This document shows positions 1 to 64,000 of a stretch of 64,000 nt of DNA, one piece after another (the first letter of the stretch is position 1; the number at the start of each line of letters is the position of its first letter). The notes beneath the pieces are model-generated. The model was not told the DNA's origin. It made no database searches and was given only the letters and a program-made list of their open reading frames with translations. The DNA comes from Lachnospiraceae bacterium. GTDB lineage: Bacteria > Bacillota > Clostridia > Lachnospirales > Lachnospiraceae. The stretch is taken from the NCBI GenBank assembly GCA_900766925.1, contig CAAFXG010000316.1, positions 3,735 through 67,734 on the forward strand, in the 5' to 3' direction. Position numbers and translations under genes: made by a program.

Positions 1-2
1 AT

Positions 3-629
3 CCGGCAATGGAGGATTTCGCGATAGATATCGTGATAGGTAAGGGAGCCGGTGCGCGTTCAATAAGACTTGATTTACCTAAGTTCACCTTAGTGGGTGC
101 GACAACAAGGGCAGGAATGCTTACTGCACCTTTAAGGGACAGGTTTGGTGTAGTGAACAGATTAGAGTTTTACAGTGTAATGGAGCTTATGCAAATTATA
201 ATCAGATCATCAGGAGTGCTTGGAGTTACAATTGATGATGAAGGTGCTTTAGAGATTGCAAAAAGGTCCAGAGGTACACCTAGGCTGGCTAACAGATTTT
301 TGAAACGTGTAAGGGATTTTGCTGAAATTGAACATAATGGTGTAATTGATTATGATGTTGCAAAGACGGCCCTGGACAGATTAGATGTAGATTCACAGGG
401 ACTTGATAATACGGATCGAAATATTCTGGAAACAATGATGTATAAATTTTCGGGAGGACCGGTCGGACTCGATACACTTGCCGCCGCAATCGGTGAGGAT
501 GCCGGTACGATTGAGGATGTATATGAGCCATATTTAATTAAAAATGGTTTTATTAACAGAACACCCCGTGGAAGAATCGTTACGGAACATTGTTATAAGC
601 ACTTTAATTTAGAACATTTAATGAAATAA
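3..629 (+). CDS. ruvB: Holliday junction branch migration helicase RuvB, C-terminal part (5' end outside window)
   Basis: The reading frame is open to the window edge. The translation [20 protein letters not shown]...[18 protein letters not shown]...[11 protein letters not shown] matches the RuvB AAA+ sensor and winged-helix regions. Confidence 0.9.
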
Positions 630-655
630 TAATTATATAACGAAGGAGAATCATT

Positions 656-1060
656 ATGGCAAACAAAGTAGATATACCGGTAGTTATTAATGGAAAAGTA
701 TATACACTTAGTGGCTATGAAGGTGAAGATTATCTTCAGAATATTGCCACATATATTAATGGCAAAATTGCGGAATGTAAAACATCTGATCAATACAGGA
801 GAATGAATACCGAATATCAGGGAGTTCTTCTTGCACTTAATATTGCAGATGATTATTTTAAGGCTAAAAATCAAGCTGACAGTATGGTAACTGAGGATAA
901 TAATAAGGAACAGCAGTTATACGATCTCCGCCATGAGGTAATTGAGGCTCAGATTAAACAGGAATCAGCACTTAGAATGATAGAAGAGTATAAGGAACAG
1001 ATTAATGCTCTTCAACGTAAAATAATACAGCTCGAGGCTGAAAAGGGAAGAAATGATTAA
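656..1060 (+). CDS. zapA: Cell division protein ZapA-like
   Basis: 134 aa with RBS GAAGGAG 8 nt upstream. The N-terminus VVINGKVYTLSGYEGEDYLQNIATYINGKI followed by a C-terminal coiled coil is typical of ZapA. Confidence 0.7.
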   Translation: MANKVDIPVVINGKVYTLSGYEGEDYLQNIATYINGKIAECKTSDQYRRMNTEYQGVLLALNIADDYFKAKNQADSMVTEDNNKEQQLYDLRHEVIEAQIKQESALRMIEEYKEQINALQRKIIQLEAEKGRND

Positions 1061-3542
1061 TTTCAGAAAGAAACCTGAAATACTTGCACCATGCGGGTCA
1101 TATGATATACTTGTTGCCGCTATTGCGGCGGGCGCTGACGCCTGCTACATTGGCGGCAATAAATATGGTGCCCGTGCTTATGCAACCAATTTTGATACTG
1201 ATTCCATTGTCCGTGCAATTGACTATGCACATCTTCATGATGCAAAACTGTATCTCACAATTAATACTTTATTCAAACAGAATGAAATATCCGATTTATT
1301 TAATTATATAAAACCATATTATGAAGCCGGTTTAGATGCTGTAATTGTACAGGATTTAGGAGTGTTTTATGTTGTTAAGGAGCTTTTTCCTGATATAAGT
1401 ATACATTGTAGTACGCAGATGAACATTAACTCAGTTCATGGTGCAAGACTTATGTATGAACATGGTGCCCATAGAATTGTTACTGCCAGAGAAATGTCTC
1501 TTTCAGAGATTAAAACAATTAAGGATGAAATTCCTCAGCTTGAACTTGAAGCCTTTGTACATGGTGCGATGTGTTATTCATACAGCGGTCAGTGCCTTAT
1601 GAGCTCGTTTGCAGGTGGAAGAAGCGGAAACAGAGGAAGATGTGCACAACCATGCAGAAAGTGTTACGGAAAAGATTATATTTTATCCATGAAGGATATG
1701 TGTAGCCTGGAAAACATACCTGCTATCATTGATGGCGGTATAGATTCACTTAAAATTGAAGGGCGAATGAAAAATTCATATTACGTGGCTTCGGCAGTTG
1801 ATGCATATAGAACAATGCGTGATATGTATTTAAACGGAATTTTCAGTATAAAAGAGGCTGAGAAAGCTAAGAAACGACTTGCAAATGTTTATAACCGTGG
1901 CGGATTTTGTGATGGATATTTCTTCATGCATAATGGTCCGGAAATGATTTCAAGCACAAGACCAAACAACCAAGGTGTAAAAACAGGTTATCTAAAGCAG
2001 ATTAATAATGGAAGTATAGATATAAAATTATGTGAAAATCTTTATAGGGGTGATGTTTTAGAGCTTAAAACCAATAAAAATGAAATAATAGAAATCACAT
2101 CAGGAATTGATGGTAAGTGTGGAAATGTAGTAAGGTTAAATGCTCCAAAAACTAAATATTTACAAAAAAATCAGGATATATACAGGACAAAATGTCAATA
2201 TATACTCGATGAAACCCACCGCCAATTTTTATGCGACAAGGCAGCTGACAGGATAAAATTGCCACTAAGCTTCAAAATGTTTGCTAAAATTGGGGAGCCT
2301 TTTAAGGCTATTGTAAGCTGCCGTAATAATGGACGTGTTTTTTCGGCAGAGTATATATATGGAAAAGTTGAGGCCTGTAAAAATCAGACAACAGACGTAC
2401 AGAATATAATTCAAAAAATAAGCCAACTTGGCAATACGGATTATTATTTTGAAGATATAAATATATCGGTTGATAATAACGCTTTTATTCCGTTAGGAGT
2501 AATTAAACAACTGCGTCGGTCTTCAATTGACATGCTCGAGGCAGAAATTATCGATTCATATCGTCGCAGCATTACACCTTCCGGTAACAAATGCACGTCG
2601 CCGGACAGACAAGATATCAAGATTGTAAATGAACTAATAATGTCTTCGGAGGATGTGACCGTAGATAAAAAGCAGATTATATTGTCTGAAGATACGGCAG
2701 TTTATCCTGAAATTAAGATTCACATTTCTGATATGACACAACTTAAAGCAGTTATGAAATATACAAATGATGTAAAGCTTTATGGTATATATATGAGTCG
2801 CAGACTCTATGATGAGGCTCAAAAATCAGGTTATACCGATGCCTTGAAGATGAATGGTATAAAAATATACCTTGAGCTTCCGTATATAATTGACAGTGAT
2901 TTTAATCTAATGGCCTATTTGCCAAAAGATTCAATAAGTGGTATATATATAAGAAATATTGACGGATTAGCCACAATACATGATTTTTTTTCTAATTTAG
3001 AACTCGATTTTATTTGTGCCTATTCATTATACGCATATAATACTTATGCCAGAAGATTTATTGCTGATTTATTGAAGGACAGGATAATATTTGAACTTCC
3101 AAGAGAGCTCAATTTAAAAGAACTTTCTGCATCCTTTGGTATGAATGTAAAGTCAATAAATGAATTTATGATTTACGGACATCAGCAGGTTATGCTGTCT
3201 GCTCAGTGTGTACAAAAGAATAGTGACGGTTGCGACCATGCATACAATACATTAAAAATAACAGATGATAAGGGTAACAGTTTTTTTGCCAAATGCTTCT
3301 GCGATGGTTGCTTCAATGTAATATACAATAATGCAGCAACATGTATGTTTAATAAACTATATGAGATAAAACAGCTTATAAATCCGGTTTATTTTCAGCT
3401 TGAGCTTACAATTGAAGATGAAAAAGAAACAGTTAAGATTATGGAAATGCTTGTAAATGCCGTAAATAATAAAGATACATCTATGATAAATTTATCTGGT
3501 AATATGTATACAAACGGACACAACTATAGGGGAGTAGAGTGA
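1053..3542 (+). CDS. Peptidase U32 family protein (collagenase-like / Fe-S family)
   Basis: 829 aa. The N-terminal PELLAPCGS...AGADACYIGG and the Cys motif GNRGRCAQPCRKCY followed by LKIEGRMK are hallmarks of the U32 family. The start overlaps the zapA stop. Confidence 0.85.
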   Translation: MINFRKKPEILAPCGSYDILVAAIAAGADACYIGGNKYGARAYATNFDTDSIVRAIDYAHLHDAKLYLTINTLFKQNEISDLFNYIKPYYEAGLDAVIVQDLGVFYVVKELFPDISIHCSTQMNINSVHGARLMYEHGAHRIVTAREMSLSEIKTIKDEIPQLELEAFVHGAMCYSYSGQCLMSSFAGGRSGNRGRCAQPCRKCYGKDYILSMKDMCSLENIPAIIDGGIDSLKIEGRMKNSYYVASAVDAYRTMRDMYLNGIFSIKEAEKAKKRLANVYNRGGFCDGYFFMHNGPEMISSTRPNNQGVKTGYLKQINNGSIDIKLCENLYRGDVLELKTNKNEIIEITSGIDGKCGNVVRLNAPKTKYLQKNQDIYRTKCQYILDETHRQFLCDKAADRIKLPLSFKMFAKIGEPFKAIVSCRNNGRVFSAEYIYGKVEACKNQTTDVQNIIQKISQLGNTDYYFEDINISVDNNAFIPLGVIKQLRRSSIDMLEAEIIDSYRRSITPSGNKCTSPDRQDIKIVNELIMSSEDVTVDKKQIILSEDTAVYPEIKIHISDMTQLKAVMKYTNDVKLYGIYMSRRLYDEAQKSGYTDALKMNGIKIYLELPYIIDSDFNLMAYLPKDSISGIYIRNIDGLATIHDFFSNLELDFICAYSLYAYNTYARRFIADLLKDRIIFELPRELNLKELSASFGMNVKSINEFMIYGHQQVMLSAQCVQKNSDGCDHAYNTLKITDDKGNSFFAKCFCDGCFNVIYNNAATCMFNKLYEIKQLINPVYFQLELTIEDEKETVKIMEMLVNAVNNKDTSMINLSGNMYTNGHNYRGVE

Positions 3543-3543
3543 T

Positions 3544-4980
3544 ATGGTTAATATCATTTGTGAGATTTCAAAATATTTAATCATTTTATTTATGATTTTA
3601 TATACGGTAAAATGTTTTTCTATTTTGTCATCCAAGGACGAAGATAAAAAACGTAAAAAACTCAATAAACAGATTGTATATGTTTTTATCATACATTTTT
3701 TGTGCTACCTGACTCTGTACCTGAGATTGCATCAGATAAAAATTCTTATTTTTTATCTTGCACAGATATTTGTAGCGATACTTTACATGGTAATATATCA
3801 TTCCATATACAAGGAATCTTCGAGATTATTAACTAATAATACAGCCTTTATGCTGCTTATAGGTTATACTATACTTACAAGACTCGATTTTAATAATGCA
3901 GTTAAGCAGTTTGTAATGGCTACGGCAGGCCTTGTAATTTCAGCTTTTATCCCGTATATCATGCTAAAGTGGAAGAATATTAAGAATATGGGAACAGCAT
4001 ATGGAATAATAGGTTTGCTTTTCCTGCTTACTGTATTTATACCGGGAATAGGAAAGGCACAGTATGGTTCGCGGAACTGGATTCAAATAGGAAGCTTCGG
4101 AATGCAGCCTATGGAATTTGTCAAAATCATATTTGTGTTCTTTGTTGCCAGTATGCTTGTCAAGGCAATTACACTAAAGGATTTGCTTATTAATGCATTG
4201 ATATCGGCTGCATTCATGCTGGTGCTTGTGCTTGAGAAGGATCTTGGTGCTGCAGTTATCTTTTATGTAACTTATGTTTTTATGGTATATTTAGCAACCT
4301 CCAGGGTTATTTTCCTTATAAGCGGAATTTCTCTGGGGGCACTGGCAGTCAGTGCCGGGTATTTGTTGTTTAAGGATTCGTTGTTCCGGCATGTTCTGGT
4401 AAGAGTTGAAGCCTGGCAGGATCCGTTTGCACATATTGACGGTAGTGGATACCAGGTAGCCCAGTCGTTATTTGCACTTGGAACGGGAGGATACACAGGC
4501 TCGGGACTATGTATGGGTAAGGCAAATACTATTCCGGTTGCAAGCAGTGACTTCATATTCTCAGCAATTTGTGAAGAACTTGGTGTCATATTTGGTCTTG
4601 CACTTATTCTTGTTCTGGTGAGCATATTTATTTCATTTGCAAATGTAGCTATGAAATGTAGGAATCCATTTTATAAATATGTTGCATTCGGATTCGCATC
4701 AATATTTAGCATACAAACTCTGCTTAACCTTGGTGGTGTTACCAAATTCATACCTTCCACGGGTGTCACACTTCCTTTGATAAGCTATGGTGTAAGTTCT
4801 GTATTGAGTACATTAATTATATTTTCAATTGTTCAGGGAGTTTATGTAATTACAAGTAAAGAGGCGGATAAAATTGAAAAAGAAAGAGAAAGAATCATTA
4901 AACGCGAAGCCCTTGCTAACGGAGGAGGAGTTCCTGGAGAGAGAGCAACAAAGGGCAAAAAACAACAAAATAAAGAATAA
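3544..4980 (+). CDS. SEDS family glycosyltransferase (FtsW/RodA/SpoVE)
   Basis: 478 aa, polytopic. Motifs include GSRNWIQIGSFGMQPMEFVKI, SDFIFSAICEELG and TGVTLPLISYG. Confidence 0.85.
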   Translation: MVNIICEISKYLIILFMILYTVKCFSILSSKDEDKKRKKLNKQIVYVFIIHFLCYLTLYLRLHQIKILIFYLAQIFVAILYMVIYHSIYKESSRLLTNNTAFMLLIGYTILTRLDFNNAVKQFVMATAGLVISAFIPYIMLKWKNIKNMGTAYGIIGLLFLLTVFIPGIGKAQYGSRNWIQIGSFGMQPMEFVKIIFVFFVASMLVKAITLKDLLINALISAAFMLVLVLEKDLGAAVIFYVTYVFMVYLATSRVIFLISGISLGALAVSAGYLLFKDSLFRHVLVRVEAWQDPFAHIDGSGYQVAQSLFALGTGGYTGSGLCMGKANTIPVASSDFIFSAICEELGVIFGLALILVLVSIFISFANVAMKCRNPFYKYVAFGFASIFSIQTLLNLGGVTKFIPSTGVTLPLISYGVSSVLSTLIIFSIVQGVYVITSKEADKIEKERERIIKREALANGGGVPGERATKGKKQQNKE

Positions 4981-6373
4981 TCCAATACTTGTTATAACCT
5001 ATATGCTTGTGACGGTGTTTATGTGTCTCATCGGATATATTATATATTTTATGCAGTTTAAAGCAGAGGTTACAATAGCAAATACCAGGAACATTCGTCA
5101 GGATTCCTTTTCAGACGTTGTGGAACGTGGTGATATTATAACCAGTGATGGTGTAGTTGTTGCAACAAGTACAACGGATGAAGAGGGTAATACCACAAGG
5201 TCATATCCTTATGCTAATATGTTTGCACATGTTGTTGGCTATGACTCTAACGGGAAGTCCGGTCTTGAGCTTCAGGGTAATTTTTATATGCTGAGAACTC
5301 ACATCAATATGTTCGAGAGAATTTATAAGCAGATTAAGGAAAAGAAAAACAGGGGCGATAATCTGGTTACAACTATAAGCTACGATTTACAGAGCGCGGC
5401 TTATAATGCACTTTCAGGGTGTAATGGTGCAGTTGTGGTGCTTGAGCCTTCATCAGGTAAGATATTGGCTATGGTGTCCAAACCGGATTTTGATCCGAAT
5501 AATATGGACTATGTATGGTCATACCTGCAGTCAGAGGAAGGAGAAAAAAGCACATTATTATTAAATCGAGCCACACAGGGGTTATATGCACCTGGCTCTA
5601 CATTCAAAATTCTGACCATGCTTGAGTATATGCGTGAAAATACTGACTATGAAAGCTATGTATATGAATGTGCAGGAAATGCAATATTTTCAAATGTTCG
5701 AATCAGGTGTAGTAATGACCGGGTACATGGTACTGAGAATCTGGCAGACTCTCTTGCCTATTCGTGTAATCTTTCGTTTGCAAATATAGGTATGTCCCTT
5801 AATCTTGCAAGCTACAGAAAAACCGCCGATGAGCTTTTATATAACTCTGAGCTTCCTTATGATGGTGAATATAGTAAGTCATCGTTTGTATTAGATTCAG
5901 GCAGTGATAAGGATTCCGTTCCACAGACGGTAATCGGGCAGGGTGAAACGCAGATTACTCCATTGCATAATGCCATGATTATGTCAGCCATTGCCAATGG
6001 AGGTGTTTTGATGAAGCCTTATTTGATTGATTCTATTGTCAATGACGATGGAGCAAACATAAAAAGCTTTTCGAGCAAAACCTACGGTAGTCTGATTACG
6101 GTTGATGAAGCATCAGTTCTTACTGAATATATGAAGGGTGTATGTGATTATGGAACTGCATCCGGATACTTTGCAGGACTTGAATATGATGTGGCCGGTA
6201 AGACAGGAACGGCAGAGTATGATAATAATGGTAACTGTAATTCATGGTTTGTTGGATTTTCAAATCCTGACCAGCCCGATATTGTGGTGAGTGTTGTTGT
6301 TGAGGATTCAAATACAACAGGTGTTTCGGGAGTCTCCGTGGCACGACAGATATTTGACGCATACTATTATTAG
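4874..6373 (+). CDS. Class B penicillin-binding protein (transpeptidase) partnered with the upstream SEDS gene
   Basis: One N-terminal TM helix. Motifs are SxxK (APGSTFK), SxN (YSCN) and KTG (AGKTGTA). The start is uncertain: the listed start is TTG at 4874, which overlaps the SEDS gene by 107 nt. Confidence 0.8.
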   Translation: MKKKEKESLNAKPLLTEEEFLEREQQRAKNNKIKNNPILVITYMLVTVFMCLIGYIIYFMQFKAEVTIANTRNIRQDSFSDVVERGDIITSDGVVVATSTTDEEGNTTRSYPYANMFAHVVGYDSNGKSGLELQGNFYMLRTHINMFERIYKQIKEKKNRGDNLVTTISYDLQSAAYNALSGCNGAVVVLEPSSGKILAMVSKPDFDPNNMDYVWSYLQSEEGEKSTLLLNRATQGLYAPGSTFKILTMLEYMRENTDYESYVYECAGNAIFSNVRIRCSNDRVHGTENLADSLAYSCNLSFANIGMSLNLASYRKTADELLYNSELPYDGEYSKSSFVLDSGSDKDSVPQTVIGQGETQITPLHNAMIMSAIANGGVLMKPYLIDSIVNDDGANIKSFSSKTYGSLITVDEASVLTEYMKGVCDYGTASGYFAGLEYDVAGKTGTAEYDNNGNCNSWFVGFSNPDQPDIVVSVVVEDSNTTGVSGVSVARQIFDAYYY

Positions 6374-6378
6374 AATTC

Positions 6379-6407
6379 TTGCTATATTATCCAAAATCTG
6401 ATATAAT
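6379..6407 (+). promoter_or_regulatory. Sigma-A type promoter for the NUDIX gene
   Basis: TTGCTA (6379-6384), 17-nt spacer, TATAAT (6402-6407) preceded by TG. Confidence 0.5.
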
Positions 6408-6454
6408 ACCTCATGAAATGTGTACACACCAATTATTTTGCAGGAGGGATTGCA

Positions 6455-6907
6455 ATGGTTGAAGCAACAAGCTGTGGTGGTGTGGTAATCTTTAGAGGTA
6501 AGATATTATTACTTTACAAAAATTACAAAAACAAATATGAAGGATGGGTGCTTCCGAAGGGAACTGTGGAAAAGGACGAGCAGCATAACGAAACTGCCCT
6601 TCGTGAGGTTAAGGAAGAGACAGGAGTCAGTGCCCAGATAATTAAGTACGTAGGAAAAAGCAACTACACATTCAATACTTCATATGATGTGGTGAACAAG
6701 GATGTTCATTGGTATCTTATGATGGCTGATAGCTATTATAGCAAGCCTCAGAGAGAAGAGTATTTTTTGGACTCAGGTTACTACAAGTATCATGAGGCTT
6801 ATCATCTTCTTAAGTTTCCTAACGAGAAGCAGATTTTAGAGCAGGCGTATTCAGAATACACTACACTTAAACAGAATAATCTGTGGGGAAGCAAGAAATA
6901 TTTTTAA
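6455..6907 (+). CDS. NUDIX hydrolase
   Basis: Nudix box GWVLPKGTVEKDEQHNETALREVKEETG. I prefer ATG 6455 (RBS AGGAGGG 8 nt upstream) over ATG 6413, which lies only 6 nt after the predicted -10. Confidence 0.8.
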   Translation: MVEATSCGGVVIFRGKILLLYKNYKNKYEGWVLPKGTVEKDEQHNETALREVKEETGVSAQIIKYVGKSNYTFNTSYDVVNKDVHWYLMMADSYYSKPQREEYFLDSGYYKYHEAYHLLKFPNEKQILEQAYSEYTTLKQNNLWGSKKYF

Positions 6908-7024
6908 ACATGTAACTAACAGTTGTCGCACCTTGGATATTTAGATGTAAGGCTGACTGAAAATGTCGGCATTTTACTTCCTAAAATATCACAGGTGCGA
7001 CAGTTACATTTATAAGGAGAATTT

Positions 7025-7867
7025 ATGTCTAAACCCAAAAGGAAATCAAAAATTATATATGTTGTTTGTATGGTGCTTCTAATTTGTATTTTTGTCGGTT
7101 GTGCAATTTATCTGGTAAAATATTTCTGGGAAAGCCACGAGAGTGAAGAAATGTTTGATGAGTTAAAGACTCTAATCGTTGAGGATGATAGTTCCATAGA
7201 CAGAGGCAATGAAGGAAAAATCAGTTCACCGTCAGACAGCTCTTATTCAGAACAAAAGATTGAATATATTGATATTGACGGAGTGATGGTTTCAAAAAAA
7301 TTCGGGGAACTATATAAACGAAATAAGGATTTCATCGGATGGCTTACAATTAATGATACATGTATAGATTATCCGGTAATGCAAAGCATGTACGAGGAAG
7401 AATTTTATATTCATAAGGATTTTGACGGACAGTACAGTGCTGCCGGAACTCTTTTTACAGATACATCATCGTATGTTGACAAACCAAGTGATAATATATT
7501 GATTTACGGGCACAACATGAATAGTGGCAAGATGTTTCATAGTCTTATTAATTATGAGAAGGAGGACTTCTATAAGGCGCATAAATTTATTCAGTTTGAT
7601 ACAATATATGATAACGGAATATATGAAGTCATTGCGGCCTTTAGAACCCAGATATATGATGCCGGATATGAGGGATTCAAATATTATACGTTTTTTGATG
7701 CCAAAGATGAGACAGAATTTGAGGAATATATTTCAAATTGCAAAGCCTTAACACCGTATTCGATTGATGCAACTGCAACCTATGGAGATAAGCTGATCAC
7801 TTTATCTACCTGTGCATATCATACGAGTGACGGAAGATATGTTGTAGTTGCTAAGAAGATAAAATAA
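7025..7867 (+). CDS. srtB: Class B sortase
   Basis: N-terminal TM anchor. Motifs are IGWLTINDTCIDYPVMQ, catalytic His in LIYGHNM, catalytic Cys in LITLSTC, and a downstream Arg (GRYVV). Confidence 0.8.
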   Translation: MSKPKRKSKIIYVVCMVLLICIFVGCAIYLVKYFWESHESEEMFDELKTLIVEDDSSIDRGNEGKISSPSDSSYSEQKIEYIDIDGVMVSKKFGELYKRNKDFIGWLTINDTCIDYPVMQSMYEEEFYIHKDFDGQYSAAGTLFTDTSSYVDKPSDNILIYGHNMNSGKMFHSLINYEKEDFYKAHKFIQFDTIYDNGIYEVIAAFRTQIYDAGYEGFKYYTFFDAKDETEFEEYISNCKALTPYSIDATATYGDKLITLSTCAYHTSDGRYVVVAKKIK

Positions 7868-7892
7868 CAATTAAATAATCTGATAACATTTC

Positions 7893-7921
7893 TTGACAAA
7901 TATAAGCTTATATGATATAGT
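7893..7921 (+). promoter_or_regulatory. Sigma-A type promoter for tRNA-Leu
   Basis: TTGACA (7893-7898), 17-nt spacer, TATAGT (7916-7921), 12 nt before the tRNA 5' end. Confidence 0.6.
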
Positions 7922-7933
7922 TTCGTTTGTTAA

Positions 7934-8017
7934 GCCGGTGTGTCGGAATTGGCAGACGAGGCAGACTCAAAATCTGTTGATGGCAACATCGTGCGGGTTC
8001 AAGTCCCGCCACCGGCA
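7934..8017 (+). tRNA. tRNA-Leu, anticodon CAA (type II, long variable arm)
   Basis: Hand-folded cloverleaf. Acceptor GCCGGTG/CACCGGC, anticodon stem GCAGA/TCTGT with loop CTCAAAA, 15-nt variable arm (GATG/CATC), T-arm GCGGG-TTCAAGT-CCCGC, discriminator A. CCA is not encoded. Confidence 0.93.
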
Positions 8018-8020
8018 TTG

Positions 8021-8067
8021 AATGAGGAAATAGCTAGTTGATATGTCTAGGTATTTCCTCATTTTTT
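8021..8067 (+). terminator. Intrinsic terminator after tRNA-Leu
   Basis: Stem AATGAGGAAATA (8021-8032) pairs with TATTTCCTCATT (8052-8063) and runs into a T-tract. Confidence 0.8.
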
Positions 8068-8105
8068 GATTAGTTGGTTGATACCGTAATCGATAGGGGG
8101 ATAAT

Positions 8106-8828
8106 ATGCAATATACAATACTCTTACTGGAGGATGATATGGCACTTGCTATGGGAATTGAATATGCGCTTAAAGGTGAGGGATATAATGTAGTTCATGC
8201 TGCTACAATCAAACAGGCAAGAGCATGGCTTGATAATAATACTAACCTTTGTAATAAAGGTATTGCTGCTTTGTTTGATGTAATGCTGCCGGATGGAAAC
8301 AGCTTTGATTTACTTAAAGAATACCGGAGAAAGGGAATAAGCATACCAATAATATTTTTAACCGCAATTTCAGACGAAATAAATGTAGTTCAGGGATTGG
8401 ATCTCGGTGCAGATGATTATATCGCAAAGCCCTTTCGTGTTAGAGAGCTTATTTCAAGGCTTAAGGCTGTGCTTAGAAGATACGAAGTGAATGCAGACAG
8501 CATTATTACATATGGTGATTTGGTTGTTGATATGAATACCGCCAAGGTCTACAAAAAAACAGATAAAGACGAGTCGGTTTATCTTGATCTTACTGCAGGA
8601 GAATATAAAATGCTTTTATATTTCCTTCAAAATCAAGGAGTTATATTATCCAGAAATTTAATACTGGAGCATCTGTTTGATAACAATGGTAATTTTATTG
8701 ATGATAACACTTTGTCTGTTTATATTAAACGATTGAGGGAAAAGCTTGGTGACACTGACAAAAAACACCCTTATATAAAAACTGTCAGAGGAATAGGCTA
8801 TATTATGGAGAAGGAAAATGCTTATTAA
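8106..8828 (+). CDS. OmpR/PhoB-family response regulator (BceR-like)
   Basis: Receiver domain with LLEDD and the phospho-acceptor context LFDVMLPDG. C-terminal winged helix ...LSVYIKRLREKL...IKTVRGIGY. Confidence 0.9.
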   Translation: MQYTILLLEDDMALAMGIEYALKGEGYNVVHAATIKQARAWLDNNTNLCNKGIAALFDVMLPDGNSFDLLKEYRRKGISIPIIFLTAISDEINVVQGLDLGADDYIAKPFRVRELISRLKAVLRRYEVNADSIITYGDLVVDMNTAKVYKKTDKDESVYLDLTAGEYKMLLYFLQNQGVILSRNLILEHLFDNNGNFIDDNTLSVYIKRLREKLGDTDKKHPYIKTVRGIGYIMEKENAY

Positions 8829-9816
8829 TAAAGAATCAAAATTATTTACAATTGTATTTTTTATTGTATTCATTGCATCAATAATATTTGGTTACAGCAT
8901 AAATGAAGGTATCCTATATATTATATTTCAGGAAGTATTAATTATAATTATCTATATTTCAGGTATATATTCACTTAATAAAATTAATAAAGATATAGTA
9001 AATATACGTCATTTTACAGAAAAAACAGAAAATTGTTTTGAAAAATATGATGAGGGTGAAATTGGAAAATTGGCTGGCAGCATTGAAAGCGTTCGACATA
9101 AGCTGGAGGAAGCTGAACAAAGACAACGCCGTGAGAAAGAATTCCTGCGAGATATTATTTCCGATATATCACATCAGATTAAAACTCCTGTTTCAGCTCT
9201 TACGGTCTTTAATGACATTATGCTCGATGCCATAGAAGATGAAAAATTAAGAAATATACTGCTTCAATCTGAGCTGCAGCTTGAGAGAATAACCTGGCTT
9301 GTTGAAGCAATGCTTAAGCTTGCAAGAATAGAAGCAGAATCGGTCGTATTCGAGAAAAAACCCGTTGACATTAATAAGCTTTTAATATCCTGCGCCAACA
9401 TGCTGAAAATAAGAGCAGATGAGAAAAAAATTGATTTTAATATAAACGGACAGGCGATGTTATCAATTGATGAAGAATGGACTAAGGAAGCAATTATTAA
9501 TATTATGAAAAATGCAATCGATTATGGCCCGGCTAAATCTGACATTGAGATTACAATAAAACAAACACCTATATCAACTAAGCTTATTATAAAGGATTAT
9601 GGTAATGGAATTGAAGAAAAGGACAGGCTGAATATTTTTAAACGTTTTTATCGTGCAGCAACAAACGAAGTTAATCCAAACAGTGTTGGAATCGGACTTT
9701 CACTTGCAAAAAGCATAATAGAAGGGCAGGATGGCAAAATATGGGTGGAAAGCAGACATATCTCAGAATGCATAAAGGATGAACAGTCTTATACAAGCAT
9801 GGTAATAATGTTCTAG
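8818..9816 (+). CDS. Intramembrane-sensing histidine kinase (BceS-like)
   Basis: Two N-terminal TM helices with almost no external loop. H-box ISDISHQIKTP, N-box NIMKNAIDYG, G-boxes DYGNGI and GIGLSLAK. Overlaps the regulator gene by 11 nt. Confidence 0.85.
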   Translation: MLINKESKLFTIVFFIVFIASIIFGYSINEGILYIIFQEVLIIIIYISGIYSLNKINKDIVNIRHFTEKTENCFEKYDEGEIGKLAGSIESVRHKLEEAEQRQRREKEFLRDIISDISHQIKTPVSALTVFNDIMLDAIEDEKLRNILLQSELQLERITWLVEAMLKLARIEAESVVFEKKPVDINKLLISCANMLKIRADEKKIDFNINGQAMLSIDEEWTKEAIINIMKNAIDYGPAKSDIEITIKQTPISTKLIIKDYGNGIEEKDRLNIFKRFYRAATNEVNPNSVGIGLSLAKSIIEGQDGKIWVESRHISECIKDEQSYTSMVIMF

Positions 9817-9977
9817 ACCAATTAAATTCAAATAATTTGTTGAAATAATTCAATAAAAATTGTATTATATATTTGGATAATTATGGCTAAAATCAAGTTT
9901 TTTACGTTATATATTTGCTATAACGCCTTGAGTTACCTAAATAGATTGTAAATTAGAATTACACAGGGAGGTTCATA

Positions 9978-12683
9978 ATGAATAAGAGTAAAAACAGTTT
10001 AAAACGTATTAAGAAATCTGCAGCATATATTATGGTTGCCATAATGGCAGGAACTTGTCTTAATCTGCCGGCAAATACTATGAAAGTTATGGCGGCTGAA
10101 CAGGGCACAATAGCCAATTCAACATTTCAAACTGAATACACCTATGGAGACACAATTAATCCTACAACAGAAATGTTCTCAATTAATAATAGCTCTGCCG
10201 TCCCGAGCTTTACCTGGTACTTAGGTGATGTAACGGAAGGAGAGCTTGATTCCACGCAGGCATTAGAGGCAATCCCAACAGATGCAGATACATATACTCT
10301 GGTTGTTTCAATTGAAGAAGATGATAATTATTCAGCGGCTGAGCTACGTATTAAGGTTGTAATTGAACCGAAGGTTCCTACAGCACCTACAGCACCGGTT
10401 ATCAGTAATGACGACATTACAGATACATCGGTAACTATTACGATACCTTCTCCTGCAGATGAAAATGATACAACTAAATATGAATATCTGTGTATAAAGA
10501 GTAGTGATGTTACGAATGAATATAATCCGGCAGAGAGTACAGGCTGGACAGAATCTAACATATTTAATGATTTGGATGCAAACACAGCCTATACATTTTA
10601 CCAAAGAATTGCAAAAGTAGACGATAATACAATAGAATCTGCACCAAGTGGTTCTACTGAGGTTACAACCCTTAAGACAGACATTACCAACAGTGCAGTT
10701 GTAACGGTACAGGGTACATATACATATACCGGTTCGGCGATTACCCCTGAAGCAGCAAATGTTACAGTATCAGTTAATGATACAAATATAGACTCTTCTA
10801 AGTATACGTTTTCTGCATCTGATAATATTAATGCTGGAACAGCTACAATTACTGTTACAATGAACAACGATGCTGAATTTACCGGCAGTCCTACCGGCAC
10901 ATTTACCATTGATGCAGCTACCCTTGCAGATTATACACTCCCGACCGCTTCAGATATTGAATACGGAGAGACATTGGCAGACAGTGAGCTTACAGGTGGG
11001 TCAGTTTCATTTAATGAACAGACAGTAGAAGGAACATGGAGCTTTAAAAATCCTAATACTAAGCCGGATGTAAATACAGAGGGAGCTTTATTTGAAATTG
11101 TTTTTACGCCGGGTACTAACTATAATCCAATAGAGAATGTATCCGTAAATGTAAAGATTAATTATGGAACTGCTCCTAATCCGCCGGAATCAACAGCTGC
11201 ACCGACTTATGGCAAAGATAAAACTGTTGCTGATGTGAGCTTACCGGCCGGTTGGTCATGGAATAACGAAGATGCCACAAAAGCACTTATAGTCGGTACA
11301 GAGGTAGAAGCAACGGCAAATTATACGGCAGATGATGCCGATAATTATTCCGCTGAAAGTAAGAGCGTTACCATTAAGATTATAATGTCAGATTGTCCAC
11401 ATTCACATAAGTCAACTATTAATGCTAAGACTGAAAGCTGCACATCGGAGGGCTACACCGGTGATACATGGTGCAGTGATTGTGAAAGTGTAGTTACCCA
11501 AGGTAGCAAAATTCCAAAGAAGTCGCATAATCTTAAAAAGACTGCGGCAGTTGAGCCAACATGTGTTTCGAATGGCAATATTGAATACTGGACATGCTCA
11601 TCTTGTAAAAAAATATATTCAGACTCTAAGGCTACAACTCAGGTGACTAATACTAAGCTAACTATTGATTCAAAAAATCATAAGAGCATAGATATTAAGG
11701 GAGACAAGGCTCCAACCTGTTCAGAAGAAGGATATACTGGAGATACATTTTGTTTGGATTGCAGGACAACCGTTAGTTATGGAAAACCAATCGACAAAAT
11801 TGAACATTCCCCTAAGACTGCAGTCAAGGAAAATGTTGAGGAAGCAACCTGTACAACAGCAGGTTCATATAATTTGGTTGTATATTGCTCAGAATGTGAC
11901 AGTGTTATCAGTAGCACACACAAAGTAATACCTGCATTAGGACATAAGCTTACCAAAACTGCTGCAGTTGCACCAACCTGTAAGAAAAAAGGTAATAAAG
12001 AGTATTGGACCTGCTCGGTTTGTGACAAAATTTATAGTGATTCGAAGGCAACAAACGAAACAACTAAGAGCAAAATGACTCTCAGGATTGATTCAGATAA
12101 TCATGTCAATATTGTCATCAGATATGCAAAGGCACCTACATGTGTTAAATATGGATATACAGGTGATACATATTGTAAGGATTGTGGTAAGCAGATTGAT
12201 ACCGGAGATATTATCAAAAAGCTGCCTGTTCCTGCGAAGGGTAAAACTCTTACTGATACCAAGACTATGGCTAAGTACAAGGTTACGAAATCCGGAACCA
12301 AGGGTGGAACGGTAACGTATGTTAAGTCAACTAACAGTAAAGCAACTAAGGTTACTATTCCATCGACAGTTAAAATTGACGGTATTACATATAAGGTAAC
12401 TGCAATCGGTGCAAACGCATTCAAATCCAATACCAAAATTAAAACTCTGGTAATCGGCTCTAATATTGAAAGCATAGGCAAAAATGCGTTCTATGGTGCA
12501 AAGAACCTTAAGTCTGTTACAATTAAGACTGCTAAGCTCACCTCCAAAAAGCTGGGCTCAAAGTCATTTAGTAAGCTTAATTCCAAGGCAGTCATAAAGG
12601 TTCCTTCAAAGCAATTAAAGAACTACAGAACAATTCTCAAAAAAGCCGGAATTACAGGTAAAAATCAGAAAATAACCAAATAG
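9978..12683 (+). CDS. Secreted/cell-surface protein with Ig/MBG-like repeats, six His-Cys3 modules and a C-terminal BspA-type leucine-rich repeat region
   Basis: 901 aa with RBS AGGGAGG. The signal peptide ends ...MKVMAAEQG. Repeated modules PTCxxxGxxxxxxCxxC are present. The LRR-like C-terminus reads IPSTVKIDGITYKVTAIGANAFKSNTKIKTLVIGSNIESIGKNAFYGAKNLKSVTI. No LPXTG-type sorting signal. Confidence 0.8.
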   Translation: MNKSKNSLKRIKKSAAYIMVAIMAGTCLNLPANTMKVMAAEQGTIANSTFQTEYTYGDTINPTTEMFSINNSSAVPSFTWYLGDVTEGELDSTQALEAIPTDADTYTLVVSIEEDDNYSAAELRIKVVIEPKVPTAPTAPVISNDDITDTSVTITIPSPADENDTTKYEYLCIKSSDVTNEYNPAESTGWTESNIFNDLDANTAYTFYQRIAKVDDNTIESAPSGSTEVTTLKTDITNSAVVTVQGTYTYTGSAITPEAANVTVSVNDTNIDSSKYTFSASDNINAGTATITVTMNNDAEFTGSPTGTFTIDAATLADYTLPTASDIEYGETLADSELTGGSVSFNEQTVEGTWSFKNPNTKPDVNTEGALFEIVFTPGTNYNPIENVSVNVKINYGTAPNPPESTAAPTYGKDKTVADVSLPAGWSWNNEDATKALIVGTEVEATANYTADDADNYSAESKSVTIKIIMSDCPHSHKSTINAKTESCTSEGYTGDTWCSDCESVVTQGSKIPKKSHNLKKTAAVEPTCVSNGNIEYWTCSSCKKIYSDSKATTQVTNTKLTIDSKNHKSIDIKGDKAPTCSEEGYTGDTFCLDCRTTVSYGKPIDKIEHSPKTAVKENVEEATCTTAGSYNLVVYCSECDSVISSTHKVIPALGHKLTKTAAVAPTCKKKGNKEYWTCSVCDKIYSDSKATNETTKSKMTLRIDSDNHVNIVIRYAKAPTCVKYGYTGDTYCKDCGKQIDTGDIIKKLPVPAKGKTLTDTKTMAKYKVTKSGTKGGTVTYVKSTNSKATKVTIPSTVKIDGITYKVTAIGANAFKSNTKIKTLVIGSNIESIGKNAFYGAKNLKSVTIKTAKLTSKKLGSKSFSKLNSKAVIKVPSKQLKNYRTILKKAGITGKNQKITK

Positions 12684-12704
12684 TATATGTATATACAAAA
12701 TAAG

Positions 12705-12730
12705 GAGCCGGGCACGAATGTGCCCGGCTC
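12705..12730 (+). terminator. Intrinsic terminator hairpin after the surface protein gene
   Basis: GAGCCGGGCAC-GAAT-GTGCCCGGCTC, an 11-bp GC-rich stem. A T7 run follows at 12747-12753 after a second small hairpin. Confidence 0.6.
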
Positions 12731-12797
12731 TGCTACTCTATGGCTGTTTTTTTACAGCCCCTTATTTACACATATAATTTATGATATATAAGATATC

Positions 12798-12811
12798 TTA
12801 CAAAACTGTAA
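12798..12811. promoter_or_regulatory. BceR-type response regulator operator candidate
   Basis: Perfect inverted repeat TTACA-AAAC-TGTAA lies 94 nt upstream of the ABC ATPase start. It fits the TNACA-N4-TGTAA repeat that, as I recall it, is reported for BceR-like regulators. Confidence 0.5.
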
Positions 12812-12904
12812 GAATTAATTTTCTATTAGTAAGATGATTGTAAGAAAGCTGATATATATTACTGTTATATAAAATATATCAAGTAAGAAAGGCGGGAATC
12901 TCCG

Positions 12905-13588
12905 ATGCATATTTTAAAAGCCAGAAATCTGACAAAAATATACGGAAAGGGGGAAGCTGCAATTACGGCGGTTAATCATATAAACCTAGATATTGTAAAA
13001 GGTGAGTTTACAGCCGTTGTTGGTACGTCCGGTTCGGGTAAATCAACCCTTCTACATCTTCTCGGCGGCGTTGATACACCAACGGAGGGTGATGTGATAA
13101 TAGACGGTGACAATGTATATAGTTTGAAGGATGACAAACGCTCAATTTTAAGACGCAGAAAAATAGGATTTATTTTTCAGACATATAATTTGATACCTGT
13201 ACTAAACGTTGAAGAAAATATTACCATGCCTGTTCTTCTGGATGGAAATACTCCGGACAGGGATGAGGTTATGAATATGCTTGAAATGCTTGGACTAAAG
13301 GAGAGACGCAATCATCTGCCAAATCAGCTTTCCGGAGGTCAGCAGCAGAGGGTGGCAATAGGTCGTGCCTTAATGAACCATCCTTCAATCATTATTGCAG
13401 ATGAGCCCACAGGCAATCTGGATAAGAAAAACAGTGAGGAGGTTATGGAGCTTTTATGTAAGGCCTGCCGTGAAAAAGGAGAAACCTTAATACTAGTTAC
13501 ACATAATCCGGATATTGCGGCCATGGCAGACAGAATAATTCACCTTGAGGACGGAACAATAGTAAGTGATACAGGGGCAGGTGAGTAA
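12905..13588 (+). CDS. ABC transporter ATP-binding protein (MacB/BceA-like)
   Basis: Walker A GTSGSGKST, signature LSGGQQQR, Walker B IIIADEPTGNLD. Confidence 0.9.
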   Translation: MHILKARNLTKIYGKGEAAITAVNHINLDIVKGEFTAVVGTSGSGKSTLLHLLGGVDTPTEGDVIIDGDNVYSLKDDKRSILRRRKIGFIFQTYNLIPVLNVEENITMPVLLDGNTPDRDEVMNMLEMLGLKERRNHLPNQLSGGQQQRVAIGRALMNHPSIIIADEPTGNLDKKNSEEVMELLCKACREKGETLILVTHNPDIAAMADRIIHLEDGTIVSDTGAGE

Positions 13589-13589
13589 T

Positions 13590-16031
13590 ATGAAAAATTT
13601 GACAACACTTAGTCTAAGGTATCTAAAGCAAAACAGACACAGAACAATCACAACTATTATTGGTGTACTGTTATCTTCAATGCTTGTTTATATTATTTTC
13701 GTTGCCGGAAATAGCATATATGACTCTGTGACACTTACAAATTACGAAAAAAGCTATGGAGTTGATGCAATTTATTCTGTCACATACGAGCAGTGTAATG
13801 ATTTGCTTTCTATGGCTCCATACTATGAAAAGGAAAGTGCAATTGAAATAAATGAGCTTGAGGTTTCGCATGCATTTGCCTTTTGTTCTTCATATCAGAC
13901 TTATATAAATGATTTTAAAGCAATGCCGGTACCGTTTGATATGGTATATGGAACTGTACCAAAATCATTTAATTCTATAATTATTTATAACGAAGATGCA
14001 AGACTATCAGACCTTAAGGTTGGCGACAAAATACAAACATTTACTTCAATTAACAATGATAGTTTTGAAAAAAGACCTGATACAGTTGAAAAGCAAATTT
14101 CAGGAACATTTGATGAAACAAAAGAATTGATGATTGAAAATCCCGATACCGGAGAAACTATAGGCTTATATATGTACAGCAGTTACATGCTGATGTCCGA
14201 TGAAGTTATGCAGGAAGCAGCGTCACTTAATAAGCTGTACGTCTGTGTTACATTTGCAAATAAGGATAATCTCACTGATAAGATAGCTCTCTTATCGTCA
14301 CACTTAAATAACTGTAAATATTACATAAATCCTGATGCACTTGAAGCATTTGAAAATGAAAATTCACTTACTTATCTTGCCTTTAATGCGATTAGCTTGT
14401 TAATAGCGGCAGTTGTTGCCTTCCTTACAATGTTTATTGTAAGAAATGCTTTTAATATATCTGTACACGAACGCAATAACGATTACGCAATATTAAGATG
14501 CATTGGTATGGACAGACGCCAGATTATAAAAATAGTATTAGCTGAAGCATTTATAATATCCCTTATCGGTGTTGTATTTGGTATGCTGATTGGACAGGGC
14601 ATTGTTACGGTGGGATTCTGGTATATAAGAAATATTCTTGATTTATCATCAGTTTATAAGGCCAGATTTTATTTAAAGGCGGTTGGTTTTACCTTGCTGT
14701 ATACTGTGGTTACTACTGCATATGCAATGATAGCACCTGTTGAACAGCTGTATAAGCTTAATCCGATAGAGGCAATACGCCGGGTTAATGATGTAAAACA
14801 AAAAAAGTTAAAATCGGGCAAAGGTAAGCTTTTAACGAAATTATTTGGTGTTGAGGTTGGCTATGCCTACAAAAATGTTATGCGCAAAAAGGGACGCTTT
14901 CTTATTACAGTATTTTCGCTTGTAGTATGCTCAACATTATTTGTAGGAATAACAACAGCCTTTTCTATGATTAATAAATGGATTAAAACCTGTGTGTATA
15001 CAGTTTCAGAATATGAGGCTGCATTTTATATTGACGATGAAAACATTAGTAAGTTCAGAAAGAATTTATATGATAATGAGTTAATAGAAAAAGACTTCGT
15101 TTTTAAATCCGGATTCGGATTTGTTACTGAGGATTCCGATTTTTATAAAAGCACAAATGCACTTTGCGGTTTATATCTTGGTTTTGATAATAAAAATTAT
15201 AATAAAATTGCCGATATGGCAGGCAGTAAGATTAAGTTCGATGCAAATGTAATTCCTGTAATAAAATTAACAGACGATACTGAACACGAGTTAGGCAGTA
15301 CCTATACCTTCTATAACGGAGATACTGAGGTTACGCTTGGAATTACAGCAGAAATATCATGGCAGGATTTATTTAATTATATTAAAGAAATAGGTATTTT
15401 AAATTATGTCGCTGATTATAGTAATATGTCGTATATAATATACAATATGGATGATGGCTTCATGGGACCGGCTTTATGTCCTGATGGTAAAGACGGCTTT
15501 AATAATGTTGGTAATGATTATAAAATGCTTGTAAAATTAAATCCGGATACAGACTCAAGAAAATTTGATGAATTCCTTAAAAAATGTCCTTATTGGTTTG
15601 ATGATACATATACATATTTAAAAGAAATCTACAAGAGCTTTCAGGCTGTAGAAGCAATTATAATATTGTTTATTTTAATTCTTCTTATAATTATAATTGT
15701 TAATAACATCAATATGAACCGTTCCGATATGATAATGCGGCGTAAGGAATTTGAAATATTACAGACTATCGGAATGAGTTACAGACAACATAGTAAAATG
15801 CTGTATGCTGAATCACTGTTTTCAACGATTACTGCATCAATTATTGGTTCAATACTGGGTACATTTCTAGGCTTTTTGATTTCATACGGAATAATTATTG
15901 ATGATTTGCTTGATGGCAAAATTAGTTTTTCAGCCAACCCGATATCAATAATTATATCCTTTATTATATTTATTGTTTTTGGAATAATATCAGTATTTCT
16001 CTCAAGGGAGGAAGATTACAGGCTGGGGTAA
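13590..16031 (+). CDS. FtsX-family ABC permease with two FtsX modules (BceB-like)
   Basis: Two TM clusters (around aa 270-400 and aa 690-815) are separated by TM helices and a large soluble domain. I prefer ATG 13590 (MKNLTTLSLRYLKQN), 2 nt after the ATPase stop, over 13566. Confidence 0.8.
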   Translation: MKNLTTLSLRYLKQNRHRTITTIIGVLLSSMLVYIIFVAGNSIYDSVTLTNYEKSYGVDAIYSVTYEQCNDLLSMAPYYEKESAIEINELEVSHAFAFCSSYQTYINDFKAMPVPFDMVYGTVPKSFNSIIIYNEDARLSDLKVGDKIQTFTSINNDSFEKRPDTVEKQISGTFDETKELMIENPDTGETIGLYMYSSYMLMSDEVMQEAASLNKLYVCVTFANKDNLTDKIALLSSHLNNCKYYINPDALEAFENENSLTYLAFNAISLLIAAVVAFLTMFIVRNAFNISVHERNNDYAILRCIGMDRRQIIKIVLAEAFIISLIGVVFGMLIGQGIVTVGFWYIRNILDLSSVYKARFYLKAVGFTLLYTVVTTAYAMIAPVEQLYKLNPIEAIRRVNDVKQKKLKSGKGKLLTKLFGVEVGYAYKNVMRKKGRFLITVFSLVVCSTLFVGITTAFSMINKWIKTCVYTVSEYEAAFYIDDENISKFRKNLYDNELIEKDFVFKSGFGFVTEDSDFYKSTNALCGLYLGFDNKNYNKIADMAGSKIKFDANVIPVIKLTDDTEHELGSTYTFYNGDTEVTLGITAEISWQDLFNYIKEIGILNYVADYSNMSYIIYNMDDGFMGPALCPDGKDGFNNVGNDYKMLVKLNPDTDSRKFDEFLKKCPYWFDDTYTYLKEIYKSFQAVEAIIILFILILLIIIIVNNINMNRSDMIMRRKEFEILQTIGMSYRQHSKMLYAESLFSTITASIIGSILGTFLGFLISYGIIIDDLLDGKISFSANPISIIISFIIFIVFGIISVFLSREEDYRLG

Positions 16032-16046
16032 AATTACCCCAGCCTG
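16019..16046. terminator. Palindrome spanning both stop codons of the convergent permease and sigE genes (possible bidirectional terminator)
   Basis: CAGGCTGGGGTA-AAAT-TACCCCAGCCTG, 12-bp arms. There is no strong T-tract on either side. Confidence 0.45.
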
Positions 16047-16762
16047 ATCATTTCCTTTTTAAGTCTCTTGATTATTTTTTTCTCTAATCTTGATATGTAA
16101 GATTGTGAAATACCCAGTAAATCAGCCACCTCCTTCTGGGTCATTTCCTCATCATTGTGACCAATACCAAATCTAAGCTCAATTATGGTTCTTTCGCGTT
16201 CAGACAGGGTTTCCATTGCCTGTTCAAGCAACGAACGGTCGACCTCATCCTCCAAATCCTTATATACTACGTCATCATCAGTTCCCAGAATGTCAGACAG
16301 AAGTAGCTCATTACCATCCCAGTCAACATTTAATGGCTCATCTATGGAAACCTCGACTCTTGTTCTTGAGCTTCTTCTAAGGTGCATAAGAATCTCATTT
16401 TCAATACATCGGCTTGCATAGGTTGCCAGTTTTATATTTTTATCTGTTTTAAAGGTATTAATTGCTTTAATTAGTCCAATAGTTCCTATGGAGATTAAAT
16501 CCTCAACTCCAACACCGGTATTGTCAAATTTTTTAGCTATATATACAACAAGCCGAAGATTATGCTCTATTAGGGTTCGCCTGACCTGTATATCATCGTC
16601 AGACAGCTTTTCAAGCATAAGTGCTTCCTCCTCTGAAGACAGTGGTGGTGGGAGAATTTCAGCTCCTCCAATATAATGTACCTCGTTTTTTGGAAAAAAT
16701 AAAACATTTGCAAAGCTTTTGATATTGAATCTTATTTTGTTATTACTAACAATACTAATCAT
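16034..16762 (-). CDS. sigE: Sporulation sigma factor, pro-sigma-E
   Basis: [18 protein letters not shown]...[40 protein letters not shown]...[20 protein letters not shown] is nearly colinear with B. subtilis pro-SigE, including an N-terminal pro-sequence. RBS is GAGAGGAG. Confidence 0.9.
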
Positions 16763-17636
16763 TTGAATACTCCTCTCTATATGGTTTTAAGCTTTCATTA
16801 AGTAAAACCTGATAATCTCCGGTATATGAATTTTTGAAGCTGTATCTGCTTATACAAGCTGTAATATTTTTATATATTTTTCCATTGTTACAAAATGAAA
16901 CTGAAGAAAGCTTAAACGCCGGCATATAAGCCAGATTTGTACTTATAGTCTGATATGCAATAGGATAAAACAGATTATGCACCAGCTTGTGAGCCGAAGA
17001 GTAGTCGAATTCACCTGTGTTATGATAGGAGAGAATTATACTGTATGTAAGATCATCAAATAATCCTTTTAAACTCTGATAATCTATAATTATTACAGGA
17101 TTTCCGGTATAATCGTCCGTTAAAACATTTCCTGAATCATAATACCCCGTCAATTCAACACTGGATTTATCCAGCGTCAGCATAACATCATATAAATATT
17201 TACTTCTTACAAATCTTCTTTTAAATAAAATGCAACAAAAAAGGATTATTCCTCCCAATAAAATAATTTTTGTTACAAGCTCGTATGATGATATAAATCC
17301 TTTTTGGTTGTCAATTGAAAGTATTCCACAAAGTAAAATCATCACACAAAGAACTGCCAGAACGTAAATACAAAAATTTGTTTCAGAATTCCATTTAAAA
17401 TATAAATATGTCATAAATGTATAAATGGTGACATATAATATAAGATGTAACAGGAAAAATCTGTTTAATGTCAGTAAATACACAATTTCAGTAAATAAAG
17501 CAGTTAAAACAGACCAGCTACATGCACGTATAATCTTTATACGTTTACCTTGTAATGCTGATGCAGCAGATATTATAAACAGGTTAATAAGACTGTTTGT
17601 AATAAGCATGACATCTGCATATACAATATAGGTCAT
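16755..17636 (-). CDS. spoIIGA: Sigma-E processing peptidase SpoIIGA
   Basis: Five N-terminal TM helices followed by the aspartic protease motif [11 protein letters not shown]...PVIII. It lies immediately upstream of sigE and overlaps it by 8 nt. I prefer ATG 17636 (GGGAGG 5 nt upstream) over GTG 17642. Confidence 0.85.
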
Positions 17637-17721
17637 ATTCACCTCCCTGATTCTTTAGATGCAATTATAGTAGCCTGATGATGAAAAAATCGTCGTTTGA
17701 TGGTGTATGATTTCAAAGAAG

Positions 17722-17782
17722 TTCGATTATGTTCGACATGAATGCGGACTATCATGGATTAAGAAGAAAATAATAATCGACA
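17722..17782 (-). promoter_or_regulatory. Candidate Spo0A boxes upstream of spoIIGA
   Basis: On the - strand there is one exact 0A box TGTCGAA (17732-17738). Two near matches are AATCGAA (17722-17728) and TGTCGAT (17776-17782). They lie 86-146 nt upstream of the start. Confidence 0.45.
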
Positions 17783-17802
17783 AATTGAAGTGTGCAATAT
17801 AT

Positions 17803-17850
17803 AAAAGGAACAGCCACATTAGCAAAATTAAATTGCAATATGGCTGTCCC
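17803..17850 (-). terminator. Intrinsic terminator of the SDR gene
   Basis: The - strand reads GGGACAGCCATATT...AATGTGGCTGTTCC followed by TTTT. Confidence 0.7.
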
Positions 17851-17878
17851 TAAAATTCATTTAATTATAAGCTATACG

Positions 17879-18682
17879 TTACCAGGTACGACCTGACATC
17901 ATTCTAAACTGTGCCACGGTAGGAGTGTGCGAATTTAAACCTCCGTCACAGGTAAGTACCTGTCCGTTCATATATGCTGCCTCATCACTTGCAAGATATA
18001 CACACAGATGACCAATGTCCTCAGGCATACCATATCGTTTTCCAAGAATATTAGACATAAATATCGATTTTAATTGTTCCGGAATACGGTTTTCATTCTG
18101 AGGTGTAACAATAAGACCCGGTCGAACACAGTTGCAACGAATACCATTTGGACCATACATACATGCAACATATTCAGTAAGCTTGTCAACACCGGACTTA
18201 GCACATGCATAAGCAATTGTACCAAGATCACCACCCGCACTTGCCATTGAACCAATATTGATAATACTACCGCCATTCTCGTTTTTCAGCATATATGGGA
18301 GGGCTTCCTTAATCATATTAAATGTGCCACCAAGGTCCGTAGCAACAACTGCGTTGAACTGTTCGAGAGTAAGCTCATCAACACGTCCATCCTTCATGCC
18401 CATACCGGCTGCATTGTTGATAAGAACATCAATACGTCCGAATTTCTCAGCAACGTCTGCAATTAATGCGTGCATAGATTCCTGATTTGTAAGGTCAAAT
18501 GCATGAAACCATGCATTACCGCCTTCTGACTGAATATCCTCAACAACCTTCTGACCACGCTCAACATTACGACCTGTAATTATTACCTGTGCTGCCTCTT
18601 TGGCACACAGCTTGGCAATACCAATACCGATACCGCTGGTAGAACCGGTAACAATTACTACTTTATCCTTTAATCTCTCCAA
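17879..18682 (-). CDS. Short-chain dehydrogenase/reductase (SDR) family oxidoreductase
   Basis: TGSTSGIGIG cofactor motif, NNAG, and catalytic S...YACAK. TTG start with a GGAGGTG RBS. Confidence 0.9.
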   Translation of the reverse strand: MERLKDKVVIVTGSTSGIGIGIAKLCAKEAAQVIITGRNVERGQKVVEDIQSEGGNAWFHAFDLTNQESMHALIADVAEKFGRIDVLINNAAGMGMKDGRVDELTLEQFNAVVATDLGGTFNMIKEALPYMLKNENGGSIINIGSMASAGGDLGTIAYACAKSGVDKLTEYVACMYGPNGIRCNCVRPGLIVTPQNENRIPEQLKSIFMSNILGKRYGMPEDIGHLCVYLASDEAAYMNGQVLTCDGGLNSHTPTVAQFRMMSGRTW

Positions 18683-18831
18683 TTAAAACACCTCCATAAA
18701 ATAAAATTATGTAACAATATCAAAGCTGTTATTATACCAGATATTTACATATTATTAGTTTATTTTACTTTCAGCTTAAATGCAAGTAAAATTAAATTTA
18801 TTTTTAAAAATTTTATATAAAGGGTTATTTT

Positions 18832-20547
18832 ATGAATTATGACATTTCAAAAATTAGTACTGAGCTTGAAATAGCAATTGATACACCTGAAGATTTAAGA
18901 CAGAATTCACTGGATCTTAACGTAGGCTATGACATGCTTTTCAGGGAGTGGGAGCTTATAATAAAATATACAGGAAACCTTGATAAAATTGCAACACAGC
19001 TTGAATTTACATTTACAGAGCTTCTTAATGGTTATGCAATCATAAGAATAAGTGAAGAAAAAATAGAACTCTTAAGTCAGATTCCTGAAATAATCTTTAT
19101 TGAAAAGCCAAAAAGCATTTATACAGCCGATACTTCAATACAGACAGGCAAAATTGTATCCTGCATGGATATTAATGTTGAAGCACTTCTTGGTACATCA
19201 GATGTTGCTTTAAATGGTGACGGCGTTTTAGTTGCTGTAATAGATTCAGGTATTGATTTCTCAAATCCGTATTTTATTAATCCGGATGGTACATCCAAAA
19301 TAGTAAGCTATTGGAATCAGGATGTCCCCGGGAATCCACCGGAGGGGTACAAAATAGGTTCTGTTTATTCGGGTGAAGAGCTTAAATCCATAGATAGAAC
19401 TGATAGTATTTTTTATGATCTGACTGACGTGTCAGGTCATGGAACCGCAGTTGCAGGGATTATTGCAGAATCAGTGCCTATGGCAGGATTGATAATTGTA
19501 AAGCTTGCAGATTCAAATAATTTTGGCTTTCCAAGGACAACATCTTTAATGATGGGGATTGACTACAGTATTCGGGTAGCTTTAAATTTGAATCTGCCGT
19601 TGGTAATTAATATAAGTTTTGGGAATAATTATGGTGATCATGCAGGAAATTCAATATTGGAAAGCTATATAAATGATGTATCAGGTGTCGGAAGAATTAA
19701 TATGGTGACCGGCATGGGTAATGACGGAAACAGTGGAAGACACATAAGAAGATTATTGAAAACAGGACAGAGCACTGATGCAGAATTTATAGTACGCCTG
19801 TATGAAACAGCTATAAATATCCAAATTTGGCGCAGTTATGCAGATGATGTATTAATTTCAATGACAACTCCAAGAAATGAGATTATCGGTCCGTTTAACA
19901 AATATCAGGAAATCATGACCTATAATCTGGCTGATATGACTATAATTGTATTAAATGGTTCACCATCACCAATAAATAAAAATCAGGAAACCTATATCTC
20001 AATAATTCCAAATCAAACTTATATCCAGGAAGGAATATGGAAAATCAGTATACAGGCAAAAAAAATAAATGACGGTTTTATTGATTTATGGCTTCCGGTC
20101 GCAGACAGTACCAGTACTGCCGTAAGTTTTCTTGAATCTGACGCAGACATTTCACTTACAATACCTGCTTCGGCCTCATCCACAATAAGTGTGGGGGCAT
20201 ATGATGCGGTATCTCTTACATATGCTCCATTTTCAGGTAGAGGATTTACAAGAGATAACAGAGTTAAGCCGGAAATATCTGCACCGGGAGTAGGTATTAA
20301 AACTGCTGCCATAGGAGGTGGTGAAACAATAGTATCCGGCACTTCATTTGCAGCACCATTTGTTTCAGCCGGCGCGGCTATGTTAATGCAATGGGGTATA
20401 ACGACGGGAAACGACCCATATTTATACGCAGAAAAGCTCAAAGCCTATCTCATCAGAGGTGCAAGAAAATTACCCGGTTATATGGAATGGCCTAACGAAA
20501 AGCTGGGATACGGTGCACTATGTGTAAAGGACAGTCTGCCCATATAA
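18832..20547 (+). CDS. Subtilisin-like S8 serine protease, germination Csp-like
   Basis: 571 aa with no signal peptide. The prodomain-like N-terminus reads WELIIKYTGNL...LLNGYAIIRI...IIFIEKPK. The catalytic triad is intact: VAVIDSGID, SGHGTAVAG, SGTSFAAPFVSG. Confidence 0.7.
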   Translation: MNYDISKISTELEIAIDTPEDLRQNSLDLNVGYDMLFREWELIIKYTGNLDKIATQLEFTFTELLNGYAIIRISEEKIELLSQIPEIIFIEKPKSIYTADTSIQTGKIVSCMDINVEALLGTSDVALNGDGVLVAVIDSGIDFSNPYFINPDGTSKIVSYWNQDVPGNPPEGYKIGSVYSGEELKSIDRTDSIFYDLTDVSGHGTAVAGIIAESVPMAGLIIVKLADSNNFGFPRTTSLMMGIDYSIRVALNLNLPLVINISFGNNYGDHAGNSILESYINDVSGVGRINMVTGMGNDGNSGRHIRRLLKTGQSTDAEFIVRLYETAINIQIWRSYADDVLISMTTPRNEIIGPFNKYQEIMTYNLADMTIIVLNGSPSPINKNQETYISIIPNQTYIQEGIWKISIQAKKINDGFIDLWLPVADSTSTAVSFLESDADISLTIPASASSTISVGAYDAVSLTYAPFSGRGFTRDNRVKPEISAPGVGIKTAAIGGGETIVSGTSFAAPFVSAGAAMLMQWGITTGNDPYLYAEKLKAYLIRGARKLPGYMEWPNEKLGYGALCVKDSLPI

Positions 20548-20682
20548 CCATTAACCGGATTACTTCTTTTATTGAGGTTAATTCTAAATTATGATATAAT
20601 ATGATGCGCGCGTAGGTCATCAAACTTCGTTTGGTGACATTATATAATCCCAACATTATACGGAAACAGGGTATGATAACTA

Positions 20683-23226
20683 ATGAAAAATCTTGTATTT
20701 GGTATTCTGGCACACGTTGATGCCGGTAAGACAACTTTATCTGAAGCCATGCTTTATCATGCAGGAATTCTAAAAAATCCCGGAAGGGTAGATAATCGCG
20801 ATACAATGCTTGACAGTAATGAAATGGAGCGGGCAAGAGGTATAACTATATTTTCTAAGCAGGCACATTTTGAGGTTGATAACACTCATATAACTTTACT
20901 CGATACACCGGGACACGTGGATTTTTCGGCAGAAATGGAACGTACACTTTCTGTTTTAGATTACGCTATTCTGGTGATAAGTGCAACTGACGGTGTGCAG
21001 GGGCATACCAGGACGCTTTGGAAACTGTTTGATGAATACAAAATTCCTGTTTTTATTTTTGTAAATAAAATGGATCAGCATAATAGTGATAAAGCTGAAA
21101 TATTAACAAAGCTTCAGGCAGAGCTTTCGGAGGGCTGTGTTGATTTATCAGCTTCAGAAGCATACGAGGAAATTGCCGTGGTCTCGGGGGATGAAAAGCT
21201 ACTTGAATACTATCTGTCCAATGGAACTATTTCAAAAGATGTTATAATTAATCTTATTGGTCAGCGTAAAATATTTCCGTGCTATTTTGGTTCAGCATTA
21301 AAATTATATGGTGTCAGTGATCTTCTTGACGGTATAGATATCTATACAAAGGAACCTTCATATGGGGAGAAATTCGGTGCAAGAGTTTATAAAATTACCC
21401 GTGACCCACAGGGAAACAGATTGACACATATGAAGATAACAGGCGGTAAATTAACAATAAAATGTCCGGTAACTGCCGATGAAAAGGTAAACCAGATTCG
21501 CATATATAATGGCGACAAATACGATAACATAAACGAGATAGGACCCGGACATGTTTGTGCAGTTACAGGTTTAAACAGCACCAGGGCAGGAGATGGCTTA
21601 GGCTTTGAATCAGACAATGACATTCAGCTTATTGAACCTGTACTAACATACAAATTATCCCTGCCTGACAATATGTCATCCAGAAAAATATATCCTGAGA
21701 TGAAATGTCTTGAAGAAGAATTGCCGGAGCTTTGTGTAAACTGGAACGAAGAAGCAGAAGAAATAACAGTTAAACTTATGGGACTTGTTCAGATAGAAAT
21801 ATTAACATCCCTTATTAATAAAAGATTTGGCTTTGAACCCATATTTGGAACAGGAACAATTACATACAAGGAAACCATTTCCAATACAGTAATAGGAGTG
21901 GGACATTTTGAACCCTTACGGCATTACGCAGAGGTACATCTTTTGATGGAACCTGCAGAGCCGGGGACCGGAATAATACTTGATACCAATTGTAGCGAGG
22001 ATGTACTTGAACGTAACTGGCAACGATTAATTCTGACACATCTTAAGGAAAAAAAACATCTGGGAGTACTCACCGGTTCAGCGCTGACTGATGTAAAAAT
22101 TACTGTTATTAACGGCAGGGCACATCAAAAGCATACAGAAGGCGGAGACTTTCGGCAGGCAACCTACAGGGCAGTCCGCCAGGGACTTATGCAGGCTGAA
22201 GCTGTATTGCTTGAACCATACTATAATTTCAGAATAGAAATACCTTCGGATATGGTTGGGCGTGTCATGACCGATATTGAGACTATGCACGCAACAATTA
22301 ATCCGCCTGATATTACCGGTGACTACGCTGTTATCAAGGGTTATGGTCCTGTTGCTACAATGAGAGATTATCAGATTAATCTGAATGCATATACAAGGGG
22401 CTGTGGAAATATTTTTGTAAGCTTCAGAGGCTATGATATATGTCATAATCAGGATGAAGTGGTATCACAAATAAACTACAATCCTGATAATGACCTTAAA
22501 AATCCTTCTTCCTCTGTTTTTTGTGCACATGGTTCAGGCTTTATTGTTCCATGGTATGAGGTTCCTGAATATATGCATGTGTCTGATGAGACGGAAACAG
22601 ATATATTCTCTGTAAATCCAGACCTATACAAACCGAAGGCCGGCTTTGACTATTCAATCGACCTTGAGGAAATAGATGCTATTTTTTCAAGAACCTTTAA
22701 TGCAAACATCAAATCAGATAAGCATGATTTTAAGAAAAAGAAAACTAATTTACAATATTATACAAAAACCAATACCGGAAAAATAAATCCATCCCGTGAA
22801 AAAATGCTTATTGTTGACGGATATAATGTTATTTTTGCATGGGAAGAATTAAAGTCCCTTGCAGGTATTAATATTGATTCCGCCAAAGACAGGCTTATTC
22901 ATATATTATCTAATTATTACGGAATAACAGGAGAAAAACTTCTTTTAGTTTTTGACGGATACAAGCTAAAGGGCAATTACGGAAGTAACGTTGCCGTGGA
23001 TGACATAGAAATTGTTCATACAAAGGAGGGTGAGACTGCAGACCAATATATTGAGAAATATACCTATACCAATGCGGACAAATATGATATAACAGTTGCA
23101 ACCTCGGATGGTCTGATACAGACAATCTGCCGTTCCAAGGGCTGTCGCATACTTTCATCAAGAGAACTTTTGGATATAATTGAGGTAACGTCGCAAAAAT
23201 TACGTGATGAATATCACATTGACTAA
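20683..23226 (+). CDS. Tet(M)/EF-G-like translational GTPase fused to a C-terminal YacP/Rae1-type NYN ribonuclease domain
   Basis: G1 AHVDAGKT, G2 RGITI, G3 DTPGH, G4 NKMD, plus EF-G-like domains II-V. From about aa 708 (nt 22804), MLIVDGYNVIFAW...LLLVFDGY...EGETADQYIE...ITVATSDGLIQ...LSSRELL aligns with B. subtilis YacP (Rae1). Confidence 0.85.
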   Translation: MKNLVFGILAHVDAGKTTLSEAMLYHAGILKNPGRVDNRDTMLDSNEMERARGITIFSKQAHFEVDNTHITLLDTPGHVDFSAEMERTLSVLDYAILVISATDGVQGHTRTLWKLFDEYKIPVFIFVNKMDQHNSDKAEILTKLQAELSEGCVDLSASEAYEEIAVVSGDEKLLEYYLSNGTISKDVIINLIGQRKIFPCYFGSALKLYGVSDLLDGIDIYTKEPSYGEKFGARVYKITRDPQGNRLTHMKITGGKLTIKCPVTADEKVNQIRIYNGDKYDNINEIGPGHVCAVTGLNSTRAGDGLGFESDNDIQLIEPVLTYKLSLPDNMSSRKIYPEMKCLEEELPELCVNWNEEAEEITVKLMGLVQIEILTSLINKRFGFEPIFGTGTITYKETISNTVIGVGHFEPLRHYAEVHLLMEPAEPGTGIILDTNCSEDVLERNWQRLILTHLKEKKHLGVLTGSALTDVKITVINGRAHQKHTEGGDFRQATYRAVRQGLMQAEAVLLEPYYNFRIEIPSDMVGRVMTDIETMHATINPPDITGDYAVIKGYGPVATMRDYQINLNAYTRGCGNIFVSFRGYDICHNQDEVVSQINYNPDNDLKNPSSSVFCAHGSGFIVPWYEVPEYMHVSDETETDIFSVNPDLYKPKAGFDYSIDLEEIDAIFSRTFNANIKSDKHDFKKKKTNLQYYTKTNTGKINPSREKMLIVDGYNVIFAWEELKSLAGINIDSAKDRLIHILSNYYGITGEKLLLVFDGYKLKGNYGSNVAVDDIEIVHTKEGETADQYIEKYTYTNADKYDITVATSDGLIQTICRSKGCRILSSRELLDIIEVTSQKLRDEYHID

Positions 23227-23348
23227 ATATATCAGGCTATTAAGGCTATTGATATTTTTTATCAGATAAATTTGAGAATAATATTTTATTATTTGGGAAT
23301 TTTATATTATAGTTAAGTTGCAGTACATAATATCAAGGAGGAACGCTT

Positions 23349-23657
23349 ATGTCAGTGCTAAATATTACAACTAACAACTTTGAACAGGAGGTGCTTAATT
23401 CAGATATACCTGTATTGGTCGATTTCTGGGCAGCATGGTGTGGTCCCTGCAAGATGCTTGCACCGATTGTTGAAGCGGTAGCGGAAGCAAGAAATGATGT
23501 AAAGATTTGTAAGGTAAATGTTGATGAAGAACCGGATCTTGCAATCAAATACAAAGTAATGAACATTCCAACGTTAGCTAAATTTGTTAATGGACAGCTT
23601 GTTGATAAATCCGTAGGAGTAATTTCAAAGTCAGAATTAAACGAGTTTTTGGGATGA
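23349..23657 (+). CDS. trxA: Thioredoxin
   Basis: 102 aa with active site WAAWCGPCK and RBS AAGGAGG. Confidence 0.92.
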   Translation: MSVLNITTNNFEQEVLNSDIPVLVDFWAAWCGPCKMLAPIVEAVAEARNDVKICKVNVDEEPDLAIKYKVMNIPTLAKFVNGQLVDKSVGVISKSELNEFLG

Positions 23658-23691
23658 ATTTTGATAATAAAAACATTTTTCAGGAGGAAGT

Positions 23692-24597
23692 ATGACAGAT
23701 ATATGCATTATAGGCGGTGGAACAGCGGGTTTAACCGCAGCAATATATGGATTACGTGCCGGAAAAAGCGTTAAGCTCATAGAGGAACTTACTTATGGTG
23801 GTCAGATTATCAATTCTAATTCAATAGAAAATTATCCCGGATTTAAAAATATCTCAGGATATGAATTTTCGACAGCTTTATATGAACAGGCATTGGAGCA
23901 GGGGCTTGATTTCATAGCCGATACGTGTATAGAATTAGTTAAAGCTGAAGATAAATTTACAATAAGCTGTAAAGAGAACACCATAGAAGCAAAGACAGTA
24001 ATTATTGCAACGGGCGTAAAGAGACGTAAGCTTAACGTTCCCGGTGAGGAACGATTAGCCGGCAATGGTGTTTCGTATTGTGCAACATGTGACGGTGCTT
24101 TTTTTAAGGGACGTGACGTTGCTATATGCGGTGGTGGAAATACAGCCTTGGATGAAGCAATCTTTCTTTCAAATTATTGCAGTAAGGTAATATTAATTCA
24201 CAGAAGAGAGGAATTCAGAGGCTCATCAAATAAACTTTCATTGTTAGAAGCACGTAATAATGTTGAAATAATTAAAAATTCAACTATTTTGTGTGTTAAT
24301 GGTACCGAAGAGGTTTCATCAATAACTTATCGCGATAATATAACAGGAAAATCAGTTGAAAAGCCGGTTAGTGGAGTCTTTGTTGCAATAGGACAGGCAC
24401 CTGATAATTCATTTGCCGCTAAAATTGTCAATCTTGATGAATCAGGTTATGTTATTGCCAATGAAGATTGCAAGACAAACGTTTTCGGTCTTTTTACCGC
24501 AGGTGATTGTAGAACAAAAGAAATAAGACAGCTTACTACAGCTACCGCAGATGGTACGGTTGCCGCTTTACAGGCCTGTAAATATATTGATATGTAA
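23692..24597 (+). CDS. trxB: Thioredoxin-disulfide reductase
   Basis: FAD motif IIGGGTAG, redox CATCDG, NADPH motif GGGNTA. Lies directly downstream of trxA. Confidence 0.9.
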   Translation: MTDICIIGGGTAGLTAAIYGLRAGKSVKLIEELTYGGQIINSNSIENYPGFKNISGYEFSTALYEQALEQGLDFIADTCIELVKAEDKFTISCKENTIEAKTVIIATGVKRRKLNVPGEERLAGNGVSYCATCDGAFFKGRDVAICGGGNTALDEAIFLSNYCSKVILIHRREEFRGSSNKLSLLEARNNVEIIKNSTILCVNGTEEVSSITYRDNITGKSVEKPVSGVFVAIGQAPDNSFAAKIVNLDESGYVIANEDCKTNVFGLFTAGDCRTKEIRQLTTATADGTVAALQACKYIDM

Positions 24598-24732
24598 TAT
24601 GTCATAAAAGTTAATTTATATAAGAAAGTATATGATTATGTAACCCTAAATCATATATTTCCTTGTTAAATTAACTTTTTTTGGTAAAATATTTCCATAA
24701 TGTTTATAAAATAAACCAGGGGGACTGAAATT

Positions 24733-26433
24733 ATGGAACACAAAAAGATTAAACTAATAAACTCAGTTAAAACAAGAGTAATTACTGCAATGTTTTTAAT
24801 GGCATTATTAACGGGAATAGCCTTACTGGTTATGATTATTCCTAGCTTTAAGAAAACCTTAAATAATGACACCAAAAGCTATATGACCGATATGGCAAAG
24901 GCTTACGGAATCATGTTAGATGAAGAAAAAAACCTTGTTGGCCTTTCAGAGACATTATCTCCGGACAATCTGTCAGAAGCAGTTGGCGGAGTGAAGGTTA
25001 ATGGTTTGAAATCAAGTTACATATATGTTGTAAGTGCAAACGGAACCATGCTTTATCATCCTACGGCAGATAAAATCGGTAAATCTGTTGAAAATGCTGC
25101 AGTACTTGCAACTGTAGATAAAATTTCAAAAGGGCAGAAGGTAGAAAATGAGGTTATCGAATATGATTTCAAGGGTGTTACGAAGTATGCCGGAATATAT
25201 GTCAATGATGCTCAGGATTTTATTGTAGTTGTAACGGCCGATGAAAAAGAGGTTATGGCTCCGCTTAACTTAGTAATTAATAAGACAGTTATCAGCCTGA
25301 TTATTGTCCTTGGACTGATAATTGTAATTGGCTCATTTATTGCTTACAGACTAATTAAACCAATTAACGAAATTGCCATGGTAGCTTCTGACTTGGCAGA
25401 TATGAATTTTGCGGAACATCCAAAGCTTAACCTACTCGGAAAGCATAAGGATGAGGTAGGACATATGGCCCGTTCGCTTGAATATCTCAGGAGTGAGCTT
25501 GTTGAGGCCTTCATATCCATAAAAGCTAAGAGTGATGAGGTTATGAATGCTTCCACATCACTTACCTCTGATGCAGCTGAAACTACAATAACAATGGAGC
25601 AGGTTGAAAATGCCGTAAATGATATTGCCGAAGGCGCAAACTCACAAGCTGCGGAAACTCAGAAAGCAACTGATAATGTAATTATTATGGGAAATATGGT
25701 TAAGGATACCAATGAGGAGGTTAATAATCTTCTTACATTTGCCCGGGAAATACAACTTTCAGTTAACGAAGCCAAGGAGGTTCTGCGTAATCTGGAAGCA
25801 GTTAATAACAATGCAAAGGAATATATTGATATTATTGCAAATCAGACCAATACTACAAATGAATCAGCACTTAAGATAAGTGAGGCTACCAGACTTATTA
25901 CAGCTATTGCCGAAGAAACCAACCTGCTTTCCCTCAATGCATCCATTGAAGCTGCAAGAGCCGGTGAACACGGAAGAGGCTTTGCGGTTGTGGCTGCTGA
26001 AATTCAGACGCTTGCAGAACAATCCAATGAATCTGCAAAGCAGATAGAAATAATTATTCAACAGTTACTTTCAGATTCTGAAAAGGCCGTTGAAACAATG
26101 TCAGATGTCAAGGATATTATTAATATTCAAAGTGAGCATGTAGCTCAGACTGACACTGCCTTTAACAGAATTTCTGACGGAATTACCGAATCAATCAAAG
26201 GAATTAATACAATTTCTGACAAAACCTCAAGTCTTGATTCTGCCAGAATAAATGTGGTTGACATTGTTCAGAATCTTACTGCAATTGCAGAGCAGAATGC
26301 TGCAGATACAGAGGAAACATCAGCGTCAACAACAGAGGTAACAGCAATTGTAGAAGGTATTTCCGATAAGTCCGAATCACTTCGTAAGGTTGCAGGAGCT
26401 CTTGACGAGGGTATATCAATTTTCAGATACTAA
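24733..26433 (+). CDS. Methyl-accepting chemotaxis protein (Cache-like sensor, HAMP, MA domain)
   Basis: Two TM helices flank a roughly 150-aa sensor domain. The conserved signalling hairpin reads [38 protein letters not shown]. Confidence 0.9.
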
Positions 26434-26456
26434 GCATACAATTTAATATTATAAAC

Positions 26457-26648
26457 ATATAAAAAAAGCGTGATTCTGTCGGCACCGGCTGTATATATAG
26501 CTAATAAAAAGACCGTTTGGCAACGTCAGCACTTAACGAGCGTGTTTTTAGACGAGTTTAGTACTGTTACGTTGACAACCGAGCGGGAGTAAGTCTTATT
26601 ATTAGCTATATATACAGCCGGTACCGACAGAATCACGTTTTTTTATAT
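26457..26648. repeat. Giant hairpin element copy 1: about 53-bp stem with A-tract/T-tract flanks and a 79-nt apical core
   Basis: I paired it base by base. Positions 26461-26513 pair with 26593-26644 with only an A.A (26508/26598) and a C.A (26483/26623) mismatch. The core 26514-26592 is homologous (as reverse complement) to the core of copy 2. Confidence 0.8.
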
Positions 26649-26715
26649 TCATACATTGTTTTTTGGTATATTTTGTGATATTTTATAGAAGAGTATGTTT
26701 ATTTGGAGGTTTGTA

Positions 26716-28020
26716 ATGAGAGAATATTCTACACAAATGGAAGCGGCAAGAAAAGGAATTATTACACCCGAATTAAAAAAGGTTGCAGATAAAGAAAAAA
26801 TGTCTGTAGATGAATTATTGCCATTAGTTGCAAGTGGTAAAGTTGTTATTTGTGCTAACAAAAATCATAAATGTCTTGAACCACAGGGTGTGGGCTCAAT
26901 GCTTACAACCAAAATTAATGTAAATCTTGGTGTTTCGAAGGATTGCAAGGATTATGATATAGAAATGAAAAAGGTTATGGAAGCAGTCGATATGGGTGCA
27001 CATGCAATAATGGATTTGTCATCACATGGTAATACTATTCCGTTTAGAAGAAAACTCACCTCGGAATGTCCTGTTATGATAGGAACCGTGCCTGTATATG
27101 ATTCTGTTATACACTATCAGAGGGATCTTGCAACCCTCACTGCAAAGGATTTTATAGATGTTGTGCGTCTTCACGCCGAAGATGGTGTTGATTTTGTTAC
27201 ACTTCACTGCGGAATTACCCGTAAGACTATAGAACAAATTAAAAATCACAAGCGTAAGATGAATATAGTATCAAGAGGCGGTTCTCTCGTCTTTGCATGG
27301 ATGACGATGACCGGTAACGAAAATCCATTTTATGAATATTATGACGAGATATTAGATATATGCAGAGAATATGATGTTACAATTTCACTTGGAGATGCGT
27401 GCCGCCCGGGTTGTCTTGCTGACGCATCGGATGTATGCCAGATTGAAGAGCTGGTTCGGCTTGGAGAGCTTACCAAACGTGCATGGGAAAAGGATGTACA
27501 GGTTATGGTTGAAGGTCCCGGACATATGCCTATGGATCAGATTGCAGCCAATATGAAGCTTCAACAGACAATTTGTATGGGAGCACCATTTTATGTACTC
27601 GGACCGCTTGTAACAGATATTGCACCGGGATATGACCATATTACATCAGCTATCGGAGGTGCAATTGCTGCAGCTTCAGGTGCAGCGTTTCTGTGCTATG
27701 TTACACCTGCTGAGCATTTGGCACTTCCTAATGTTGAAGATGTAAAGCAGGGTATAATCGCATCTAAGATTGCAGCCCACGCGGCTGACATTGCCAAGGG
27801 AATAAGAGGTGCAAGAGATATAGACGACAGGATGGCTGACGCAAGACGGGCTCTTGACTGGGAAACACAGTGGGAGTGTGCCATAGATCCTGATACTGCC
27901 AGGGCAATCCGTGATGACAGAAGTCCTGAGCATGATGATACATGCTCAATGTGCGGTAAATTCTGTGCCGTAAGGAGTATGAATAAGGCGTTAGCAGGTG
28001 AATACATAGATATTTTATAA
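26716..28020 (+). CDS. thiC: Phosphomethylpyrimidine synthase ThiC
   Basis: The sequence is colinear with ThiC, for example [12 protein letters not shown] and the C-terminal Fe-S motif [11 protein letters not shown] prefer ATG 26716 (RBS GGAGG) over 26695. Confidence 0.9.
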
Positions 28021-28038
28021 TAGGGGGGAAAAAGCAAA

Positions 28039-28971
28039 ATGGATTATCAGGAAGTATTGTACATACTCAAGAGAAAAGTGAGAAGAATATTCAAAAAAAC
28101 CAAGAAATTTTGTAAAAGAACCTGGCGTAAATTTGTACATTGGTTAAGATGGTATATCCGTTTGCTTATCAGGCATACTAAGGCTAAGGATTACAGCGTA
28201 TTAATCTATACAATTACAGCATTAATTGTATTTATTCTTGTGATTTCATTGATTGGAAAAGCATTTTCATCACTTGGTCACAAGGACAAAAAAAAGGAAG
28301 TCGAGCCTACAACCGAGATTGTAACCCCGGTTGAACCTACCATGACAGATGCAGAAAGAGAGCACCAACAGCTTGTAAGCCAGAGTAAGATTATATATGA
28401 CAATAACAAGGATTTCCTTATTCTTGTAAATGATACTCATCCACTTGATGAAGATTACACCTTTGAACATCATACCTTAAACAGCGGATACGATATTGAC
28501 GAGAGAATATTTAATGATTTGGTTAACATGCTTACGGACCTTAATAATGAGGATTTACATTATTCAATTGTATCAGGATACAGAAGCAGACAATACCAGC
28601 AGTCATTAATTGATAATGACGTTGCAACATACATGAATCAGGGTATGTCACAGGAGGAGGCCTATGAATTAACGATACAGTCTGTACAGCTCCCGGGTTG
28701 TAGTGAACACGAGACCGGACTTGCTCTTGATATTACCTCTGAGGGCATTTATGAGCTGACAGAGAATATTCAAGAATATGAAACCATACAGTGGCTTACT
28801 GAAAATTGTCATAAATACGGCTTTATATTAAGATATCCAAAGGATAAGGTTTCATCAACAGGAATAAAATACGAACCTTGGCATTTCAGATATGTTGGTC
28901 TGGAGGCGGCTGCCTTCCTTCAGAAAAATAATCTGTCATTGGAGGAATTTTATGAGCTGCTAGGCAAATAA
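28039..28971 (+). CDS. D-alanyl-D-alanine carboxypeptidase, VanY/M15B family
   Basis: TM anchor. Motifs are SGYRSRQYQQSL, SEHETGLALDI and EPWHFRYVG. Confidence 0.85.
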   Translation: MDYQEVLYILKRKVRRIFKKTKKFCKRTWRKFVHWLRWYIRLLIRHTKAKDYSVLIYTITALIVFILVISLIGKAFSSLGHKDKKKEVEPTTEIVTPVEPTMTDAEREHQQLVSQSKIIYDNNKDFLILVNDTHPLDEDYTFEHHTLNSGYDIDERIFNDLVNMLTDLNNEDLHYSIVSGYRSRQYQQSLIDNDVATYMNQGMSQEEAYELTIQSVQLPGCSEHETGLALDITSEGIYELTENIQEYETIQWLTENCHKYGFILRYPKDKVSSTGIKYEPWHFRYVGLEAAAFLQKNNLSLEEFYELLGK

Positions 28972-28989
28972 TTTTTAGGGGAATAAATT

Positions 28990-29871
28990 ATGTCCAAAAA
29001 AGAGAGCAAAAGAAGAATCAAGCGTCGCAGTAAATCATATAGGAGAGCAATGATATATGTAAATCTGTTCTTCGTATGCTTTATAATATTTTTCTTTATA
29101 TTTGGGGCTGTTCATACCTTTACCAACAAAAAGAATTATCGAAAGGATGGTATTGAATATTACAAGCTCGAGGAATATGAGGCGGCAATCGAAAGCTTTG
29201 ACAGGGCATTGGCATGCAATCAGTGGTTTTCTTCCAAAATGAATGTTGATATTGAATTATACAAGGCTTCCTGTTATATGGAGCTACATGATTATGAGGG
29301 AGCAGCAAGAACATATTCTGACATAGTAAAAAAATATAAGTCAATTTATTTCGACAAAGAAAAGGTTGATTTTATGATTATTTTAAATCAGAACCTTCAG
29401 AAATATTCAGACGGAGACCTTATTTCAACTGTTTCTGTCTTTTGTGAGGCTGTTGAAAAGGGATACTATGAAATGAGCCTTTATGCTGCCATATGCTATG
29501 AAGCGCAGGAAGATATGGAACAGATGAAGCAATATTATGACATCTACAGTAATCATTTTGGTATGAATTCATTTTTGTATTACAAATATGCAACATACTA
29601 TATTCTTAAGGAAGATTATTCCACGGCCCTTTCATATGTTGAGGATGGGATTGCCGGAACCGATCAGGAGTATATAAGATATCTGTTATTTGAACAGATA
29701 TTATGTTATGAAAAGCTTCATATGTACAATGACGCACTTGATTTAGCCACCAGCTATATTTCCAGATATCCGGATGATGTACGGGGGCAGGATATGTACG
29801 AATTTCTTGATACAAGAGTTAACATTAACGAAACTCCACTCAGTGACAAATTCACTGATAAACAGGAATAA
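28990..29871 (+). CDS. Membrane-anchored tetratricopeptide repeat protein
   Basis: N-terminal TM helix. TPR-like repeats include YYKLEEYEAAIESFDRALA and ELHDYEGAARTYSDIV. Confidence 0.6.
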   Translation: MSKKESKRRIKRRSKSYRRAMIYVNLFFVCFIIFFFIFGAVHTFTNKKNYRKDGIEYYKLEEYEAAIESFDRALACNQWFSSKMNVDIELYKASCYMELHDYEGAARTYSDIVKKYKSIYFDKEKVDFMIILNQNLQKYSDGDLISTVSVFCEAVEKGYYEMSLYAAICYEAQEDMEQMKQYYDIYSNHFGMNSFLYYKYATYYILKEDYSTALSYVEDGIAGTDQEYIRYLLFEQILCYEKLHMYNDALDLATSYISRYPDDVRGQDMYEFLDTRVNINETPLSDKFTDKQE

Positions 29872-29898
29872 TATTATGTAAATAACAGGTGATTTCTT

Positions 29899-31128
29899 AT
29901 GTATGATAATAACGAATTAGTTGAGAAGGTTATACTTGTCAGCGTCGATTTAGATAACGGTGAGGATGTTTCGAGTAACCTTGATGAGCTTGAAGAGCTT
30001 GTTAAAACTGCAGGGGCAGTAGTTGTCGGCAGACTTATCCAAAAAAAGGAAAATATAGATAAAGCAACTTATATTGGCTCCGGTAAAACTCAGGAATTAA
30101 AGGATATGGTTTATAATCTTGACGCGACAGGAATTGTCAGTGATGATGAGCTTTCTCCTATGCAGATTTCCAACCTTACTAACGAGCTTGACACAAAGAT
30201 TATGGACAGGACAATGGTTATTCTTGATATTTTTGCCGCAAGAGCCAATACAAGAGAGGGTAAAATACAGGTTGAGCTTGCACAGCTTAAATATCGTTCA
30301 TCCAGACTTATCGGAATGAGGAGCTCTCTTTCAAGACTTGGTGGAGGTATAGGTACAAGGGGTCCCGGTGAAAAAAAGCTTGAAATTGACAGGCGAATAA
30401 TAAGAGATCGTATTGCTCAGCTTGGACGTGAGCTCGAAGATGTGAAGTCCCACCGTGAAGTAATGCGTAAGCAGCGCATGGAAGGTAATTTGCCTATAAT
30501 TTCTATTGTAGGCTATACAAATGCAGGTAAATCAACGCTTCTTAATCATTTGACTGACGCAGGTGTGCTGGAGGAGGATAAGCTGTTTGCAACATTGGAT
30601 CCTACATCACGTAATTTCAAGCTGTCAAATGGGCAGGAGGTAATTATTACAGACACAGTCGGTTTTATACGCAAGCTTCCTCACCATCTGATTAATGCTT
30701 TTCGTTCAACACTCGAAGAGGCTAAATATTCTGATATTATTTTACATGTCGTAGATATTTCAAATCCTCATGCCGACAGTCAGATTGCTGCTGTTTATGA
30801 TACCCTGAACGGACTGGGTGTATCTGATAAACCCATTATTACTGCCTTTAATAAAATTGATAAATGTGATGAGCTTCCGGTTATAAAGGATTTGACAGCA
30901 GACGAGACAATTCGTATTTCAGCCAAAAAGGAAATAGGCTTTGATGAATTATCAGAGGTGCTGGCAAGACAGATAAATAAGCTTCGGGTATACATTGAAA
31001 AAATTATACCATATTCTGACGCCGGACTTGTTAACCGAATTCATACATCAGGTACTATTTTAGAAGAAGAATACAGAGAGGATGGAATATTTATCAGGGC
31101 TTATATTGATTCAAGCCTTGGTATATAA
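29899..31128 (+). CDS. hflX: GTPase HflX
   Basis: HflX N-domain ...IFAARANTREGKIQVELAQLKY..., G1 GYTNAGKST, G3 DTVGF, G4 NKID. Confidence 0.9.
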   Translation: MYDNNELVEKVILVSVDLDNGEDVSSNLDELEELVKTAGAVVVGRLIQKKENIDKATYIGSGKTQELKDMVYNLDATGIVSDDELSPMQISNLTNELDTKIMDRTMVILDIFAARANTREGKIQVELAQLKYRSSRLIGMRSSLSRLGGGIGTRGPGEKKLEIDRRIIRDRIAQLGRELEDVKSHREVMRKQRMEGNLPIISIVGYTNAGKSTLLNHLTDAGVLEEDKLFATLDPTSRNFKLSNGQEVIITDTVGFIRKLPHHLINAFRSTLEEAKYSDIILHVVDISNPHADSQIAAVYDTLNGLGVSDKPIITAFNKIDKCDELPVIKDLTADETIRISAKKEIGFDELSEVLARQINKLRVYIEKIIPYSDAGLVNRIHTSGTILEEEYREDGIFIRAYIDSSLGI

Positions 31129-31135
31129 AATCAAC

Positions 31136-32506
31136 ATGGAGCTTCCAAAATTATTTGAGAGTAATATGCGTTCCCTGCTTGGAGGGGAATTCGAACAATA
31201 TAAAGAATGTCTTGATAAACCTATGTATCATGGTATTCGAATTAATACAACTAAAATTTCAGTTGAGGATTTTCTAAAAATATCTCCGTTTCACCTGGAA
31301 CCGGTTCCATGGTGTTCAAACGGCTTTTATTATGATGAAGAAATTGATAAGCCATCTAAGCATCCATTTTATTTTGCAGGCTTATATTATATACAGGAGC
31401 CAAGTGCCATGACCCCTGCGGCTGTTATTCCCGTTAATAAGGGTGACAGGGTTCTTGATATTTGTGCAGCTCCCGGAGGTAAATCAACAGAATTAGCTTC
31501 AAAGCTTGCTGATACCGGAATACTTGTATCAAACGATATAAGTGCATCAAGAGCCAAGGCTTTACTCAAAAATTTAGAGGTTTTTGGAGTCGGCAATGCA
31601 CTTATTATCAGTGAAGCTCCATATAAGCTTTCTGAGCGTTTCCCCGAGTATTTTGATAAAATACTTATTGATGCACCATGTTCAGGCGAAGGTATGTTCA
31701 GAAAATCAAATTCAATGATTACTGCATGGGAAAATAACGGTAATCAATTATTTGCTGATATCCAGAGAAGTATTTTACCTGAGGCGGTAAAAATGCTTAA
31801 ACCGGGCGGAATGCTTCTTTATTCAACATGCACCTTTGCTCCACTTGAAAATGAACAATCTGTTGAATATTTACTTTCTTTAGATGACAATCTGGAAATT
31901 GTACCATTTGACAAATATGAAAAATTTGATGATGGTCACCCGGATTGGGGTAACACTGACAATGATGCATTAAAGAGTTGTGCAAGACTATGGCCGCACA
32001 GACTTAAAGGAGAGGGTCATTTTGTCTGTCTTGTAAAGAAGAACGGCACGTCAACCAATTCAGGTAATACCGGCGATTACCCTGTAAAAAGAGTAAAGCT
32101 TCCAAATGAGGTTACGGAATTCCTTGATTTGATTAATAAACCCTTTGACAAATCCAGATTCGAAATATCAGGTGATAAATTATATTACATTCCTGAAGCA
32201 TTTCCGGGAGTTCGTGGCTTAAGGATACTAAGATGCGGCTTGTACATGGGTGAACTTAAGAAGAATCGTTTTGAGCCAAGTCAGTCACTTGCAATGTATC
32301 TAAAGGGAGAGGAATTTACAAATTCAATTTCCTTAGCTGCAGATGATGAAAGAATCAAAAGGTATCTTAAGGGCGAAACAATTAACGTAGATGGTAAAGA
32401 CGGCTGGGCATTGATTTGTGTTAACTCATATCCGCTTGGCTGGGGTAAGCTTAACAACGGTACGCTCAAAAATAAATATCTTGCCGGCTGGAGACTTATG
32501 TCCTGA
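31136..32506 (+). CDS. RsmB/RsmF (NOL1/NOP2/Sun) family rRNA m5C methyltransferase
   Basis: SAM motif DICAAPGGKS, and catalytic Cys motifs DAPCSGEG and YSTCT. I prefer ATG 31136 over 31082, which overlaps hflX. Confidence 0.85.
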   Translation: MELPKLFESNMRSLLGGEFEQYKECLDKPMYHGIRINTTKISVEDFLKISPFHLEPVPWCSNGFYYDEEIDKPSKHPFYFAGLYYIQEPSAMTPAAVIPVNKGDRVLDICAAPGGKSTELASKLADTGILVSNDISASRAKALLKNLEVFGVGNALIISEAPYKLSERFPEYFDKILIDAPCSGEGMFRKSNSMITAWENNGNQLFADIQRSILPEAVKMLKPGGMLLYSTCTFAPLENEQSVEYLLSLDDNLEIVPFDKYEKFDDGHPDWGNTDNDALKSCARLWPHRLKGEGHFVCLVKKNGTSTNSGNTGDYPVKRVKLPNEVTEFLDLINKPFDKSRFEISGDKLYYIPEAFPGVRGLRILRCGLYMGELKKNRFEPSQSLAMYLKGEEFTNSISLAADDERIKRYLKGETINVDGKDGWALICVNSYPLGWGKLNNGTLKNKYLAGWRLMS

Positions 32507-32568
32507 CTGTTAGCATTGTTGTGTAAGCGTCATATTATGAAATATATTATTTTATGAGGTTTTTGTAT

Positions 32569-33153
32569 ATGAGTAAAGTAAAAAAAGGTGATTATGGATA
32601 TATAAAAGCATATAAAACAGGTAAATTACTGTGGTCACTCGCTTTTGCGATAATGATATCCATAACTGTAATTGCTACAATAATTATGTTCGGAGATACA
32701 TCCAGGGTTGCCATAGTATTTGCAATACTTTTATCCCTGCCCTTTGCCAAGTTTTTAATTTCGTATATTATGAGCGCTCCGTTTAATCCCTTGTCAGAGG
32801 ATGATTACAGGAAAATATGCGATGGCACATGCGACTCAAATGGGGTATGTCAGGGACTGTACTTTGATATTGCAATTTCCATGTATGAGGGTATTAATTT
32901 TTATCCATCAATGTGTATAAAGAATGGAAGAATATACGCCTATGTAATAGATAAGCAATTTAATACTAACAAAAAGAATTATGAAAAATGGATTAAACAG
33001 TGTATAGCAGACAGTAAATATGATTACCCGATAACTTTATTTGACAATCTTGATGCCTATATCAAAAAGGTTGGGTCAATTAGCAGCCCTAATGATAAAA
33101 CATTATTGATTGACAAATTCATCAAAGACAAAATATTTGAATCTTCATTATAA
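32569..33153 (+). CDS. Hypothetical membrane protein
   Basis: ORF with two predicted TM helices (LLWSLAFAIMISITVIATIIMF and VAIVFAILLSLPFAKFLISYI). I recognised no family. Confidence 0.45.
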   Translation: MSKVKKGDYGYIKAYKTGKLLWSLAFAIMISITVIATIIMFGDTSRVAIVFAILLSLPFAKFLISYIMSAPFNPLSEDDYRKICDGTCDSNGVCQGLYFDIAISMYEGINFYPSMCIKNGRIYAYVIDKQFNTNKKNYEKWIKQCIADSKYDYPITLFDNLDAYIKKVGSISSPNDKTLLIDKFIKDKIFESSL

Positions 33154-33174
33154 GAGATGGTATAAGGATGAAAC

Positions 33175-34185
33175 ATGATTGAATTAATAATTTCAAATAA
33201 TGATGCGGGGCAGCGCCTGAACAAGTTTCTTATGAAATATCTAAATGAAGCTCCATCTTCATTTATTTACAAAATGCTCCGCAAAAAAAATATAGTTCTT
33301 AATAACCTTAAGGCTAAGGGTGATGAAATTCTTGTTTTGGGCGATAGTGTTAAGCTTTACCTTGCAGATGAAACAATAACCCGATTCCAATCAGATAATA
33401 ATAATAAACAGTGTGATAAGGCTGTAACCAATAAGGAAATTAATAAAAATACACTGGTGATTCTGTATAAGAATAACGATATAATTGCGGTTCATAAGCC
33501 TGCAGGTGTTCTTTCCCAGAAATCAAAGTCCTCTGATTATTCAATTAATGAATGTATAGTTGACTATTACAACACGAATATTTCTGATTCCTTATACAAT
33601 CAAACATTTAAGCCCTCTGTCTGTAACCGTTTAGACAGAAACACCTCCGGAATTATACTTGCGGGTATATCTCTTAAAGGAAGTCAAATGCTTTCAAGAA
33701 TGCTTAAGGACAGGGAAGCAGATAAGTTTTATTTTACAATTGTTAAAGGTGATTTTAAATCCAGGAAAAGAATTACATCTTATATCAGTAAAGACGGAAC
33801 CCAAAATATGTCTGTAGTGATTGGGGAAGCAGACTACAACAAATCAAAGAAATATCCTGAAGAATATACAAGGATTGAAACAGAATTCATTCCGGTTTCA
33901 TTTTCTAATGGATTTACATTATTAAAGATTAAACTTATTACAGGCAAATCACATCAAATAAGGGCACAATTAAAGCAGCTTGGCTTTCCGATAATTGGAG
34001 ACACCAAGTATGGGGATGAAAGCTGCAACCGTCAAATGAAGAAGAATTTTAATTTGAAGAATCAGCTTCTTCACGCAGGTCTTGTTATTATGCCTGACCA
34101 AACCAGGATATACGACCCGCTTCCTGAGCAATTTATTATGATTTGTAATGGACTTGGGCTGGATATAAAGAATATTGAAGAATAA
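33175..34185 (+). CDS. RluA-family pseudouridine synthase with S4-like N-domain
   Basis: Catalytic motif CNRLDRNTSGIIL and C-terminal GKSHQIRAQL. Confidence 0.85.
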   Translation: MIELIISNNDAGQRLNKFLMKYLNEAPSSFIYKMLRKKNIVLNNLKAKGDEILVLGDSVKLYLADETITRFQSDNNNKQCDKAVTNKEINKNTLVILYKNNDIIAVHKPAGVLSQKSKSSDYSINECIVDYYNTNISDSLYNQTFKPSVCNRLDRNTSGIILAGISLKGSQMLSRMLKDREADKFYFTIVKGDFKSRKRITSYISKDGTQNMSVVIGEADYNKSKKYPEEYTRIETEFIPVSFSNGFTLLKIKLITGKSHQIRAQLKQLGFPIIGDTKYGDESCNRQMKKNFNLKNQLLHAGLVIMPDQTRIYDPLPEQFIMICNGLGLDIKNIEE

Positions 34186-34198
34186 ATAGGATTTACTT

Positions 34199-34729
34199 AT
34201 GGCAACTTGGAATTCCAGAGGATTAAGAGGTTCGACCTTAGAGGAACTAATCAATCTTACAAATGAATTATACAGAGAAAAAAATCTTGGCTTAGTCCAA
34301 AAAATACCAACACCAATAACCCCGGTCAAAATAGATAAGGAAAATGGAAACATTTCTCTGGCTTATTTTGAAAAGGATTCTACAGTTGATTATATCGGTG
34401 TTGTTCAGGGGATACCCATATGCTTTGACGCAAAGGAATGTGCCACAGATACATTTCCCCTACGCAATATACATGAGCATCAGGTAAGCTTTATGGAGGA
34501 CTTTGAAAGACAGGATGGTATCAGCTTTTTAGTTATAATGTTTACATCCAAAAATGAATTTTACTATTTAAGATTCTCTGAATTAAAGAAATATCTGGAC
34601 AGGGTCAATGACGGTCATGCCAGAAATTTTAAATATGATGAGCTGGACAAAAAATATTTTATACGCTCAGAATCCGGTGCACCGGTTCATTATCTAAAGG
34701 GGCTTCAGCTCGATATAAAGGAAAGGTAG
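34199..34729 (+). CDS. recU: Holliday junction resolvase RecU
   Basis: NSRGLRGSTLEELINLTNELY...VQKIPTPI...VDYIGVVQGIPICFDAKEC matches RecU. Confidence 0.85.
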   Translation: MATWNSRGLRGSTLEELINLTNELYREKNLGLVQKIPTPITPVKIDKENGNISLAYFEKDSTVDYIGVVQGIPICFDAKECATDTFPLRNIHEHQVSFMEDFERQDGISFLVIMFTSKNEFYYLRFSELKKYLDRVNDGHARNFKYDELDKKYFIRSESGAPVHYLKGLQLDIKER

Positions 34730-34737
34730 GAATAAAG

Positions 34738-36696
34738 ATGTACGACTACTATAGAACCGCGGTAGCGGTACCTGATATAAAGGTCTGCGATGTTCAATAT
34801 AATACACAGGAAATTATCAGCAAAATTAACGAGGCAAATAAGGAATCAGTTAAACTGATTACATTTCCGGAGCTTTCTCTTACCGGATACACCTGTGCCG
34901 ACTTATTTCTGCAGGAGCTTGTAATAACAGAGGTCCATAAGGGACTGAGCCAAATTCTTAACGCTTCCTGTGGTCTTGATATGATTATAGTGGTTGGCGC
35001 ACCTGTAAGGCTTTCATACCAGCTTTTTAATTCAGCAATTGTAATTTACAATGGACAGATACAGGGAATTAATGTAAAGACATTTATCCCTAATTATAAT
35101 GAATTTTACGAAAAAAGATGGTTTTCCTCAGCTTCAGAGCTTGATGCAGAAGAGGTATCATCCAGAGAAATACTTGGAAATGAATGCACTGATAATTATT
35201 ACATTCCAATTGGTAATGATATAATTTATCGGGTAAATGACGAGCTTACCTTCGGTATTGAAATATGTGAGGATGTATGGTCACCTTTACCGCCATCTAC
35301 CTGGATGGCAATGTCAGGAGCAGAAGTTATTCTGAATCTGTCAGCCAGCAATGACACAATAGGCAAACGTGATTACAGAAGACAGCTTATCAAAAGTCGT
35401 TCGACAGCTCTAATGTGTGAATATATTTATGTATCATCAGGAAGCTCAGAAAGTAGCACAGACCTGATTTTTTCCGGTCACAGCCTCATAGCTGAAAATG
35501 GAAGAGTTTTGATTGAAAACGAAAAAATAGTTGACAATAATTATATTATGGTATCGGATATGGATTTGGGAAAAATTCGTGCGGACCGTTTGAAGGGAAA
35601 AACCTTCAAGGATACCTACAGATTGTATGGAAAAGAGCATAGTATTCGTCAGATAGAATTTAATATGGAGTGTAATTTGACGTCTGACGGTTCAAAATAT
35701 AGAATCAATCCACGACCTTTTATTCCGTCATCCAAAAGCAAACGACTTGAACGTTGCAGGGATATATTTGACATGCAGGTCGGTGGACTTGCAAAACGTA
35801 TTTCAATAACAGGCGGAAAGATGGTAATTGGTGTATCGGGCGGAATGGATTCAACCCTGGCACTTCTGGTAGGTGCCCAGACACTTAAGAAGCTTGGAAG
35901 GCCAATGACAGACCTTGTTGGTATTACCATGCCGGCCTTTGGAACAACTGACAGAACCTACAATAATTCACTGACATTAATGAAAACCCTCGGAATAAGT
36001 ACTGAAACAATTCCAATAAAGGATGCATGTATACAGCACTATAGGGATATTGGACATGATATCGAGGTTAAAGATATTACCTTTGAAAATGTTCAGGCAA
36101 GGGAGAGAACACAGGTATTAATGGATTATGCCAACAAAATCGGAGCGATTGTGGTAGGTACCGGCGATTTATCCGAGCTTGCTCTTGGCTGGTGCACATA
36201 TAATGCAGATCAGATGAGTATGTATGGTGTAAATGCAAGTATTCCAAAAACTCTTGTAAAATGGCTTATTGACAGTGTTGTCCAATACAACCTGTTTCCG
36301 GACAGCAGTGAGGTATTAAAGGATATTATTGAAACTCCTATTAGCCCCGAGCTTCTGCCACCTGATGAAAATGGCAATATATCACAGAAAACTGAGGATT
36401 CTGTCGGACCATATGAATTACATGATTTCTTTTTATACTATGTAATGCGTTACGGCTTTTCACCATCAAAAATATATTATATGGCTACCCGGGCATTTGA
36501 TGGTGATTATGATTCCTGCACAATCCTTAAATGGATGAAAACATTTTACAGGAGATTTTTTAGTCAGCAGTTTAAAAGAAGCTGTATGCCGGATGGTGTA
36601 AAGGTAGGTAGTGTATGTCTCTCACCAAGAGGCGACTGGAGAATGCCTTCCGATGCCTCAGTTAATATATGGATGAAGGAGCTTGACAATTTATAA
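34738..36696 (+). CDS. nadE: Glutamine-dependent NAD+ synthetase
   Basis: 652 aa. N-terminal CN-hydrolase domain (FPELSLTGY, EICEDVW) plus a synthetase domain with the PP-loop GVSGGMDST. Confidence 0.9.
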   Translation: MYDYYRTAVAVPDIKVCDVQYNTQEIISKINEANKESVKLITFPELSLTGYTCADLFLQELVITEVHKGLSQILNASCGLDMIIVVGAPVRLSYQLFNSAIVIYNGQIQGINVKTFIPNYNEFYEKRWFSSASELDAEEVSSREILGNECTDNYYIPIGNDIIYRVNDELTFGIEICEDVWSPLPPSTWMAMSGAEVILNLSASNDTIGKRDYRRQLIKSRSTALMCEYIYVSSGSSESSTDLIFSGHSLIAENGRVLIENEKIVDNNYIMVSDMDLGKIRADRLKGKTFKDTYRLYGKEHSIRQIEFNMECNLTSDGSKYRINPRPFIPSSKSKRLERCRDIFDMQVGGLAKRISITGGKMVIGVSGGMDSTLALLVGAQTLKKLGRPMTDLVGITMPAFGTTDRTYNNSLTLMKTLGISTETIPIKDACIQHYRDIGHDIEVKDITFENVQARERTQVLMDYANKIGAIVVGTGDLSELALGWCTYNADQMSMYGVNASIPKTLVKWLIDSVVQYNLFPDSSEVLKDIIETPISPELLPPDENGNISQKTEDSVGPYELHDFFLYYVMRYGFSPSKIYYMATRAFDGDYDSCTILKWMKTFYRRFFSQQFKRSCMPDGVKVGSVCLSPRGDWRMPSDASVNIWMKELDNL

Positions 36697-38210
36697 TGAA
36701 ATTAAACGATCTGTTGAAATATAATGATATAACCATTCAATGCCATGACAATCCTGATGCAGATGCAATTGCATCAGGCTATGGTTTATATTGCTTTTTT
36801 CATGCCATGGGCAAGAATGTAAAGCTTATTTACAGCGGAAATAATATTATTCAGAAGGCAAATCTTACCCTTATGATTGAAAAGCTTAACATACCGATTG
36901 GCTATTTCTCACCAACAGAGGTATCTGAGCATAAAATTAAGGGGCTGCTGATAACGGTAGATTGTCAGTATGGTGCGGGTAACGTGACTAAAATAGAAGC
37001 TGACACAATAGCAATAATTGACCATCATCAGATAGAGATAAATAATATTGACTTAAGCCTAATCATGCCCGGTATCGGAAGCTGTTCAACAATTATATGG
37101 AATATGCTGACGGAAGAAAACTTCAATATCTCAGATGATTTAGGTACAGCCTTATATTACGGATTACTGACAGATACTAATCAGTTTACGGAAATGCATA
37201 CTCCATTGGACAGAGATGCTCAGGACGGAATCTCATTTAATAATTCTTTTATTTCACTATTTTGTAATTCCAATATTTCACTTCGTGAGCTTGAAATAGC
37301 CGGAATTGCAATGCTTCGCTACAGCTTTAATGAAGATTATAATTTTGCAGTTATTAAAGCACAGCCCTGTGACCCCAATATTCTCGGATTAATCAGTGAC
37401 TTTTTATTACAGGTACATGAAATATTCACCTGCGTTGTATATAACGAGGTACCCGGTGGTTTTAAACTATCGGTGAGAAGCTGTGTGAGAGAAGTAAATG
37501 CAGGTGAGCTTGCTTCATTCCTTACCCAGGATTTGGGTTCAGGCGGAGGTCACTACCAGAAGGCCGGAGGATTTATAAGTAAGAAGCTTTTTGATGAAAA
37601 ATATACAAGTCTGCATTCAGAAGCGTATTTTAATAACAGAATGGTAGAATATTTCAATAATTATGATTTGGTTTATGCCAATGAATATGAGGCAGATATC
37701 GAATCTATGAAATGCTACAGAAAGAAGAATATCCCTGTTGGTTACGTTAATGCCTATGAGGTTCTTCCGGTCGGTACCCCTATAACAATTCGTACACTTG
37801 AGGGTGACATTGATATGCAGATAGAAGAAGACCTCATCATAATGATAGGTATTAAGGGAGAAGTATATCCAAACAGAATTGAAAAATTCAAGCGTTCCTA
37901 CAAGCCGCTTCCTGATAAATACATTTATAATAAATATGTAATTAACAACGATTATGAGCCTGTAATTAAGGACAGAAATACCGGTGAGATAAAGCCCCTT
38001 ATTGATTATGCAAAGGTTTGTGTTACAACCGGAGAAGTACAAATATACGCAAAGCCGATAGAAAAGGATGTAAAGGTATTTACAAGCTGGGATCAGGAAA
38101 AATATATGAAGGGCAGGATAGGGGATTATCTTGCTGTTCGAACTGATGATTTACATGATGTATATATAGTTGAGCAGAACATTTTCCAAAGAACATATGA
38201 ACAATTATAG
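36696..38210 (+). CDS. DHH/DHHA1 family phosphoesterase with a roughly 170-aa C-terminal extension of unknown family
   Basis: Motifs are HDNPDADAIAS, ITVDCQ, IIDHHQ, GLLTDTNQF and the DHHA1 motif GSGGGHYQKAGG. The ATG overlaps the nadE stop (TAATG). Confidence 0.8.
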   Translation: MKLNDLLKYNDITIQCHDNPDADAIASGYGLYCFFHAMGKNVKLIYSGNNIIQKANLTLMIEKLNIPIGYFSPTEVSEHKIKGLLITVDCQYGAGNVTKIEADTIAIIDHHQIEINNIDLSLIMPGIGSCSTIIWNMLTEENFNISDDLGTALYYGLLTDTNQFTEMHTPLDRDAQDGISFNNSFISLFCNSNISLRELEIAGIAMLRYSFNEDYNFAVIKAQPCDPNILGLISDFLLQVHEIFTCVVYNEVPGGFKLSVRSCVREVNAGELASFLTQDLGSGGGHYQKAGGFISKKLFDEKYTSLHSEAYFNNRMVEYFNNYDLVYANEYEADIESMKCYRKKNIPVGYVNAYEVLPVGTPITIRTLEGDIDMQIEEDLIIMIGIKGEVYPNRIEKFKRSYKPLPDKYIYNKYVINNDYEPVIKDRNTGEIKPLIDYAKVCVTTGEVQIYAKPIEKDVKVFTSWDQEKYMKGRIGDYLAVRTDDLHDVYIVEQNIFQRTYEQL

Positions 38211-38218
38211 GGGGAAAC

Positions 38219-40702
38219 ATGGATAATAAATATTTATATGATGCATTTATAAGCTACAGACACACAGAAATAGATAAGTTTGTAGCTGAAACCTTACATA
38301 AGGAATTAGAATCATTTAAATTACCCAAAAAGCTTCGTAAAACAGGTGGTAGAGCAAGAACAAAAATAAACAGAGTATTTCGTGATAAGGATGAGCTTCC
38401 TTTAACCAGCAATCTTGAAGATCCAATTATTAATGCATTAGAGCAATCGGAATTTCTTATTGTAATCTGCTCGCCAAGACTTCCGGAATCAATCTGGTGC
38501 CAAAAAGAGATTGAAACATTTATAAGCATGCATGGAAGGCACAAGGTTCTAGCCGTTCTTATAGAAGGCGAACCTGACGAGTCCTTCCCTGATGCACTTT
38601 TATTTGATAATGTAACTGTACAGAATGAAGACGGTTCAACAAGTATCATCAAAAAACCTGTTGAACCACTTGCAGCAGACTTCAGGGGCTCAACCAAAAA
38701 GCAGATTAAAAAAGCTATGAAATCGGAAATATTAAGACTGCTTGCTCCAATGTTCGATCTGTCGTATGATGATTTAAAGCGACGCCACAGAGAAAGGAAA
38801 ATACGTAAAATAATAGGTGTATCTGTAGCCGTATCCATTGCAAGTATATTGTTTGCCGGCTACAGCGCAATTATGGCTCATAAAATTCAAAAACAGAATA
38901 TAAAAATTGAACAACAGTCACAGGAGATAGAAGCTCAAAATGAAAATCTGAAAATACAGGCTGAGGAAATTGAGGCACAGAATCAAAATCTTAAGCTTGA
39001 GCAGGCAAGAAGCTTAGCAAAGAACGCCGAAAATCTCCTTGCCAGGGACGACAGATATGGTGCTGTTAAACTGGCTTACGAAGCTGTAACGGATTATGAA
39101 GGTATGGAAATGCCTCTTACCCCGGAGGGCAGACTTGCACTGACCGAGTGCCTTGGTCTTTATGATGGTTGTTCAAATGTAAGTGCTGTTAAGCAGCTTG
39201 AAACACCCGGCATTATAGATTCAATAAAGGTGTCACCTGAAAAAGATTTATTACTTACCCTGGACAGTATCGGAAACCTTATACTATGGAATGTATCAGA
39301 CAGTAATAAGCTTATCAGTATAACAGAGCCAAATGGAATTCTGTCATACGATTTTATAAATGAAGATTCATTTTTCTATTTAAATAACGAAAATAAACTA
39401 ATAAAGGTTAATATAGCAGACAAAAACGAAACATTATATACAAGCTCAGATTCAATATTTGGAGATATTTATAATGCAATTTCAACTCCTGATGGTAAAA
39501 AAATAATTGTCCGTGAGATGTATTCATATGTGGTTCTGGATGCAAAAAATCTTACGGAAATATCAAGGTATGACGTACCATATGATATAGTCAATACTAA
39601 AATTATGTGTTCAGATGATTCCTCTGAGGCATACATTTTTGCACAAAATGAGGATGACGGATTATCTGTAATCTCCTTTAATATCTCTGACGGAAGTCAG
39701 ATTATTCAAAGCGATGCACCTGCCGGTATAATTTCCGATGTATGTAACAATTCAACCGGTATTTATGTACTCAGCTTTGATTTTGCAAGCTATAATTCTT
39801 TAAAGTCCGTAGTAACAGCCTATGACAGGACAACAGGTGAAATTAAATGGACAAGAGAAGAGGACGCAGTAGTAGCAAATAAGATGTATTATTCTAACAA
39901 GGACGGTAATGGTTTCATACTTGTGGTATCAGACCACGAGAGCCGGTTAATTGATGCAGGAACTGGCGAACAGATTAAATATTATATTACGGATACCGAA
40001 GCTGTTACCTGTAAGCTGAGCCAAAACGGTGATTTTATATTATATACTTCCGATGGTGTATGTCATTATATAAATACTACAAAGGATAAAATGGATGTAG
40101 GTCTTCAAACCATAGTATGTAACAATATTTCATTATTGGATATCACAACCTCCGGATGTGTTGGTGTACCGGAAAATGATAATCGTGTAATTATCTACAC
40201 ATATCGAAGAAACCTCGACTCAGCAGTATTTGATGGCGAACTCGCAGAAGCTTTAACAACAAATGAAACTGATGATTCCATACTTAATGAATGGGGCAAA
40301 GAAAACGGAATTGAAAGAGCTGCATTTATAAGTACATACTTAAATATTCCTGATGCAAACCTTGTTTTAGTTGCTTTCGTTGATGAATCCATTGAATTCT
40401 ACAGAGCTGATACAATGGAGTTTCTGACACATTACGATGATTTTAATGCAATGATGTGTGATTACTATGGTGAAGTAGATGGCTTATACTATATAACAAC
40501 CGTTACGGAAGGAATAGCTGTAGATAAAGACGGAAATATAATAAGCAGAATTGATGAAATGTGTGGTCTCTCTAAAGATTTGAAGCAGGTGGTTGTCTAT
40601 GGCCGTGATGAAAACGCCAAGCAGTGCCGGATTTCAATTCCTATCTACTCATTTGAAGAAATAATAAATCGTACCAAAGAATTCCTTGGTACAGAGGAAT
40701 AA
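38219..40702 (+). CDS. TIR-domain transmembrane protein with coiled coil and beta-propeller-like C-terminal region
   Basis: aa 5-135 read YDAFISYRHTE...VFRDKDELPL...FLIVICSP...SIWCQKEIE (TIR_2-like). KRRHRERKIRK is followed by a TM helix IIGVSVAVSIASILFAGYSAIMA (aa 198-220). A QNxNLK coiled coil follows, then about 550 aa with WD40-like strands (for example GNLILWNV). Confidence 0.8.
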   Translation: MDNKYLYDAFISYRHTEIDKFVAETLHKELESFKLPKKLRKTGGRARTKINRVFRDKDELPLTSNLEDPIINALEQSEFLIVICSPRLPESIWCQKEIETFISMHGRHKVLAVLIEGEPDESFPDALLFDNVTVQNEDGSTSIIKKPVEPLAADFRGSTKKQIKKAMKSEILRLLAPMFDLSYDDLKRRHRERKIRKIIGVSVAVSIASILFAGYSAIMAHKIQKQNIKIEQQSQEIEAQNENLKIQAEEIEAQNQNLKLEQARSLAKNAENLLARDDRYGAVKLAYEAVTDYEGMEMPLTPEGRLALTECLGLYDGCSNVSAVKQLETPGIIDSIKVSPEKDLLLTLDSIGNLILWNVSDSNKLISITEPNGILSYDFINEDSFFYLNNENKLIKVNIADKNETLYTSSDSIFGDIYNAISTPDGKKIIVREMYSYVVLDAKNLTEISRYDVPYDIVNTKIMCSDDSSEAYIFAQNEDDGLSVISFNISDGSQIIQSDAPAGIISDVCNNSTGIYVLSFDFASYNSLKSVVTAYDRTTGEIKWTREEDAVVANKMYYSNKDGNGFILVVSDHESRLIDAGTGEQIKYYITDTEAVTCKLSQNGDFILYTSDGVCHYINTTKDKMDVGLQTIVCNNISLLDITTSGCVGVPENDNRVIIYTYRRNLDSAVFDGELAEALTTNETDDSILNEWGKENGIERAAFISTYLNIPDANLVLVAFVDESIEFYRADTMEFLTHYDDFNAMMCDYYGEVDGLYYITTVTEGIAVDKDGNIISRIDEMCGLSKDLKQVVVYGRDENAKQCRISIPIYSFEEIINRTKEFLGTEE

Positions 40703-40735
40703 ATACCTTTAACTATATATTACCTTTTCCAATAT

Positions 40736-40939
40736 ATAAAAAACTGCCTGTGGCATAGGTTTTCCGCCCGGCAGTATATATGTATATGAACTAAGACACG
40801 CTCTCGCTCGGTTGTTCACGTAACGGTACTAAACTCGCGTAAAATGCACGCTCGTTAAGTGCCGACGTTCTCAAACGGTCTTAGTTCATATACATATATA
40901 CTGCCGGGCAGAAAACCTATGCCACAGGCAGTTTTTTAT
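40736..40939. repeat. Giant hairpin element copy 2: 62-bp stem with A-tract/T-tract flanks and an 80-nt apical core
   Basis: Positions 40736-40797 pair with 40878-40939 with a single C.A mismatch (40765/40910). The core 40798-40877 matches the reverse complement of the copy 1 core at about 65 of 80 hand-aligned positions. Confidence 0.8.
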
Positions 40940-41020
40940 TGTACAAATAATTATAAGAGCGTTTTAACGGACTTATAAAATGGTATATTATAACTGTTCA
41001 AGAGCAGACCGGTCAGAATA

Positions 41021-41116
41021 CGAATATTTGTTCGAAATAAATATTGACAAACGAACAAATGTACGTTATATTATATACAAGTCAATCGAACAGACGTTTA
41101 CAAGAACATTTGTTTA
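41021..41116. promoter_or_regulatory. Cluster of four LexA (Cheo box) operator candidates overlapping a sigma-A promoter
   Basis: The boxes are CGAATATTTGTTCG (41021-41034), CGAACAAATGTACG (41052-41065), CGAACAGACGTTTA (41087-41100) and AGAACATTTGTTTA (41103-41116), against the consensus CGAAC-N4-GTTCG. The promoter is TTGACA (41044-41049), 17-nt spacer, TATATT (41067-41072). Confidence 0.55.
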
Positions 41117-41135
41117 TAATAAGGAGGATTTATTT

Positions 41136-41462
41136 ATGAGAACACATGATACAGCTTATTTTATTCATAGAAATTTAAAATCAATTCTTGGAGGAATTAT
41201 TCTTTTACTTGTTTTAGGTATTCTTATTCTTGGAGTTTTTAATATTAACAGCAAGGCTTCAAATTATAATCAGAAGTATTTCAAGTGTATAGATATTTGC
41301 TATGAAGATACACTTTGGACAATTGCAGAAGAATATATGACAGAAGAGTATAAATCAGTTAATGATTACATCGAAGAAGTTAAGAGTATTAATGGTCTTA
41401 CAAGCGATAAAATTTACAGTGGTGCGACCTTAGTTGTTCCATACTACGCAGCACCCATGTAA
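41136..41462 (+). CDS. Small TM + LysM protein, YneA-like SOS cell-division inhibitor candidate
   Basis: 108 aa from ATG 41136 (RBS AAGGAGG 8 nt upstream). N-terminal TM helix ILGGIILLLVLGILILGVF. C-terminal LysM domain YEDTLWTIAEEY...INGLTSDKIYSGATLVVP. Confidence 0.65.
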   Translation: MRTHDTAYFIHRNLKSILGGIILLLVLGILILGVFNINSKASNYNQKYFKCIDICYEDTLWTIAEEYMTEEYKSVNDYIEEVKSINGLTSDKIYSGATLVVPYYAAPM

Positions 41463-41489
41463 TTTTTATATAAAATCATACCATACCTC

Positions 41490-41527
41490 AGAAGCCATCG
41501 TTATCCCATGTTCGATGGCTTCTTTTA
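41490..41527 (+). terminator. Intrinsic terminator after the LysM gene
   Basis: AGAAGCCATCG, 12-nt loop, CGATGGCTTCT, followed by TTTT. Confidence 0.75.
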
Positions 41528-41585
41528 ATCTTATTTATCATTTCTTAACTGTAAAATTTTGTTATATAAAAACAAATCGATATCA

Positions 41586-41614
41586 TTGAAAAATACACAT
41601 TCATGTTTTATAAT
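41586..41614 (+). promoter_or_regulatory. Sigma-A type promoter upstream of miaB
   Basis: TTGAAA (41586-41591), 17-nt spacer, TATAAT (41609-41614). Confidence 0.5.
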
Positions 41615-41652
41615 ATATTGGTTAAAATTTAAGCTATGAAAGGAAACATAAT

Positions 41653-43104
41653 ATGGATAACAGCACGATTCCAGCTATGGAGCCGGATAGACAATACTAT
41701 TTTATGAACAGATGCAAGGAGCACCTGCTTACGCTTAAGGCAGAAGCGAATCGTACACTTACATATAATGTGCAGACCTTCGGGTGTCAGATGAATGCCC
41801 ATGACTCTGAAAAGCTCAAAGGTATTCTGGACGAAATCGGATATGTGGAAATAGACGATGAAAAGGCCGATTTTGTAATATGTAATACATGTACAATAAG
41901 GGAGAATGCCAATCAGAAGCTCTATGGACATCTGGGGCATCTCAAGAGTCTTAAATCCAAGAATCCTAATATGATTATCTGCTTATGTGGATGTATGATG
42001 CAGGAACCACACGTAATAGAAACAATCCAAAAAAAATACCGTCATGTGGATATTATTTTCGGAACACATAATATTTATAAGCTTGCTGAGCTGATTTGTT
42101 CCTATTATCAAACCCATAAACCGGTAATTGAGGTATTGAATAACACAGACAAGATTGTAGAAAAGCTTCCACAGAAGCGTAAATATACCTTCAAGGCCGG
42201 TGTTAATATCACATATGGATGTAACAATTTCTGTACATACTGTATTGTTCCGTATGTACGTGGAAGAGAAAAGAGCCGCAAGCCGGAAGAGATAATTGCT
42301 GAAGTAAAAGCCCTGGCGATGACAGGTGTCAAAGAAATTATGTTACTCGGACAGAATGTCAATTCCTATGGTCAGATATATGATTATTCCGACGGTAAAA
42401 TTGTCAGAATGGATCCTGAGAATTCATGTACATTTCCACAGCTTCTTAAGAGGGTATGTGAGGTACCGGGTATAGAAAGAGTCAGATTTATGACAAGTCA
42501 TCCTAAGGATTTATCAGATGAGCTGATAGAAGTAATGGCCGGTGAACCAAAGGTATGTAATCATTTGCATTTGCCTGTACAGTCCGGCTCTACAGATATT
42601 CTGACTAAGATGAACAGACGATACACCAAAGAGCATTATCTGAATCTGGTTGACAAAATTCGTACAGCGATGCCTGATATTTCGCTTACAACTGATATTA
42701 TAGTAGGCTTTCCGGGTGAAACCGAAGAGGATTTCCTCGATACCTTAGATATAGTAGAACGTGTCAAATTTGATCAGGCATTTACATTTATTTATTCCAA
42801 GAGAACAGGTACTCCGGCAGCAACTATGGACAATCAGGTGCCGGAAGCTGTTGTAAAGGACAGATTTAGCCGACTGTTATCAAGTGTTAATACCATTGCC
42901 AATAAACAGGTTTCAAGATATGAAGGAATGGTTAAGGATGTTCTGGTAGAAGAAATCAATCATCACGATTCTTCGCTTGTTACCGGAAGAACAAGTGAAA
43001 ACATAACGGTTCATTTTCCGGGGGATGCCGGTATGATTGGACATATGGTAAAGGTAAAATTGACAGATTGTAAAGGATTCTATTTCCTGGGTACACAGGA
43101 ATAA
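41653..43104 (+). CDS. miaB: tRNA (i6A37) methylthiotransferase MiaB
   Basis: UPF0004 domain (QTFGCQMN), radical SAM motif GCNNFCTYCIVP, and a C-terminal TRAM domain. Confidence 0.9.
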   Translation: MDNSTIPAMEPDRQYYFMNRCKEHLLTLKAEANRTLTYNVQTFGCQMNAHDSEKLKGILDEIGYVEIDDEKADFVICNTCTIRENANQKLYGHLGHLKSLKSKNPNMIICLCGCMMQEPHVIETIQKKYRHVDIIFGTHNIYKLAELICSYYQTHKPVIEVLNNTDKIVEKLPQKRKYTFKAGVNITYGCNNFCTYCIVPYVRGREKSRKPEEIIAEVKALAMTGVKEIMLLGQNVNSYGQIYDYSDGKIVRMDPENSCTFPQLLKRVCEVPGIERVRFMTSHPKDLSDELIEVMAGEPKVCNHLHLPVQSGSTDILTKMNRRYTKEHYLNLVDKIRTAMPDISLTTDIIVGFPGETEEDFLDTLDIVERVKFDQAFTFIYSKRTGTPAATMDNQVPEAVVKDRFSRLLSSVNTIANKQVSRYEGMVKDVLVEEINHHDSSLVTGRTSENITVHFPGDAGMIGHMVKVKLTDCKGFYFLGTQE

Positions 43105-43120
43105 GAAAAGGTGAGAATAC

Positions 43121-45757
43121 ATGGGAAAATTATCTCCTATGATGGAGCAGTATGTAGCTACAAAGGAACAATATAAGGATTGTATTTTATTTTACAGATT
43201 AGGCGATTTCTATGAGATGTTCTTTGATGATGCACTCACAGCCTCAAAAGAACTCGAAATCACGTTAACAGGCAAGGATTGTGGTTTAGAGGAGCGCGCT
43301 CCAATGTGTGGTGTACCGTACCATGCTGCTGATATATACATCAACAGATTAATAGAAAAAGGTTATAAGGTAGCAATAGGAGAACAGGTCGAAGATCCTA
43401 AGTTAGCCAAGTGTCTTGTAAAACGTGAGGTTATCCGTGTTGTAACACCCGGGACCAATATGTCGTCTGAGGTACTCGACGAAACCAAAAATAACTATCT
43501 TATGAGTATTTCTTATTACAACTTTAAATATGGTATTTCGGTGGCTGACATTTCAACAGGCATATTTAAAACCTGTAATGTATCTACTGCTGAAAAGGTA
43601 ATAGATGAGATAAACAAATATCAGCCTTCCGAGATTATTTATCAGGATACCTTTTTAAACTCGGGTATCGATGTTAATTACACAATAGAAAAGCTTAAAA
43701 TAACTGCCTCTGAGGCACCGTCACATTATTTCAACTACGAAACCTCTGAGATAACCCTGAAACGACATTTTCATGTCTCAAGCATTGAGGGGTTGGGGTT
43801 AAAGGATTTTCCGGAATCGGTTGTTGCATCAGGTGCCCTGCTTCAGTATTTATACGATACTCAAATGAATTCACTTTCTCATATTAATCATATTGAATTA
43901 TATTCCGTAGATTCTTATATGATAATAGATTCGTCAACACGCAGAAATCTGGAATTAACAGAAACTTTAAGAGATAAGCAAAAAAAGGGTTCATTACTTT
44001 GGGTATTAGACAAAACCAAGACTGCAATGGGTGCAAGGAAGCTACGAGAATACGTAGAGCAACCCCTTTTGTCAAAGGAATCAATTCAGGAACGTCTTGA
44101 TTCAATTGAAAGTCTAAATGCATCCCTTATAACCAGAGAGGAACTTAGAGAATATTTAAATACAATCTATGACCTGGAACGTTTAATGACAAGGATATCA
44201 CTTCGTACAGCTAATCCAAGAGATATGCTTTCATTCAAAAATTCCATAAAATATCTTCCTGCAATAAAGGATATGCTTAAGGAATTAAAAGCCCAAAGAT
44301 TTCAGGATATATACAACGATTTTGATGTGCTTGATGATTTATATGAATTATTAGAGTGTGCCATAAATGAGGAACCGCCTATTTCCATCAAAGAAGGCGG
44401 TATTTTCAAGCCCGGATATAATGAGCAGATTGATAAGCTCAAGCTTGCCAAGAGTGAATGTAAAAACTGGATTGCGGAGCTTGAGGCAAAGGAAAGAGAT
44501 GCAACAGGCATCAAAAATCTCAAAATAAAATATAACAAAGTATTCGATTATTATTTTGAAGTAACAAATTCATTTAAAGATTTGGTACCGGATTATTTTA
44601 TACGTAAGCAAACTCTGGCTAATGCCGAACGTTTTACAACACCTGAGTTAAATGAGCTTTCAAGCACAATTCTTGGTGCTGAAGATAAGCTTTACGCTTT
44701 AGAATATGAAACCTATGTAGAGCTTCGTGACAAGGTTGGTGAAGCACTGACCAGAGTACAAAAAACAGCTCAATATATAGCCGAAACAGATGCATTGGCT
44801 TCACTTGCATATGTTAGTGAAAAGAACAATTACACGAGACCTGCTATTAATGAGGAGGGTGTGATTGATATAAAAAATGGCAGACACCCAGTAGTTGAGA
44901 AGATGCTTGGCAATGACAGCTTCGTATCTAATGATACATTTCTTAATAATATAGAAAGCAGAATATCAATTATTACAGGTCCAAATATGGCAGGTAAATC
45001 AACATATATGAGACAGACTGCACTTATTGTATTAATGGCTCAAATCGGTTGCTATGTTCCTGCTGACAGTGCAAATATAGGCTTATGTGACCGTATATTT
45101 ACAAGAGTAGGTGCATCAGATGATTTAGCATCCGGTCAGTCAACATTTATGATTGAAATGAATGAGGTTGCCAATATTCTTAGAAATGCAACAAACAACA
45201 GCCTTATTATCCTTGATGAAATAGGCCGAGGAACATCAACCTTTGACGGACTCTCCATTGCATGGGCAGTTGTTGAATACATAGCAGATAAGGAACTGCT
45301 TGGAGCAAAAACTTTGTTTGCCACCCATTATCATGAGCTTACTGAGTTAGAGGGCAAGCTTTCTTCTGTTAATAACTATTGTATTGCCGTTAAAGAAGAA
45401 GGGGACAATATAGTATTTTTGCGTAAAATAGTCAAAGGTGGAGCAGATAGAAGCTATGGCATCCAGGTTGCAAGACTTGCAGGCGTACCAGACAGGGTAT
45501 TAAGAAGGGCAAATGAAATCTGTCTACAGCTTGTCGACTCTGATATAGCATCCAAGGCCAAGGCAATTGAAATAAAGGACATGAAAGATTCTTCCTCAAA
45601 ATCCGGGAAGGATTCTTACGACCAACTGTCATTTTTTTCATCACCTGTTGAAATGTCTATTGCAAACGAACTTAAAACAATGGATTTAAACAATATGACA
45701 CCAATTAAGGCTATGCTTTATTTGCAGGAATTACAGGAACGATTAAAAAGCAATTAG
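43121..45757 (+). CDS. mutS: DNA mismatch repair protein MutS
   Basis: N-terminal TPMMEQY...FYRLGDFYEMFFDDA, Walker A GPNMAGKST, DEIGRGTSTFDG, THYHEL. Confidence 0.95.
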   Translation: MGKLSPMMEQYVATKEQYKDCILFYRLGDFYEMFFDDALTASKELEITLTGKDCGLEERAPMCGVPYHAADIYINRLIEKGYKVAIGEQVEDPKLAKCLVKREVIRVVTPGTNMSSEVLDETKNNYLMSISYYNFKYGISVADISTGIFKTCNVSTAEKVIDEINKYQPSEIIYQDTFLNSGIDVNYTIEKLKITASEAPSHYFNYETSEITLKRHFHVSSIEGLGLKDFPESVVASGALLQYLYDTQMNSLSHINHIELYSVDSYMIIDSSTRRNLELTETLRDKQKKGSLLWVLDKTKTAMGARKLREYVEQPLLSKESIQERLDSIESLNASLITREELREYLNTIYDLERLMTRISLRTANPRDMLSFKNSIKYLPAIKDMLKELKAQRFQDIYNDFDVLDDLYELLECAINEEPPISIKEGGIFKPGYNEQIDKLKLAKSECKNWIAELEAKERDATGIKNLKIKYNKVFDYYFEVTNSFKDLVPDYFIRKQTLANAERFTTPELNELSSTILGAEDKLYALEYETYVELRDKVGEALTRVQKTAQYIAETDALASLAYVSEKNNYTRPAINEEGVIDIKNGRHPVVEKMLGNDSFVSNDTFLNNIESRISIITGPNMAGKSTYMRQTALIVLMAQIGCYVPADSANIGLCDRIFTRVGASDDLASGQSTFMIEMNEVANILRNATNNSLIILDEIGRGTSTFDGLSIAWAVVEYIADKELLGAKTLFATHYHELTELEGKLSSVNNYCIAVKEEGDNIVFLRKIVKGGADRSYGIQVARLAGVPDRVLRRANEICLQLVDSDIASKAKAIEIKDMKDSSSKSGKDSYDQLSFFSSPVEMSIANELKTMDLNNMTPIKAMLYLQELQERLKSN

Positions 45758-45768
45758 GAGTTTATCTT

Positions 45769-47835
45769 ATGATTCATTTACTCGACAAAGCTACAATAGA
45801 TAAAATTGCAGCCGGTGAGGTTATTGAGAGACCCTCATCTGTGGTTAAGGAGCTTCTCGAAAATTCAATAGACGCAGGCTCCACATCGATTACTGTTGAA
45901 ATTAAGGATGGTGGCATGTCCTTCATACGTGTGACCGATAATGGCTGTGGAATATCTAAGGAAGAAGTAAGAACTGCATATATGCGTCATGCAACCAGTA
46001 AGATAGAGACTGCAGACGACCTTGCAGGTATAGTTTCCCTTGGATTCAGGGGTGAAGCCCTTTCCACGATTGCAGCCGTTGCACAAACAGAAATGATTAC
46101 CAAAACCGACGATTCACTAACAGGTGTTAAATATGTTATATACGGCGGAGAGGAGGTTGAATTTTGTGATGTAGGTGTACCTGACGGCACAACAATAGTT
46201 GTAAGGAACCTGTTTTTCAATACCCCCGCACGTAAAAAATTTCTTAAAACACCAATGACGGAGGGCTCCTATATAAACGATTTGGTACTGCATCTTGCAT
46301 TATCACACCCGGATATATCATTTAAGCTTATAGTAAATGGTACCAGCAAGCTTGACACATCAGGAAACGGCAATGTAAAAGACACTATTTATCAGCTTTT
46401 CGGACGTGATATAACCTCTAATCTTATTCCTATTGAATGTCAGGAGGGAGATATCATAATAAATGGTTTTATTGGTAAACCATTTATTTCACGTGGCAAC
46501 AGAGGGCTTGAAAATTACTTTATCAACAACAGGTATATTAAGAGCAGCATAATAAACAGGGCAATTGAGGAAGGCTATAAAACCTTTGTTATGCAGCATA
46601 AATTTCCGTTTACGGCACTGTATTTTGAGCTTCCGGCAGAAAAATGTGATGTAAATGTACATCCTACAAAAATGGAATTCAAATATGACAATGAACGGAT
46701 GCTGTTTGAGGTCATAACCAAGACGGTCCGTGAAGCATTAACACATAAGGAAATAATTCCTAAGGAAAATACTGATACCAGAAAAGAACGGCTTGAACAG
46801 CTTAAGGAAGAAGCAGCAGCCAAAAAAACAATGTCAAAACCTGCAGAGCCATACGAAAGTGTAAGACGTCAGAACGAATCAAGGATGACTCCACAGGCTA
46901 ATGTCCGTGCCGGAAAATACAGTCCGACCTATAAGATATTAGAAGCGCTTAAAAAGGCTGAGGAATCTGAAGCAACTTCCAGACCGGAGAATAAGGCAGT
47001 TAATAATGCTGCATTAAATTTGCTTAACGATGACGGAGTAAAATATACATCCGAACGAGATAATATTCTTCCGAAGGAAAATACTTCTATTGAGATATCT
47101 GCCAATGAAACTCCGTTTCAGTCCAAGAATCCGGCTGTTTCTGCATATACCCGTATGCAGACAAACAAAGACATTCTTAAGGATGATAACAAATTTCGTG
47201 AAGTAATGGGACATCAGGCCTCCTTATTTGATGATGACTTTCTTACCGAAAAAGCCCGTAAGAAGCACAGGGTAATAGGTCAGTTATTTAATACCTACTG
47301 GCTCATCGAATACGAAAAGAATCTGTATATTATGGATCAGCATGCGGCTCACGAAAAAGTAAACTACGAACGTATGCTCAAAAATTTCAACGAAAAACAG
47401 ATTTATTCACAGCAGCTCATGCCTCCTATGGTTGTAACGGTATCATACATAGAGAGACAGGCAATTCTGGATAATTTTGATTTGTTCATGAAAATTGGCT
47501 ATGACATTGAAGAATTTGGGGGAAACGAATTTAAAATTAATGCTGTTCCGAGCAATTTATTTGATGTCCATGGAAGAGAAATGTTTCTTGAATTTGTAAG
47601 TTCGCTCATAAATAATACAGGCTTCATGTCCAATGATATTTTCATAAAAAAGCTATCTACAATGGCATGTAAGGCTGCAATTAAGGGAAATATGAGTATT
47701 ACTTCCAAGGAGGCAGATGCCTTGATAGACGAGCTGTTACAGCTTGATAATCCATACACCTGTCCTCACGGCAGACCGACAATTATTTCAATAAGCGAGG
47801 ACGAGCTTGAGAAGAAATTCAAGAGAATAATATAG
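45769..47835 (+). CDS. mutL: DNA mismatch repair protein MutL
   Basis: GHKL ATPase N-terminus IAAGEVIERPSSVVKELLENSIDAG and GFRGEAL. The C-terminal endonuclease region contains QHAAHE. Confidence 0.95.
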   Translation: MIHLLDKATIDKIAAGEVIERPSSVVKELLENSIDAGSTSITVEIKDGGMSFIRVTDNGCGISKEEVRTAYMRHATSKIETADDLAGIVSLGFRGEALSTIAAVAQTEMITKTDDSLTGVKYVIYGGEEVEFCDVGVPDGTTIVVRNLFFNTPARKKFLKTPMTEGSYINDLVLHLALSHPDISFKLIVNGTSKLDTSGNGNVKDTIYQLFGRDITSNLIPIECQEGDIIINGFIGKPFISRGNRGLENYFINNRYIKSSIINRAIEEGYKTFVMQHKFPFTALYFELPAEKCDVNVHPTKMEFKYDNERMLFEVITKTVREALTHKEIIPKENTDTRKERLEQLKEEAAAKKTMSKPAEPYESVRRQNESRMTPQANVRAGKYSPTYKILEALKKAEESEATSRPENKAVNNAALNLLNDDGVKYTSERDNILPKENTSIEISANETPFQSKNPAVSAYTRMQTNKDILKDDNKFREVMGHQASLFDDDFLTEKARKKHRVIGQLFNTYWLIEYEKNLYIMDQHAAHEKVNYERMLKNFNEKQIYSQQLMPPMVVTVSYIERQAILDNFDLFMKIGYDIEEFGGNEFKINAVPSNLFDVHGREMFLEFVSSLINNTGFMSNDIFIKKLSTMACKAAIKGNMSITSKEADALIDELLQLDNPYTCPHGRPTIISISEDELEKKFKRII

Positions 47836-47871
47836 GTTTTTACGGAAATATCAGATTAAAAGGGGCACAAT

Positions 47872-48837
47872 ATGCAGGCAAGTGATTCAAAGAAAAAATT
47901 AATAATACTCACAGGTCCCACCGCAGTAGGCAAAACAGAGCTTTCCATCATGCTTGCAAAGGCCTGCCATGGGGAAATTATTTCGGCAGATTCTATTCAG
48001 GTTTATAAGCATTTTGACATTGGCTCAGCCAAGGTAACCAGGGAAGAAATGCAGGGTGTTCCACATCATCTGATAGATATATTGAATCCTGAAGACAATT
48101 TCAGTGTTGCTGACTTTAAAGAAATGACACTTGAGGCAATGGATAAGATTTATGCAAATGGTAATATACCTGTTATTACCGGTGGAACAGGCTTTTATAT
48201 ACAGGCTGTTCTAAATGATATAGATTTTACTAAGGTCGAAGACGATGGCTACAGAACATCACTTGAAGAGCTATATAAACAAAGAGGAGCGACTTACCTC
48301 TATCGCATGTTGGCAGAAATTGATCCTGAGTCGCTGGATGTCATACACGAAAACAACGTAAAACGTGTAATACGAGCTCTTGAATATTACCACCAGACAG
48401 GTGAGAAAATATCAACACATAACGAACGTGAAAAGAAAAAGGCTACTTCATATAATTCCGCCTATTTCGTTCTAAACTGTAACAGAGCTCTTTTGTATGA
48501 GAGAATAGAAAAAAGAGTTGATATTATGCTTGAGCAGGGACTTGTTGATGAGGTTAAACATCTTGTTGATACATACAAGCTTACAAGAAAGAACACCTCT
48601 TTGCAGGGAATCGGTTACAAGGAAATATTAGAATACCTTGATGGAAATATTACGCTTGATGAGGCAATATATATTCTTAAACGTGATACCAGACATTTTG
48701 CCAAAAGACAGCTCACTTGGTTTAAACGTGAGAAGGATGTAATCTGGGTAGATAAGGATAAATTGACAACAAAAGAAAAACAGCTCGAATTTATGCTGTC
48801 AGAGCTTAGCAGGAGGAATATTATAAATGAACGGTAA
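47872..48837 (+). CDS. miaA: tRNA dimethylallyltransferase MiaA
   Basis: P-loop GPTAVGKT, plus DSIQVYKHFDIGSAK and GGTGFY. Confidence 0.9.
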   Translation: MQASDSKKKLIILTGPTAVGKTELSIMLAKACHGEIISADSIQVYKHFDIGSAKVTREEMQGVPHHLIDILNPEDNFSVADFKEMTLEAMDKIYANGNIPVITGGTGFYIQAVLNDIDFTKVEDDGYRTSLEELYKQRGATYLYRMLAEIDPESLDVIHENNVKRVIRALEYYHQTGEKISTHNEREKKKATSYNSAYFVLNCNRALLYERIEKRVDIMLEQGLVDEVKHLVDTYKLTRKNTSLQGIGYKEILEYLDGNITLDEAIYILKRDTRHFAKRQLTWFKREKDVIWVDKDKLTTKEKQLEFMLSELSRRNIINER

Positions 48838-50119
48838 AGATACATTAAAACAATACTATATTGATTTAGGTATTGATGAAAAGGTATACGATTTTTGTGC
48901 TGATATAGAAGAAACCTTAAGAGACAGGTTTGCAGATATTGATAAAATTGCTGAGCAAAATCAGGTAAAAGTTCTTAAGGCCATGCAGGAGGCTAATTTC
49001 TCAGAAGCACACATGAATGGAACAACCGGGTATGGATATAATGACTCCGGAAGAGAAGCAATAGAAGAAATATATGCAAAGGTATTTAGAACAGAGGATG
49101 CATTAGTAAGGCAACAGATTACCTGTGGTACTCATGCACTCACAATAGCCTTAGCCGGTAATCTTCGTCCGGGTGACGAAATTCTTTCACCGGTCGGCAA
49201 GGTCTATGATACGCTTGAGGGTGTTATAGGTGTAAGAGAGTCCAAAGGCTCACTTGCCGAATTTGGTATTACCTTTAAACAGGTTGATTTACTTCCAAAT
49301 GGTGAATTTGATTATGATAACATTAAAAAGAACATAAATGAACATACTAAGCTCATAGAAATTCAACGTTCAAAAGGCTATGATGTAAGACCCACCTTAT
49401 CAGTAGCAAAGATTGGGCAGGTTATTAAATTTATCAAAACAATTAAACCTGATGTTATCTGTATGGTTGATAATTGTTATGGAGAGTTTGTAGATATAAT
49501 AGAACCTTCTGAGGTTGGAGCTGACATGGTTGTCGGTTCACTTATTAAAAATCCGGGCGGTGGCTTAGCCCCAATCGGAGGATATATTTGCGGTACAAAG
49601 GAATGTATTGAAAACTGCGCATACAGACTTACAAGTCCGGGACTTGGCAAAGAGGTAGGTGCATCACTTAATGTTACCAGAAGCTTCGCACAGGGCTTAT
49701 TCCTTGCTCCGACGGTAACTGCAGCCGCACTTAAGGGTGCCATCTTTGCAGCAAATGTCTACGAAAAGCTAGGCTTTAAAACAGTTCCTGACTCAACTGA
49801 GGAACGACATGATATTATACAGGCAGTGGAATTTGGCAAACCTGAACTGATACGGGCATTTTGCGAAGGAATACAGGCTGCGGCACCGGTTGACAGCTAT
49901 GTTACTCCTATTCCCTGGGATATGCCCGGATATGACAGTCAGGTTATTATGGCAGCCGGAGCGTTTGTATCCGGTGCATCAATTGAATTATCTGCAGATG
50001 CGCCAATGAAGGAGCCGTATGCAGTATATTTTCAGGGGGGCCTTACCTATCCACATGCAAAGTTCGGTATAATGATGTCCTTACAGAAAATTGTAGAAAA
50101 AGGTCTTATAGTATGGTAG
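48827..50119 (+). CDS. PLP-dependent methionine gamma-lyase family protein (YnbB / aluminium-resistance-like)
   Basis: GTTGYGYNDSGREAIEEIYAKVF...SLIKNPGGGLAP is typical of the YnbB family, which often follows miaA. Confidence 0.75.
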   Translation: MNGKDTLKQYYIDLGIDEKVYDFCADIEETLRDRFADIDKIAEQNQVKVLKAMQEANFSEAHMNGTTGYGYNDSGREAIEEIYAKVFRTEDALVRQQITCGTHALTIALAGNLRPGDEILSPVGKVYDTLEGVIGVRESKGSLAEFGITFKQVDLLPNGEFDYDNIKKNINEHTKLIEIQRSKGYDVRPTLSVAKIGQVIKFIKTIKPDVICMVDNCYGEFVDIIEPSEVGADMVVGSLIKNPGGGLAPIGGYICGTKECIENCAYRLTSPGLGKEVGASLNVTRSFAQGLFLAPTVTAAALKGAIFAANVYEKLGFKTVPDSTEERHDIIQAVEFGKPELIRAFCEGIQAAAPVDSYVTPIPWDMPGYDSQVIMAAGAFVSGASIELSADAPMKEPYAVYFQGGLTYPHAKFGIMMSLQKIVEKGLIVW

Positions 50120-50165
50120 ACTATAATTTATGCGTGGTAAGTCAAACCATAACGGAGGAGAAATA

Positions 50166-50426
50166 ATGGCAAAATCAGTAGATAAAAGCGGTTGGACACT
50201 ATTAGTAATTTTACTTTGCGGAATTGTTTTAGGTGGTTTCCTTGGATATCTGTGCCGTAATGTAAGTGGATTATCATGGTTGTCATATGGTCAGACCTTT
50301 GGTTTGTCAGAGCCGTTGGTTCTTGACCTTGGTATACTTGTCTTAACCTTTGGGTTTACAATTTCAATAAATATTGCCAGTATTATCGGTATAGTTATTG
50401 GAATTATACTCTACAAAAAACTATAA
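50166..50426 (+). CDS. Small membrane protein, DUF4321-like
   Basis: 86 aa from ATG 50166 (RBS GGAGGAG). Two hydrophobic helices. The position ahead of radC and the mre genes is typical for this family. Confidence 0.6.
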   Translation: MAKSVDKSGWTLLVILLCGIVLGGFLGYLCRNVSGLSWLSYGQTFGLSEPLVLDLGILVLTFGFTISINIASIIGIVIGIILYKKL

Positions 50427-50469
50427 ACGGATGTTTCCTTTTGCACCCGGAGAGGTGGAAGGAGACTAA

Positions 50470-51162
50470 ATGAATAATTTGATTAAGGATATTGCGGTGT
50501 GTGAAAGACCATACGAAAAGGCAATATCAAATGGTGTGTCTACACTAAGTGATGCGGAGCTTTTAGCGGTGATTTTAAGGACCGGAACCAGAGACTCAAG
50601 CTCAATTGATTTGGCTAACCGCATTTTAAATGCCCATTTTTTTCATAAAGGGCTGATTGGTCTGCAGTATATCAGAAGAGAAGAGCTGCTTAAAATCAAA
50701 GGCATTGGAAATACGAAAGCAACCCAGCTTCTTGCAATATCGGAGCTGGCTAATCGTATGAACCAAACTCGTCTAAAAATGGATATATCATTTAACAATC
50801 CTGAAACAATTGTGGCGTATTATATGGAGAAATGCAAATATCTTACAAAAGAAAATACATTTCTTATGATGTTTTCCAATACAAATATGCTTATTAAAGA
50901 TATACGATTATCTGAAGGTACTGTTAATCAGGCATTACTTTCGCCAAGGGATATTTTTATAGAAGCACTTAAATGTGAAGCGGTCTATATAATACTTGTA
51001 CATAATCATCCATCAGGTTTGCCTGAACCAAGCAATGCAGATAAGGAAGTTACAATCAAGGTGGCTTCAGCAGGCTATTTACTTGATATACAACTAATCG
51101 ACCACATAATAATTGGTAATCAAAGCTATGTCAGCATGCGTGAAAGAGGAATAATACAATGA
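50470..51162 (+). CDS. radC: RadC-like JAB/MPN domain protein
   Basis: HhH region LLKIKGIGNTKATQL and JAMM motif VHNHPSG. Confidence 0.85.
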   Translation: MNNLIKDIAVCERPYEKAISNGVSTLSDAELLAVILRTGTRDSSSIDLANRILNAHFFHKGLIGLQYIRREELLKIKGIGNTKATQLLAISELANRMNQTRLKMDISFNNPETIVAYYMEKCKYLTKENTFLMMFSNTNMLIKDIRLSEGTVNQALLSPRDIFIEALKCEAVYIILVHNHPSGLPEPSNADKEVTIKVASAGYLLDIQLIDHIIIGNQSYVSMRERGIIQ

Positions 51163-52007
51163 AATTTGATAAGAGAAGAGACATACATCCAAAATATCTT
51201 TTATTGGCACTAACAATAATTTGTGTCATTTTTTTAGTGTTCTCTTATTTTGCGGGAGATAAAATTGCTGTTCTCAAAAATCATACGGTTAAAATCATAA
51301 CACCTATCCAGCAGGGAATAAATGAAATTGGTATATGGACAGACTCCAAACTCAAGAACCTCAAAGAAATTGAGAAATTGAATGCCGAAAATGCTGAACT
51401 AAAAAATCAGATTTCAGAATACAAAGCTGAAATAACCAATTATCAAAACAAGCTTTTGGAGCTTTCAAATCTTCAGGCATTATACAAGCTTGATGAGCAA
51501 TATCCTGACTATAATAAAACTGCCGCAAATGTATTTGCCAAGGATGCCTCATCATGGTTTTCAATATTCTATATTGACAAGGGACGAAATGACGAGATAT
51601 ATGTCGGAGCCAATGTATTGTGTGGTGACGGCTTAGCAGGTATAGTAACAGAATGCTATGATGACTATTCAAAGGTACGTGCAGTTATTGATGACAGCTC
51701 TAATATAAGCGCCAGAGTTATGCCTGCAAATGCACTTTGTACGGTTGAGGGTAACTTAAGTCAGTTTGATAACGGATATATGACTGTCAAAAATATAGAT
51801 AAGGATGCGAAGGTATCGGTTGGTGACAAGGTGGTTACCTCAACGATTTCAGAACGTTTCCATCCGGGTATAACGATTGGATATGTCTCCGAAATATCAA
51901 TGGATTCAAATAACCTTACAATGACTGCATATATAACACCTGCAGTTAATTTTGACAATATTTCCAATGTGCTTATAATCACCGACCAGAAACAGATTGT
52001 AAATTAA
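51159..52007 (+). CDS. mreC: Rod shape-determining protein MreC
   Basis: TM helix plus coiled coil (NAENAELKNQISEYKAEI), then a beta-barrel domain with GLAGIVTE and VVTS...FHPGITIG. ATGA overlap with radC. Confidence 0.85.
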   Translation: MKFDKRRDIHPKYLLLALTIICVIFLVFSYFAGDKIAVLKNHTVKIITPIQQGINEIGIWTDSKLKNLKEIEKLNAENAELKNQISEYKAEITNYQNKLLELSNLQALYKLDEQYPDYNKTAANVFAKDASSWFSIFYIDKGRNDEIYVGANVLCGDGLAGIVTECYDDYSKVRAVIDDSSNISARVMPANALCTVEGNLSQFDNGYMTVKNIDKDAKVSVGDKVVTSTISERFHPGITIGYVSEISMDSNNLTMTAYITPAVNFDNISNVLIITDQKQIVN

Positions 52008-52022
52008 CAAAGGCGGCATAAT

Positions 52023-52535
52023 ATGAGAAGAATATTAACACTTTCAATTCTTATAATTTTGAATTTCACATTGCAGTCAACTGTATTTGGTTTTCATGAT
52101 ATTGACAGTATTACTCCGAATTTACTTTTGATTTTAACTATGTCATTCGGATTAATGCGTGGAAGACGTGAAGGTATGCTTGTAGGCTTTTTCAGCGGTT
52201 TTCTTTTGGATATCTTTTTTTCCAGCATACTGGGACCATATATGCTGGTTTATATGTTTATTGGATATATAAACGGTTTTTTTCACAAGAATTATATGGT
52301 AGAAGATGTAATGCTTCCTCTTATCGTAATAATTGTTGATGAGTTTGCTTTTAACACTGTAATATATATAATTTGCTTTTTGCTACAAAATCATTTGAAT
52401 TATACGGATTATTTAAGAAGTATCATATTACCGGAAATGCTTTGCACCGCATTACTTACAATAATAATCTATAAAGTATACGTAGTTATTAACAGATACC
52501 TCAAGCTTAAGGTTGAAGGGAAGGAAAATAAATGA
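52023..52535 (+). CDS. mreD: Rod shape-determining protein MreD
   Basis: 170 aa, five hydrophobic helices, directly after mreC. Confidence 0.75.
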   Translation: MRRILTLSILIILNFTLQSTVFGFHDIDSITPNLLLILTMSFGLMRGRREGMLVGFFSGFLLDIFFSSILGPYMLVYMFIGYINGFFHKNYMVEDVMLPLIVIIVDEFAFNTVIYIICFLLQNHLNYTDYLRSIILPEMLCTALLTIIIYKVYVVINRYLKLKVEGKENK

Positions 52536-55378
52536 TTCGGGAAATACTTGATTCAATCAAAGAAATAATACTCGATTATGTCAGACACAGGCTTTTCCCA
52601 ATTACTCTTATTGTAATTGCATTATTTTGTGTACTGGTAAACAGACTTTTCCAGCTTCAGATTGTTGAGGGAAAAGAGCATATGGAAAATTTTATATACA
52701 AATCAGAAAAAACTCTTACTATTGAGTCTGTCAGAGGCAATATCTATGACAAAAATGGCAAGCTTCTTGCTTACAATGAATTATCATACTCTGTAGTATA
52801 TAGTAATGATACAAGAATCTCCGCAAGGGCAAAGGAGCTTGGGTTATCTGAAAACAGGCTCAAAAACTCTATTTTATCAAGAACAATAAATATACTTGAA
52901 GAGCATGGTGATACACTGTATGTGGATTTTCCTATTACCTTAACTCCGGGTGGAGAATATAAATATACAATTTCTGAAAATCAGCTTAAGACCTTCTTAC
53001 AAAATGTGTATTCTGTTACAGATTTTGATAAGCTTTCAGATGAGAAGAAAAATTCAACTGCAGAGGATATAATAACATATTTATCAGGGAGTAAAATGTT
53101 TGATTTATCAGATGAATACAACAGGGAAGAAGCCTTAAAAATTATCTCCTGCAGATATAAGCTGTGGCTGAACAGATATCAGCAATATGTGCCTGTCACC
53201 ATAGCCTATGATATAAGTGAGGAAAGCAATGCCGCAATCACAGAGTTTTCTGATGAATTAATCGGAATGTCAGTATGCGTAAAATCACTCAGAAAATACA
53301 ATGATGCTGTTTATTTTGCTCATATAATAGGATATGTTGGGGCTATTTCCGGTGATGAAATGGAAAAATACAATCTTACCCTTTCTGAGAACGAGCAATA
53401 TAAGGGCGAGGAAATGGTTGGTAAGACAGGAATTGAGCAATATTGTGAAAGCGAGCTTCGCGGAAGCAGTGGTTCTGAGACAATGTATGTCGATAATCTG
53501 GGTAAGGTTATTGAAACAGTTGAAACAACCCCTGCAACGGCAGGAAATGATGTCTATCTTACGATAGATGCCGACCTGCAAAAATATTGTTACAACATGC
53601 TTGAAAAGGAAATTGCATCTATTATTCTTGCAAATCTTACAAGTGTTTTATATGTTGAGCCTGAAGAAAATGCACCGATACCTATTTCGGATGTTTATTT
53701 TGGTCTGTTTAATAATAATTATTTATCAATTGAAGCCATGAGTGAGCCTGATGCATCTGAGCTTGAGAGATCAATTTACTCATTATTTACCTCAAAAAAA
53801 GCTAACACTCTGGAAAAGCTTAATGACATTCTTACCAAAAGCTACACACCATTATCAGGCTTAAACAGGGAATATCAGGAATACATGGAATATATCTGTG
53901 AGGCATTGAGCAAAAACGGTATATATGATTCCGGTTCAATTCCTAAGGACGGCAAGGAATTTATAGCATATACTAACGATGAGACATCCCTTGCTGAATA
54001 TCTTAAATATGCAATAAGTATAGAGGCAATTGATATATCTGAAATTGATATAGACAGCTCATATTATGACAACGATGAAACCTATACGCTATTATGCGAT
54101 TATATTATAAAATATCTTGATTCGGATACTGAATTCGACAAACAAATAACCAAAAATATGATACAATCCGGTGAAATAACAGGTGCAAACATTGTAAATC
54201 TGATATATTTACAGGGATTATTGGATGAAGACGGGGATAAAGAATTTGCAGAGTACAACAACGGACAATATGGACCATACGAGTTCATGCGCAAAAAAAT
54301 TGAGAATCTTGATATAACTCCTGCAATGCTTGCCATAGAACCCTGCTCAGGTTCGGTTGTGATAACCGACGTAAATACCGGAGATGTCTTGGCAATGGTT
54401 ACCTATCCAAGCTATGATAATAACTACTTAACAAATGAAGTTAATTCAAAGTATTACAATACACTTCTGGCTGATAAGACTACACCTTTATACAATCGTG
54501 CTGCTCAACAAAAGACTGCGCCCGGTTCAACCTATAAACCACTTTCAGCTATTGCCGGTTTAACGGAAGGTGTTATTGATACTTCAACCTATATAGCCTG
54601 CCTTGGAGAATTTGATAAGGTTGAGCCGCCACCAAGATGCTGGTCATATCCTGTTGGACATGGTGCCTTAAATGTACAGGGTGGTATCAAAAACTCATGT
54701 AACATTTTCTTCTATCAGGTTGGATATAGTCTGGCTAAAACAGAAGATGGCAAATATAGTGACTCATATGGTTTGGAAAGACTGAACAAATATGCTAATT
54801 TATTTGGACTAAATGATTTGTCCGGAATTGAGTTACCTGAAATTACTCCTACAGTGTCAGATAATGATATTGTTCGAAGTGCAATAGGACAGGGCAAGAA
54901 TTCATATGCACCTATTCAGATTTCACGATATATAACAACAGTTGCTAATTCAGGTACATGCTTTGATTTGACACTTATTGATAAAGTAACTGACTATGAG
55001 GGTAACCTTCTCAAAGATAACGAAGCTAATGTCAGAAACAAAATCAATGAAGTTACTGCAGGCACCTGGGACGTTGTACATGCAGGAATGCGAGATGTTG
55101 TAACAGGTGTGGGCAAGGATGACCTGATTAATAAGGTTAATGTAAATATTGCAGGAAAAACAGGTACAGCACAGGAAAGTGAAATAAAGCCTGACCATGC
55201 ATTATTTGTTTCATATGCTCCATATGAGAATCCTGAGGTATCTGTAACCTGTGTAATACAAAATGGTTATTCATCAGGAAATGCGAGGGAGCTTGCATCA
55301 TTTATTTATGCGTATATGTATGATTCTGATAAGCTGGCTGATGCAAAAATGAAAGGCAATACCAGTGTATCAGATTAA
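52532..55378 (+). CDS. Penicillin-binding protein 2 (elongasome class B PBP), long form
   Basis: N-terminal TM helix, RGNIYDKNGKLLA, SxxK (APGSTYK), SxN (NSCN), KTG (AGKTGTA). 948 aa. Confidence 0.85.
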   Translation: MIREILDSIKEIILDYVRHRLFPITLIVIALFCVLVNRLFQLQIVEGKEHMENFIYKSEKTLTIESVRGNIYDKNGKLLAYNELSYSVVYSNDTRISARAKELGLSENRLKNSILSRTINILEEHGDTLYVDFPITLTPGGEYKYTISENQLKTFLQNVYSVTDFDKLSDEKKNSTAEDIITYLSGSKMFDLSDEYNREEALKIISCRYKLWLNRYQQYVPVTIAYDISEESNAAITEFSDELIGMSVCVKSLRKYNDAVYFAHIIGYVGAISGDEMEKYNLTLSENEQYKGEEMVGKTGIEQYCESELRGSSGSETMYVDNLGKVIETVETTPATAGNDVYLTIDADLQKYCYNMLEKEIASIILANLTSVLYVEPEENAPIPISDVYFGLFNNNYLSIEAMSEPDASELERSIYSLFTSKKANTLEKLNDILTKSYTPLSGLNREYQEYMEYICEALSKNGIYDSGSIPKDGKEFIAYTNDETSLAEYLKYAISIEAIDISEIDIDSSYYDNDETYTLLCDYIIKYLDSDTEFDKQITKNMIQSGEITGANIVNLIYLQGLLDEDGDKEFAEYNNGQYGPYEFMRKKIENLDITPAMLAIEPCSGSVVITDVNTGDVLAMVTYPSYDNNYLTNEVNSKYYNTLLADKTTPLYNRAAQQKTAPGSTYKPLSAIAGLTEGVIDTSTYIACLGEFDKVEPPPRCWSYPVGHGALNVQGGIKNSCNIFFYQVGYSLAKTEDGKYSDSYGLERLNKYANLFGLNDLSGIELPEITPTVSDNDIVRSAIGQGKNSYAPIQISRYITTVANSGTCFDLTLIDKVTDYEGNLLKDNEANVRNKINEVTAGTWDVVHAGMRDVVTGVGKDDLINKVNVNIAGKTGTAQESEIKPDHALFVSYAPYENPEVSVTCVIQNGYSSGNARELASFIYAYMYDSDKLADAKMKGNTSVSD

Positions 55379-55430
55379 ATAAATTACAGGCGGGTTATTG
55401 ACTGCTAAATTTAAAAAAAAGAGGTGAGAA

Positions 55431-55937
55431 ATGATAAGTCCCGTTATTATTAAAGGTAATAAAATGGGCATTAGGTTAATAATTCCCTCAGAAGCGGTTT
55501 TAGACGATGTTATCGCAGAGCTCAAAAGAAAGCTTCAGAAAACAGGGCATTATTACAGAAGCATTAAACCAATTTCAGTTACCTTTGGAGGAAAGTATTT
55601 AACAGAGGATGAAACAGATACAATAATAGATACTTTAAGAAATATAGGACTTAACATACAACCGAACAATACGCAAACAAAACAAAAGAAAGAATACACA
55701 AGAGATTTACTATCCGACAAAGATGGTCTGTTTTATGTTGGTAATTTAAAAGCAGGCCAGTCAATTGATGCCTCTGAAAGTATAATTATAGTCGGAGACA
55801 TCGAACAGGGAGCATCAGTATTTTCTACAGGAAACATAATTGTAACCGGCGCACTGAATGGATATGCAGAGGCCGGGTGCAAAGGCAGAAAGGATGCTTT
55901 TGTTTATAGTTTCATTAATGGGAGGAATAGTAAATGA
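55431..55937 (+). CDS. minC: Septum site-determining protein MinC (short form)
   Basis: C-terminal beta-helix repeat IIVGDIEQGASVFSTGNIIVTGALNGYAEAG. Lies directly upstream of minD. Confidence 0.75.
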   Translation: MISPVIIKGNKMGIRLIIPSEAVLDDVIAELKRKLQKTGHYYRSIKPISVTFGGKYLTEDETDTIIDTLRNIGLNIQPNNTQTKQKKEYTRDLLSDKDGLFYVGNLKAGQSIDASESIIIVGDIEQGASVFSTGNIIVTGALNGYAEAGCKGRKDAFVYSFINGRNSK

Positions 55938-56746
55938 GCGAAGTGATAGTAGTAACATCAGGTAAGGGTGGTGTAGGTAAAACCACAACAACTGCTAATA
56001 TAGGTACAGGATTGGCCAGATTAGGGTACACTGTACTCCTGATTGACACAGACATAGGACTTAGAAATCTTGATGTAGTCATGGGACTTGAAAATCGCAT
56101 TGTGTATAATCTCGTTGACGTAATAGAAGGTAATTGCAGGGCTAAATCGGCAATTATTAAAGATAAAAACTGTGCCGGTTTATATTTATTACCTGCAGCA
56201 CAAACAAGAGATAAAACTGCTATAGTTCCGGAACAGATGAAGAAGCTGATAGAAGAATTAAAGCCTAATTATGACTACATAATAATTGACTGTCCTGCAG
56301 GCATTGAACATGGCTTTAAAAATGCCATTGCGGCAGCCGAAAGAGCAATAATTGTCACTACACCGGAGGTATCGGCAATAAGAGATGCAGACCGAATTAT
56401 AGGTATTCTTGATGCAAACGAAATGCCCAGAATAGAGCTTGTTATTAACAAGGTCAGACAGGACATGGTCAAACGCGGTGATATGATGTCTGTAGATGAT
56501 GTTGTAGAGATACTTGCAATCCATCTGCTTGGTACAATTTCAGACGATGAAAATATCGTCATTTCAACCAACAGAGGAGAGCCAATTGCCGGTTCAAACA
56601 CCAAAACAGGCAAGGCCTATGATAATATTGCCAGAAGAATAGCAGGCGAAGCTGCAGCAACAAGTGAGCCTGAAAAATTTACATTATTTAAATGGATAAA
56701 GAAGAAGGATAAGGATGTTCACAAAATTCAATCTCAGGGATTATAA
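55934..56746 (+). CDS. minD: Septum site-determining ATPase MinD
   Basis: Deviant Walker A SGKGGVGKTT, IIDCPAG, and a C-terminal amphipathic tail FTLFKWIKKK. Confidence 0.9.
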   Translation: MSEVIVVTSGKGGVGKTTTTANIGTGLARLGYTVLLIDTDIGLRNLDVVMGLENRIVYNLVDVIEGNCRAKSAIIKDKNCAGLYLLPAAQTRDKTAIVPEQMKKLIEELKPNYDYIIIDCPAGIEHGFKNAIAAAERAIIVTTPEVSAIRDADRIIGILDANEMPRIELVINKVRQDMVKRGDMMSVDDVVEILAIHLLGTISDDENIVISTNRGEPIAGSNTKTGKAYDNIARRIAGEAAATSEPEKFTLFKWIKKKDKDVHKIQSQGL

Positions 56747-57833
56747 TTTCAAATTACTTGCACTTGTACTTATTGAGGTAATCATAGGTATTGTTATTGT
56801 AAACAGTGCAGACAGTTCATTTACATCAAGGCATATACCCGGGGCCTTAGCAGGTCTGTTTGCAATGCTGTTTCTTTCGGTTGTAAATTATGATTTTGTA
56901 TGTAAATTTGCATATGTATATTACATTATCAATACCGTGCTCCTGCTGCTTGTACTTCTTGTAGGCGTAAATGTCAATAACGCCACCAGATGGATTTTGA
57001 TTGGTGGAGCAGGCGGAGTACAGTTCCAGCCTTCAGAGTTTTCAAAGCTGTTTATGATAATTTTCATAGCTGTATTTCTTGATAAATACAAAGAAAAAAA
57101 CCAGATTAACACCTTCAAATGTATTGCTTTTTTTGCATTATATGTCGGTATTACACTGATTTTAATTGTGAGTGAACCTGACCTTTCAACAACAATATGT
57201 CTTACACTGGTTATTGTGACCATGTTATATGTTTCAGGTTTAAGCTATAAAATAATTGGAATTGCACTGTTAATTCTTATTCCATTATCAGGTAGCTTTT
57301 TATGGTATATTCAGAGGCCTGACCAGGTATTACTCAAGGATTATCAGGTTGGACGTATTATGCAGTTTATATATCCAAGCCAGTATGGTACAGATTATTC
57401 ACAACAAAATAACTCTATTATGGCAATTGGCTCCGGACAGCTTACAGGTAAGGGTTTAAATACATCCACAATTGCAACCGTAAAGGATGCCAATTTTATT
57501 TCCGAACAACAGACTGACTTTATTTTTTCTGTCATTGGTGAGGAGCTTGGATTTGTTGGAAGTTTAATTATTATTGCAATTATACTCTTAATAGTGTTAC
57601 AATGTATTAGCGTAGGCAGAAATGCAAAGGATACAAAGGGTATGCTTATTGCAACCGGAATGGGTTGCTTAATTGCGTATCAGTCCTTTATTAACATAAG
57701 TGTAGCTACAGGGGTATTACCTAATACAGGTATTCCACTTCCATTTATCAGCTACGGCTTAAGTTCCCTGTTAAGTATCATGGCGGGAATGGGAATTGTA
57801 TTGAATATCAGCCTGCAGAGAGCAAAATACTAG
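56715..57833 (+). CDS. rodA: SEDS protein RodA
   Basis: QFQPSEFSKL, TDFIFSVIGEELGF and TGIPLPFISYG. Overlaps the minD 3' end by 32 nt. Confidence 0.85.
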   Translation: MFTKFNLRDYNFKLLALVLIEVIIGIVIVNSADSSFTSRHIPGALAGLFAMLFLSVVNYDFVCKFAYVYYIINTVLLLLVLLVGVNVNNATRWILIGGAGGVQFQPSEFSKLFMIIFIAVFLDKYKEKNQINTFKCIAFFALYVGITLILIVSEPDLSTTICLTLVIVTMLYVSGLSYKIIGIALLILIPLSGSFLWYIQRPDQVLLKDYQVGRIMQFIYPSQYGTDYSQQNNSIMAIGSGQLTGKGLNTSTIATVKDANFISEQQTDFIFSVIGEELGFVGSLIIIAIILLIVLQCISVGRNAKDTKGMLIATGMGCLIAYQSFINISVATGVLPNTGIPLPFISYGLSSLLSIMAGMGIVLNISLQRAKY

Positions 57834-57846
57834 AAGGAGAAAGCAT

Positions 57847-58245
57847 ATGAATATCGGTTTAATAGCACATGATACAAAGAAAAAGCTAATGCAGAATTTT
57901 TGCATTGCATACCGTGGTATATTAGCGCATCATGAATTATTTGCTACCGGAACCACAGGTCGTATGATAGAAGAAGTAACAAATCTTACTGTACACAAGT
58001 TTCTGGCCGGACATACAGGTGGTGAACAGCAGTTGGGTTCCATGATTGAAAGTAATGATTTGGATATGATGATTTTCTTACGTGATCCACAAACCAAGAA
58101 ATCTCATGAAGTGGATATAAATAACATTTTTACATTGTGCGATATACACAACATTCCGCTTGCGACAAATTTGGCAACTGCTGAGCTTATGATAAAAGCC
58201 TTAGACAGGGGTGACCTCGATTGGAGAGAACTGTTTAAGCATTAA
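57847..58245 (+). CDS. mgsA: Methylglyoxal synthase
   Basis: IALIAHD-type N-terminus (IGLIAHDTKK), ATGTTG and GHTGGEQQ. Confidence 0.9.
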   Translation: MNIGLIAHDTKKKLMQNFCIAYRGILAHHELFATGTTGRMIEEVTNLTVHKFLAGHTGGEQQLGSMIESNDLDMMIFLRDPQTKKSHEVDINNIFTLCDIHNIPLATNLATAELMIKALDRGDLDWRELFKH

Positions 58246-58260
58246 TATACAGGTGATTTA

Positions 58261-59244
58261 ATGTTCAAAAATATAATCAGGTATCTTACGGTTATAGCAG
58301 GATTAACGTTTATATTCTTAATTGTAACCAAAATCAATTGCGTAACAACCGACAAATATCCCGATTTGGATGAAATTTCCATCAAAGTTGATTCATCGAT
58401 TTGTCAGGTTGATTCTCTTGATGATGCGTTACATAATACCATTGTATACAGGAAAGGTGTTAATTCCGATTTATTTAAAAGCTGTAACTATGCATTATTT
58501 GTTGATGATACAACTAAATATGTTTATGCAAGTAAGAATGCACACAGACGTATGTATCCCGCAAGTATGACAAAATTTGTTACAGCCTCAGTTGTCTGTG
58601 ACAAAATTGAAGCGGGTGAGATAGGTTTAGATGATATGGTTACAATTACTCAGAGATATGATTTGACATATGAGGGGGTAGAGCCATGTCAGCTTACACC
58701 GGGCTGTAAGATTTCTGTCAAGGATTTACTTTACGGACTGCTGATTCAGTCCAATAATTATTATGCTATTATTCTTGCAGAATATGTGGCAGGTGACATA
58801 CCATCATTTTGCGACCTTATGAATTCAAAGGTTCAGAATATAGGAGCCACCAATTCACATTTTGCCAATCCACATGGATTAGACGATCCTGACCACTATA
58901 CAACTGCATACGACATATATTTAATAACCAAGGAAGCCTATAATCATGAGATAATCAGAAAAATTGATACCTTTGAAAAATATTCTTATTCATATTACAA
59001 TTCAAACGGAGAGTTAATTGCTGCTGATGCAGAATCAACTAATTTTTTTATGCTGGGATTAGCTGAATTGCCTGCAAACTATCAGATTGAAATATGGAAA
59101 ACAGGAACTACATCCGGAGCAGGTAACTGCCTGACCATGTACCTTACAAAGGATAACCATACCTACATTGTAATTGCATCATGTGACGATTCCAAAGCCA
59201 CATTGTATGATGCTATAATCAAGCTACTGTGTATGGTTGGTTAA
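58261..59244 (+). CDS. D-alanyl-D-alanine carboxypeptidase, S11 family (DacB-like)
   Basis: SxxK (PASMTK), SxN (QSNN), KTG (KTGTT), and an N-terminal TM/signal segment. Confidence 0.8.
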   Translation: MFKNIIRYLTVIAGLTFIFLIVTKINCVTTDKYPDLDEISIKVDSSICQVDSLDDALHNTIVYRKGVNSDLFKSCNYALFVDDTTKYVYASKNAHRRMYPASMTKFVTASVVCDKIEAGEIGLDDMVTITQRYDLTYEGVEPCQLTPGCKISVKDLLYGLLIQSNNYYAIILAEYVAGDIPSFCDLMNSKVQNIGATNSHFANPHGLDDPDHYTTAYDIYLITKEAYNHEIIRKIDTFEKYSYSYYNSNGELIAADAESTNFFMLGLAELPANYQIEIWKTGTTSGAGNCLTMYLTKDNHTYIVIASCDDSKATLYDAIIKLLCMVG

Positions 59245-59278
59245 CTATAAAATAAAATGCACTATGGAGGAAAATGGG

Positions 59279-59698
59279 ATGTTAGAATTAATTATCGGTG
59301 ACAAAGGAAAGGGTAAAACCCGCAAAATGGTGGAAAGGGCCAACAACGAAAACAAAATTACAAGTGGCTCTATAATCTATATTGACAAGAGCAACAAGCA
59401 CATGTACGAGTTAAGTAACTCCATCCGCCTTATTAATATGCATGATTACAATATAAATTCATATGATGCATTTGTAGGTTTTATTCAGGGGCTTATTTCT
59501 TCAAATTATTCGTTGACACATATTTTTTTAGACAATTTTATGACATTATTGTCTATTGAATCAGATCAACTGACACAGGCATTAGATGAGATGTATAATT
59601 TGTCAGAGAAATACGATATTACTTTTGTAATAAGCACAGCCGTAAATGAAAATGAAATTGACGACAAATACAAAGCAGGTATAATCTGTAAATTATAA
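59279..59698 (+). CDS. Hypothetical small protein with Walker-A-like GDKGKGKT
   Basis: 139 aa from ATG 59279 (GGAGG 8 nt upstream). It has a P-loop-like motif and a hydrophobic strand plus D (IFLDNF). The family is not recognised. Confidence 0.4.
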   Translation: MLELIIGDKGKGKTRKMVERANNENKITSGSIIYIDKSNKHMYELSNSIRLINMHDYNINSYDAFVGFIQGLISSNYSLTHIFLDNFMTLLSIESDQLTQALDEMYNLSEKYDITFVISTAVNENEIDDKYKAGIICKL

Positions 59699-59783
59699 TA
59701 TTGTAGTAACAGTATCGATAATTCCTTATCAAATGTAAGGGTATTATTTACAAATATAGTTTAGCAGAAGGTAGTGAGAACAG

Positions 59784-61166
59784 ATGGGGCAGAGAAATAA
59801 CCTTATTAAATTTAACAGAGATATAAAAATAAATGCTGCAACATGCGTTATTGCAGCTATTTTGTTGTATGTAATTATAAGTGTAGTTTCTGCCTTAAAT
59901 AAGGACCCGATAACAATCTATAAGGTCAGCAAAAGTAATGTAAGCAATAACATTACCTTAAATGGATTGATAATACGTGATGAAGAAGTAATAAAAGCCG
60001 GTAAATCCGGTTATGTATGCTATTACATAAGGGATGGTGCCAAGGTAAAAAAATCATCAACTGTTTGCACTATAGATGAAACAGGTCAGGTTTATGATGT
60101 AATAAATGATTCAGACGGTTATGAGGGAATTCTTACCACTGATGACTATAATGATGTGCGAGCTTTAATTTCATTGTATAAGGTATCATATAATGATGTA
60201 GAGTTCTATTCATCATACAATTTTGAAAACAATATAAACAACAAGGTTCTTGAGCTTACTAATGAGATAATAATGCAACAAATGAGTGATACCGGTAAGG
60301 GTGGGGCATCGCTTTCTGCTATTACATCACCTGACAGCGGTCTGGTGACATATTACATTGACGGATATGAAAATTTTGATATATCCAAAATAAGTCATGC
60401 ATATTTTGATCAGTCAAAATATGTTAAGCAGACGCTCAAAACCGGAGATATTGTTTCAGCAGACAGTGCAATAGTCAAGATAATTCCAAGTGAAAGCTGG
60501 AATATAGTTGCTCCAATTTCTACTGATCAGATAGAAGCAATATCTCAAAAATCCAAGATATCTTTTTATATTAATAACTCAAGCTATATAATTTCGATGC
60601 CATTTGAAATTATCGATGCCCAGGATGGTTCATACATTAACATCTCACTTAATAAGTATCTTGCAAACTTTTTATCTGAGAGGTTTGTATCAGTTGAAAT
60701 AATCATGGATGATGATACAGGATTAAAAGTACCTGTATCTGCAATTGTAAATAAGACTGTATACAAAATTCCGATTAACTATTTATCGGCAGGCGGTAAT
60801 CAGAACAGCTCAAACAGAATTAACATACAGATACGTGATGAAAAGAATGATATAACAATCAAACAGATTTCACCTACAATCTACAAAACAGATGAAAAGT
60901 ACTGTTATGTTGATCCACTTGCCTTTGAGGATACAGACGTTATTATTGATATAAATTCTAACAAAAATACGGCGGTATCCTTGCTTGAATCAGAAGAAAT
61001 TACAGGTGTATATGTCGCTAACAGGGGAACAGCTGAATTTAGAATGATTAATGTACTTAAGGTCGTTGATGAATTCGCCTTAGTTGAAAATGAAGGCGAG
61101 CTAAGTGCATATGATAACATTGTATTAGATGCATCAAAGGTTTCTGAAAATCAAATAATATATTAA
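59784..61166 (+). CDS. Membrane-anchored protein, weak HlyD/barrel-sandwich-like resemblance
   Basis: 460 aa with one N-terminal TM helix (AATCVIAAILLYVIISVVSAL) and a beta-rich remainder. The function call is weak. Confidence 0.4.
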   Translation: MGQRNNLIKFNRDIKINAATCVIAAILLYVIISVVSALNKDPITIYKVSKSNVSNNITLNGLIIRDEEVIKAGKSGYVCYYIRDGAKVKKSSTVCTIDETGQVYDVINDSDGYEGILTTDDYNDVRALISLYKVSYNDVEFYSSYNFENNINNKVLELTNEIIMQQMSDTGKGGASLSAITSPDSGLVTYYIDGYENFDISKISHAYFDQSKYVKQTLKTGDIVSADSAIVKIIPSESWNIVAPISTDQIEAISQKSKISFYINNSSYIISMPFEIIDAQDGSYINISLNKYLANFLSERFVSVEIIMDDDTGLKVPVSAIVNKTVYKIPINYLSAGGNQNSSNRINIQIRDEKNDITIKQISPTIYKTDEKYCYVDPLAFEDTDVIIDINSNKNTAVSLLESEEITGVYVANRGTAEFRMINVLKVVDEFALVENEGELSAYDNIVLDASKVSENQIIY

Positions 61167-61182
61167 ACAGAGGTGAATTAAA

Positions 61183-61875
61183 TTGTTAAAAGAAAACCTT
61201 GAACAGGTACAATCCAATATACGAAAGGCATGTGTTAGGTCAGGAAGAAATTATGACGATGTAACATTGATTGCTGTCAGTAAAACAAAACCACTTTCCG
61301 ACATTGAAGAGCTTATTACATATGGCATAGAGGAATATGGTGAAAATAAGGTTCAGGAGTTATGTGATAAATTCGAGAACGTATCCAGACCGGTAAATTG
61401 GCATCTTATTGGTCATCTTCAGACCAACAAGGTAAAATATATTGTCGATAAGGCATGTCTTATACACTCTGTTGATTCTTTACATTTAGCCAAAGAAATT
61501 GAAAAAGAGGCAGCCAAAAAGAATGTCATTGTAAATATACTTATTCAGGTAAACATAGCACATGAAGACACCAAATTTGGAATTTCAGAAGCTGAGGTAT
61601 ACGACCTGATTAATTCCATTAAAGCATTTGAACATATTAAAGTAAGAGGATTAATGACAATAGCACCATTTGTTGAAGATTCCGAGGAAAACCGCATTCA
61701 TTTTAGGAATTTGAACCAATTATTACTTGACATAAAATCAAAAAACATTGATAATATTGATATGAGTATACTATCTATGGGAATGACTAATGATTATGAA
61801 GTTGCCATCGAAGAAGGAGCAACCATGGTACGGGTTGGAACAGGAATTTTCGGTGCACGCAACTACAATATATAG
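61183..61875 (+). CDS. ylmE: YggS/YlmE family pyridoxal-phosphate homeostasis protein
   Basis: LIAVSKTK (PLP lysine), HLIGHLQTNK, and SMGMTNDYEVAIEEGATMVRVGTGIFG. TTG start with a GAGGTG RBS. Confidence 0.85.
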   Translation: MLKENLEQVQSNIRKACVRSGRNYDDVTLIAVSKTKPLSDIEELITYGIEEYGENKVQELCDKFENVSRPVNWHLIGHLQTNKVKYIVDKACLIHSVDSLHLAKEIEKEAAKKNVIVNILIQVNIAHEDTKFGISEAEVYDLINSIKAFEHIKVRGLMTIAPFVEDSEENRIHFRNLNQLLLDIKSKNIDNIDMSILSMGMTNDYEVAIEEGATMVRVGTGIFGARNYNI

Positions 61876-61892
61876 GTAAGGGAGACAGACTT

Positions 61893-62531
61893 ATGGCTAA
61901 AGAAGCAAACAAGAAAAGTTTTTTAGACTTTTTTAAAATGAAAGATTTAGATGATGATGACGAATTTGATGATGACTTATTTGACGATGATGATGACGAT
62001 GACGATGATGACGACGATTATGTACCTTCACGAGCTAAGGCAAAGCAGAGGAATACATATACAAGAGCATCTCAGGACAATTCTCAACCATCATATTCCA
62101 AGCCATCCTACAATCAGACTTCTTCATCGCAAAGCCAGAGTTACAGTTCTCAGAAGCCGCAGCCTGCAAGAACCACCGGTTCCAGCAAGTTAGTTGATTT
62201 CAACAATGGCAGGTCACAGAGAACGGAAAGTAGCAGGGGTAGAAGTGAAGTGTATGTTATCAAACCACAGGAAATCAGTGAGTCACAAACTGTCACAGAT
62301 TTTCTTAAAAGCGGTAGAACAATTGTAATTAATATGGAAGGGCTTGAGCTTGCACCTGCTCAGCGTATAATTGATTTTATTGGTGGTGCATGTTATGCAC
62401 TTAATGGTACATTGCAGGCAATTTCAGCAAACATTTTTATTGCAGCACCGGAAGCAATTGAAGTATCCGGAGATTTAAGGGAAGAGATTTTAAATGAGAC
62501 AACAGTTTCTCCTCAATTAGGACGTTACTGA
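61893..62531 (+). CDS. sepF: Cell division protein SepF with an acidic/disordered N-terminal half
   Basis: The C-terminal SepF core reads VYVIKPQEISESQTVTDFLKSGRTIVINMEGL...AQRIIDFIGGACYALNG. Confidence 0.85.
   Translation: MAKEANKKSFLDFFKMKDLDDDDEFDDDLFDDDDDDDDDDDDYVPSRAKAKQRNTYTRASQDNSQPSYSKPSYNQTSSSQSQSYSSQKPQPARTTGSSKLVDFNNGRSQRTESSRGRSEVYVIKPQEISESQTVTDFLKSGRTIVINMEGLELAPAQRIIDFIGGACYALNGTLQAISANIFIAAPEAIEVSGDLREEILNETTVSPQLGRY
61944..62018 (+). repeat. GAT/GAC low-complexity tract encoding the poly-Asp region of SepF
   Basis: Encodes DLDDDDEFDDDLF followed by 12 consecutive Asp codons (61983-62018). Confidence 0.9.
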
Positions 62532-62563
62532 TTACTTATGATTATACAAGGGGGATTTGCAGG

Positions 62564-63781
62564 ATGCTTACACCGGTTGACATTCAACAAAGAAAATTTC
62601 ATGTAGGCGTGGGTTATGACAAAAAGGATGTTAACACCTTTTTTGAGGAAGTAGCTACCAATTATGAACAGCTTTATCGTTCAAATGCTGAGCTTAAGGA
62701 TAAGGTTGCAACTTTAACTGATGCTTTACAGAATTATAAGTCAAAGGAATCTGAGCTTAACAAAGCTATTAAGCTGGCAGAAAAGGATTCTGAGGATGTA
62801 AAGACAAAGGCTCACAAAGAGGCCAAGAATATTGAATTAGATGCCAAAAATAAGGCTAAGGCAATTGTTGGAGATGCCGAAGTACGGCTTGAAGAGATTA
62901 AAGCCGAGATAACAATGCTTGAAACGCAGTATGCTGCATACAAATCGAATTTTGCATCTCTCATGAAAAAGCAATTTGAACAGCTTAAAGAAATTGATTT
63001 TGATGTGGATTCATACATAGACGATAGAGCTCTTACTCTTCTCGGTGGTAATTCCGCACCCAGACCATCATCTGCTGAAAACAGCTTTGGCTCATTTGAG
63101 GGTGATCCACAGATGAGAGATGAGTCAACTCTCGGTGGCATGAGTAACGGAGGAGCTTCATTTGGTTCCGTTGCAGACAAAAATAGCACGAGTGCTGTTT
63201 ATACCTCTGCACTTGGTGCCAATGAGGATTTTGTAGATCCATTTAATCCTGCATCAAACAACAGATATAATCCCTTTGAGGATACATCTGTTGATCATCG
63301 CAATACAAAGGCAGTTACGGGTAATTCGAATTTCAAGGTCAGCAAGGGTGACAGCTCCAAAAAATATAAGAGAACCGTACCAAATGCCAATACAAATAAG
63401 AATAATACAACAACAGCAAAGGCGTCTTCTCCCAGCTTAGACAGGCAGGCACCTAAAGCTACTGAAAAGCCTGTAAATACTGATAATATTAAATCTGGCA
63501 TCAAATCAGAGCCTCCAAAGGAACAGCTACAAAATAATGCAAATGATTCTATGTCTGATTTTAAAGGAAGCCGCAAAAATACCGTTGATACTTCAGGAGA
63601 AATACCAATAGTTCATTTATATCCAGATCACTCTGAGGATGAATTAACAACTGACAAGATTTCAGCCAAAAATAATGCAGATGAGGAACAACTTGTTGGT
63701 GATATCGAGGCTAAACCTTCAGGAGCTGCTCTAATTGGTGATGGTGAAGCTTCTGATGATGACGGATTTGAATTTATTTAA
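62564..63781 (+). CDS. divIVA: DivIVA with a long disordered C-terminal extension
   Basis: The N-terminus reads MLTPVDIQQRKFHVGVGYDKKDVNTFFEEV. A coiled coil follows, and the C-terminal roughly 230 aa are low complexity. Confidence 0.85.
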   Translation: MLTPVDIQQRKFHVGVGYDKKDVNTFFEEVATNYEQLYRSNAELKDKVATLTDALQNYKSKESELNKAIKLAEKDSEDVKTKAHKEAKNIELDAKNKAKAIVGDAEVRLEEIKAEITMLETQYAAYKSNFASLMKKQFEQLKEIDFDVDSYIDDRALTLLGGNSAPRPSSAENSFGSFEGDPQMRDESTLGGMSNGGASFGSVADKNSTSAVYTSALGANEDFVDPFNPASNNRYNPFEDTSVDHRNTKAVTGNSNFKVSKGDSSKKYKRTVPNANTNKNNTTTAKASSPSLDRQAPKATEKPVNTDNIKSGIKSEPPKEQLQNNANDSMSDFKGSRKNTVDTSGEIPIVHLYPDHSEDELTTDKISAKNNADEEQLVGDIEAKPSGAALIGDGEASDDDGFEFI

Positions 63782-63811
63782 TATCTGATTAATATATATA
63801 GGAGATTAAAG

Positions 63812-64000
63812 ATGAATGATTTAACAGTACATTATGATGGAAAGCCTATATACAATATAGTTTATTCAGATAATTTTGACGGACTTGGCAAGTTAATTAA
63901 CGAACTCGGATACAAAAACAGAAAAATATGTATTGTATCTGAGACTAATGTAGCATCCTTGTATATGGATGCTATATTGTTGTCTGTACAAAACTATTGT
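63812..64000 (+). CDS. aroB: 3-dehydroquinate synthase-like, N-terminal fragment (3' end outside window)
   Basis: RBS GGAG. YDGKPIYNIVYSDNFDGLGKLI...KICIVSETNVASLY resembles the AroB N-terminus. Only 63 codons are visible. Confidence 0.55.
   Translation, partial: MNDLTVHYDGKPIYNIVYSDNFDGLGKLINELGYKNRKICIVSETNVASLYMDAILLSVQNYC

Follow-up and report, generated by a model that had tools for sequence, protein, structure and literature searches.

Palindromic hairpin repeats with a conserved branched core and locus-specific arms in Lachnospiraceae and related Clostridia

The described systems that come closest to the hairpins reported here are the REP/REPIN elements (RAYT, Y1/HUH-mobilised) and the bacterial MITEs. 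A REPIN is defined by two inverted conserved REP sequences at its ends with a variable spacer between them, and compensatory changes are common in REPIN hairpins (PMC3116915). Our hairpin family resembles the REP/REPIN elements in being short, non-coding, intergenic and multi-copy, in forming long single-stranded DNA or RNA hairpins, in carrying no transposase inside and in having irregular hairpins of the kind recognised as single strands; its hairpin, too, is conserved by compensatory changes. However, whereas in REPINs the 16-mer REP ends are conserved and the spacer is variable, the hairpins described here keep their centre and have ends that are specific to each locus. Moreover, the family is without a GTAG-type 5′ tetranucleotide, and its apex is a three-way junction, not a simple loop. 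No fixed flanking tetranucleotide was found; five of eight left flanks end in AAC or TAC, which is unconvincing. Bacterial MITEs (Correia/NEMIS, ERIC, RUP, BOX) are likewise small non-autonomous palindromic intergenic repeats that can form RNA or DNA hairpins and take on terminator or processing-site roles, but the members of a MITE family share their terminal inverted repeats and are flanked by direct target-site duplications; we saw neither feature in our family. It also differs from IS200/IS605-type elements, having one central hairpin (two adjacent ones in Parasporobacterium) and not subterminal hairpins at both ends. In other words, the usual layout is turned around: the branched apex is the conserved part, and the ends vary. 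The first-pass annotation of this DNA had spoken of an undescribed element class, which is an overstatement, as the hairpins belong among bacterial palindromic intergenic repeats (REP/REPIN, MITE-like). Its narrower claim that they are not classical MITEs was correct: it is the centre that is conserved, and the stems are different from copy to copy and yet remain complementary.

The window, that is, the whole 64-kb stretch of DNA that was analysed, is ordinary core chromosome of a spore-forming Firmicute with about 36% GC and nearly all genes on the leading strand, among them ruvB, zapA, spoIIGA, sigE, cspB, thiC, recU, nadE, miaB, mutS and mutL as well as miaA, mreCD, minCD and rodA. In a Pfam scan of 50 of its 52 open reading frames (two at the 3′ end were omitted), no transposase, integrase, reverse transcriptase, HUH protein or invertase was detected. 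The source lineage is poorly sampled, since the nearest non-self homologue of the TIR protein encoded upstream of one of the hairpins is only 44% identical; it is found at a locus with different synteny. When the window was scanned with a repeat finder, two giant hairpins were identified, referred to as copies 1 and 2, and beyond these there was no comparable inverted repeat in the 64 kb.

Copy 2 (40736-40939) has arms at 40736-40797 and 40878-40939 that are 62 nt long and 98% complementary and enclose an 80-nt loop, the sole arm mismatch being C40765 / A40910. The repeat finder thus returned the same coordinates as the first reading by eye, which had described 62-bp arms with a single C.A mismatch. 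The entire element folds at -135.5 kcal/mol compared to -51.3 +/- 3.8 kcal/mol for shuffled sequences; at z = -22 the fold is not due to chance, and the 204-base hairpin is confirmed as genuine. The left arm, to which no strand is assigned, begins with an A-run (40738-40743) followed by a GC-rich outer segment, CTGCCTGTGGCATAGGTTTTCCGC, while its inner segment opens with the CCGGCAGTATATAT box (40768-40781) and closes with AAGAC. The right arm, also without a strand, includes the complement of the box (40894-40907) and a T-run (40932-40937). Between them lies the conserved core (40798-40877, minus strand), a three-way junction in which P2 is a long imperfect hairpin and P3 a mini-hairpin. The family-defining hairpin (40818-40868, minus strand) has the form GGCAC-UUAACGAG-CG...CG-CGAGUUUAG-UACC, includes tandem G.A pairs as well as a U.U mismatch and scores 57.4 bits (E about 1e-11) with our covariance model R1. 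P3, the mini-hairpin GC[GAGA]GC, occupies 40798-40809 on the minus strand, where it reads GAGCGAGAGCGU.

Copy 1 is less regular. Its arms (26462-26513 and 26593-26644, neither assigned to a strand) are 52 nt long and 94% complementary with a 79-nt loop, and the palindrome runs 6 nt further outward past these coordinates, counting ATATAAAAAAA / TTTTTTTATAT. A T-run ends the right arm (26638-26644). The arms were thought at first to have a single mismatch; the actual count is three (G26468/T26638, C26483/A26623 and A26508/A26598). The core (26514-26592, plus strand) is degenerate, its distal stem and P3 being broken, and its covariance-model score of 51.4 bits is below that of copy 2, which agrees with the core consensus. 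The two cores are inverted relative to each other, exactly as proposed earlier: the reverse complement of the copy 2 core matches copy 1 at 66 of 80 positions versus 42 on the same strand, and the three identical core blocks noted by eye are present in both copies. The arm sequence common to the two consists only of a 14-nt box, CCGGC(A/T)GTATATAT (the CCGGCWGTATATAT box, found in the four window arms only), plus AAGAC. The C.A mismatch with C on the left arm, shared by both copies, had been read as a strand signal. This does not hold: because of the inversion, the mismatch falls on opposite strands, as G.U on the core reference strand in copy 2 and as C.A in copy 1.

Both hairpins occupy the positions of transcription terminators. 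Copy 1 follows an MCP gene and precedes thiC; at copy 2 the corresponding genes encode a TIR-propeller and a LysM protein. Both begin 18-32 nt past the stop codon of the preceding gene (stops at 26431-26433 for copy 1 and 40700-40702 for copy 2). In each, a GC-rich outer stem stands between an A-run and a T-run downstream of a gene, as in an intrinsic terminator. A consensus terminator scan allows loops of 3-8 nt only, so that both copies are invisible to it; no second terminator-like site is present in either intergenic region. As GC-rich outer stems are flanked by an A-run on one side and a T-run on the other, both copies are expected to work as intrinsic terminators in both directions, or as insulators, irrespective of the direction of the core. 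Bidirectional intrinsic terminators indeed share with them the GC-rich stem between the two runs directly after stop codons, but the window copies differ in having a 52-62 bp stem and a structured 80-nt loop. Element-free hairpins in the same sequences have stems of 12-19 bp and loops of 3-11 nt; one such reference in the window is an ordinary terminator hairpin (8021-8063) with a 17-bp stem, located after a tRNA (7934-8017).

Several features of the genes flanking the two copies are worth recording separately. The distance from copy 1 to thiC (start at 26716) is only about 70 nt, and there is no TPP riboswitch match in Rfam for this gene (window 26645-28020), an unusual situation for thiC in a Firmicute. 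The LysM gene (41136-41462) is preceded by two LexA/Cheo-box-like sites, CGAATATTTGTTCG (41021-41034) and CGAACAAATGTACG (41052-41065), which bracket a strong TTGACA-17-TATATT promoter (window 41021-41072). The TIR + beta-propeller protein (38219-40702) is encoded within a housekeeping run with recU, nadE and a DHH phosphoesterase, and its homologues number more than 2000, with named Acetatifactor (Lachnospiraceae) entries among them.

The window copies are not isolated cases. A pattern made of the two best-conserved core blocks, when scanned against species-representative genomes, identified 12 loci, all of them in Clostridia and mostly in Lachnospiraceae, with Agathobacter, Parasporobacterium, Eubacterium sp. 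and MAGs among the carriers. A tighter pattern, CTTAACGAGCG N4-14 CGAGTTTAGTAC, identified four more clostridial loci in JGI metagenomes. A covariance model of the apical hairpin recovered all of the loci from the pattern scans with scores of 29-61 bits and added a second, inverted copy at locus L008, 200 nt from the first, while on the window it found no copy beyond copies 1 and 2. The prediction that the core would be conserved in further copies is thus confirmed by about 15 other loci, and the window copies are part of a so far uncatalogued palindromic repeat family, non-coding throughout, that is carried by Lachnospiraceae and related Clostridia. For the other genomes, the analysis covered fragments of 1-12 kb. 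Elsewhere, members of the family are found in the rplL-rpoB spacer, in the trailer of tRNA-Tyr, in the 16S leader, in 5′ UTRs and in convergent or divergent spacers, and the neighbouring genes of the copies compared show no functional theme. Neither at the gathering threshold nor at E <= 10 did the two window copies or 13 related loci have a relevant match in Rfam 15, permissive thresholds yielding only spurious miRNA, snoRNA and leader matches. The core produced nothing significant in blastn searches of plasmids and phages, the arms of copy 2 and of the Agathobacter copy (L009), taken as spacer-like phage guides, had no exact match in viral contigs, and we found no description of the hairpin family in the literature searched by sequence words and topic. 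A single motif match in a viral contig was dismissed as a chance match within a LAGLIDADG-like coding sequence.

Rather than an unstructured loop, the core of these elements forms an imperfect hairpin from which a side branch departs on the 3′ side. It folds as a three-way junction with a nearly invariant 10-bp helix, CUUARCGAG / CGAGYUUAG, which carries a U.U mismatch and tandem G.A pairs, and with a small GC[GNRA]GC hairpin. Over 15 hairpins the invariant columns read 5′ C-U-U-A-(R)-C-G-A and 3′ G-A-G-(Y)-U-U-A-G and form the pairs C-G, U-A, U.U, A-U, R-Y, C-G, G.A and A.G. The R-Y pair covaries (A-U, G-C and G.U), and one copy swaps C-G for G-C. The complete architecture is found in eight copies, namely the two window copies, the two copies at L008 (L008A/B), L009, L010, L013 and L017. 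In these, P1 is the long stem; P2 consists of a lower stem, an ACGU/ACGU stem, a CGG/CCG step, the invariant helix and a variable distal stem; and P3 is GC[GNRA]GC with a GAGA, GAAA or GCGA loop, so that its variation stays within GNRA. The ACGU/ACGU stem of P2 covaries to GUGU/ACGC, ACGC/GCGU and GUGC/GCAC. In the eight-copy alignment of the core, 94.5% of cells pair compared to 79% in shuffles and 25-44% in controls with slid partners. Two-sided changes occur at 17 of 28 core pairs, and in total there are 35 two-sided versus 4 one-sided changes; the observed values were reached by none of 500 shuffles. On the reference strand, G.U and A.C pairs in the core are in the ratio of 5:3. The fixed non-Watson-Crick pairs point to a trans-acting factor that recognises the folded single strand, and by analogy with the hairpins bound by HUH/Y1 enzymes this strand would be single-stranded DNA. 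As for known motifs, we rejected a K-turn (the 3-nt bulge is absent), a sarcin-ricin motif (the GAA strand is absent), a hammerhead or twister (there is no conserved unpaired core at the junction) and a binding site for a dimer on double-stranded DNA (half-site spacing ranges from 8 to 30 nt), and also, on sequence or structure, an attC site, a retron ncRNA, an ssDNA promoter and a single-strand origin.

The arms behave quite differently from the core. A long, near-perfect inverted repeat surrounds the core in 14 of the 16 instances examined; only for the two 16S-leader copies (L002 and L012) was no enclosing inverted repeat detected. The layout of a conserved core between stems that differ yet remain complementary, first noticed in the two window copies, thus recurs widely. 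The arms are 24-31 nt long in most genomes and 52-62 nt in the window, and their outer sequences are unrelated between loci. The clearest example is a Parasporobacterium MAG with six near-identical cores (by eye, at most about 3 differences per ~125 aligned bases), each copy having two adjacent motif hairpins and unrelated outer arms. Inner arm segments, as opposed to outer ones, can be common to the copies of one genome (CCGGCWGTATATAT...AAGAC in the window; GCCCGGAC at L008, where the two copies have 8 nt of arm in common). Short segments located between conserved ones also vary between copies and are exactly compensated on the opposite arm, as with CAGCTG / CTGCCG / CGCCG in the Parasporobacterium MAG and likewise in the inner arm of the window copies. 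Neither a direct target-site duplication at the palindrome boundaries of any copy nor family-wide terminal repeats among the loci compared were seen. Since the outer arms are locus-specific and complementary within each copy, they are not inherited with the core, and something keeps the two arms of each copy matched.

The composition of the arm pairs bears on what this might be. RNA-level selection normally tolerates many G.U pairs. In the eight three-way-junction copies, the arm pairs comprise 265 Watson-Crick, 7 G.U, 2 A.C and 4 other pairs, so that only about 2.5% are G.U. Together with the few one-sided changes in the core, such rarity of wobble pairs fits DNA-type complementarity or templating better than selection at the RNA level. 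Intrastrand template switching is known to turn imperfect palindromes into perfect ones by arm-to-arm copying (PMC7202029). The likeness to this quasipalindrome correction is close, in that imperfect inverted repeats are perfected by copying one arm from the other (PMC7202029), but it is a mutational mechanism and not an element, and it has been documented for short stems. By analogy, it may also act on arms of 25-60 bp around a conserved apex.

Based on these observations, we propose that the hairpins are DNA-level palindromic repeats akin to REPINs and MITEs but organised inside-out, with templated arms, and that in the window they serve as bidirectional terminators; we give this reading a probability of about one half. 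According to it, the heritable, selected unit would be the ~80-nt core, which folds as a single strand into the three-way junction, and the long stem is locus-specific and not inherited with it. The near-perfect palindrome would be kept, and probably extended, at the DNA level as one arm is copied from its partner. This would likely happen by intrastrand template switching, or else by fold-back synthesis for which the stable core hairpin provides the nucleus. As for the outermost stem, it may come from the stem of a resident terminator. Action at the level of DNA rather than RNA is the best fit for near-identical multi-copy cores with unrelated arms and for rare wobble pairs, and also for the presence of both core orientations within one co-directional gene run, in the window as well as at L008, and the lack of a gene-function theme. 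Nonetheless, a sense bias of the core, an excess of G.U over A.C and the GNRA-only P3 loop speak against it, hinting at an RNA-level or strand-specific constraint. Template switching by itself is also insufficient, since the conserved mismatches and the side branch have not been erased by it, and selection must be invoked too. Furthermore, a simple outward growth of the palindrome leaves unexplained the variable complementary segments between conserved ones.

If this reading holds, gut Lachnospiraceae carry hairpin repeats that are organised inside-out relative to REPINs and MITEs, in which a conserved structured tip must be recognised by a cellular or selfish factor while the stems are remade at each site. 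They would then be a natural system in which to study the origin and survival of long perfect palindromes on bacterial chromosomes, with template switching or fold-back synthesis as the mechanism. The tip would represent a new structured nucleic-acid motif with a fixed U.U mismatch, tandem G.A pairs and a GNRA branch that awaits its binding partner. Given that the sites are terminator positions, the rplL-rpoB spacer, tRNA trailers and the 16S leader, the elements would probably shape transcript ends in abundant gut species.

The same strand-specific features could be taken to mean that the element works as a structured non-coding RNA, be it an sRNA or a UTR module that acts in cis. In that case the three-way junction would be functional, with the GNRA loop docking on the conserved helix, and the long perfect P1 would be a processing stalk, e.g. 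a substrate of RNase III, as well as a terminator. Strong covariation and fixed non-canonical pairs are typical of RNA motifs, and the P3 loop is always GNRA (GAGA, GAAA or GCGA). In about 10 of 13 decidable cases the core points the same way as its flanking genes, and G.U pairs exceed A.C pairs on the reference strand, although modestly (7:2 in the arms and 12:5 overall, arms plus core). The copy in the 16S leader has been kept between two species with changes in loops only. At the foot of copy 2 there is, in addition, a correctly oriented match to a sigma-70 promoter, TTTATA-18-TATAAT (40950-40979, minus strand), with the T-run at the far end; if active, this weak consensus match would give rise to minus-strand transcripts that begin at the base of the hairpin and read the core in its sense direction. 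Of the expression from opposite strands at the two loci, suggested in the first-pass annotation, this match is the only sign. However, the match lies in an AT-rich region, and the scan that produced it returned 102 promoter-like sites compared to 79 expected from shuffles. Moreover, the transcription around copy 2, around L008B and around the 16S-leader copies runs antisense to them, and the stems are nearly devoid of wobble pairs. An RNA module would also hardly account for near-identical multi-copy cores in one genome having unrelated arms, for neighbouring genes without a functional theme or for the missing Rfam match. We therefore regard this explanation as unlikely.

Another explanation makes do without templating. 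Only the core together with a short inner arm would be mobile and insert into the apical loops of pre-existing hairpins, chiefly intrinsic terminators, whose stems would survive as the outer stems of the element. The outer stems of copy 1, copy 2 and L009 are GC-rich, flanked by A- and T-runs and located where a terminator is expected, and element-free terminators in these genomes have arms of 12-19 bp. If the inner arm is read outward to TCGGCACCGGC (by eye), the outer stem of copy 1 becomes an ordinary 11-bp stem between A7 and T7. Yet there is neither a T-run nor any terminator character in the arms of L008A/B, L010, L013, L017 and Parasporobacterium, and at L009 rplL retains its own separate terminator upstream of the element. 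With 22-30 bp, and with about 60 bp in the window, the arms are longer than those of the element-free hairpins seen, and variable complementary segments occur also inside conserved ones. We consider this scenario unlikely as well. Searches by exact protein match with ThiC and the LysM protein (two start codons for each) and with the TIR protein gave no matches and hence no empty site, and the rplL-rpoB spacers retrieved for Agathobacter L009 through homologues of RplL and RpoB came from other species only, with no exact empty site among them. The spacers fetched in this way accumulate other hairpin repeats. Outer arms might be set at about 22 nt by a ruler, but element-free terminators in these genomes already reach 15-19 bp.

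It is tempting to go further and regard the three-way junction as a hairpin that is recognised and primes its own copying in a novel type of mobile bacterial DNA, a speculation that we hold to be doubtful. Here, only the core and a short inner stem would move, and fold-back synthesis resembling rolling-hairpin replication would copy about 20-30 nt of the flank in inverted form. The outcome might be an inverted instead of a direct target duplication and a new stem layer with each move, which would explain why the stems in the window are about twice as long as elsewhere. Among known systems, there is also a resemblance to the parvoviruses, whose T- or Y-shaped terminal hairpins serve rolling-hairpin replication and occur in flip and flop forms. 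Like our hairpins, parvovirus termini have a long perfect stem with a small asymmetric branched cap and two orientations of the tip, and their stem is templated from one arm, as proposed for ours. Unlike them, however, they are the ends of a linear ssDNA virus cut by an HUH nickase, whereas our family is internal in a bacterial chromosome; no switching of orientation within a locus was seen among the contigs compared, and neither a Rep gene nor any HUH protein was found among the 50 window ORFs scanned.

Finally, an invertible DNA switch (inverton) or flip/flop hairpin, in which the core is inverted between long inverted repeats, would explain the opposite directions of the two window cores. 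In its favour are the 52-62 bp perfect inverted repeats around an asymmetric 80-bp segment and the occurrence of both orientations within one replichore and one intergenic region. Still, it is very improbable given that locus-specific arms leave no common recombinase site, that the core is without a promoter-like element, that the orientation is the same in all three of the independent metagenome contigs that represent one locus (L014-L016) and does not differ between the related species of L002 and L012, that an invertase is absent from the 50 of 52 window ORFs scanned against Pfam, and that an 80-bp spacer is very short for synapsis.

Several of the loci examined revealed additional repeats or structures. 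In the rplL-rpoB spacers of L020-L029 (e.g. L020 1572-2047), contigs with an identical RplL vary by one to three tandem copies of a ~85-nt two-hairpin module made up of ATGCGGCGACTGCCGCAT, AGCCCGCAAGATATTGCGGGCT and GCTTCGAG, a separate VNTR-like family that occupies the same spacer as the L009 element. At L009 itself, three tandem GCTCGTATATAA units (3650-3724, minus strand) are located directly downstream of the Agathobacter copy, before the rpoB promoter. At L014 (2856-3490), the 3′ end of tRNA-Tyr, CGAATCCCTCCCGGCGCACA, recurs within 600 nt as three direct repeats and one inverted repeat, with motif hairpins between them; the inverted one pairs with one of the direct ones, and the resulting stem encloses a multi-hairpin structure of 270 nt (z = -7.9). 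A TwoAYGGAY RNA (RF01731, 57 bits) lies at L013 431-579, about 90 nt from the element copy. In the two species with a 16S-leader copy, the motif hairpin (L002 1516-1566 and L012 3252-3303) is placed about 45 nt upstream of the 16S rRNA on the opposite strand and differs by loop changes only, and near these copies there is a further hairpin, ACACUUAGG...CCUUAGUGU, that retains only the CUUA/UUAG helix with its U.U mismatch.
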